Assembly: GCA_030615435.1 (NCBI GenBank)
Contig: JAUWZH010000001.1
Location: 1 to 31,493, forward strand
Length of the DNA: 31,493 nt
Direction: 5' to 3'
Source: Candidatus Brocadiaceae bacterium
GTDB lineage: Bacteria; Planctomycetota; Brocadiia; SM23-32
In this document: piece after piece, positions 1 to 31,493 of the stretch
Layout: every line of letters starts with the position of its first letter
How positions within the stretch are numbered: position 1 is the stretch's first letter
The notes under the pieces: generated by a model
Told to the model about the DNA's origin: nothing
What the model saw: only the letters and a program-made list of their open reading frames with translations
Databases searched by the model: none
Program-made: the position numbers and the translations under genes

Positions 1-1
1 C

Positions 2-790
2 GACATTTTCCAGGCCAATCTGTCCCAGCGCTTCGAGGGCCCGTGCCCGGCCGACGGGCTGGACATTTACGAGAGGCTCCGCGCAATCAACCCGGCGCCC
101 TTTTCGGCGTACTTGCGCTACCCCGGCTTCGAGATCATATCGTCCTCGCCCGAGCGCTTCCTCTTTCTTGAAGGAGACCGAGTGGTCACCCGCCCCATCA
201 AAGGCACTCGCCCGCGGTTGGAAGGGGACCGGACCTTCAACCGCCGCATGAGCCGGGAGCTGCTCGGCTCGGCGAAAGACCACGCCGAGCTGGCAATGAT
301 CGTGGACCTCGAGCGCAACGACCTGGGCCGGGTCTGCCGCTACGGCACGGTGCGCGTGGCCGAACACGCCGTCCTTGAGGCATACCCGACGGTCTATCAT
401 CTGGTCTCGACGGTCGAGGGGCGCCTCTACCGGGAGCATCACGACGAGTTCTCGCTGATCCGGGCCACCTTCCCCGGAGGCTCGATCACGGGCGCCCCGA
501 AGATCCGAGCCATGGAGATCATCGAAGAGCTCGAACCCCACGCCCGCGCGCTCTACACAGGCAGCATCGGCTACGTGTCCTTCCACGGGAGGATGGACCT
601 CAACATCGTGATCCGCACGATGCTCAAGATCGGAGGCCGCATCTACATGCAGGTCGGCGGGGGGATCGTGGCGGACTCCGAACCCGAACTGGAGTTCCAG
701 GAAACCCTCCACAAGGGCAAGGCGCTCTTCCTCGCCGTCGGCGCGGAGAACTACGAGGAGATCATGGAAGTGGCCGCGCATGAAGGCTGA
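2..790 (+). CDS. pabB: Aminodeoxychorismate synthase component I / anthranilate synthase component I family, 5'-truncated by window edge
   Basis: Frame is open from nt 2 (DIFQANLSQRF...NPAPFSAYL). It contains SSPERFL, TRPIKGTRPR, KDHAELAMIVDLERNDLGRV, FPGGSITGAPKIRAMEII and YTGSIGY, typical chorismate-binding motifs. Overlaps the downstream class IV aminotransferase, which favours pabB over trpE. Confidence 0.85.
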   Translation, partial: DIFQANLSQRFEGPCPADGLDIYERLRAINPAPFSAYLRYPGFEIISSSPERFLFLEGDRVVTRPIKGTRPRLEGDRTFNRRMSRELLGSAKDHAELAMIVDLERNDLGRVCRYGTVRVAEHAVLEAYPTVYHLVSTVEGRLYREHHDEFSLIRATFPGGSITGAPKIRAMEIIEELEPHARALYTGSIGYVSFHGRMDLNIVIRTMLKIGGRIYMQVGGGIVADSEPELEFQETLHKGKALFLAVGAENYEEIMEVAAHEG

Positions 791-1679
791 ACACGTATAC
801 CTGAACGGCACAATTCTGCCCCGCTCGGAGGCGAAAATATCGGCCGCCGACCGCGGGTTTCTCTACGGTGACGGTTTCTTTGAGACCGCCCGGATCGTGG
901 CCGGGACGCCATTCCGGCTCGGCCAACACGTGGAGCGCCTGAACCGATCCTGCCTGGAAGCGAAATGGGACCGAGAAATGGACGGGGAGCGGATCGAGGA
1001 GGCCGTCGCCGCCCTGGTGCGCCGCAACGAGGTGGCGGAGGGCTACCTGCGCATCACCGCCAGCCGTGGTCCCCATCGGGGGGAGCTCATGGCGCTGGAA
1101 GCGCTGGAGCCCACGCTGCTCGTCGAGGCCCGGCCGATGGAGCTGCCCCCGCTCGACGCGCCGCCCCCCTACACCCTCATCCGATCGCCCTACCGGCTGA
1201 ACGAGCGCTCGCCGCTGGTCCGCCACAAGGCCACCAGCTACCAGGCGAACCTGCTCGCCCTCGCCGAGGGGCGCCGCAGGGGAGCGGATGAGGTGTATTT
1301 CCTCAACTCGCAGGGTCACCTGACCGAGGGAGCCATCACAAACCTGTTCTTCGTCCGGTCCGGAAAGGTCTGCACACCGGACGTGGAGTGCGGGCTGCTG
1401 CCCGGCATCACCCGGGGCGTCGTGATGGAACTGTGTGTGCGGCACGCGGTCCCCTGGGAGACCGGACACTACGAGGAGGAAGAGCTCGGGCTCGCCGATG
1501 AGGTGTTCTGCACCAACTCCCTGCGGGGGATTGTGCCGGTAGAGGCCATTGTGGAGGTGCGAGAACATTTCGCCGAGCGCCCCCTCACCACGCGGCTTCA
1601 GCGCCTTTACGCCGCCCTGGTGCGGGCAGAATGCGCAGACGCGGGGGAGGCCGGAGGGCGACGCTCCGCCCACCCGTAG
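780..1679 (+). CDS. pabC: PLP-dependent aminotransferase class IV (4-amino-4-deoxychorismate lyase / IlvE-like)
   Basis: DRGFLYGDGFFET, YLRITASRG, HKATSY (PLP Lys), TEGAITNLF, LLPGITR, DEVFCTNS; 11-nt overlap with pabB. Confidence 0.8.
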   Translation: MKAEHVYLNGTILPRSEAKISAADRGFLYGDGFFETARIVAGTPFRLGQHVERLNRSCLEAKWDREMDGERIEEAVAALVRRNEVAEGYLRITASRGPHRGELMALEALEPTLLVEARPMELPPLDAPPPYTLIRSPYRLNERSPLVRHKATSYQANLLALAEGRRRGADEVYFLNSQGHLTEGAITNLFFVRSGKVCTPDVECGLLPGITRGVVMELCVRHAVPWETGHYEEEELGLADEVFCTNSLRGIVPVEAIVEVREHFAERPLTTRLQRLYAALVRAECADAGEAGGRRSAHP

Positions 1680-1686
1680 CCCCCCA

Positions 1687-1708
1687 GGGGCGGGCTTAAG
1701 CTCCCCCC
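1687..1708. terminator. GC-rich hairpin just after the pabC stop (possible terminator or stabiliser; no U-tract)
   Basis: GGGGCGGGCTTAAGCTCCCCCC is an imperfect inverted repeat 8 nt after the stop codon. Confidence 0.3.
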
Positions 1709-1749
1709 CGCAGGGGGTCACCATGTCCTGGCAAAGAAACTCTTTCTTC

Positions 1750-1778
1750 TTGACACCCCGCTGCGGTGGGGTTAAACT
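1750..1778 (+). promoter_or_regulatory. Sigma70-type promoter of the beta-propeller lipoprotein gene
   Basis: TTGACA (1750-1755), 17-nt spacer, TAAACT (1773-1778). Confidence 0.7.
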
Positions 1779-1867
1779 CCATCGTTCGCGGTGAGGGCGA
1801 CCGTGGGCGCGGCCGCCAGGTTTCCCGGAGGAGGGGGTTCGCCTGACAGGGACCGGAGGATTGCCAA

Positions 1868-3022
1868 ATGAGGATCCATCGCAAGGACCTTATGGGATTC
1901 GTTGTCGTGGTGACGGTGCTGCTGTTGGGTTGCGAGATGGTGTGCGGGCGGCTGGCCGGGCGCGAGATATCCGAACCGCGGCCCACAGCGCGGGCGGGTA
2001 AGGTCATTGATCCAGCCAACATCCAGCTCGACCTGGAAGCGGAAGGGTTGAAAGTGTGGTGGCGGCAGGACATCGGGCAAGTCGCCGGAGGCAAGAATCT
2101 CAGACATATCTACTTGCTGGACAACCTGCTGGCGGCGGAGACGCTTGACGGGACCCTGTTCTACTTCGATGCGACCACGGGGGTCTGGACCGGCATCACG
2201 CGCCTGAAGTCCTCTCTGCTTGCGCCCCCGGCGATCCACGAGAAGACCCTGTATGCGGTCTCCGGGCGCGCCCTGCTGATGGTCAATCGCGAATCCGGTC
2301 TGATTGAGAAGCGTCTGCTCGCGCAGATGCCGGTCTCCTGCCAGCCCCTTCCGTTCTACGACTTCCTCATCCTGAGCGGCGGGAACGGGGACATAGTCTG
2401 CCTGGATCCGCAAGAGGACGGCAGACGCATATGGCGGGTCAGAGCCGGCGGCTCAGTTGACGAACCTCCGCTGCTCAGAGATGCACGCATTTACGCGGTC
2501 GGCTACAAAGGGAAGGTAGTGGCGATTCCCGTGCACACAGGGATCGTGCGCTGGGACTGGAGGCCAAAAGCCCCGTCCAAATTGATCTCCGGCCTGGCAC
2601 TGGCCGAGGGCTATCTCAGCGTGGGAGATAACAGGGGATTCGTTTACCGCCTGACGGCAGAAGACGGCATCTTCGTGTGGAAGTACCCGGCTGGCGCGCC
2701 CGTTGTGGCCACTGCGCCCATCGGCGAAAAGCTCCTGGTATTCACCCACCGTGGCGGGGTCCTTTGCCTGGATGTCGCCGGAGTGGAGCCTGAGCTTCTG
2801 TGGAAGCATCCCGACGGCCTGAAGCTCATCGCCACGGGAAAACGCGACGTCTACATGCTGACCTCCGATCGCTGCGTGACGTGCGTCTCTCTGAAGAGTG
2901 GCAAGGAAAAATGGCGCCTGCCGCTGGCCGAAGACTGCGCCGTCGTGTCCGAGCCCTCTGAACCTGCTTTCTACGTGTCGCAGGCCCGCGGCGCCATAAT
3001 GGCCATCAGGGAACTGGATTAA
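1868..3022 (+). CDS. PQQ-like beta-propeller repeat lipoprotein (BamB-like)
   Basis: SD GGAGGA at 1855-1860. Hydrophobic N-terminus ending in lipobox LLGC. Repeated Trp-docking units (GRRIWRVRA, GIVRWDWRP, GIFVWKYPA, SGKEKWRLPL). Confidence 0.75.
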   Translation: MRIHRKDLMGFVVVVTVLLLGCEMVCGRLAGREISEPRPTARAGKVIDPANIQLDLEAEGLKVWWRQDIGQVAGGKNLRHIYLLDNLLAAETLDGTLFYFDATTGVWTGITRLKSSLLAPPAIHEKTLYAVSGRALLMVNRESGLIEKRLLAQMPVSCQPLPFYDFLILSGGNGDIVCLDPQEDGRRIWRVRAGGSVDEPPLLRDARIYAVGYKGKVVAIPVHTGIVRWDWRPKAPSKLISGLALAEGYLSVGDNRGFVYRLTAEDGIFVWKYPAGAPVVATAPIGEKLLVFTHRGGVLCLDVAGVEPELLWKHPDGLKLIATGKRDVYMLTSDRCVTCVSLKSGKEKWRLPLAEDCAVVSEPSEPAFYVSQARGAIMAIRELD

Positions 3023-3248
3023 GGTCCCGGTTGCTGCCGTCCGCTCGGTTTCGTCTCGGGGCCGGCATGGCTGTGGCAACTCGATCCCGTTGAGGGCGGT
3101 TGGCGGGAATGCGGGACGGACCCTCCCCACGAGGCGCGCCCTCATGCGGCCCTCCGAGATTGCCCGCAACTACGCCGCTGGACCGCCCAGGTCCCATTCG
3201 ACGGCGCTCTCAGCGTAGCGTAGAACCACCCGCATGCCGGAAGCATGG

Positions 3249-3282
3249 AAAAACCCCGCCTACCACAAAAGGCGGGGCTTTT
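3249..3282 (-). terminator. Intrinsic terminator, best for the minus-strand histone transcript and possibly bidirectional
   Basis: Perfect 8-bp stem CCCCGCCT (3254-3261) / AGGCGGGG (3270-3277) with an 8-nt loop. T5 follows on the minus strand and CTTTT on the plus strand. Confidence 0.75.
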
Positions 3283-3447
3283 CTACGTGCCTTCAAGGCG
3301 GCCCCCGAACCGCCAAATACTGTAACCGCCCCGGAAAAACTCCTCAGGGCCGGTCCGTCTACAGATCGTCGCAAGTGACCACCGTGCCAAGGCTCCCAAT
3401 GCCCCCTTGGGAGGCCGGCAGCAGGGGCGAACCGGGGATTTGCGCCC
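3283..3447 (-). ncRNA. Candidate structured RNA or long structured 3' UTR between the histone stop and the terminator
   Basis: No credible ORF. Several stems visible (GGGCG/CGCCC, CTCCCA/TGGGAG, GGCGG/CCGCC) and ends that can pair (CTGCTGCC/GGCACGTAG). Family not identified. Confidence 0.3.
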
Positions 3448-3642
3448 TTACACGTCTTTCGCCTGAACTGTCTTCCGGCCGTTCGCCTGGGCGCGCTCCG
3501 CCGCTCTGTCAAGGCATTCGTAGAGGCTCTCGTTGGCCGCTTCCAGCACTTCCGCCGAACACATGAGGCCCTTCGACTTGATGTAGGCCTTCGCCTTAGA
3601 ACTGACTACCAGCATCTCTCTGCACTCCCCGCTCTTGGCCAT
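3448..3642 (-). CDS. Bacterial histone-fold protein (Bd0055/HBb-like single histone fold), 64 aa
   Basis: MAKSGECREMLVVSSKAKAYIKSKGLMCSAEVLEAANESLYECLDRAAERAQANGRKTVQAKDV. Has LVVxSKxKxxIK (alpha1), a long alpha2 and the histone L2/alpha3 signature A-x-x-x-G-R-K-T-V-x-x-x-D. ATG at 3642 with SD GGAGG upstream. Confidence 0.85.
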   Translation of the reverse strand: MAKSGECREMLVVSSKAKAYIKSKGLMCSAEVLEAANESLYECLDRAAERAQANGRKTVQAKDV

Positions 3643-3705
3643 AAAAAAACCTCCCAATCCTTGAAAAAAGGTCTACCGAAAAAGCCCGCTTGCGACGTTC
3701 CATGG

Positions 3706-3733
3706 ATATTATCACCTGTACGAGCCGAGTCAA
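3706..3733 (-). promoter_or_regulatory. Sigma70-type promoter of the histone gene
   Basis: Minus strand TTGACT (3733-3728), 16-nt spacer, TAATAT (3711-3706). Confidence 0.6.
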
Positions 3734-4009
3734 GCGCAAAATCGGCGAAAACAGGGAATTTCGGCAGGAATCGCGCATCTCGCGCCTGCTGAGGCACGCC
3801 ACTGTGGCCTGGCGCCCCCCTTGGCCGGGGAAAGGCGCTTGGAAAATGAACGACGGAAGGTCGACTGAAAGTCAGAGGATCGGGAATCGCCTCAGGCGCT
3901 TCTGTGTCGCGTGCGCTGTCCCGGTTTGCAGGCGCGAGCGCGGTGCACTAAACTAATGAAGCGGGCTCGCAAGGCGGGGGAAAACAGCGCCGGCAGCGGG
4001 GACGGAGCC

Positions 4010-5011
4010 ATGTCGGAGCAGGGAGAAAAGCTGACGCGGCGAGGTTTCCTGGCTTACGCCGCAGCCTCTGGAGCGGCGTTGGCGGGCCTGCGCGCACTGT
4101 CGCGCTGGCAGAGGCCTTTCGTGCTGAGGGGGCACGCCCCCTCGCAAATGCGCCCCGGGTTGGCGATCGTTCACGGAAGCGCTCCTTTGCCCGCCCGGGA
4201 GGCGGAACTGGTCGGGAGAATGACGCGCTCGGCGGTCGCAGCGCTGGGAGGGATGCAGAAACTCGTCCGGCCGGGCTCCACCGTGATCGTCAAGCCCAAC
4301 ATCGCCTGGGTGCGCTCCCCCGAGCTCGCCGCCAACACGAATCCCTGGGTGGTGTCGGCGATCGTGCAGATGTGCCGGGAGGCGGGGGCGCGCACCGTGA
4401 GGGTGATGGACCGCACCATCTCTCGGAACCCCCGCCCCTCCTACGAGGCGAGCGGCATCGAAAAGGCCGCCGCGGCAGCCGGGGCCGAGGTGGCTTACGT
4501 GGACGAGGCGCGGTTCGTTGAGGTTGAGATCCCCGGCGGTTTCGTGCTGAAGAGGTGGCCCTTCTGCGAAGAGTTCGTCAGCGCCGACGAGTGCGACGTG
4601 CTGATCAACGTGCCGATCCTCAAGGACCACGGCACGAGCCGCCTGACCATGGGCCTGAAGAATGCTTTCGGCATGGTCGGCGGCGAGCGGGGCGAGCTGC
4701 ATCGCCGGATTCACAGGAAAATCCCCGACCTGCACCGCGTGCTCAGGGTGGACCTGACGGTGCTGGACGCATACCGGGTGCTGCGCAAGCACGGGCCGAC
4801 CGGGGGGCGGCTGGAGGATGTGGATAACTCGCCCGATGGAGCACGACGCATCGTGGCCGGCACCGACCCCGTCGCGGTGGATGCCTACGGGGCCTCGCTG
4901 TTCGGCTACGGCCCGGACGAGATAGGGTTCGTCCAGCACGCCGAGGATGCCGGACTCGGGAAAGCGGACTGGCGTTCCCTCCTTCTCCACGAAGGGCAAA
5001 TTAGCCGCTGA
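4010..5011 (+). CDS. DUF362 domain protein with twin-arginine (Tat) signal
   Basis: ATG at 4010 after GGAG. LTRRGFL followed by a hydrophobic stretch. DUF362 motifs VIVKPN, TNPWVV, INVPILKDH, TMGLKNAFG and DPVAVD. Confidence 0.8.
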   Translation: MSEQGEKLTRRGFLAYAAASGAALAGLRALSRWQRPFVLRGHAPSQMRPGLAIVHGSAPLPAREAELVGRMTRSAVAALGGMQKLVRPGSTVIVKPNIAWVRSPELAANTNPWVVSAIVQMCREAGARTVRVMDRTISRNPRPSYEASGIEKAAAAAGAEVAYVDEARFVEVEIPGGFVLKRWPFCEEFVSADECDVLINVPILKDHGTSRLTMGLKNAFGMVGGERGELHRRIHRKIPDLHRVLRVDLTVLDAYRVLRKHGPTGGRLEDVDNSPDGARRIVAGTDPVAVDAYGASLFGYGPDEIGFVQHAEDAGLGKADWRSLLLHEGQISR

Positions 5012-5321
5012 GGCTCGCGGAATACGGACAGGCCGCCTCGACTGCGAAAAGCACGCTCTGCTGCACTTACCTTTCTCTCCGGGCAGCCCATCGGTCGCCC
5101 GATGCCACAGCGGCCCTCCCGAGAGGCCGACTGGCAGAGTTCCGCCTTCGCGAGTGCGGCGAAGCCTCGGCGGAGGAGCCTGGTGTGTCCTTTCGCCGCT
5201 CGCGGGGAGGGCACGTGGGCATGCCGCAAGGCCCCCTGATGCAGGGGCCGGCAGCAGGCACGCCGCCGTTCTTCCTCGGCAAAAAATGGGCTCAGCCCGA
5301 ACGTTCATTGCCGAGAATTCC

Positions 5322-5368
5322 TTGACCGCAGAGCAAAATCATGTTAGTATATTAGCACTTACTTAACG
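5322..5368 (+). promoter_or_regulatory. Sigma70 promoter of the arsR operon with an overlapping AT-rich putative ArsR operator
   Basis: TTGACC (5322-5327), 17 nt, extended -10 TGnTAGTAT (-10 at 5345-5350). Followed by the imperfect inverted repeat ATATTAGCACTTACTTAACG (5349-5368) over the expected start site. Confidence 0.6.
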
Positions 5369-5377
5369 AGGCCCATC

Positions 5378-5704
5378 GTGCGCGACGCTAGAAGACTCGC
5401 CAGAATATTCAAGGCCCTCTCGGTGGAAACTCGCGTGCGGATACTTCAGTTGCTCAAAGACCGCCCGCTGTGCGTCGGCGCTCTGGCGGCCAGATTGAGC
5501 GTCTCCTCCGGGGCCGTGAGCCAGCATCTGCGCATCCTTCGCGATGCCGACCTGGTGGTGCCTGACAAGCGAGGTTACTTCGTGCACTACCACCTGAACG
5601 AAGAGACGCTGGCAGAGTGGAAACGAATGGCGGACGTCCTGCTCTCGAAGCAGGAGGGTTCAAAGTGCTGTGGGGGGATTCCCAGAGCGCTACCTGAAAA
5701 GTGA
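5378..5704 (+). CDS. ArsR/SmtB family transcriptional repressor
   Basis: IFKALSVETRVRILQLL, LCVGALA, VSQHLRILRDADLV and RGYFVHYHLN winged-helix pattern; C-terminal KCCGG. Confidence 0.9.
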   Translation: MRDARRLARIFKALSVETRVRILQLLKDRPLCVGALAARLSVSSGAVSQHLRILRDADLVVPDKRGYFVHYHLNEETLAEWKRMADVLLSKQEGSKCCGGIPRALPEK

Positions 5705-5718
5705 AAGGAGCGATTGGC

Positions 5719-5868
5719 ATGTGTAACAGGGAGAAGGCGAAATCGCAGGGATGTCGCAACCCGGACCAGTCCAAGGGCGATCCCAAGGAGTGCAGTCCCG
5801 AACAGATAAGAGAATGTCACGGCGACCTCGGAGGACATCCGTGCGTTGAGCCGGCTGAGGATAGTTGA
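5719..5868 (+). CDS. Small Cys/His-rich peptide (49 aa), candidate metal-binding peptide; absent from the ORF track
   Basis: SD AAAGGAG at 5704-5710. Translates as MCNREKAKSQGCRNPDQSKGDPKECSPEQIRECHGDLGGHPCVEPAEDS (5 Cys, 2 His). Lies between arsR and the ABC genes on the same strand. Confidence 0.75.
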   Translation: MCNREKAKSQGCRNPDQSKGDPKECSPEQIRECHGDLGGHPCVEPAEDS

Positions 5869-5960
5869 CAGCGCATGCGGGGCAGAGGCGATGTGCTGCG
5901 CGGAGGGGGGGCGGGCCTGGTCCCCCACAGCCTGTGGCTCCCGTTTGAGCAGGAGATACG

Positions 5961-6893
5961 TTGAGCATGGAGAACGTCATTGAGGCGCGCGGCCTTGTGC
6001 GCCGCTACGGTGAGCTCCTCGCAGTGGACCGCGTGAGTTTCCAGGTGCGCCGCGGCGAGGTCTTCGGCTTCCTTGGTCCCAACGGAGCCGGCAAGACCAC
6101 AACCGTGAGGATGCTGACCGGGGTGATTCTTCCTTCGCAGGGGACCGCTCTGGTTGACGGCCACGACGTGGTCCGTGAGGCCGTGGCAGCCCGTGAGCAC
6201 ATCGGAACCGTTCCGGAGGAGGCCAATGTCTACGCGGACCTGACGGTCTGGCGGAACCTGATGCTGATGGCTGAGCTGCACGGGGTGCCGCGGGTCAGGC
6301 GCACGAAGCGGGGCAAGGAGCTGCTGGAGCTGTTCGGGCTCTCCGATAGGACCGGGCAGAAAGGGAGGGCTCTCTCCAGAGGGCTGCGTAAGCGCCTCAT
6401 GCTGTGCATGGCGTTGATCGGCGAGCCGACGGTGCTGTTTCTGGATGAGCCCACCAGCGGGCTCGATGTCGCCAGCGCGAGGCTGATCCGGGAGCTCATC
6501 GTCAGGATGAATCGCCGGCAGGGCATGACCGTCTTCCTGACCACCCACAACATCGAGGAGGCGGACCAGCTCTGTCACCGCATTGCGATCATCAACAGGG
6601 GGCGCATCATTGCGACGGACACGCCCGAGGCGCTGCGGCGCCGGTTCGAGGCCGTTCGGTCGGTCGAGGTCAGTCTCGCCGGCGAGGGCGTGGACGCGAA
6701 GGCGCTTTCGAGCCTGGAGGGGGTGAGCGAAGTCGAACGGCTGGCCGGCGGCTTTCGGCTGTTGACAAGCGAGCCGGGCCGGGTGGCGCAGCAGGTCGCG
6801 TGGCTGACGCGGCAGAAGGGAGTGCCCATTCGGACCCTGCGCACCTGCGAACCCAGCCTTGAGGATGTGTTTCTGCGTATCACAGAGGATTAG
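5961..6893 (+). CDS. ABC transporter ATP-binding subunit (DrrA/NodI-like exporter)
   Basis: Walker A GPNGAGKTT, signature LSRGLRKR, Walker B LFLDEPT, H-loop TTHNIEEA. Start is TTG 5961 or ATG 5967; SD AGGAG at 5951-5955. Confidence 0.9.
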   Translation: MSMENVIEARGLVRRYGELLAVDRVSFQVRRGEVFGFLGPNGAGKTTTVRMLTGVILPSQGTALVDGHDVVREAVAAREHIGTVPEEANVYADLTVWRNLMLMAELHGVPRVRRTKRGKELLELFGLSDRTGQKGRALSRGLRKRLMLCMALIGEPTVLFLDEPTSGLDVASARLIRELIVRMNRRQGMTVFLTTHNIEEADQLCHRIAIINRGRIIATDTPEALRRRFEAVRSVEVSLAGEGVDAKALSSLEGVSEVERLAGGFRLLTSEPGRVAQQVAWLTRQKGVPIRTLRTCEPSLEDVFLRITED

Positions 6894-6907
6894 GGAGCAC
6901 AGAGCCG

Positions 6908-7684
6908 GTGAATGAACGCCACCGACACGGCAGGCGGCCTGCGTGGCGGCGTGAGCTGCACGGCATCTACGTCATTGCCAAGAAGGATGCGATGATCTAT
7001 TACGTGCAGCCGCCGGTATTGATCTTCGGCGTGCTGTTTCCCATTTTCGTTTTCCTGGCCTTCGTCGTGGGCCGGGACGTGGCGCCGGAGACGGTTGTGC
7101 CCGGGATGCTGGCCATGGCGCTGTTTTTCACGGCCTCTGCGATGGGGCCGCTCGTGACGCCCTGGGAGCGAAGGGCGAGGACCTACGAACGCCTCATCTC
7201 CAGTCCAGTCTCTCAGTTGTCGCTCATCCTGGGGGACGTGCTGGCAGGAGCGTGTTTCGGTGTGGTGCTCTCGCTGCTGCCGCTGGCTTTGGGCTGGGGC
7301 CTTACCGGCGCATCGCTGTCCAGGCCCGTGTTGCTGCCCGGGGCCATCGCGCTTTCTGCGCTGTGCTTCGCCGCGCTTGGCTCCCTTCTTTCGGCCCCGC
7401 CGACAGACAACCCGTCGCAGGTGATGATGCTGTCCAATCTCGTACGACTTCCCCTTATTTTCATCAGCGGCGTCTTCGTGCCGCTCGCTGAGATGCCCGC
7501 CTGGAGCCGGCCGTTGGTCCCCCTCTCTCCCCTTTCATACTGCACGGACATGGTGCGGGCGGCCTTCGGAACACAGAGCTACTTTCCTCTGTGGCTCGAC
7601 CCGCTGATGCTCGCCGCCTTCACCGGGGCATTTCTCGTGGTCGGCCTGTTCTTCCACCGGCGGGCCCGCGCGAAGGCCCTCTGA
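6908..7684 (+). CDS. ABC-2 type transporter permease
   Basis: About six hydrophobic segments, WERRARTYERLISSPVS, LIFISGVFVPLAEMPAWSRPLVPLSPLSY; follows the ATPase. Confidence 0.9.
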   Translation: MNERHRHGRRPAWRRELHGIYVIAKKDAMIYYVQPPVLIFGVLFPIFVFLAFVVGRDVAPETVVPGMLAMALFFTASAMGPLVTPWERRARTYERLISSPVSQLSLILGDVLAGACFGVVLSLLPLALGWGLTGASLSRPVLLPGAIALSALCFAALGSLLSAPPTDNPSQVMMLSNLVRLPLIFISGVFVPLAEMPAWSRPLVPLSPLSYCTDMVRAAFGTQSYFPLWLDPLMLAAFTGAFLVVGLFFHRRARAKAL

Positions 7685-7759
7685 GCGAGCAGCGCGGGCC
7701 AGGGCGAGAAGAATGCTTGCGGCGCGGCGGCTGCCGGACAAGTGGCCCTCCGGCCCAAT

Positions 7760-8066
7760 GTGGCCGCCTTGAACGGCAACCGTGGCTTCGCCGTAGGGGT
7801 CGTATTTAATCTTCTCGTCGGTGTCACCACTGGAATCGGTTACAGCCACTACGTTCCAGTTTGCCTGCTGACAGTAGAAGTGGCGGCTCCGATCCGCCGC
7901 CGTCTACACAGTCACCATCATCGTCCGTATCCTTGTCAAATATGAGGACCTCGTCAATGTAGATGCCGCCGTAGACGTACTGCCTGCGGGCCTCCCACTT
8001 GTCGTCCTCTGCGCCCTCGCCGTTGGTGTCCCACTCCCTCTCTTCGAGCACCTGCCAGCCATCGCA
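7760..8066 (-). pseudogene. Rhs core remnant, truncated at both ends, with a +1 frameshift
   Basis: Colinear with 10226-10528 (DGWQVLEERE...TVAVQGGH). Extra C at 7889-7890 (GGCGGCTCCGATCC vs GGCGGCTCGATCC in the intact copies). Confidence 0.85.
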
Positions 8067-8234
8067 AACGCATACGACACCCGCAGTAGCTGTTCCGCCC
8101 AGTTGCCCGGTGTGGCACCCCCGATACCACGAAAGTTGGGGTCCTTCCCACGCTCGCATCTTACCGCCGCGCAAAGGCCCCCGGAACACCACCTGTGTAG
8201 TCTCTTCTGAGAACTCGGAATTAGGGAGTGAGCG

Positions 8235-9326
8235 TCATCGCAAGGGTTGACCCCGGGGATGAAGACCCACCCTCTGCTGAAGCCATGCGTAGAGGGGCTG
8301 ACTCTGAGCCTTCCCGAAGTGGAGGAGACCCGTCCCGTGCTTTTTCACAAACTCAATGTGGACCACCCGGTCGTTCTGTAGGCAGAAAAGGTACTCTATC
8401 TTTCTGCCGCTCTGAAGCTGCACGACCACATAGAAGTAGCGCCGACTGGCTATGGGCCTCGATGGCTCTGCAGTTTGCAGCGCAGAGACAAACCTTCTCA
8501 GCTCCTCCTGCCCCGAGATTTGGTCTACGACGCTATTGGCACGGTACCAATCTTCATACAAAGTGACCGTCCTTATCGACGCCGCCGACAGCAGTTCAAT
8601 TGCCGTGTACATCTGCTCTTCAAGGGCACGAGACTGTACGGATGATATCCTGTCCTCCATGAGCATCCTGCCAAGCATAAACGTGATTACCGCGAGAGAA
8701 GCCAACATGACAGCCAAGGAAACCACGATGCTAGTAGTACGCCACGACTTCTTCGTTGTCGCCCTTCCGGAATTCGCATCAGCCTGCGCGGTTGGGCGTG
8801 GGCTGGCTGCTCGGTCAGAGGGCTTCTGCTCCGCAACGGAGAGCATGGCCCCTTTGACCCGATCGCTGCCCAGGTACCTTAGCACGAACCCCAACGGGAC
8901 ACCGATGATGGCGGCATTCAGAAGGGCCCCCAGCACGAAAGGCAAGAGGAATTCCGATGCCGGCCCAGAACCAGAGCCCAAGCCCACCGCAATGCCGATC
9001 AGCTGGAATGCCGCAAAACCAATCACAGCGGCGAACGCCAGGGCCGTCAAGATCCGAAGAACCTTGCGAGCCCATTCGCTGAGCTGCAAGAGCTTCCAGC
9101 CGGATATCAGAGCCAGGACGCCCACAGCGCACAACGTCATCGCGATAATGCCAGAGCGCCCCAGAGCAAACGCTTGGCCGTCTGTTGGTGAAACGCCGGA
9201 ATTGGTCTGGCGTATCAGCAGCAGCATGTAGGCCCCCATGCCGGACCCGGCGCACAACAGCGCCCCAACCACAATCCAGAACCAACCAATAACAGTGACA
9301 CACGTCGGACGCTTGTCCCCAGGCAT
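8235..9326 (-). CDS. Membrane protein (about 4 TM + linker + TM + soluble domain), putative immunity/cargo after Rhs module 3
   Basis: ATG at 9326 with SD GAGGAGAGG; N-terminal RPTCVTVIGWFWIV and multiple hydrophobic helices; 68 nt after the Rhs stop. Confidence 0.6.
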   Translation of the reverse strand: MPGDKRPTCVTVIGWFWIVVGALLCAGSGMGAYMLLLIRQTNSGVSPTDGQAFALGRSGIIAMTLCAVGVLALISGWKLLQLSEWARKVLRILTALAFAAVIGFAAFQLIGIAVGLGSGSGPASEFLLPFVLGALLNAAIIGVPLGFVLRYLGSDRVKGAMLSVAEQKPSDRAASPRPTAQADANSGRATTKKSWRTTSIVVSLAVMLASLAVITFMLGRMLMEDRISSVQSRALEEQMYTAIELLSAASIRTVTLYEDWYRANSVVDQISGQEELRRFVSALQTAEPSRPIASRRYFYVVVQLQSGRKIEYLFCLQNDRVVHIEFVKKHGTGLLHFGKAQSQPLYAWLQQRVGLHPRGQPLR

Positions 9327-9394
9327 AATTCCTCTCCTCGGCAACCGTCACTCTATTTCAAGTCATGCCAGCTGGTCCAGGGCACGGAAACTCC

Positions 9395-10990
9395 CTACTC
9401 CTGAGCATCGCATGTGCCTATGATATCGTCATCCATGATCTCGTACTTACACACCAATAGTCCCACAGGCAGAGACACACCGACGTAACCACCCCCACCC
9501 GTAACCCGCTCTTCGGCTGGGGTGAATATTCCGATGAAGCCCGAGACACCCGCGAAACCAAGTCCGGCAGACCACTCAAAGAAGAAACCTTTGTACGCTT
9601 TAGGACAGTTCTTGCCAGTGATGTTCCCCAAAGGATGTGCACTCCACACTATTCCAGCCGCTACCCCTTGGCAGGTCTTTTGCAGGTTTACACGGTGCCT
9701 GCAGTTATTCTCATCGCAGCAATACATCTTGATAATCTTTGAAGACCAGCGGCCGCCATCCGAGAGGAACGGCAGCGTGATACCACCCTCAAGCTGAATG
9801 TCCCATCCGCCATAGTAGGAAATGAAACCCGAGTATCCCGCGCCGACTTCTTGCCAGGTTGCTCGACCAGGAAGCCGGCCTGCAAAGATCGGGTCTGCCA
9901 GCTTGGCCAGTTCCAGGTCGATGCGCCGGCCAATGCGTCTGTCGAGTGCCCTGCCTTGCCGCCAAGCCCACTTTGCTCCCCGCCCGGCTCTTTGTGCTCC
10001 CCGCCAAGTTTTGCGCCAGAAGGGCTCCCAACCAAAAGGATCCGAGTAGTATGTCGGGCAACCGTCCACGTATTCATATAGGCTCAGGGCTTGCGCCCAG
10101 CCGATCGGATCCCGTTGCAGGAACCTGCCCAGGACGGGGGTGTAAACGCGATTGCGGAAGTAATACAAGTCAACTTCTGAGTCCCAGCGGCGGCCCTGGA
10201 AGAGGTAGGGGTTGCCGGTGGCGGAGTGGCCGCCTTGGACCGTGACGGTGGCTTCGCCGTAAGAGTCATACTTGATCTTCTCGTCGGTGTCTCCGGAACT
10301 ATCAGTAACTGCAATGACGTTCCAGTTTGCCTGCTGACAGTAGAAGTGGCGGCTCGATCCGCCCCCATCCGTGCAGTAACCGTCGTCGTCCGTATCCTTG
10401 TCGAATATGAGGACCTCATCAATGTATATGCCGCCGTAAACATCCTGCCTTCGAGGCTCCCACTGGTCGTCTTCTGCGCCCTCTCCGATGGTGTCCCATT
10501 CCCTCTCCTCGAGCACCTGCCAGGCGTCGTAGAGGTATATCACGTCCGTGCCTGTGGCGAGGTCTTTCTTCACCCTTCGATTCAGGCCGTCGTAGTAGTA
10601 CTCCACCACAGTTGACCATGCAGGCGTCCCCTCGCCGTAGTCGTCCGAGTGCTCCACCTTGATGAGCCTGTTGCGGTAATCATAGTGGAAGCGGTCGGCC
10701 TTGTTGGTCGGATCGGTCCTGTCGGGCAGGATATACAGATTCCCGCTCTTGCTCGCGCCCTCGCCCCAGTCCAGGTTGAACGATCCAACGCCGCCCTGCG
10801 GGTCAAGCGCCGTGATCTCGTTCACGGTGTTATGCGTGCGCGTGTCGTAGGGCGTGTCATCCACCCTGTTCGTCTTGCTGACAATAGCGTCCCAGTTCCC
10901 GATCACCTCGAGCGTCCAGTGCTGTTCCCTGGCCGGCGTCCCCGTGATGGCGTCTTGCACCTCGTTGAGATCGCTTACCGTACGGCACAA
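9395..10990 (-). CDS. Orphan Rhs module 3: partial YD-repeat core + repeat-associated core + 210-aa Cys/Gly-rich tip
   Basis: YDYRNRLIKV, YYYDGLNRRVKK, NPYLFQGRRWD, YYFRNRVYTPVLGRFLQRDPIG and DPFGW. No SD-supported start, so N-terminally truncated. Tip is 9395-10027. Confidence 0.85.
   Translation of the reverse strand: MCRTVSDLNEVQDAITGTPAREQHWTLEVIGNWDAIVSKTNRVDDTPYDTRTHNTVNEITALDPQGGVGSFNLDWGEGASKSGNLYILPDRTDPTNKADRFHYDYRNRLIKVEHSDDYGEGTPAWSTVVEYYYDGLNRRVKKDLATGTDVIYLYDAWQVLEEREWDTIGEGAEDDQWEPRRQDVYGGIYIDEVLIFDKDTDDDGYCTDGGGSSRHFYCQQANWNVIAVTDSSGDTDEKIKYDSYGEATVTVQGGHSATGNPYLFQGRRWDSEVDLYYFRNRVYTPVLGRFLQRDPIGWAQALSLYEYVDGCPTYYSDPFGWEPFWRKTWRGAQRAGRGAKWAWRQGRALDRRIGRRIDLELAKLADPIFAGRLPGRATWQEVGAGYSGFISYYGGWDIQLEGGITLPFLSDGGRWSSKIIKMYCCDENNCRHRVNLQKTCQGVAAGIVWSAHPLGNITGKNCPKAYKGFFFEWSAGLGFAGVSGFIGIFTPAEERVTGGGGYVGVSLPVGLLVCKYEIMDDDIIGTCDAQE
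10107..10684. repeat. Rhs core block, gap-free direct repeat of 13363-13940
   Basis: Constant offset of 3256 nt at both ends of the block, with high nucleotide similarity by eye. Confidence 0.85.
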
Positions 10991-11024
10991 TCAGCCACCC
11001 CAGGCTTCTTAAGAGGCGGAGAAT

Positions 11025-11507
11025 CTAATCAGTCCGCCCCATGTGTTTGTACGTGGGCGAAGCGATGACAGGTCCTTTTCCCGGCACTATGATCTCCAAC
11101 TCATTCGACCTCGCGCCCGCCCATTTGAAGTACAGCTTGTGTTTTCCCGGCCCGAGCCAGTCTCGTATCTCATGATCCGTCATCCCAAATGCTATGAAGT
11201 TCTCTGCCGGAGCAGGGGGAATGTGTCTCGCAAGAATGCGCTTCAGTGAGACCTCCGGTTTGGGACCAGGTAATCGTGCTCTTTCAGCATCTATATAGAA
11301 CTCAAACTCTTTGACGCCAAACGGATGCACCAAAATCGTCCGCTTGCCAGAAATAGAAATCTTGATAAGGAGCTCGCCTAAGTCCGTTCTTTCTGCCCTG
11401 ACGCCCAAAAATAAATTGACGTTTTTCTTAATCCCTGCCTGACTGACAACGCAGCCGTTGAGAACTAACACGAGCGCACAAGCCGTGATTTGTAGATATT
11501 TCCTCAC
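11025..11507 (-). CDS. Putative lipoprotein (160 aa), candidate immunity/cargo
   Basis: GTG at 11507 with SD AAGGAGG (11525-11519). MRKYLQITACALVLVLNGC is a basic N-region, h-region and lipobox. Confidence 0.65.
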   Translation of the reverse strand: MRKYLQITACALVLVLNGCVVSQAGIKKNVNLFLGVRAERTDLGELLIKISISGKRTILVHPFGVKEFEFYIDAERARLPGPKPEVSLKRILARHIPPAPAENFIAFGMTDHEIRDWLGPGKHKLYFKWAGARSNELEIIVPGKGPVIASPTYKHMGRTD

Positions 11508-11596
11508 TGATTGAAAAACCTCCTTGAGGAAGCTCGGAGTTCGCAAAGCCCGAACCGAGGGAACGCAGAACAAACATGAATACGCATAACCATGAC

Positions 11597-12586
11597 TCAA
11601 TAACGCACTTTGCACTGTGGGTTAGTCTTCTCGAACTCTCCGATCTGTTCCTCCGTTATGAAATAGCAGCCCCTTATGTCGAGCTCCCTTAGTTTCGGCA
11701 TGTTGCCAAGGACTCCTATTTCCTTCACCCTAGGGCAGCCCGCGACGCACAGGTATTCGAGCTCCTTAAGACGGGCCAGCGGCCGTAGGTCTTCTACATC
11801 CTTACAGCGCATTAGATCCAAGTAATTGAGGTTCTTCAGAGTGGACAACGGCTCCAAATTTGATGTGCCGCTACACTCCCTCAGGGTTAAAAATCTTAGT
11901 TCGACAAGGCTCGCAAGCGATGAAATGTCTGCAATATTCCGACAGCGCCAAAGTTTGAGAGCCTTGAGATGCGTAAAGCCTTCAAGCGGCTGCAAGGTAC
12001 TGATCCTGCGAGGTTTTCCACGAATACTCTCGTCGAAGTAGATGGTGAGTATCTTGGGACTCCAATACCTTTCGCAGATTGCCGCGAATTGGCCTTCGTC
12101 CAAATTTCGGAAAGGGGAGAAACCTATGACCTCTGCGTTACGACCCCTACCCAACATCAGCTCAATGCAATTGTTAGCGTCTCTCTCCCCAAAAACAAGA
12201 GGTTGAGACTCTTCCCCAGAGAAGACATAGGGCCAGTCCTTTGCCCCACCGGACAAGAACCCCCTCCTCACACGCACGACTAAGGCGTCACCAGGCCCGA
12301 CCCTTAGCACCTTCGTAGTGGCAGGCGGAAAGAACGTTCCGTCGAAGGCTTCCTCGCCAGTCATCAAATTCTGTGCGAGGACAAGACTTTTCATCACTAC
12401 TTCTGATCTTTCAAGTTCCTCGTTAGACTTTGAAGCTAGCCTTTGGGGGACCGATCCTCCTGTCGCTGACTTGGCGTTTGGCCCTGACCTTCGCGTGTAG
12501 TTGCATGAAACCAAGCAGATAATGGTGCTGAGTGCCAAAATGGAAAGTGCCTGCGCAGCGTACGGACGGTTCATATTCCCAGACAT
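11597..12586 (-). CDS. Leucine-rich-repeat lipoprotein, candidate immunity/cargo after Rhs module 2
   Basis: Signal ending ICLVSC. About five to six 23-aa LRRs (LKALKLWRCRNIADISSL, LRFLTLRECSGTSNLEPL, LNYLDLMRCKDVEDLRPL, LRELDIRGC) and a cap ending NPQCKVRY. Confidence 0.8.
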   Translation of the reverse strand: MSGNMNRPYAAQALSILALSTIICLVSCNYTRRSGPNAKSATGGSVPQRLASKSNEELERSEVVMKSLVLAQNLMTGEEAFDGTFFPPATTKVLRVGPGDALVVRVRRGFLSGGAKDWPYVFSGEESQPLVFGERDANNCIELMLGRGRNAEVIGFSPFRNLDEGQFAAICERYWSPKILTIYFDESIRGKPRRISTLQPLEGFTHLKALKLWRCRNIADISSLASLVELRFLTLRECSGTSNLEPLSTLKNLNYLDLMRCKDVEDLRPLARLKELEYLCVAGCPRVKEIGVLGNMPKLRELDIRGCYFITEEQIGEFEKTNPQCKVRY

Positions 12587-12806
12587 GTGCGCTCTCCAGA
12601 GAGTGCCAGGTTCATATTCAATTATCGCTCAGCAGCCACAAGAGCTGCTTCGTATTCTTCGTCTGGCACACGCATGCTGGCCGGGGAGTGCACAGGCCAG
12701 CCCAATTGCCTTAGAAGCGCGGTTCTGTCCCTGAGTCCAAAGGCACTCTGCTGCCGCATCACCCATCCTAGGCGCTCCATATAAACAACCCGCCTCGGTC
12801 CCATGG

Positions 12807-14096
12807 CTACCAAGATTTCTCCACCCGGCAGTATGGAGACTCCGTTTCGGCACCTCCACCGAAGATCCCAATTATCCCTCGTACCCTGCGCCCAATCCAA
12901 CGACCTGGCCCGGCGGCAGCACCCACTATACCACGGCCGATGCCAATTGGAATATCTATTAGCCAATGCACAGGTGGGCGATAAATTGAGTATCTGCAGT
13001 AACCATTAGCGTCCGAACCCACGCCTGGACTTACCAAATCTAGCGACCCACGCTCGCCTATCAGCTGATTGTTCTTGTCGTAACAACATTGCTGACACCA
13101 CTCGAACCATCCGCATCCCAATTCTCTGTAACATGTCCCTCTGTGGAGGATGCTCCCCCACCGCACCCCCCAGAACCCCTGACCCTCCTCGCACCAATGC
13201 GGAGGCCCGTTTGCAGCGTAATCCTCCACGCTCTCGGGGTAATTCTCTGTCGGGTCGGGTTCGGTGTCCGGGCAGGATGCTTGCAAACCGAATGGATCCA
13301 CGTAATAAGTGGGAACAGACAGCCCATACTGGTACAGGTTCGTAACTATCACACTTATAATGGGATCACGCTGCAGGAAACGGCCGAGGACGGGGGAATA
13401 GACGCGGTTGCGGAAGTAATACAAATCAACTTCATCATCCCAGCGGCGGCTTTGGAAGAGGTAAGGGTTGCCGGTGGCGGAGTGGCCGCCCTGGACTGTG
13501 ACGGTGGCTTCGCCGTACGAGTCATACTTAATCTTCTCGTCGGTGTCTCCACTGGAATCGGTTACGGCCACTACGTTCCAGTTGGCCTGCTGACAGTAGA
13601 AGTGGCGGCTCGATCCGCCGCCGTCTACACAGTCGCCGTCGTCGTCCGTATCCTTGTCAAAGATCAGGACCTCGTCTATGTATGTGGCGCCGTAGACGTA
13701 CTGCCGCCTGGGTTCCCACTTGTCGTCCTCCGCCCCCTCGCCGTTGGTGTCCCACTCCCTCTCCTCAAGCACCTGCCAGCCGTCATAGAGGTAGATCACA
13801 TCGGTGCCTGTGGCGAGGTCCTTTTTCACGCGGCGGTTGAGGCCGTCGTAGTAATACTCCACCACAGTTGACCACGAAGGCGTCCCCTCGCCGTAATCGT
13901 CCGAGTGCTCCACCTTGATGAGGCGGTTGCTATAGTCGCACACATACTTGTGGTCCCTGTCTGCAGAACCGTCCTGGGTGAGGCTCCCGGCTGCATCATA
14001 GGTCAGCGAGATCTGCGTCTCGCCCATCCAACCCGTAGCATATGGAATCCACCGAGGTGGGTTCCTGCACAATCCTGCCCACGACAACGCCATCAC
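12807..14096 (-). CDS. Orphan Rhs module 2: partial core + 158-aa Cys-rich tip with AMOP-like motif
   Basis: LTYDAAGSL, DYSNRLIKV, NPYLFQSRRWD, LGRFLQRDPI and DPFGL. Tip is 12807-13283 and contains QQCCYDKNNQLI. No credible start. Confidence 0.85.
   Translation of the reverse strand: MMALSWAGLCRNPPRWIPYATGWMGETQISLTYDAAGSLTQDGSADRDHKYVCDYSNRLIKVEHSDDYGEGTPSWSTVVEYYYDGLNRRVKKDLATGTDVIYLYDGWQVLEEREWDTNGEGAEDDKWEPRRQYVYGATYIDEVLIFDKDTDDDGDCVDGGGSSRHFYCQQANWNVVAVTDSSGDTDEKIKYDSYGEATVTVQGGHSATGNPYLFQSRRWDDEVDLYYFRNRVYSPVLGRFLQRDPIISVIVTNLYQYGLSVPTYYVDPFGLQASCPDTEPDPTENYPESVEDYAANGPPHWCEEGQGFWGVRWGSILHRGTCYRELGCGWFEWCQQCCYDKNNQLIGERGSLDLVSPGVGSDANGYCRYSIYRPPVHWLIDIPIGIGRGIVGAAAGPGRWIGRRVRGIIGIFGGGAETESPYCRVEKSW
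13363..13940. repeat. Rhs core block, direct repeat of 10107-10684
   Basis: Gap-free alignment to the module 3 core. Confidence 0.85.
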
Positions 14097-14235
14097 TGAC
14101 CGTCAGTCACTGGTGAACGCGAAGAAGTGCCATGTCAGCATTACCCCGTCGCCCTCGAGACCATCTCCAGGTGAAGGCGTCCCGGCGGTTCCGGCCTAAC
14201 TCTGAAATACAGTGGGCTCATGCCGTCGCAGGCAT

Positions 14236-14574
14236 TCATTCGTCTCGCCGCAACAGCCTCTGCCATCGCGTCAGCCCATAAACTGGCGTCAGGATAAGGA
14301 ATAACTCCAGCCCGACCGAGACGGTTCCCACCTTTGCAGCCGTTCGCTGAAGCTTGTGGGCGACATGGAGGCTGAACAGCCCTAGGGACAAGAACCACAA
14401 AGGGATCAGAAGTCCTATTTCGAGGTCGCTCGCCACGTCAAGCCAGCCGCTCAACTGCAGCCGGGGCTTTCCCGTCGTTGATAAGTACACGGCCAAAGCT
14501 GCGATCTGAAGCAGGCAGATAATGCTCATGAAATTGTGAAAAACCAGGTAAACCGTTAGAATCCGCTTCAGCAA
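14236..14574 (-). CDS. Small membrane protein (112 aa, about 3 TM), candidate immunity/cargo
   Basis: TTG at 14574 with GAGGA overlapping the upstream stop; in frame with ORF 14236-14688; hydrophobic segments. Confidence 0.45.
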   Translation of the reverse strand: MLKRILTVYLVFHNFMSIICLLQIAALAVYLSTTGKPRLQLSGWLDVASDLEIGLLIPLWFLSLGLFSLHVAHKLQRTAAKVGTVSVGLELFLILTPVYGLTRWQRLLRRDE

Positions 14575-14588
14575 ATGTCTTCTGTTCC

Positions 14589-14984
14589 TCAAGGGTATTC
14601 CTCTCTGCCTATATTCTCGGGCGGGCTCCTGCCGGACACAGAGTCGCGCATGCGCGTGAACCAATAAAGGGGGCAACCGAAGGGCCACACGAAGACTATC
14701 ACGGCATACCAGAGGGCCTTCTTCCAGCCGTGATACCGCCTGTCAACGCACGAACAACACCACACAATGCAGCCGAAGATTAGCACCATCAGTACGAACG
14801 CGGCAAAAAAACCGGGAGGCACACGCTTCCAGGGCGTCTCTTGAGCCACGAGGAAGCCACCCGACGAGGTAACTGCGTTCCAGATAACCCATGCGCTTGC
14901 CAGGGGCCAAAGTGCGAACAAAACATCCAGCAGTATACAGCCGAAATGCCGGAGCCTACTCTGCGCCTTAGCGTGCCGCGACAT
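14589..14984 (-). CDS. Small membrane protein with PLDc_N-like C-terminal motif, candidate immunity after Rhs module 1
   Basis: Purine-rich SD region 30 nt after the Rhs stop; about 3-4 TM; KKALWYAVIVFVWPFGCPLYWF resembles the PLDc_N hairpin. Confidence 0.6.
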   Translation of the reverse strand: MSRHAKAQSRLRHFGCILLDVLFALWPLASAWVIWNAVTSSGGFLVAQETPWKRVPPGFFAAFVLMVLIFGCIVWCCSCVDRRYHGWKKALWYAVIVFVWPFGCPLYWFTRMRDSVSGRSPPENIGREEYP

Positions 14985-15014
14985 GGCGCGCCCCTCTCTC
15001 TCTTCCTCGCTGTC

Positions 15015-15845
15015 CTAGAGTGCTTCCCATGGTTTCGCGGGCTCAGGTGTATCGACCCACTCCGGTGTTTCGAGGTGCAAGCTCTTTTTCGTGCATAGCC
15101 CCTTATCCAGTATTTGTTTCTCTGTCCACATGAGAGACTCCAGCTCGTGCTTCTTGTAACACGCATAGAGCTTGGTTTTCGAAGCTCCTACCAGTTCGAA
15201 GTTAAAGCCGAGGCCTGAACCCGCTCCACCGGTGCCTCCCGAAGTACTGGCCCCGATAGTGACGATCAGGCTCAGACTTACGTTCGGTCCTTCGAGGGAC
15301 CAACCCCTCAACGAGTCTGAGTCCTCGGCCCCCGAAACACTCCCCAGGACAAAGCCTCCCTTACCGCCTAGGCCTGGCCCCGCCATCCAAGTGGTCACCG
15401 ACCCGCGGCAGGTCGGCACCCGGTAGATGTCCTGCAGGATGCAGCCAAGCTCTCCGCAGTCGTATTCGTAGTACCCGATCCTCTTCCTCTGCTTGCAGGT
15501 GAAAGTTCCGACTGCCTTGGTGTAGCTGCCCACGAAGAAGCTACCGCTGCTAAACGTGCCGCTGAACCACCACTTTCCCCCACGGCACTCTACCAGTCCA
15601 AAGGGGTCTACGTTGAACGTCGGCCGTGACCCTGAGTACACATACAGGTTCTTCTCGGTCTTAACATGGCCTGCCGGGTCCCTCTGCAAGAACCTCCCCA
15701 GCACGGGGCTGTAAGCGCGGTGGCGGAAGTAGTAGAGGCTGACTTCTGAGTCCCAGCGGCGGCCCTGGAAGAGGTAGGGGTTGCCGGTGGCGGAGTGGCC
15801 GTCCTCGTTGTAGGTCATAGTCACCTCGCCGGTGCACGAGGCCAA
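15015..15845 (-). CDS. Orphan Rhs module 1: short core stub + 192-aa Cys/Gly-rich tip
   Basis: GHSATGNPYLFQGRRWD, LYYFRHRAYSPVLGRFLQRDP and DPFGL; tip is 15015-15593. Confidence 0.85.
   Translation of the reverse strand: MASCTGEVTMTYNEDGHSATGNPYLFQGRRWDSEVSLYYFRHRAYSPVLGRFLQRDPAGHVKTEKNLYVYSGSRPTFNVDPFGLVECRGGKWWFSGTFSSGSFFVGSYTKAVGTFTCKQRKRIGYYEYDCGELGCILQDIYRVPTCRGSVTTWMAGPGLGGKGGFVLGSVSGAEDSDSLRGWSLEGPNVSLSLIVTIGASTSGGTGGAGSGLGFNFELVGASKTKLYACYKKHELESLMWTEKQILDKGLCTKKSLHLETPEWVDTPEPAKPWEAL
15742..15801. repeat. 60-bp block identical to 10173-10232
   Basis: ACTTCTGAGTCCCAGCGGCGGCCCTGGAAGAGGTAGGGGTTGCCGGTGGCGGAGTGGCCG is present at both positions. Confidence 0.9.
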
Positions 15846-15921
15846 ATCCCCCTACGCCCCGCAAGCATAGAACCTGCAGACTACAACCTCAGCCCCCGTT
15901 CTGTAACCGCTTGGGAAAAAA

Positions 15922-15997
15922 TGGTGGAGACGAGGGGAGTCGAACCCCCTACCTCGGCAGTGCGAGTGCCGCGCTCTCCCAAATGAGCTACGTCCCC
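15922..15997 (-). tRNA. tRNA-Ala (anticodon CGC)
   Basis: 76-nt cloverleaf: acceptor GGGGACG/CGTCTCC with G3:U70, D-arm GCTC/GAGC, anticodon arm CGGCA-CTCGCAC-TGCCG, T-loop TTCGACT, encoded CCA. Confidence 0.97.
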
Positions 15998-16002
15998 ACA
16001 GC

Positions 16003-16031
16003 ATTATACGCAGCAGCACGCGGCTTCTCAA
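16003..16031 (-). promoter_or_regulatory. Sigma70 promoter of tRNA-Ala
   Basis: Minus strand TTGAGA, 17 nt, TATAAT, ending 5 nt before the tRNA. Confidence 0.8.
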
Positions 16032-16207
16032 ACGGAGGGAGCCCCTTTGCCCGGACATGGCAACCCCCTCGGGCAAGCTTGCAGCCGGGGAAGTGGCAGG
16101 CGCAAGGCAGCATGTGACCACCCGGGGCAGCCCGGTTTCCCTCCCTCTGCCCCCGGCCCGACCGGGACGGCAAGGCTACCCGCCTAAGAGCCCCCTGACA
16201 ACCCCAC

Positions 16208-17398
16208 TTAAGGCCGACCGCAAATGAGTGTGCCCATCAGTTTGTGCCCGGCCTTCTGCACGATCTTGCTTTCGGCGGCAGCGCCCTCGCAGAAGCTCAA
16301 CCCGGAGCGGGCCTCGACTCCGGCGCCCCAAATGACGAACGGCACCATCCCGCGCAGGTGCCGGCCCTTCTCGACGGAGGTAGGGTGGTCGGGCATGGCG
16401 AGCAAGCGGAGTTCGACGGACCCTGCCACCGCCATGACCGGGCCTACTATTTCCCGATCCACCTGCTCAATGGCGTGGATCTTCGCTTTATGATCCCCCT
16501 CGTGGGAAGCCTCATCCGGCGCCTCCACGTGCACCAGGACCAGATCGTGAGAACCGAGCGCATCTATGCCGTAGCGAGCCTTGGCGCCGTAATCCGTATC
16601 GGTGTACCCCGTGATGCCCGGAACCTCGATCACATCCCACCCGATGGTCCTGGCCATGCCCCGAACCAGGTTCACCGCGCTGACGGCTGCCCCCCTGCAG
16701 TGGTATTTCTGCTCAAAAGGCTCCATTTCGGGTCGCTTGCCCTCTCCCCAGAGCCAGATCATATTGGCGGGGTTTTTCTGAAGGTCTCGGCGGACGCTGT
16801 TGACCTCGTGGCCCGCGAGGACTTCAGTGGAAGCCTTCATCAGGTCAATCAGGATTTCACTCCCCTTGCCCCTGGGGAGGATATCAACGAGTCTCTGCCC
16901 CATCACGTCGTGGGGGGGCAACGTGGTGAGGCTCAGCGGCTCGGAGCCGCTGAAGACCATGAGGTGGCGGTAACCCGTGCCCATATAGAACCTTACGTCC
17001 GGACCGCCGAGCCTCTCGTTGAGCCCCTCAATGAGGAGTTCGCTCTCGGCTGTGGTAATGTGCCCCGCCGAGAAGTCAACCAGCCTTTCACCGTCCGTGG
17101 TAACCAGGTTACAGCGGACGGCCCAGTCGTCCTCGGCGAGTTCCACGCCCATGTCGGCCGCCTCCAGCGGACCGCGCCCGGTGTAGTACTTCCTCGGGTC
17201 ATACCCGATCACACTCATGATGGCGACGTCGCTGGCGGGGGGCATCCTGCTGGGGACAGTGCGCGCACGCCCGAGCAATCCCTCCTGGGCCGCGCGATCC
17301 AGGTTGGGGATGCGGGCAACTTCCAGCGGGGTCCTGCCTCCCAGTCGGGCGACAGGCAGGTCGGCCGCTCCGTCGAGTATGACGATGCAATACTTCAT
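16208..17398 (-). CDS. apgM: Cofactor-independent phosphoglycerate mutase-like protein (ApgM / 'proposed homoserine kinase' family)
   Basis: ILDGAAD, TPLEVARIPNLD, PASDVA (nucleophile Ser), YTGRGPLEA, HVEAPDEASHEG, MPDHPT. Confidence 0.85.
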   Translation of the reverse strand: MKYCIVILDGAADLPVARLGGRTPLEVARIPNLDRAAQEGLLGRARTVPSRMPPASDVAIMSVIGYDPRKYYTGRGPLEAADMGVELAEDDWAVRCNLVTTDGERLVDFSAGHITTAESELLIEGLNERLGGPDVRFYMGTGYRHLMVFSGSEPLSLTTLPPHDVMGQRLVDILPRGKGSEILIDLMKASTEVLAGHEVNSVRRDLQKNPANMIWLWGEGKRPEMEPFEQKYHCRGAAVSAVNLVRGMARTIGWDVIEVPGITGYTDTDYGAKARYGIDALGSHDLVLVHVEAPDEASHEGDHKAKIHAIEQVDREIVGPVMAVAGSVELRLLAMPDHPTSVEKGRHLRGMVPFVIWGAGVEARSGLSFCEGAAAESKIVQKAGHKLMGTLICGRP

Positions 17399-17427
17399 CG
17401 TTGCCTTTTTCGGGGATTCCTCGCCGG

Positions 17428-18735
17428 CTATACGTCCACTACTCGCAACATGCGGGCCCTGCTGCCGTCAATGCAATCGAGCTCGTTGATCTCCGCCAGG
17501 GCATCCCGCAGCGCCCCCTCGCGCGCCTCGTGCGTCATGAACACCACCGTGACGTGCTCCTCTCCTGGCAGGGCCTGATCCTGCTGAATGCAGGAGGCAA
17601 TGCTGATCTCGTGTCGGCCCAGCACGCCCGCCACCCGTGCGAGCACCCCGGCTCGGTCAAGGCAGCTCAGGCGGAAATAGTAGCGCATTCGCAACTCCTC
17701 GAGCGGAATCACCCTGGCGCGAGGCACTTCAGCGAACTGGGGAAGCTCCGAGAACTCCCGCTGGTAGGTCTTCAGCGCAATGCGGCAGAGGTCAGCCACC
17801 ACGGCGCTGGCCGTCGGCCACCGTCCCGCCCCCAGGCCGGTGAAGACCACTTCGCCCACGGAGTCCCCGTGGACGCAGACCGCATTCCGCGCCCCGCCCA
17901 CCGCCGCGAGGGGATGGCCGTGGCGCAGAAGGGCCGGGTGAACCCTCAGTTCCAGCCCATCGCCACCCCGAATGCCGATGGCGAGCAGCTTGAGGGTGTA
18001 GCCGAGGGAGTGCGCATACCGCAGGTCCGCCGGCTCGATACTGCTGATGCCCTCGCGGTAAATGTCCTCCTCGCGCACCTCAACCCCGAAGGCCAGCCGC
18101 GCCAGCACCGCCAGCTTGTGAACGGAATCATCACCCTCGACGTCGAGGGCGGGGTCCGCCTCGGCGTAGCCCCTCTGTTGTGCTTCGCTCAGGGCCTCCT
18201 CGTAGGGCAGGGCCCCCTCGGACATCCGGGTCAGGATGTAGTTGCAGGTGCCGTTCACAATGCCGTAGACGCTCTCGACGCGCTCGGCCACCATCGCACT
18301 GCGCATGGCCGCGATAATAGGTATGCAGCCGGCGACGCTCGCCTCAAAGGCAATGCTGCGTTTGCTTTCGCGGGCAATGCCGAAAAGCCTGGTGCCCTGA
18401 GCCGCCAGCAGCGCCTTGTTGGCCGTCACAACGTCCTTGCCGGCGCGCAGGGCCTTCTCGATAACGGAAGCGGCGACGGTCTTGCCGCCCAACAGCTCCA
18501 CCACGACGTCCACGTCCGGGTCCCGGAGCGGCTCGTCCAGGTCGTCGGTGAGCCTGACCGAGGGGGGAAGGTCCAGTTCGCCGGCCAGCTCCCTCAAGCG
18601 TTTGTCCACCACGTAGAGCAACCTCAGCCGCGAACCGAGCCTGTCCGCCAGCGCGCCGCGTCGGCCCAGAATGATCTCGGCGACGCCACCCCCCACCGTC
18701 CCACACCCATAAAGGGCCACACCGCACTGCTTCAT
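17428..18735 (-). CDS. hom: Homoserine dehydrogenase with C-terminal ACT domain
   Basis: GCGTVGGG, VVTANKAL, FEASVAGCIP, GIVNGTCNYIL, GYAEADP, DVEGDDSVHKL; ACT domain DRAGVLARVAGVLG. Confidence 0.95.
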   Translation of the reverse strand: MKQCGVALYGCGTVGGGVAEIILGRRGALADRLGSRLRLLYVVDKRLRELAGELDLPPSVRLTDDLDEPLRDPDVDVVVELLGGKTVAASVIEKALRAGKDVVTANKALLAAQGTRLFGIARESKRSIAFEASVAGCIPIIAAMRSAMVAERVESVYGIVNGTCNYILTRMSEGALPYEEALSEAQQRGYAEADPALDVEGDDSVHKLAVLARLAFGVEVREEDIYREGISSIEPADLRYAHSLGYTLKLLAIGIRGGDGLELRVHPALLRHGHPLAAVGGARNAVCVHGDSVGEVVFTGLGAGRWPTASAVVADLCRIALKTYQREFSELPQFAEVPRARVIPLEELRMRYYFRLSCLDRAGVLARVAGVLGRHEISIASCIQQDQALPGEEHVTVVFMTHEAREGALRDALAEINELDCIDGSRARMLRVVDV

Positions 18736-18782
18736 CGCAATCCACCTACAGGAGATTCGCCACGAGATCCAGGAGGGGCGCG

Positions 18783-18812
18783 AATATAGCCTCCTCCCCG
18801 CCCACCTGTCAA
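18783..18812 (-). promoter_or_regulatory. Sigma70 promoter of hom-apgM
   Basis: Minus strand TTGACA (18812-18807), 18 nt, TATATT (18788-18783). Confidence 0.65.
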
Positions 18813-18944
18813 TCTGCCGCGGGCTGCACGACGCATCCCGATGCCAGCGAGCGTCGGGCGGACCGAGGCGCGTGAGGCTCCGCGGGACGGTCTGTGAATC
18901 GCCGCAAGCCGGGCCTACCGCCCCGCACGACTCCCGCCGGCGCG

Positions 18945-20693
18945 CTATTTCTTCTGCGCCTTCTGAATCCTGGCCCAGGTGTCCTTGAGCGTCACCGTTC
19001 GATTCAAGACCAGGTTCTCCTCGGAAGAGTCCGGATCAACGCAGAAGTAGCCCTGCCGTTCGAGCTGACACCGCCATCCGGGCTCCGCTCCCGCCAGGCC
19101 GGGTTCGACTTTGCAGCCTCTCAGAACCTGCAGTGAATCCGGGCTCAGGCGGGCCTTCCAGTCGGTTTCCTCTGCCGGGGCTTCGGACTCCTCGTCGAGC
19201 ATCAGGTGATCGTAGAGACGCACTTCCGCATCGAGCGCGTGTGGGGCCGAAACCCAATGCAGCGTTGCCTTGACCTTCCGCCCGTCCGGCGCGTCCCCGC
19301 CGCGCGTGTCCGGATCGTAGGTGCAGCGCAACTCGACCACCTCCCCGGTCTCACGGTCCTTCACTACGTCCACGCACCTGACGAAGTAGGCGTAACGCAG
19401 TCGCACTTCGCGACCGGGCGCCAGGCGGTAGAACTTCCCGGGCGGGTTCTCCATGAAATCCTCGCGCTCGATGTAGAGCTCGCGCGAGAAGGGCACCTTG
19501 CGCGTGCCCGCGCCCGCGTCCTCCGGGTTGTTGATGGCCTCCAGCTCTTCCACCTGTCCTTCGGGATAGTTCTCAACGACCGCTCTCAGGGGGCGCAAAA
19601 CGCCCATGCGGCGAGGCGCGCGCCTGTTCAGGTCCTGGCGCAGGCAGTGCTCCAGCAACGCCATCTCCACCACGCTTTTTGTCTTGGCCACCCCGATCCG
19701 CTCGCAGAAGGCCCGGATGGCCTCGGGAGTGTAGCCGCGTCTGCGCAGGCCCCGCAGCGTGGGCAGCCGCGGATCATCCCACCTGCTGACGCACCCCTCC
19801 CGGACCAGTTCCAGAAGCTTTCGCTTGCTCATCACCGTGTTGGTGAGGTTGAGGCGCGCGAACTCGATCTGCTGCGGATGGTGAACGCCCAACTGGTCGA
19901 GAAACCAGTCGTAGAGCGGACGGTGGTTTTCGAACTCCAGCGTGCACAGGGAGTGGGTAATGCCCTCGATGGAGTCTTCCAGGCCGTGGGCCCAGTCGTA
20001 GGTGGGATAGATGCACCACCGGTCCCCCGTCCTGTGGTGGGCGGCGTGGAGGATGCGGTACATGACGGGGTCGCGCAGGTTCTGATTGGGGGATGTCATG
20101 GCGATCTTCGCCCGCAGCACGTGCTCTCCGTCCTCGAACTCGCCCGCGCGCATGCGCTCGAACAGCTCCAGGTTCTCTTCCACCGAGCGGTCGCGATACG
20201 GGCTGTTCCTGCCCGGCTGCGTCCAGCTGCCTCGGTACTCGCTGATCTGCTCCGCGCTCAGGCTGTCCACGTACGCCTTGCCCGCCTTGATAAGCCGCAC
20301 GGCGTATTCGTGCATCTGCTCGAAGTAGTCAGACGCGTAGAGTTCCGGGCCCTCCCAGTCGAACCCGAGCCATCGCACGTCTTCCTTGATGGTCTCGACG
20401 TACTGCTCCTCTTCGGTGCAAGGATTCGTGTCGTCGAAGCGCAGGTTGCACAGCCCGCCGAACTCCTGTGCCATTCCAAAACTCAGGCAGATGGCCTTGG
20501 CGTGCCCGATGTGCAAATAGCCGTTGGGCTCGGGCGGAAACCGGGTGCGGACCCGACCGTCGTTCTTGCCTGCCCTCACGTCTTCCGCGATGATCTCGCG
20601 GATGAAATGCCCGCGTTCAGAAGAGCTGGACTCGCCCCCGCCCGGGGTCCGTTTGCCCTTCTTGTTGACGGCATTGGCCTCCGATGCGCCCAT
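18945..20693 (-). CDS. glnS: Glutamine--tRNA ligase
   Basis: [63 protein letters not shown] at 20693 is downstream of a predicted promoter. No Yqey tail. Confidence 0.95.
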
Positions 20694-20757
20694 GGGATCC
20701 TTCACCTGAGTCTTGAGTCTCGCGGCCTGCCGGGAGAAACATCCCGATGCTCCTCCA

Positions 20758-20786
20758 ATGGTAGGCGCGCTGCGGCAGCCTGTCAA
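20758..20786 (-). promoter_or_regulatory. Sigma70 promoter of glnS
   Basis: Minus strand TTGACA (20786-20781), 17 nt, TACCAT (20763-20758). Confidence 0.7.
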
Positions 20787-20836
20787 CCAGACACAAGGCT
20801 CGTCGCAGAGGCCCGGCCGGCATGTTGGAAGGCGCT

Positions 20837-20865
20837 TTGACTGACGGCGGCAGATGTAGTAGATT
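20837..20865 (+). promoter_or_regulatory. Sigma70 promoter of gltX
   Basis: TTGACT (20837-20842), 17 nt, TAGATT (20860-20865). Confidence 0.65.
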
Positions 20866-20917
20866 GCCCCGTCGCACTCTTGCCGCAGCGCCGCCCTTCC
20901 AGTTTCCCGGAGATGAG

Positions 20918-22381
20918 ATGAGCAGCCGTCTCGACCAGGTCCGCGTTCGCATTGCGCCCTCGCCGACGGGGCCGCCCCACGTAGGCACCGCCTACATCGC
21001 GCTGTTCAACTACGCCTTCGCGCGCCACGAGGGCGGGGATTTCGTCCTGCGCATTGAGGATACGGACCGACAGCGCTCCATGCCCGAGAGCGAGCGGCAC
21101 ATCCTGGCTGCGCTCCACTGGCTCGGGCTCCAGTGGAACGAGGGCCCGGACGTGGGCGGGCCGCACGTGCCCTACCGCCAGAGCGAGCGTTCGGACATCT
21201 ACCGCCAACATGCCGAGCAGTTGCTGGAGAACGGCGCCGCCTACCGTTGCTTCTGCACGGCCGAGCGCCTTGCGGAGCTGCGCAAGGCCCAGCAGGCACA
21301 ACGCAAAGGCTTCATAGGGTACGACGGCCTGTGTCGCGACCTGGGCGAGAATGAGATTCGACAGAAGCTCGACGCGGGCGTCCCCTGCACGGTGCGCCTG
21401 AAGGCGCCGGCGGAGGGCGAGACGCGCTTCGAGGACCTGGTGCGGGGGGAGGTCGTCTTCCAGAACAGCGACGTGGGGGACATCATCCTGCTGAAGAGCG
21501 ACGGCTATCCCACCTACCACCTGGCAAATGTGGTGGACGACCACCTGATGAGTATCTCACACGTGGCGCGCGCCGAGGAATGGATCAGCTCCACCCCCAA
21601 GCACGTGCTGATCTACCGGGCCTTCGGGTGGGAGATGCCGACCTTCATCCACCTGCCGCTGCTGCGCAACCGGGACGGCTCCAAGATCAGCAAGCGCAGG
21701 AACCCCACCTCGTTGGACTGGTACAGGGAGCAGGGATACCTGCCCGAGGCTTTGCTCAACTTCCTGGCGTTGCAGGGATGGTCTCTGGGAGACGACCGCC
21801 AGGTCTTCAGCCTCCAGGAGATGATCGAGAACTTCACCTGGGACAGGGTGAAGACCAGCGGGCCGGTGTTCGACCTCCAGAAACTGGACTGGCTCAACGG
21901 GGAATACATCCGGGCCCTCTCGCCCGAAGGGCTCCTGAGCAGAGTCGTTGCGGGCAGTCACACGCAGCACGCCGACGAGCCGGCGGACAGGCTGCTGAGA
22001 ATCGTAAAGCTCGTGCAGGAACGGCTCAAGAAGCTCTCGCAGTTCGACGATCTGACGGCCTTTTTCTTCGGCACCGAGCCCTACCAGGCGGCCGAACTCG
22101 TGCCAAAGAAAAAAGATGCCGGGTTCACACGACAGGTGCTGGAGGCCGGCGACGCACTGCTGCGCCACATCGAGCCCTGGCGCACCGAGCCCCTGGAGAA
22201 TGCGGTGCGCGCCCTGTGCGATGAGCGGGATTGGAAGCGGCGCGACGCCTACATGCCGCTGCGGGTGGCAGTGACGTGCCGCCCAGTCAGCACGCCGCTG
22301 TTCGAGACGATGGAGATACTCGGCAAAGACGAATGCCTGCGTCGGTTGGAAACAGCCCGCCGTAGGGCAGCTTCGCTCTGA
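20918..22381 (+). CDS. gltX: Glutamate--tRNA ligase
   Basis: [30 protein letters not shown]...[24 protein letters not shown]; start at ATG 20918. Confidence 0.95.
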
Positions 22382-22442
22382 GGGGGGTGCGGCCAGCCGC
22401 GAAGCGCCAAACGCGCACCTGCGTGTCGCCGCCGCTTGACGG

Positions 22443-22468
22443 CCGGCCGGGATATTTCCCGGGCCGGC
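22443..22468. terminator. GC hairpin between the convergent gltX and OB-fold genes
   Basis: GCCGGCCGGGA-TATT-TCCCGGGCCGGC, 11-bp stem with one bulge; no U-tract. Confidence 0.35.
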
Positions 22469-22499
22469 TTCAATGGCTACAATCGGATCAGCCCCAGCG

Positions 22500-22823
22500 C
22501 TACAGCACCGGTGAGCCCGGGGCGATGGGCCTGTCGAGGGTCAGCACTACTACGTTGTCCCCCTCCTGGGCGGCGAGCAACATGCCCCGGCTCTCGACGC
22601 CCCGCAGGCGGACAGGTTCCAGATTCGTGACGACGACGATCAGCTTGCCCTCAAGCTCTTCATTCGCGTAGTGGCCTTTCAGGCCGACCACGAGTATGCG
22701 CGGCTGCTCCTCCCCCACGTCCACGCGCATCACCATGAGCTTGTCAGCGTTGGGATGGTCCTCAACCGAAAGGACTTTGCCGACCTTCAACTCGACTTTC
22801 TCGAAATCCTGCATGTCAATCAT
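22500..22823 (-). CDS. Free-standing tRNA-binding OB-fold protein (Trbp111/CsaA/MetRS C-terminal-like), 107 aa
   Basis: DFEKVELKVGKVLSVEDHPNADKL, VVVTNLEPVRLRGVESRGMLLAA; SD GGAGG; TATAAT upstream at 22868-22863. Confidence 0.85.
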   Translation of the reverse strand: MIDMQDFEKVELKVGKVLSVEDHPNADKLMVMRVDVGEEQPRILVVGLKGHYANEELEGKLIVVVTNLEPVRLRGVESRGMLLAAQEGDNVVVLTLDRPIAPGSPVL

Positions 22824-22957
22824 TGGAAATCCTCCGCACAAAAGGGGGAACGGATGGAGGGTATTATAGAACATTCGCGCGCTTTTTCATCGAGATTCGG
22901 GGCGCGGAATCCTTTTCCGCCCATCGGGATGAATGCCGTGGGACGGTGAGATTTTGC

Positions 22958-22986
22958 TTGACAAGGCCCTGGGAAGCGGGTAAAGT
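22958..22986 (+). promoter_or_regulatory. Sigma70 promoter upstream of the polA-coaE-rho operon
   Basis: TTGACA (22958-22963), 17 nt, TAAAGT (22981-22986). Confidence 0.75.
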
Positions 22987-23375
22987 AATGGTCTCGCAAG
23001 AAGGCACTCCACAGAAGTTTTTCTCCTGACTTTCGCTCAGACATCTCCCGGGTTGAGGCCGAATCGGCAGAAGTGGTCTTCAGCGGGGGTATCATCTCTG
23101 TATCCCCATTGCGAACGGCACAGCCTGGGAAGATGGTATCCTGGGCCGCAAGCAACACACCGCGAAGGTCCGGCGCAGGGGTCGCAAGTGCAGTCTTCCC
23201 CAAACCGCCGGTAGTGTAGCTACGTTGGGCGCTATCCGGAGCCACCGAGCAACAAGCTGCTCCGCTCTTGCAGCCGGTCATCACGAGCGCCCCGGCAACC
23301 TGTTGAGACAGCATGGCCCGGCCGCTTCGGCTCCAAGCGGGTCGGAGGCGGCAGCAAGCAAAGGCCCGCGTTTCG

Positions 23376-26135
23376 ATGCCTCAACATCTTTTCCTCATAG
23401 ACGGGCACGCCCACTGTTATCAGGCATATTATGCCATCAAGGGGCTCACCGGGCCGAACGGCGAACCAGTCAATGCAATCTACGGTTTTGCGCGAATGCT
23501 CAGAAGGATCCGGATGGAGTATCACCCCGACTACCTTGCGGTGGTGTTCGATCCGCCCGGCAAGGTCTTCCGCCATGAGATCTACGACGCTTACAAGGCC
23601 ACGCGCAAACCGATGCCGGAGGACCTGCGGCGCCAGTTCCCACTTATCCGCGAGATGCTCGCGCGGCAGCAAACGCCCGGACTCGTCGTGGATGGCTACG
23701 AGGCCGACGACGTAATGGCGTCGGCGGCGCGACTCGCCGCTCGGCAGGGCGTGGCGTCAGTGTTGGTCACAACTGACAAGGACGCCGAGCAACTGATAGA
23801 CGAGATGACCACCGTCCTGCACGTGCGCAAGGACCGGACAATCCGACTCGACCCCGAGTCCCTGAAGGAAAAACGCGGCGTGGAGTCCTGGCAAGTGGTG
23901 GAGATGATGGCCCTCGCCGGCGATTCGAGCGATAACATCCCCGGAGCGTCAGGCGTGGGTCTGAAGACGGCCACGAAGCTCATCCAGGAGTTCGGCAGCG
24001 TGGCGAAGCTCTACGAGAACCTGGACCGGGTCCGCAGCGAGTCGCTGCGCAAGCGCCTGGCTGAGAACCGCGAGCAGGTCGAGCTGAGCCGACGACTGGC
24101 CACGATAGACCGGGAGGTGCCCCTGGAGCTAGACCTGGAGCAGTGCCGAACGGACCGCGCCGACACAAGAGAGCTGAACGAGTTCTACCGGGCGCTCGGC
24201 TTCCGGTCCCTGATCGAAGGGGAAGGTGGCTCTGTGACAACCGTGCAGGCTGCACCGGATCGGCAGGGCTCTCTCTTCGGCTCCGAGACCGAGGCGGCGG
24301 AGGCCCCGGAGTTCGAGGACATTTCCACCGGGAAAGTGGACTACCGGATCGTCCGTTCGCTGGCCGAGGTGCGGCGCCTCGCCGGGCAGCTTCAAGAGCG
24401 AGGCTCGTTCGCCTTCGACCTGGAGACCACCAGCCTCGATCCCCACGAGGCGCAGATCGTTGGATTCGCGCTGAGCTGGCAGGAGCATCAGGGTGTCTAC
24501 GTGCCGGCGGCCGGCCCCCCGGGCGAAGAACTCTGCCCCGCGCGGCAGGTGCTCGCCGAACTCAAGCCGCTGCTGGAAGACCCCTCCGTCGGCAAGATGG
24601 GGCAGAACCTCAAATACGACATGTCTGTGCTCAAGAATTACGAGGTCGAGCTGCGCGGGATCGCCTGCGACACCATGGTGGCCTCCTATCTGCTCGACCC
24701 CTCCGATATGAGCCACGGGCTCGACGCGCTGGCGCGAAAACACCTGAACTACCGGACCATCCCGATTTCCGAACTCATCGGCAAGGGCCGCGATCAGCTC
24801 TCGATGGCCGCCGTGCCGGTGGAACGGGTTGCTCGCTACGCATGTGAAGACGCGGACGTGGCCTTCAGGCTGGCGGAGGTCCTGATGCCTCGGCTCGAGG
24901 AGCAGGAGCTGCTGCCGCTGTTCCGCCACCTGGAACTGCCGCTCATCCCCGTGCTCGCCGAAATGGAATGGCGAGGCATAAAAATATCTGAGGAGGAGCT
25001 CAAAGCAGCCAGCAGGGAGTTCGAGCTGGAGCTCAGAGTGCTCGAAGAGCGCATACACCAGCAGGCGGGAGAGGAATTCAACCTCAACTCGCCCAAGCAA
25101 CTGAGTCGGGTGCTGTTCGAGCGGCTCGGGCTGCCGCGCCCGGCGGGCAAGGAGCGCACCACGGGGTATTCGACGGAGAGTTCCGTGCTGGAGAACCTCG
25201 CCCGGGATCACCCCATCGCCGGGAACCTGCTGCGCTGGCGCGAGTTGAGCAAGTTGAAGAGCACCTATGCCGACGCCCTGCTGGGTCTCGTCAACAGCCG
25301 CACCGGCCGCCTGCACACCTCGTTCAATCAGACCGGAACGGCCACGGGCCGCCTGTCCAGCAGCGAGCCGAACCTGCAGAATATCCCCGTGCGCACGCCG
25401 CTCGGCCGGCGCATCCGCCGGGCCTTCGTGCCGGGCGAGCCGGACATGCTCCTGCTCAGCGCGGACTACTCGCAGGTTGAGCTCCGCGTGCTGGCCCATT
25501 GCTCGGGGGACGAAGCGCTCCAGGAGGCATTCCGGCGGGACCGCGACATCCACCGTTTCGTCGCAGCGCAGGTCAACGGGGTGCCGGAAGAGCGAGTCAC
25601 GTCCGAGATGCGCCGGCAGGCAAAGGCCGTGAATTTCGGGATTATCTATGGCCAGAGTCCTTACGGGCTGAGCCGCCAGATCGGCATCTCCGTGGAAGAT
25701 GCGAGGCGGTTCATCGGGGGTTACTTCGAGCGCTACCCGGAGGTGAAGAGATTCATCGGCGCGACCATCGCGGGGGCCCGCAGGAGCGGTTACGTGCGCA
25801 CGCTTGCCGGGCGGAGGCGCGCGGTTCCCGGCATACGCTCGAGCGGCAACGTCCGCAGCGCTGCCGAGCGTATCGCCGTCAACAGCGTCATACAGGGCTC
25901 GGCGGCGGACCTGATTAAGATGGCAATGATCGCCATCAGCCGCGAGCTCCCCGCGGTCAGCCCTCGCAGCGCCATGCTTCTGCAGATCCACGACGAGTTG
26001 CTCTTCGAGGTGCCCGAGGCGGACCTGGAGAGCGTGCGTGGGTTTGTGGTGGAGAAGATGAGCGGCGCAATGGAGTTGTCCATTCCGCTCAAGGTGGAAG
26101 TGGCTGTCGGCAAGAACTGGGAAGAAAGCAAGTGA
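23376..26135 (+). CDS. polA: DNA polymerase I with 5'-3' exonuclease and intact 3'-5' exonuclease motifs
   Basis: LFLIDGH, YKATRKPMP, GDSSDNIPG; ExoI FDLETT, ExoII GQNLKYD, ExoIII YACEDAD; TGRLSSSEPNLQNIP, DYSQVELR, AKAVNFGIIYG, LQIHDELLFE. Start ATG 23376 inferred from homology. Confidence 0.97.
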   Translation: MPQHLFLIDGHAHCYQAYYAIKGLTGPNGEPVNAIYGFARMLRRIRMEYHPDYLAVVFDPPGKVFRHEIYDAYKATRKPMPEDLRRQFPLIREMLARQQTPGLVVDGYEADDVMASAARLAARQGVASVLVTTDKDAEQLIDEMTTVLHVRKDRTIRLDPESLKEKRGVESWQVVEMMALAGDSSDNIPGASGVGLKTATKLIQEFGSVAKLYENLDRVRSESLRKRLAENREQVELSRRLATIDREVPLELDLEQCRTDRADTRELNEFYRALGFRSLIEGEGGSVTTVQAAPDRQGSLFGSETEAAEAPEFEDISTGKVDYRIVRSLAEVRRLAGQLQERGSFAFDLETTSLDPHEAQIVGFALSWQEHQGVYVPAAGPPGEELCPARQVLAELKPLLEDPSVGKMGQNLKYDMSVLKNYEVELRGIACDTMVASYLLDPSDMSHGLDALARKHLNYRTIPISELIGKGRDQLSMAAVPVERVARYACEDADVAFRLAEVLMPRLEEQELLPLFRHLELPLIPVLAEMEWRGIKISEEELKAASREFELELRVLEERIHQQAGEEFNLNSPKQLSRVLFERLGLPRPAGKERTTGYSTESSVLENLARDHPIAGNLLRWRELSKLKSTYADALLGLVNSRTGRLHTSFNQTGTATGRLSSSEPNLQNIPVRTPLGRRIRRAFVPGEPDMLLLSADYSQVELRVLAHCSGDEALQEAFRRDRDIHRFVAAQVNGVPEERVTSEMRRQAKAVNFGIIYGQSPYGLSRQIGISVEDARRFIGGYFERYPEVKRFIGATIAGARRSGYVRTLAGRRRAVPGIRSSGNVRSAAERIAVNSVIQGSAADLIKMAMIAISRELPAVSPRSAMLLQIHDELLFEVPEADLESVRGFVVEKMSGAMELSIPLKVEVAVGKNWEESK

Positions 26136-26788
26136 GCGGCCCGCCCGAAAGAAAGGGCAACGTCGCGCCCGTGGTGGGAGTGCTCGGCGCCGTGTGCAGC
26201 GGCAAGAGCACCGTGGCGCGGTTGATGGCCGAGCAGGGATTCGAACTCGTTGACGCCGATCGAATAGGGCACGAGGTGCTGGAGCAGCCGCAAGTTAAGA
26301 AACAGCTTCGCGATTCATTTGGAGATCACATGTTCAACGCCGACGGAACGCTCAACCGGGATGAACTCGGCCGGTGCGTGTTCCGTTGCGCGTCCTGTTT
26401 GGAAAGGCTCAATTCCATCGTCCATCCGCTCATCCTGGATGAGATCGCCCGAAAGATTCGACGGGTCAGGCGCGGCGCAGCGGCCCGCCCCATCGTCCTG
26501 GATGCAGCCCTGCTGATGGAGAAGAACCTGAACGAGCAATACTGCGACCTGCTGGTTTTCGTGGACGCTCCCGAGGAGGCCCGCAAGGCCCGCGCCAGGT
26601 GCCAGCGGGGCTGGAGTGCGGCCGAGCTTTCCCGCCGCCACGCAGCCCAGATGGCACCCGAACTCAAGAGGCGGCAAGCCGATCTTGTGATCGACAACTC
26701 AGGGGCGGAACGCGAATTGCGTGCAGCGGTAAGTGTTCTGGTTAGCCGCATCCGGAAAAGATTCTATTGCGCCGGGGCAGGCCGGTAA
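26132..26788 (+). CDS. coaE: Dephospho-CoA kinase
   Basis: GVLGAVCSGKSTVA P-loop, DADRIGH, LNSIVHP, DAALLME, IDNSG; GTGA overlap with the polA stop. Confidence 0.9.
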   Translation: MSGPPERKGNVAPVVGVLGAVCSGKSTVARLMAEQGFELVDADRIGHEVLEQPQVKKQLRDSFGDHMFNADGTLNRDELGRCVFRCASCLERLNSIVHPLILDEIARKIRRVRRGAAARPIVLDAALLMEKNLNEQYCDLLVFVDAPEEARKARARCQRGWSAAELSRRHAAQMAPELKRRQADLVIDNSGAERELRAAVSVLVSRIRKRFYCAGAGR

Positions 26789-26860
26789 GGCGCGAGGAGC
26801 GCCGACCCCCGCCACGGCATGGAAGACCCCTTTCAGGCAGGCCCACAGGAGGAGCTAACA

Positions 26861-28186
26861 GTGGCAAGTTCGTACTCGACGAAAGAGTCAAGGGAAAGAA
26901 CCATTCCGCACAAGCCCAAGGGTGGGTTCCATATCGAGCAGCTGCAAAAAATGACCATGAAGCAATTGCAGGAGCTCGCTCGCACTGAAGGCGTGGGGAA
27001 CTACTCCGGCCTCAAGAAGCAGGAACTCGTATTCGAGGTTCTCAAGGCCCGCGTCAACAAGGACGGAATGATGTACGGGGAGGGGGTGCTCGAGGTGCTG
27101 CCCGAGGGTTTCGGGTTCCTGCGCTCTCCCGACTACAGCTACATGCCGAGCCCCGACGACATCTATGTGTCCCCCAGCCAGATTCGCCGCTTCAGGCTGC
27201 GCACCGGCCACATTGTGTCGGGGCAGATACGCTCGCCCAAGGATAACGAGCGCTACTTCGCCCTGCTCAAGGTGGAGGCGGTGAACTACGAGAGCCCCGA
27301 CGCGATCGCAGAGACGATCGTCTTCGAGGACCTCACGCCCTTGCACCCGAACGAGCGCTTCATTCTCGAGACCACCTCCGACAGGCTGGAAACCCGAATC
27401 ATAGACATGATCACGCCCGTCGGCAAGGGGCAGCGAGGGCTGATCGTGGCGGCCCCCAGGACCGGCAAGACCATCCTGCTGCAAATGATGGCCAATGCGA
27501 TCCTGAACAACCACCCGGATTGCTACGTCATCATCCTGCTGATTGACGAGCGGCCGGAAGAGGTGACCGACATGACGCGCAACGTTCCCGCGGCAGAGGT
27601 CATCAGCTCAACCTTCGACGAGCCCCCCAGCCGCCACGTACAGGTCGCCAGCATGGTGATCGAGAAAGCCCGCCGCATGGTGGAATACGGGCGCGATGTC
27701 GTAATTTTCCTGGACTCAATCACCAGGCTGGCCCGGGCGCACAATGCAGAGGTGCCACACAGCGGCAAGATCCTCACCGGGGGCGTGGAATCCACCGCCC
27801 TGCAGAAGCCTAAAAGATTCCTCGGCAGCGCCAGGAACATCGAGGAAGGCGGGAGCCTGAGCATCATCGGAACCGCCCTCATCAACACCGGCAGCAGAAT
27901 GGACGATGTGATCTACGAAGAGTTCAAAGCCACCGGCAACATGGAGCTGCACCTGGACCGCAACCTCGCCGACCGGCGCATCTTCCCGGCCATAGACGTG
28001 ACGCGAAGCGGCACCCGCCGGGAGGAACTGCTCATGGACCCGGATGAGCTCAAGCGCGTGCGCCTGCTGCACAGGATGCTCGGCGACCTCGCCCCCCAGG
28101 AATCCATTGATGTGCTGAGCAGGAAACTCAAGCAGACCCAGAACAACGCCGAGTTCCTCATGAGCATCAACATCGACGGCCAGTAG
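26861..28186 (+). CDS. rho: Transcription termination factor Rho
   Basis: [78 protein letters not shown] at 26861 with SD GGAGGA. Confidence 0.97.
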
Positions 28187-28201
28187 CGGCACTGCCGGGC
28201 A

Positions 28202-31006
28202 TCACTCGCGCCCATCCGGGTTCGCATCCGGGCGGGTCCGCTGGGAGTACAAGTAGAACTGGTCCCGCGCGGCGCGGTTCTCGGGGGCGATCTGAAGTGC
28301 CTTCTCGGCGAGCCTCGCCGCTTCCTCGTAGCGTTCGGCCCGCCCGTATAGGTAGCTGAGCCGCACCAGCGCTTCGACGTTGCGCGGATCGTGCTCCAGC
28401 ACCTCATGCAGCCGCCTCGCGGCATTCTTCGCCTCCCCGCCGGCAAGGTGGATGCGCGCAAGGCGGAGCATGACCTCCACCGAGTCAGGCTCTTCAGCGA
28501 GTGCCGCCTCATAGGCGACAAGTGCGTCCTCCCCTCGTCCCAGCGCCTCCAGGCTGCGCCCACGCCAGTACCAGACGGCGAACGTGTCCTCCTCCGGCCG
28601 CGCCTCCGCCCTGAGCAGCGCCAGCGATTCCTGCGGAAGCCCGAACTGCATCAGTGCGATGGCGAGCTTCAACCTGCGGCTCTCCACGTCCGGCGCAAAC
28701 AGCTCGAGGTCCACAGCGGGGCTTTCAAGAACGTCGCTGAGCTCCCGCACCCCCTGCCCAGGCGACCCGCTCACGCGGGCAACCCTCCCGATCTGGTGCA
28801 GGAGCGTGTCGGTCTGAGCGACGTGAAACCCCCGGAGTTTCCGCAGGGCGAGTGCCTTTTCCTTCGCGCTGGAGAACTCCAGGGAATCGTCCAGATGGTC
28901 CCGAACCTCCAGGCGGTACTGCACCAGGAGAGCGAGCACCTCAGCCCTGCTCTGCTCGGCCAGGTCGCGGGCCAACACCGGCGCTCGCGAAGGAGAATCC
29001 CGCCTGTACGGCCGAGCGCCAGCACATAACTTCAGCAGGTGCTCCGGGGCCGCCGTGTAGCAGGCGATCACCTGTCTGGCGTCCCAGAATCCCCCCTGTC
29101 CCAGGTACACCCTTCGACGAGGCTCGAGGAACAACGAGCGGAGGCGCTTATAGTTCACTCGCGGCTTCTCGCCGCACAGCAGCACCACCTCGTCCCCGTA
29201 CAGAAACGTCCGCGTCCGGGGGAATACGGCAATCACCGTCGCCAGCACTCGCATCAGCTCTTTCCCGGTCAGCGCCCGCGTGGGGAGCCAGAGGACCAAT
29301 ACGCCTTCACTTTTCAGTGCCGTGCGCAGTCTGCTCAGGACTTCGAGATTCACAACCGACAGCGGGCATCGTGCCACTGTCAGGGGGCCAGGCCCGCAGA
29401 TGATCGCGTCAAGCCCCCCCGGAATGGGTGCGGCGGCGCCCAGAGCCGTGCTGTGGATGCGGATGACCCTGGCTTCCGGAGCGAGGACCTTCACCCCGAC
29501 GTCAGTCTCATCGAGGGCGGGCCCGACGACTCCGATGCCCTCGTTGCCCCTGGTTCCGGTCACTGCCAGGACCACAGCAAGCCGCACGGAACCGCTGTCG
29601 AGGCCGCGGTTCGAGGAAACCATATTCCCGCAGAAGAAGCGCCCGGTTTCCTGCCGGGCCTCTGCCATTGCCCTGAGCCCCCACGGATCGTATTGGACGC
29701 TCCTGATGTCCACGTCGCCGATGTCCGACTTCGGCCGGTCTCGCGGCGGCCGCTCGTTGAGCCTCCCCGGAATGTCCTTCAAGTACCAGACGAATGTGCG
29801 CCTCAGCCATCGCCATCTCAAGTTCGGCTCTCCCAGGAAGGTCCAGGCCAGCGCTGCCAGGGCCAGAGCCAGCACCGCGCCCGGCAAGGCAAGACGCCGG
29901 GGCAGCGCTCCCCCCTGTCTCATTGCGTTTACCCCCACAGGCGCCAGGGCGAGCACGCACAGGGATCCGGCAAGGACGTAATTCCACACGTGAGACGCGT
30001 CGGAGGGCAGCAAGAGCACTCCGGCGGCCCCGACTGCGGCTGCCACAGAACCGCTTGCCCGCCTCTTTCCTTCCGCTGCACCCTCGCCGCTCGCCGGCCT
30101 GAGCACCGCAAGGGCCGCCGCAAACGCCCACAGCGGGAACATCCGTTGAGGCTGCAGAAGGGAACGCCCGCTCTGGCAGACCGCCGATTCGCTGAAAATC
30201 AAATACGGATAGAACAGGAAAGACGATTCCAGCAACACGATGATGGCGAGCAGGCCGAGCACACGCGCCAGCAGCGACACGGATTCTGCCACCCGCCCGA
30301 CGTCCGGCAACATCACGCGGAGAACCAGTCCCACGCAGAAAGCAAGCGCGAGGTCTGCCGCCGCGTAGGCAAACCAGCCCGCAGCGTATGAATAGGTGCG
30401 AAGCAGCGCGACGCAAACGGCCCCCATGGCCGCACAAAGGAGGAGATTCCCCGCATGGCAAGCGTTGGAGCCCTCCGGCGCCCTCTCCTGCACATGCCTC
30501 CGAGACCCCTGAGGGGCGGGCACCACCAACGCCCACGCCGCTGCCGCACCGCCGAGCGCCAGCATCGTCCAGGCGTCACCGATGGCAGCAGCCAAACCCG
30601 CCGAGAGGGCCATGAAGCCGCCCGCAGCCCCGGCCACCAGGGCCAGCCTGAGCCCGGGGTGCGCCCTTGCGGGCGCGGCGAACAGAATCCCCGCCGGCAC
30701 CATGCCGACAGCCGCCAGAAGAGCCACACCACACGAGGATCCGACCGTGTTCCGCAGCCACCCCCACAATCCCCACACGAGCACCGCGGCAATCAGCAGG
30801 AGCCACTGCCCTGCCAGGCGGGGCCGCCAGAATCGCGGCACCACCTCCGCCCCGATGCTCCAGCCCGCCAGCAATGCCGCAATCCCCAGGGCAGCGACGG
30901 GTGCGGCGCCTCCGCAAGCGAGATCAAGGCGATGGAAGGCGAAAAAGACCAAACCTGCCAGCGCCGCTCCGCCGAGGAAAGACCGAATGCCCTGCGCGGC
31001 ATCCAT
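28202..31006 (-). CDS. Polytopic membrane protein + degenerate spermidine-synthase/class I methyltransferase-like domain + C-terminal TPR repeats
   Basis: Over 10 TM segments; LDAIICGP, LRTALKSEGVLVLWLP and VLATVIAVFP resemble fused MFS/spermidine synthase proteins; TPR-like WYWRGRSLEALGRGEDALVAYEAALAEEP. ATG at 31006, 10 nt after the serS stop. Confidence 0.6.
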   Translation of the reverse strand: MDAAQGIRSFLGGAALAGLVFFAFHRLDLACGGAAPVAALGIAALLAGWSIGAEVVPRFWRPRLAGQWLLLIAAVLVWGLWGWLRNTVGSSCGVALLAAVGMVPAGILFAAPARAHPGLRLALVAGAAGGFMALSAGLAAAIGDAWTMLALGGAAAAWALVVPAPQGSRRHVQERAPEGSNACHAGNLLLCAAMGAVCVALLRTYSYAAGWFAYAAADLALAFCVGLVLRVMLPDVGRVAESVSLLARVLGLLAIIVLLESSFLFYPYLIFSESAVCQSGRSLLQPQRMFPLWAFAAALAVLRPASGEGAAEGKRRASGSVAAAVGAAGVLLLPSDASHVWNYVLAGSLCVLALAPVGVNAMRQGGALPRRLALPGAVLALALAALAWTFLGEPNLRWRWLRRTFVWYLKDIPGRLNERPPRDRPKSDIGDVDIRSVQYDPWGLRAMAEARQETGRFFCGNMVSSNRGLDSGSVRLAVVLAVTGTRGNEGIGVVGPALDETDVGVKVLAPEARVIRIHSTALGAAAPIPGGLDAIICGPGPLTVARCPLSVVNLEVLSRLRTALKSEGVLVLWLPTRALTGKELMRVLATVIAVFPRTRTFLYGDEVVLLCGEKPRVNYKRLRSLFLEPRRRVYLGQGGFWDARQVIACYTAAPEHLLKLCAGARPYRRDSPSRAPVLARDLAEQSRAEVLALLVQYRLEVRDHLDDSLEFSSAKEKALALRKLRGFHVAQTDTLLHQIGRVARVSGSPGQGVRELSDVLESPAVDLELFAPDVESRRLKLAIALMQFGLPQESLALLRAEARPEEDTFAVWYWRGRSLEALGRGEDALVAYEAALAEEPDSVEVMLRLARIHLAGGEAKNAARRLHEVLEHDPRNVEALVRLSYLYGRAERYEEAARLAEKALQIAPENRAARDQFYLYSQRTRPDANPDGRE

Positions 31007-31016
31007 CGTGGAAGGA

Positions 31017-31493
<477 letters not shown>

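What the first reader, a model, noticed from the sequence alone, without database searches (positions are those of the whole stretch)
3448..3733. Stand-alone bacterial histone gene with a complete expression unit
Seen: a 64-aa basic/amphipathic ORF with LVVSSKAKAYIKSKG ... SAEVLEA ... AQANGRKTVQAKDV, a near-consensus promoter, a GGAGG SD and a terminator. Established: the RKTVxxxD L2-alpha3 signature defines histone folds. From memory, the pattern closely tracks Bdellovibrio Bd0055 (LVVTSKVKKLIKEKG...SAE...AKADGRKTVMARD), a characterised nucleoid-associated bacterial histone. Inference: an abundant chromatin protein in a probable planctomycete, a phylum with condensed nucleoids where histone-based packaging is not experimentally established to my knowledge. 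It has three Cys (ECRE, LMCS, YECL) that could add redox or metal sensitivity, and alpha3 ends right after the Asp, which would limit tetramer/hypernucleosome stacking.
Basis: partly seen in the sequence, partly recalled or inferred. Interest (0 to 1): 0.8.

Follow-up and report, generated by a model that had tools for sequence, protein, structure and literature searches.

The report
Planctomycete face-to-face bacterial histone gene
This small stand-alone gene of an uncultured marine-sediment planctomycete does encode a bacterial histone, but of the four-subunit, DNA-wrapping Leptospira HLp type already catalogued in this phylum, so it is a sound but ordinary find. The one less ordinary item is a conserved pairing between the two ends of its mRNA.

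Summary
The 64-codon ORF (window 3642-3451, minus strand) is real. It has a conserved sigma-70-type promoter and a GGGAGG ribosome site, and it is monocistronic.

- **Sequence and fold:** it matches the solved bacterial histones. HLp of Leptospira perolatii is best (E 3e-12; model TM 0.97, rmsd 0.6 A). Bdellovibrio HBb/Bd0055 is second.
- **Tetramer features:** it keeps the three HLp tetramer residues (R50, N54, R56). A four-copy model scores 0.88 against 0.00 for the best control and reproduces the HLp dimer-dimer interface.
- **Tree:** it lies inside a Brocadiia-labelled planctomycete clade, apart from HBb-like rows.

It is therefore a face-to-face (FtF) alpha3-truncated histone, not a Bd0055-type dimer.

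The family is published for Planctomycetota. It was found in 184 of 401 sampled genomes of the phylum and in 22 of 24 of the window's own family. This scan has reported it in at least eight other genomes.

Two of the three Cys sit at positions where Cys is common in the family (C28, C43), and there is no metal-site geometry. Expression could not be shown.

New side observation: in this Cys-bearing subclade the first bases of the mRNA pair with the 3' UTR. The helix covaries across 10 aligned lineages (an 11th keeps it with a bulge) and recalls the B. subtilis hbs mRNA.

The parts
3451..3642 (-). Histone CDS, 64 aa (P0001); the stop codon follows at 3450-3448
   Evidence: matches HLp, HBb and HTkC by sequence and by fold.
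3650..3655 (-). Shine-Dalgarno GGGAGG, 7 nt before the ATG
   Evidence: AGGAGG-type site conserved in relatives.
3706..3733 (-). Promoter: -35 TTGACT (3733-3728), 16-nt spacer with TG (3714-3713), -10 TAATAT (3711-3706)
   Evidence: 0.1 expected in shuffles; conserved in about 20 relatives.
3734..3743 (-). Conserved 'gattttgcgc' just upstream of the -35 box; a possible UP-like element
   Evidence: 'gattttgc(c/g)c' precedes TTGACA in most clade members. Its function is inferred.
3689..3700 (-). 5' arm of the long-range helix (GAACGUCGCAAG). It starts 6 nt after the -10 box, so at about +1 of the mRNA
   Evidence: (inverted repeat I2).
3361..3375 (-). 3' arm of the long-range helix (CUUGCGACGAUC, weaker extension to 3361), 73-87 nt after the stop
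3391..3416 (-). GC-rich hairpin in the 3' UTR with no T run
   Evidence: Read; it also appears in the fold.
3248..3283 (.). Bidirectional terminator-like hairpin with T runs on both strands. It is the likely 3' end of the histone transcript and of the convergent BamB-like gene
   Evidence: I1. The weak sub-threshold Rfam 'leader' hits here are terminator look-alikes.
1868..3022 (+). Convergent neighbour: PQQ_2/BamB-like beta-propeller protein
   Evidence: the same neighbour is seen in relatives.
3911..5011 (+). Divergent neighbour: DUF362 protein with a twin-arginine-like N-terminus (the true start may be later)
   Evidence: the same neighbour is seen in relatives.

Best explanation
The gene encodes a face-to-face (FtF) alpha3-truncated bacterial histone of the HLp type.

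Proposed mechanism:
- Two chains form the usual histone handshake dimer.
- Two dimers join face to face. The contact uses the end of alpha2 (R50, N54), loop 2 (R56) and the one-turn alpha3 (K62-V64).
- DNA is bound without sequence preference around the rim of the tetramer. The contacts are the S15-K16 helix ends, K18 and K22 of alpha1, and the L1/L2 bridge (C28, A30, K57, T58). The R56-D63 clamp holds this bridge in place.
- It most likely serves as a general nucleoid-associated protein alongside two HU-family proteins.

Shown here: the fold, the family placement, the conserved residues, the predicted oligomer interface, the conserved promoter and ribosome site, and persistence in the lineage.

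Inferred: DNA wrapping, abundance and the role in the cell.
For: - **Sequence:** HLp 9qt0 E 3.3e-12, HBb 8cmp/8fvx about 2e-8 to 5e-8, HTkC 9f2c 1.5e-4.
- **Monomer model:** pLDDT 89.5, helices 14-23, 30-53 and 61-63.
- **Fold search:** HLp TM 0.97, rmsd 0.6 A; HTkC 0.90; HBb 0.82-0.87.
- **Tetramer residues:** HLp R49, N53 and R55 (PMC12701072) are R50, N54 and R56 here. They are invariant in the 15 close homologues and present in 79, 75 and 86 of 87 singlets.
- **Four-copy model:** score 0.88, best of 3 controls 0.00. That mark was reached by 20 of 30 proteins solved as pairs of one chain and by 1 of 23 solved as single chains. One copy is touched along the whole chain. Another is touched at 49-50, 53-54 and 62-63, which is the HLp interface shifted by one residue.
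- **Tree:** the protein sits in a 99/99 clade of Brocadiia-labelled histones. Rows with D at position 54, the HBb-like state, fall outside.
- **Persistence:** 22 of 24 genomes of the own family, and 184 of 401 (121 of 243 high-quality) in the phylum.
- **Other nucleoid proteins:** one histone gene and two HU-family genes in the own genome.
Against: - No experiment and no expression data. No RNA run was listed as holding the stretch, and nothing from three small metatranscriptomes of the same study, one of them from the same sample, laid on it.
- The tetramer score may come from the model's memory of the solved HLp and HTkC tetramers. It also lies outside the calibration of the test, which used two copies.
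- HLp S52, T61 and F63 are A53, K62 and V64 here.
- Two HLp DNA contacts differ: T27 is C28 and T56 is K57.
- Net charge is only about +2.
- Pfam and NCBIfam histone models score below their cut-offs.
Confidence: 0.7

Rival explanations
1. It works like HBb/Bd0055: a stable dimer that bends DNA, or coats it, without forming tetramers.
For: It shares the RKTVxxxD motif, the K16/K18/K22 lysines and 42% identity with HBb. Three of the six HLp interface residues differ: A53, K62 and V64. The tetramer model may be recalled from solved relatives.
Against: HBb has S and D where HLp and this protein have R and N. Schwab et al. state that bacterial dimers lack these two residues. The protein is closer to HLp in sequence and in fold. 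HBb-like rows fall outside its clade.
Confidence: 0.2
2. It is a histone-fold protein with a specialised role, for example a local regulator or a partner of another protein, and not a general chromatin protein.
For: Two HU-family genes are present. Net charge is low. Schwab et al. caution that not all prokaryotic histone-fold proteins need be global organisers.
Against: It has a strong conserved promoter and ribosome site. It is single-copy and nearly universal in its family. It has no extra domain and no operon partner. Its characterised relatives HLp, the L. interrogans histone and HBb are abundant nucleoid proteins.
Confidence: 0.08
3. The cysteines make it a redox- or metal-switched histone.
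For: C28 sits at the position of HLp T27, a DNA-backbone contact. A tail Cys recurs in the clade, and 8 relatives carry an N-terminal CGxCG motif.
Against: The window's protein has no CxxC. C43 is a buried core position, otherwise L, M or I. C28 alternates freely with T and S. C7 is in a disordered tail. Nothing was tested.
Confidence: 0.1

Closest known systems
HLp, face-to-face histone of Leptospira perolatii (PDB 9QT0/9QT1/9QT2; PMC12701072), and its essential, abundant L. interrogans orthologue
   Same: About 64 aa made of the histone fold alone, with a one-turn alpha3 and a short alpha2. Identity is 46%, with TM 0.97. It shares the tetramer residues R/N/R, the RD clamp, the S-K helix-end motif and the alpha1 lysines, and it is a stand-alone gene.
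   Different: Interface residues are A53, K62 and V64 where HLp has S52, T61 and F63. L1 has Cys where HLp has Thr. L2 reads RKTV, not RTTV. The host also has HU-family genes, which Leptospira is reported to lack (PMC12701072). The SMC/MAP neighbourhood of Leptospira is absent. Nothing about this protein has been measured.
HBb / Bd0055, bacterial dimer histone of Bdellovibrio bacteriovorus (PDB 8CMP, 8FVX, 9EZZ; PMC10627809, PMC11317129)
   Same: The same alpha3-truncated fold, the RKTVxxxD motif, the LVV-SK-K start of alpha1 and 42% identity. It also coexists with HU.
   Different: HBb lacks the R and N of the tetramer interface and is a dimer that bends DNA. The window's protein keeps both residues and clusters away from HBb-like sequences.
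HTkC, archaeal FtF histone of Thermococcus kodakarensis (PDB 9F2C), and the Asgard FtF histones
   Same: The fold (TM 0.90) and the R/N/R interface residues. In the tree, Asgard sequences are among the nearest relatives outside the planctomycetes.
   Different: Identity to HTkC is 34-36%. The Asgard sequences carry a two-residue insertion at the start of alpha2.
The 14-bp 5'/3'-UTR interaction of the B. subtilis hbs (HU) mRNA (PMC5737220)
   Same: A long-range helix joins the 5' leader to the 3' UTR of a short, strongly translated mRNA for a nucleoid protein.
   Different: The sequences are unrelated, and the phylum and protein family differ. Here the 5' arm lies at the very 5' end of the transcript. 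No cleavage or stability data exist. The own genome encodes RNase E/G, RNase Y and RNase III, but no RNase J-type domain was found.

Membership tests
Histone fold superfamily | Helix-loop-long helix-loop-helix fold | tested here: met
   The model has helices 14-23, 30-53 and 61-63. The top 9 PDB fold matches are prokaryotic alpha3 histones, and the following ones are nearly all histones and histone-fold proteins such as TAFs and NF-Y.
Histone fold superfamily | L2 RKTV motif and the Arg-Asp clamp | tested here: met
   R56-K57-T58-V59 and D63. T58 and D63 are invariant in 87 relatives.
Histone fold superfamily | Handshake dimer | tested here: met
   In the model only. One copy contacts another over residues 9-64, score 0.88 against 0.00 for the best control. 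No experiment.
Pfam PF00808 (CBFD_NFYB_HMF) and NCBIfam archaea_histone | Score over the curated cut-off | tested here: not met
   17.2 bits against 21.4, and 17.6 against 50. None of the close relatives carries a precomputed Pfam domain either, so these models seem to miss this short family.
alpha3-truncated histones (Schwab et al. 2024) | alpha3 of 3-4 residues and a shortened alpha2 | tested here: met
   alpha3 is residues 61-63 and the chain ends at 64. alpha2 is 24 residues.
Face-to-face (FtF) histones | Conserved interface residues (FtF R48 and N52; HLp R49, N53, R55) | tested here: met
   R50, N54 and R56.
Face-to-face (FtF) histones | Confident predicted tetramer with two dimers joined through alpha3 and the end of alpha2 | tested here: met
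   The four-copy model has a second interface at 49-50, 53-54 and 62-63 with expected error under 8 A. The result may come from memory of solved relatives.
Face-to-face (FtF) histones | Tetramer in solution and DNA wrapping (about 60 bp for HLp) | not testable with these tools
   Needs SEC-MALS, crystals and single-molecule assays.
Bacterial dimer histones (HBb type) | Absence of the FtF interface R and N; sequence clustering with HBb | tested here: not met
   Both residues are present. Rows with D at position 54, the HBb-like state, fall outside its clade. The score to HBb is lower than to HLp.
5'/3'-UTR closed mRNAs (hbs type) | Long-range helix between leader and 3' UTR, supported by covariation | tested here: met
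   Over 10 aligned lineages, 88% of cells pair, against 80.5% in column shuffles (0 of 1000 reach it) and 42-51% when slid. Six of 14 columns show changes on both sides. The alignment was anchored on the helix itself.
5'/3'-UTR closed mRNAs (hbs type) | Effect on RNase cleavage or mRNA stability | not testable with these tools
   No transcript data.

The most novel reading that the evidence does not exclude
In this Cys-bearing subclade of planctomycete histone genes, the first nucleotides of the mRNA pair with a site 45-90 nt after the stop codon. The whole short message is thereby closed into a loop. The helix would be a selected post-transcriptional device that shields the 5' end from RNase E/G or RNase Y, or that creates an RNase III site. 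That would tie histone output to mRNA stability, as in B. subtilis hbs. I found no report of such a device for a histone gene or in Planctomycetota in the papers I searched.
Probability: 0.45. Interest if true: 0.5.

Novelty: new member of a known kind. Interest (0 to 1): 0.3.

Why it matters
The protein is one more clean example of FtF histones as a persistent, vertically kept part of planctomycete genomes. About half of the sampled species of the phylum carry one, and nearly all of this family do. No member from this phylum has been studied at the bench, so any cultured carrier would be a good test of whether the condensed planctomycete nucleoid is histone-based.

The mRNA-closing helix, if real, would be a second and independent case of a nucleoid-protein mRNA controlled through 5'/3' end pairing.

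Tried and rejected
- **Expression evidence.** Two run searches and one read-laying found the stretch only in a DNA run of a marine sediment metagenome (word depth about 6). Three small RNA runs of the same study, one of them from the same sample, held nothing. This is no evidence of silence.
- **Rfam.** Only sub-threshold terminator look-alikes at 3207-3352.
- **Locus search with the wide alignment A2.** It failed for lack of a conserved stretch, so A1 and A3 were used instead.
- **RNAduplex on whole UTRs.** It timed out, then gave uninformative sprawling structures. An ungapped-helix scan replaced it.
- **TTG start at 3657.** Rejected: it overlaps the ribosome site and has none of its own.
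- **Helix arms as a dispersed repeat or mobile-element ends.** Rejected. The motif occurs at control frequency in five genomes, and the DUF362 / histone / BamB-like gene order is conserved.
- **Helix as a DNA-level or antisense feature.** The sense strand scores clearly better in 3 of 8 loci and about equally in the rest (within 3 points, two of them slightly favouring antisense). This is suggestive, not decisive.
- **Where the helix was not found.** It is absent from the nearest relative (P0002 contigs, where a 586-aa gene has been inserted downstream) and from the Ser-type clade members.
- **A second histone.** None was found in the 85%-complete genome.

Full report
**1. The observation**

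The minus strand carries an ORF of 64 codons from ATG 3642 to 3451, with the stop at 3450-3448. An in-frame TTG at 3657 would add five residues. It overlaps the GGGAGG ribosome site (3655-3650) and has no site of its own, and homologues begin at the ATG-equivalent position.

The promoter scan finds a single site in 3100-4000: TTGACT, 16 nt, TAATAT (3733-3706), with a TG extension. Shuffles give 0.1 such sites. The promoter is phylogenetically conserved. About 20 related loci show 'gattttgc(c)c-TTGACA-N16/17-TAnnAT' some 85-100 nt before the ATG, together with an AGGAGG site.

A GC hairpin without a T run lies at 3416-3391. A hairpin with T runs on both strands lies at 3248-3283 and is shared with the convergent gene.

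The gene is monocistronic. It sits between a convergent PQQ_2/BamB-like gene and a divergent DUF362 gene. This gene order recurs in contigs of close relatives.

**2. What the protein is**

Pfam and NCBIfam histone models hit only below their cut-offs. A search of solved structures by sequence is clear, however:

| Solved protein | PDB | E-value |
|---|---|---|
| HLp, Leptospira perolatii | 9QT0 | 3.3e-12 |
| HBb/Bd0055, Bdellovibrio | 8CMP, 8FVX | 1.6e-8 to 4.5e-8 |
| HTkC, Thermococcus | 9F2C | 1.5e-4 |

An AlphaFold model built on 87 relatives has pLDDT 89.5. Its helices are 14-23, 30-53 and a one-turn 61-63, and the first five residues are disordered. Foldseek ranks HLp first (TM 0.97, rmsd 0.6 A, 46% identity). 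HTkC follows at 0.90 and HBb at 0.82-0.87. Archaeal and eukaryotic histones come next. The histone fold with a truncated alpha3 is therefore confirmed.

**3. Which kind of bacterial histone**

Schwab et al. (PMC11390915) split alpha3 histones into face-to-face (FtF) tetramers and 'bacterial dimers' such as HBb. The dimers lack two interface residues, R48 and N52.

Hu et al. (PMC12701072) solved HLp. Its tetramer is held by R49, S52, N53 and R55 of one chain against T61, F63 and R55 of the other. [quoted passage not shown]

The alignment places R50, N54 and R56 of the window's protein on these three residues. HBb has S and D at the first two. The three residues are invariant in the 15 closest homologues. 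They occur in 79, 75 and 86 of 87 singlet relatives.

A four-copy complex model scored 0.88, with the best of 3 controls at 0.00. That mark was reached by 20 of 30 proteins solved as pairs of one chain and by 1 of 23 solved as single chains. The job lies outside that calibration, which used two copies, and it used my own alignment. In the model the scored copy touches one partner along residues 9-64, which is the handshake dimer. It touches another partner at 49-50, 53-54 and 62-63, which is the HLp interface shifted by one residue. Because HLp and HTkC tetramers are solved, this shows likeness and not binding.

A maximum-likelihood tree of 87 rows puts the protein, as sister of L004, inside a 99/99 clade of 24 planctomycete histones, mostly from MAGs labelled Brocadiia or Brocadiaceae. 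Rows with D at position 54, the HBb-like state, fall outside. Only 71 columns were used, so deep forks are weak.

I therefore file the protein as an FtF (HLp-type) histone and not as a Bd0055-type dimer.

**4. DNA-binding surface and cysteines**

The HLp DNA contacts are A13, S14, K15, K17, K21, T27, G29, T56 and T57. They correspond here to S14, S15, K16, K18, K22, C28, A30, K57 and T58. S15, K16, K18 and K22 are kept in most relatives.

- **C28** takes the place of HLp T27. Across 87 relatives this position is C in 27, T in 26 and S in 16.
- **C43** takes the place of HLp L42, a dimer-core residue. Elsewhere it is L in 29, M in 17 and C in 14.
- **C7** lies in the disordered tail.

C28 and C43 are therefore ordinary states for this family, and there is no CxxC in this protein. 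A tail Cys does recur in the clade, and eight relatives start with M-(T/S/A)-C-G-x-C-G. The redox or metal idea stays a low-probability lead for the clade and is not a finding for this gene.

**5. Distribution and context**

The nearest genomes are MAGs labelled Brocadiia or Brocadiaceae. Next come Phycisphaerae, Sedimentisphaerales and Pirellulales, then Leptospira and Asgard archaea. In all, 301 matching stretches in the collection of species-representative genomes encode a relative.

A profile of the close homologues finds a match in:
- 22 of 24 other genomes of the window's family; the two without a match are 66% and 72% complete;
- 184 of 401 evenly drawn genomes of the phylum, and 121 of 243 high-quality ones.

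The window's genome is 2.63 Mb and 85% complete, and it comes from a marine sediment metagenome. It has one histone gene and two HU-family genes. In this it resembles Bdellovibrio more than Leptospira, which is reported to lack HU.

The literature already reports FtF and dimer histones in Planctomycetota and their 'phylogenetic persistence' there. I found no experimental study of one. This scan has reported the same kind in at least eight other genomes, with the same verdict.

**6. Expression**

No RNA run was listed as holding the stretch. Three small metatranscriptomes of the same study, one of them from the same sample, laid nothing on it. Abundance is inferred only from the strong conserved promoter and ribosome site and from the characterised relatives.

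**7. A side finding: the two ends of the mRNA pair**

*In the window.* The window holds an inverted repeat, 3364-3375 against 3689-3700. It is 12 nt long, 92% complementary, and the arms are 313 nt apart. In the sense of the mRNA the 5' arm starts 6 nt after the -10 box, so at about +1. The 3' arm lies 73-87 nt after the stop, upstream of the terminator hairpin. Taken alone the window's helix is not significant: 20 of 200 shuffles reach its score.

*In relatives.* The homologous helix, with core GCAAG/CUUGC, is the best 5'-UTR/3'-flank helix in L004, L018, L023, L025, L089, L090, L096 and L124. Between 0 and 4 of 100-200 shuffles reach the score in all of these except L089, where 22 of 200 do. 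L117 carries the same pair as L025, probably as its metagenome copy. The helix is present in weaker or bulged form in L092 and L098. All these proteins have Cys in loop L1.

*Covariation.* Ten lineages were aligned on the core.

| Measure | Observed | Column shuffles | Slid registers |
|---|---|---|---|
| Cells that pair | 88% | 80.5% (0 of 1000 reach it) | 42-51% |
| Columns with changes on both sides | 6 of 14 | mean 3.9 (32 of 1000 reach it) | 2-4 |
| Covariation score | 0.311 | 0.197 (0 of 1000 reach it) | 0.06-0.16 |

The changes include G-C to A-U at the column just after the core.

*Folding.* The helix is part of the minimum-energy fold in 6 of 8 modelled transcripts. It is also in the centroid fold of the window's full predicted transcript.

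*Alternatives.* The motif is not a dispersed repeat. Sense-strand pairing beats antisense clearly in 3 of 8 loci and is about equal in the rest.

*Caveats.* The alignment was anchored on the helix. The sequences are related. Transcript ends are predicted, not mapped. The nearest relative (P0002) and the Ser-type clade members lack the helix.

*Precedent and reading.* The closest precedent is the 14-bp 5'/3'-UTR interaction of the B. subtilis hbs (HU) mRNA, which modulates RNase Y cleavage (PMC5737220). The window's genome encodes RNase E/G, RNase Y and RNase III. No RNase J-type domain was found. My reading, at about 45%, is that the helix closes the mRNA and protects its 5' end. An RNase III processing stalk is the main alternative.

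**8. Verdict**

- The protein is a new member of a known, published and repeatedly seen family.
- The mRNA end-pairing is the only element that I did not find described.

Noticed in passing
window 3689-3700 and 3361-3375 (minus strand); also L004, L018, L023, L025, L089, L090, L096, L124, L092, L098: A conserved, covarying helix joins the first bases of the histone mRNA to its 3' UTR (core GUCGCAAG / CUUGCGAC). It is seen only in the subclade whose histones have Cys in loop L1. It recalls the hbs mRNA 5'/3'-UTR interaction of B. subtilis.
   Followed up: yes
window 3706-3743 (minus strand) and the upstream regions of L004-L026: The promoter is conserved across about 20 species: 'gattttgc(c)c' directly before TTGACA, then 16-17 nt, then TAnnAT. 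The upstream block might be an UP element or an operator.
   Followed up: partly
L021, L022, L110, L111, L114, L119, L121, P0019: Eight close relatives begin with M-(T/S/A)-C-G-x-C-G, a CxxC motif in the N-terminal tail. The window's protein has a single Cys there (C7). Tails of a tetramer might share a metal ion or form disulfides. ZZ histones are a precedent for zinc-binding N-termini.
   Followed up: partly
tree: L041, L054-L083 (Promethearchaeota) beside L042, L053 (Scalindua) and L060: Asgard archaeal FtF histones group (97/76) with those of anammox planctomycetes (Scalinduaceae) and not with other archaea in this sample. This hints at transfer between sediment dwellers. The support rests on 71 columns only.
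   Followed up: partly
L042 and L053 (Scalindua loci): A different 5'-UTR/3'-flank complementarity, (taa)cttttttgata against tatcaaaaagg(tta), lies at similar positions (-58 and +101) in both Scalindua histone loci. In L053, 0 of 60 shuffles reach its score; in L042, 3 of 60 do.
   Followed up: no
P0017, P0018, P0021, P0022, P0024, P0025 and others: Many representatives of 115-150 aa match the 64-aa query twice. These are tandem doublets of this short histone type, distinct from single-fold genes.
   Followed up: no
L027, L032-L034, L036, L037, L043-L047 (Phycisphaerae, Sedimentisphaerales and Pirellulales loci): Relatives with the RRSTVKPQDL ending carry Lys/Ala-rich N-terminal tails of 10-25 residues. 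The window's protein has none. Earlier reports of this scan say such tails are already known.
   Followed up: no
L085-L088 (P0002 contigs), 3471-5231: In the nearest relative a 586-aa gene without Pfam hits is inserted between the histone gene and the BamB-like gene. In that relative the 5'/3' helix is not recognisable.
   Followed up: no
G000 contig C16: 7339-7602 and 10770-11327: One of the two HU-family genes lies about 3 kb from the RNase Y gene in the window's genome.
   Followed up: no

Follow-up and report, generated by a model that had tools for sequence, protein, structure and literature searches.

A shortened domain related to animal AMOP as the predicted toxin tip of an orphan Rhs cassette in a Planctomycetota genome

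The AMOP domain is the defining module of the isthmins, MUC4 and SUSD2, proteins that have been studied in angiogenesis, metabolism and cancer, and we know of no AMOP domain with enzymatic activity. The molecular function of the domain is still obscure despite the 2025 crystal structure of ISM1 (PMC12000326). The window analyzed here, a 31,493-nucleotide stretch of a Planctomycetota MAG, raises the question of whether a relative of this animal module forms the tip of a bacterial Rhs polymorphic toxin and, if it does, what the tip would do and how its producer would be protected. An earlier note on this DNA had described an isthmin-like motif pattern, read it at positions 12954-13150 and placed it in an Rhs tip.

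The feature is an open reading frame of 429 amino acids on the minus strand (P0001, 12807-14096, TAG stop at 12807-12809). Read on the plus strand, 12807-13283 contains many stops, and a small minus-strand ORF overlapping the toxin stop (12622-12804) matched no family and was judged spurious. Residues 191-271 (13284-13526, minus strand) match the Rhs repeat-associated core model TIGR03696 with 61.8 bits against a cut-off of 32.5 and end in the cleavage-type motif PTYYVDPFGL (residues 262-271), directly after which comes the variable tip; the Rhs context that had been claimed is thereby borne out. The core block ending in YYVDPFGL is invariant in the four cassettes compared. The cysteine-rich, AMOP-like tip itself, delimited by profiles and predicted structure, takes up residues 272-387 (about 115 amino acids, 12936-13283, minus strand), and its best-conserved stretch, from His318 to Asp381 (12954-13150), is modeled with a pLDDT of 85-93. 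It is followed by a Gly/Arg-rich C-terminal tail (residues 388-429, 12810-12935, minus strand) with many GxxxG-like repeats, which is not conserved in relatives and is predicted to be disordered (pLDDT 29-40). The 429-codon frame is intact, and the tip retains all of the residues that are invariant in its family. At the other end, P0001 has about 190 residues of shell left: neither a complete shell of YD repeats nor a trafficking or secretion domain at the N-terminus is present, with YD_repeat_2x at 14.2 bits, under the 15.8 cut-off, and RHS_repeat at an E value of 0.55. Homology of sister cassettes to P0001 begins near residue 54, and stops shut the frame upstream of its GTG start. Because so little shell is left and the frame is closed upstream, we regard P0001 as an orphan cassette rather than a complete toxin gene; for its own genome, there is nothing unusual about it as an orphan Rhs element.

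The peptide that had drawn attention, LHRGTCYRE...WCQQCCYDKNNQLIGERGSLDLVSP...VHWLID, is present in the P0001 translation between the positions given for it, but on the minus strand. Four motif elements follow one another there in the expected order: H-x3-C-x-R, QQCCYD-x3-QLI, GS-x2-LVS and H-x3-D. One detail of the pattern given in the note is wrong: the His of its H-x3-5-C-x-R element is a Lys in human isthmin-1. The expectation that the Pfam AMOP model (PF03782) might recognize the tip failed: hmmscan of the window tip returned no match even at E<=10 (gathering score 25 bits), and a six-frame search of the whole genome with PF03782 was likewise empty. No AMOP, nuclease, deaminase, ART or other toxin family was matched in Pfam and NCBIfam, phmmer of the tip against the PDB gave only noise, an ESM Atlas feature search gave no usable match and a region search with P0004 retrieved P0004 itself only. 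Five of the eight family members are nevertheless matched by PF03782, one of them above the cut-off (P0005, 26.5 bits) and the others at 19.7-22.9 bits (P0002, P0004, P0007 and P0008).

It is the comparison of profiles that connects the tip with AMOP. The tip-family profile aligns with a bacterial AMOP profile over 95 columns (hhalign probability 99.45%, E 4.2e-22), the canonical bacterial AMOP profile aligns end-to-end with human isthmin-1 (ISM1, 9C6T; E 2.4e-22), and the sole match of the tip-family profile in the PDB is ISM1 (E 0.02). Against a canonical bacterial AMOP HMM that includes no sequence of its own subfamily, the window tip by itself obtains 29.8 bits (single-sequence E 2.4e-11), whereas the best of 2000 composition-preserving shuffles of the tip reached 7.0 bits. 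A phmmer search of 1.84 billion proteins found seven relatives of the tip (E 1.8e-5 to 8e-4), all of which sit behind Rhs cores or DPxG motifs, and the tips at loci L012 and L014 are intermediate forms bridging the window type and the canonical type. Among 400 genomes of the phylum, seven have matches to the window-type profile, compared with two to three for PF03782.

Predicted structure points the same way. When two template-free AF2 models of tips (pLDDT 66 and 77) were compared with 48,161 chains by VIA-align, ISM1 (9c6t_B) was the sole match at Z>=2.4, the next standing at 2.3; its Z scores were 6.0 and 6.5, with an rmsd of 4.5 and 4.1 over 103-104 aligned residues. In a comparison with Swiss-Prot models, all six best matches were isthmins, and the best AlphaFold DB cluster match was an "AMOP domain-containing protein" (E 5.6e-5, TM 0.51, rmsd 2.9). 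These are structural scores of moderate size, with Z at 6-6.5, TM at 0.41-0.51 and a Foldseek E value of about 0.03, and they concern predicted models only. They suggest that the tip adopts the AMOP fold, a central antiparallel half-barrel with flanking helices, and that it preserves the core of this half-barrel together with the strands that bear CxR and QQCCYD and the helix that bears H-x3-D. Profiles and models together support the view that the Rhs tip is a true, although shortened and divergent, relative of the animal AMOP domain; the kinship suspected in the earlier note holds up, and the CCYD similarity does not appear coincidental.

A caveat to this kinship is that half of the AMOP cysteines and the C-terminal third of the domain are absent from the tip. 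AMOP has eight conserved cysteines, which in the ISM1 crystal structure pair as C1-C8, C3-C6, C4-C9 and C5-C7, the homologs of the tip's cysteines being disulfide-bonded there (PMC12000326). Six cysteines are conserved in the tip family (275, 302, 322, 337, 338 and 367). Four of these, Cys275, Cys322, Cys337 and Cys338, are the equivalents of ISM1 C3, C5, C6 and C7, so that Cys275-Cys337 and Cys322-Cys338 would by homology be retained AMOP disulfides; Cys302 and Cys367 are a lineage-specific added pair. Across 50 bacterial sequences, His318, Arg324, Asp353 and His377 (in tip numbering, H51, R57, D86 and H110) never vary, and Asp381 is nearly invariant. ISM1 has Lys and Asn at the positions of His318 and Asp353, respectively, and it keeps the Arg of CxR as well as the His and Asp of H-x3-D. 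As these last residues are kept in a protein with no known catalysis (PMC12000326), they may be structural.

The Rhs core of P0001 was found at 13 places in the MAG, and core copies that are 88-96% identical lie on at least five contigs. The GC content of 0.50-0.57, against 0.65 in the flanks, supports a foreign origin, and the neighboring stub at 7535-8192 is visibly broken. No expressed full-length parent Rhs with the P0001 core was found in the MAG, which is 85% complete and in 370 contigs; given this incompleteness and fragmentation, the parent rhs may be unassembled. A 1665-aa open frame on contig C142 turned out to be an artefact of high GC on the antisense strand, ending in a further orphan stub, and the Rhs protein of C162 is just 36% identical.

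Downstream of the tip on the minus strand lie two intact lipoprotein genes with good start contexts. The first (11597-12586) encodes a leucine-rich repeat lipoprotein of 329 aa (Pfam LRR_4, E 7.9e-15) with a hydrophobic N-terminal segment, read as a signal peptide with a lipobox-like ...LVSC site. Its GC content is 0.513 between flanks of 0.65; it is possibly an immunity protein or an inserted gene, and it shows no similarity to the 335-aa partner in L004. Beyond it, a small lipoprotein of about 160 aa with the signal ...LVLVLNGC (11025-11507, GC 0.496) starts at a GTG at 11507 behind AAGGAGG and has a homolog in L006 whose gene overlaps the stop codon of the sister tip P0003 (BLASTP E 5e-12). 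On this recurrence, the small lipoprotein is the best immunity candidate for the tip, although the LRR gene standing between the two counts against it; a complex prediction of tip and small lipoprotein scored 0.00, which speaks neither for nor against binding. Across such loci, the downstream gene encodes a lipoprotein, signal-peptide protein or (multi-TM) membrane protein in 12 of 14 cases, although by BLAST these partners are mostly unrelated and do not constitute one family. From the exported or membrane nature of the downstream products, from the lipoprotein that recurs beside a sister tip and from the six conserved cysteines, we infer a disulfide-bonded toxin that would act in the envelope.

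Our preferred reading, to which we assign a probability of roughly 60%, is that the ORF at 12807-14096 serves an Rhs polymorphic-toxin system as a silent spare cartridge, with an AMOP-fold, envelope-acting tip, a His/Arg/Asp site and exported lipoprotein immunity. Of the conserved end of the Rhs shell and the core, some 220 residues are left in the cassette, and homologous recombination through them could join it to an rhs gene that is expressed. The tip, placed after a self-cleavage-type DPFGL motif, would be released and would act in the oxidizing cell envelope of a target bacterium. Its site would comprise the invariant His318, Arg324, Asp353 and His377 with Asp381, directed at an envelope or membrane-associated target, and the tip would work either as an enzyme of the hydrolase type or by binding tightly. 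The exported lipoprotein encoded at 11025-11507, and perhaps the LRR lipoprotein as well, would shield the producer. Toxicity, periplasmic action, disulfide pairing, immunity, catalysis and cassette swapping are predictions.

A different function for the same fold is less probable: the tip could be a non-enzymatic toxin that attaches to or disturbs some part of the membrane or envelope, for instance by inserting through the Gly-rich tail or by tying up a lipid-linked precursor, with the invariant His, Arg and Asp in a structural role. In L012, L013, L015, L016, L017 and L001, the gene after a related tip encodes a small multi-TM protein, and partners of that kind are typical of membrane-active toxins such as colicin-type and T6SS membrane toxins. 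The GxxxG-like repeats of the tail and the Arg, His and Asp shared with ISM1, which has no known catalysis (PMC12000326), would also agree with such a toxin. However, the tail is unconserved and predicted to be disordered, the window and L006 have lipoproteins as partners, a type found more typically with enzyme toxins of the periplasm, and the invariance of His51 and Asp86 in bacteria with their replacement in ISM1 looks like the loss of functional residues on domestication. Action in the target cytoplasm, as a nuclease, deaminase, ADP-ribosyltransferase or similar enzyme with metal-binding cysteines, seems very improbable. Enzymes of the cytoplasm are frequent among Rhs tips, Zn is classically bound by His, Cys and Asp, and the partner of the canonical tip P0126 (L005 9133-9777) has no signal peptide, but no nuclease, deaminase or ART was matched in Pfam and NCBIfam, and the export or membrane location of 12 of the 14 downstream proteins and the disulfide bonding of the homologous cysteines in ISM1 (PMC12000326) argue against it.

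The cassette might also be a decaying remnant, unexpressed and without function, its conserved motifs reflecting recent descent from a functional gene. The absence of more than 1000 N-terminal residues of Rhs shell and of the trafficking domain, the broken neighboring stub and the missing parent gene would fit decay, which we nevertheless consider improbable, since the frame and all family-invariant residues are intact, as are the downstream lipoprotein genes with their start contexts. The parent may have escaped assembly in so incomplete a MAG, and orphan rhs-CT cassettes of other bacteria are functional reservoirs. As for chance convergence of a cysteine-rich motif, the failure of Pfam AMOP on the window tip and the Foldseek E value would speak for it, but it is effectively refuted by the hhalign score, the distance between the tip and its shuffles, the unique match to ISM1 in two models and the intermediate sequences that link both types.

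If AMOP relatives serve as interbacterial toxins with immunity partners and strictly conserved polar residues, as the preferred reading of a spare toxin cartridge would have it, the biochemistry of AMOP becomes tractable in E. coli, and one more animal extracellular domain would be shared with polymorphic toxins. For the toxin field, the result is a tip family invisible to Pfam, with exported candidate immunity partners, in Planctomycetota and other phyla. We advance more tentatively, as a possibility that we do not favor, the idea that AMOP began as a bacterial envelope toxin with a His/Asp-based active site and was captured by early animals, in which the His and Asp were lost and the scaffold was reused for adhesion and signaling, as with the toxin domain of teneurins. 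Its present-day bacterial representatives would be Rhs tips of the window type and the small secreted proteins of Bacteroidota. If AMOP was ancestrally a bacterial toxin, the bacterial enzymes would reveal its ancestral ligand or substrate. A maximum-likelihood tree of 134 bacterial AMOP-like domains splits small secreted proteins from Rhs tips (SH-aLRT 77), and because the Rhs tips sit on very long branches we read no order or origin from it.

Among known systems, the array most resembles the orphan rhs-CT/rhsI arrays of Enterobacteriaceae (Salmonella, Serratia and E. coli). Both have tandem 5'-truncated stubs with a near-identical core, a stub-specific tip with its own small downstream gene and a GC content below that of the host. 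The array described here differs in its Planctomycetota MAG host, in partners that are all exported or membrane proteins, in the lack of a visible parent gene and in a tip family new to the toxin literature. Known relatives of the tip include canonical bacterial AMOPs, which are homologous to it and have the invariant His, Arg, Asp and His in common. Some of these also cap Planctomycetota Rhs proteins, for example P0126 (a 368-aa "RHS repeat-associated core domain-containing protein" of Pirellulaceae bacterium SH501), P0122 and P0125, with intermediates such as L012; others are signal-peptide proteins of about 170 aa in Bacteroidota (Spirosoma, Dyadobacter, Runella, Mucilaginibacter and Saprospiraceae). 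Canonical forms are full-length and recognized by Pfam; tips of the window type are some 50 residues shorter, escape Pfam and have other partner proteins. A literature search found no paper describing bacterial AMOPs or an Rhs-AMOP link, only automatic annotations.

With metazoan AMOPs (ISM1 9C6T, ISM2, MUC4, SUSD2 and insect mesh), the tip has in common a half barrel of five strands with a helix after it, the motifs C-x-R, Q-[QH]-C-C-Y, L-I, [DN]-x-[IV]-S and H-x3-D-V-x-P, the C3, C5, C6 and C7 equivalents and, if the compartment proposed for the tip is correct, an extracellular or oxidizing location. It lacks the second Cys of the CPC doublet, the N-terminal Cys, WxxC and the C-terminal third with RPPNxGxxC and the C4-C9 partner, and consequently the disulfides C1-C8 and C4-C9. 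The added pair 302/367, the His318 and Asp353 replaced in ISM1 and the escape from the Pfam model also set it apart, and it caps an Rhs toxin whereas metazoan AMOPs sit in adhesion and signaling proteins. A precedent for such a relationship may be the teneurins, whose C-terminal region (YD shell and Tox-GHH) reportedly descends from a polymorphic toxin of bacteria and is the textbook case of such an origin for an extracellular protein of animals. In both cases, an animal surface or secreted module has homologs at bacterial YD/Rhs toxin tips, and seemingly key polar residues are altered in the animal copy; in teneurins, however, the whole YD shell was transferred, whereas for AMOP the tip domain alone is held in common.

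The peptide strings quoted in the earlier note are present in the window, and the strand had to be corrected: translation of the flagged interval on the plus strand contains many stops and was rejected, and the strings lie in the minus-strand ORF 12807-14096. This ORF encodes the 429-aa orphan Rhs protein P0001, in which 12954-13150 corresponds to His318 to Asp381. The RHS repeat-associated core domain (NCBIfam TIGR03696) is found at residues 191-271 (61.8 bits, cut-off 32.5), and the core terminates with PTYYVDPFGL. The tip comprises the 158 residues past the core, of which approximately 115 form a Cys-rich region and the final 45 or so a Gly/Arg-rich tail that is unconserved and predicted to be disordered. 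A 60-codon ORF, 12622-12804(-), begins 3 bases past the toxin TAG stop codon in a different frame; it has neither a family match nor a hydrophobic segment and is probably spurious.

It is very probable (roughly 0.93), from sequence profiles and predicted structures taken together, that the tip is homologous to the AMOP domain (PF03782), as the earlier note had proposed. The direct hmmscan against Pfam suggested there left AMOP unmatched even at E<=10, and single-sequence searches of the tip in the PDB and ESM Atlas produced no matches. When 1.84 billion representatives were searched exhaustively with phmmer, only seven relatives emerged (E 1.8e-5 to 8e-4), all seven positioned behind Rhs-core or DPxG motifs and one of them, P0004, a 951-aa Rhs fragment. 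Numbering P0001 residue 268 as tip residue 1, the invariant positions of the tip-family alignment are H51, C55, R57, C70, C71, Y72, D86, P90, G93, G98, C100, H110 and D114. The sole PDB match of the family profile at E<=10 was human isthmin-1 (ISM1; 9C6T, E 0.02), and Pfam AMOP matches five of the eight family members, with the sister tip P0005 exceeding the gathering score. A word-indexed search with the family profile retrieved 124 proteins, the majority being Bacteroidota signal-peptide proteins of approximately 160-190 aa with PF03782; also present were Rhs-tipped canonical AMOPs such as P0126, a Pirellulaceae "RHS repeat-associated core domain-containing protein". An alignment of 34 canonical bacterial AMOPs, i.e., full-length domains recognized by Pfam, matches ISM1 across the whole domain (E 2.4e-22) and the window-type tip family over 95 columns (hhalign probability 99.45%, E 4.2e-22). 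The canonical profile scores 29.8 bits against the window tip alone, compared with 7.0 for the best of 2000 shuffles. Sequence intermediates combining canonical and window-type features are encoded at two loci of relatives, L012 and L014. Among 400 sampled genomes of the phylum, the tip was found by its own profile in seven and by Pfam AMOP in two or three.

Two template-free AlphaFold2 models of the tip, built from 11 sequences (pLDDT 66 overall, 70-92 across residues 1-120) and 50 sequences (pLDDT 76.9, pTM 0.73), share one topology of five strands and then a long helix. The resemblance to isthmin, for which the earlier note had recommended Foldseek, was recovered: the 9c6t chains rank first and second in the PDB (probability 0.87-0.98, all others <=0.12), and isthmins fill the top six places among Swiss-Prot models. 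Among AFDB clusters, an "AMOP domain-containing protein" ranks first (E 5.6e-5, TM 0.51, rmsd 2.9), ahead of isthmin, mesh and other AMOP entries. An unbiased VIA-align comparison with 48,161 chains gave 9c6t_B Z scores of 6.0 and 6.5 over 103-104 residues, the runner-up scoring 2.3. Although the scores of these predicted structures are moderate, the ISM1 match is unique and consistent with the sequence evidence. Full-text literature searches found no paper in which AMOP is connected with Rhs, with polymorphic toxins or with bacterial toxins, and bacterial AMOPs are known as automatic annotations only. The window adds a shorter AMOP subfamily that is invisible to Pfam, and a lipoprotein partner that recurs; the value of the find is in how the domains are related and in the access this offers to AMOP biochemistry, not in the cassette.

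Taken by itself, P0001 is an unremarkable orphan Rhs cassette, its reading frame closed upstream. The minus strand at 7.5-15.9 kb is organized as an orphan rhs-CT array, composed of 5'-truncated stubs: 7535-8192(-), broken into two short frames; 9395-10990(-), with a Cys-rich tip and accompanied by 8235-9344(-); 12807-14096(-), carrying the AMOP-like tip; and 15015-15845(-), again with a Cys-rich tip and accompanied by 14589-14984(-) and 14236-14688(-). The three stubs other than P0001 matched no Pfam family; multi-TM proteins come after the two Cys-rich tips. Core identity among the stubs is 70-88% by tblastn and 67-78% by alignment, and the common core ends at DPFG(L/W), beyond which the tips are unrelated. 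GC content is 0.65 in the flanks but only 0.50-0.58 over the cassette and its two downstream genes. The MAG (2.63 Mb) encodes a homoserine dehydrogenase whose identity is 79% with the enzyme from a Brocadiaceae-labelled MAG and approximately 48% with the enzymes of other Planctomycetota. The core shared by the stubs is present at 13 sites across the MAG, only one of which has the window-type AMOP-like tip, and no parent gene for it was found in this 85%-complete, 370-contig assembly. An open frame of 1604-1665 aa on contig C142 (L099 2560-7374), picked up by the six-frame search, was rejected as the parent, being mostly an antisense high-GC artefact in which only the last 330 or so residues form a true Rhs stub with a Cys-rich tip, a caution against calls based on ORF length in this genome. 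The 1052-aa Rhs of contig C162 is genuine, yet its core identity is just 36%.

The gene following an AMOP-like tip encodes a lipoprotein, a signal-peptide protein or a small multi-TM protein in 12 of the 14 loci examined. In the window it is an LRR lipoprotein (11597-12586(-)), followed by a second lipoprotein of approximately 160 aa, likely starting at GTG 11507 behind AAGGAGG, which is homologous to a gene overlapping the stop codon of the sister tip P0003 (E 5e-12). On contig C72 of the same MAG, a same-core orphan stub with a different Cys-rich tip precedes a lipoprotein-like ankyrin-repeat protein (L101 935-2254 and 2404-3999), which fits the exported-partner pattern. The unannotated genes after two canonical Rhs-AMOP tips, of Pirellulaceae SH501 and another MAG, belong to a common family (L005 9133-9777 and L008 3827-4717; E 2.5e-8), with a signal-like N-terminus on one and none on the other; they are candidate immunity proteins for full-length AMOP tips. 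The Pirellulaceae AMOP-tip locus is surrounded by transposase genes, IS21 among them, and has a PT-HINT protein nearby (L005 16896-17107 and 10402-12704), surroundings that suggest a polymorphic-toxin island. Secreted Bacteroidota AMOP genes of approximately 170 aa adjoin L001 1-177, L009 4027-4992 and L010 5486-8413. The C-terminal 55-100 residues of these neighbors are mutually homologous (BLASTP E 1e-6 to 5e-15) with a common motif, VNDxxxGNNSGxY, resembling the PA-IL/LecA lectin C terminus, a similarity that would suggest that bacterial AMOPs have a glycan-related partner.

We know of no AMOP domain with enzymatic activity, and the function of the tip is therefore drawn from context. We argue that the putative toxin acts in the envelope of its target, because the partners are exported and the fold is probably disulfide-dependent. 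The tip may be an enzyme employing its invariant His, Asp and Arg, or it may work without catalysis, as a binder or by perturbing membranes. The ISM1 AMOP is described by its authors as half of a streptavidin-like barrel serving as a display platform (PMC12000326). In a set of 50 bacterial AMOP-like sequences, His318, Arg324, Cys337, Asp353 and His377 are invariant and Asp381 is nearly so.

ISM1 possesses four strictly conserved disulfides, C1-C8, C3-C6, C4-C9 and C5-C7 (PMC12000326). Judged by alignment, the window type retains C3, C5, C6 and C7 as Cys275, 322, 337 and 338, has neither the second CPC-doublet Cys nor the N-terminal one, is missing the entire C-terminal RPPNxGxxC segment, and gains the conserved pair Cys302 and Cys367; as to formal AMOP membership, it falls below the Pfam threshold and is without the eight-cysteine feature. 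These losses and the added pair mark it as a truncated, divergent AMOP branch. In the CxR and H-x3-D motifs, ISM1 has the same Arg, His and Asp as the bacterial domains, whereas Lys and Asn stand at the positions of His318 and Asp353. We favor a functional polar site in the bacterial tip, because these two invariant residues are exactly those replaced in the animal protein.
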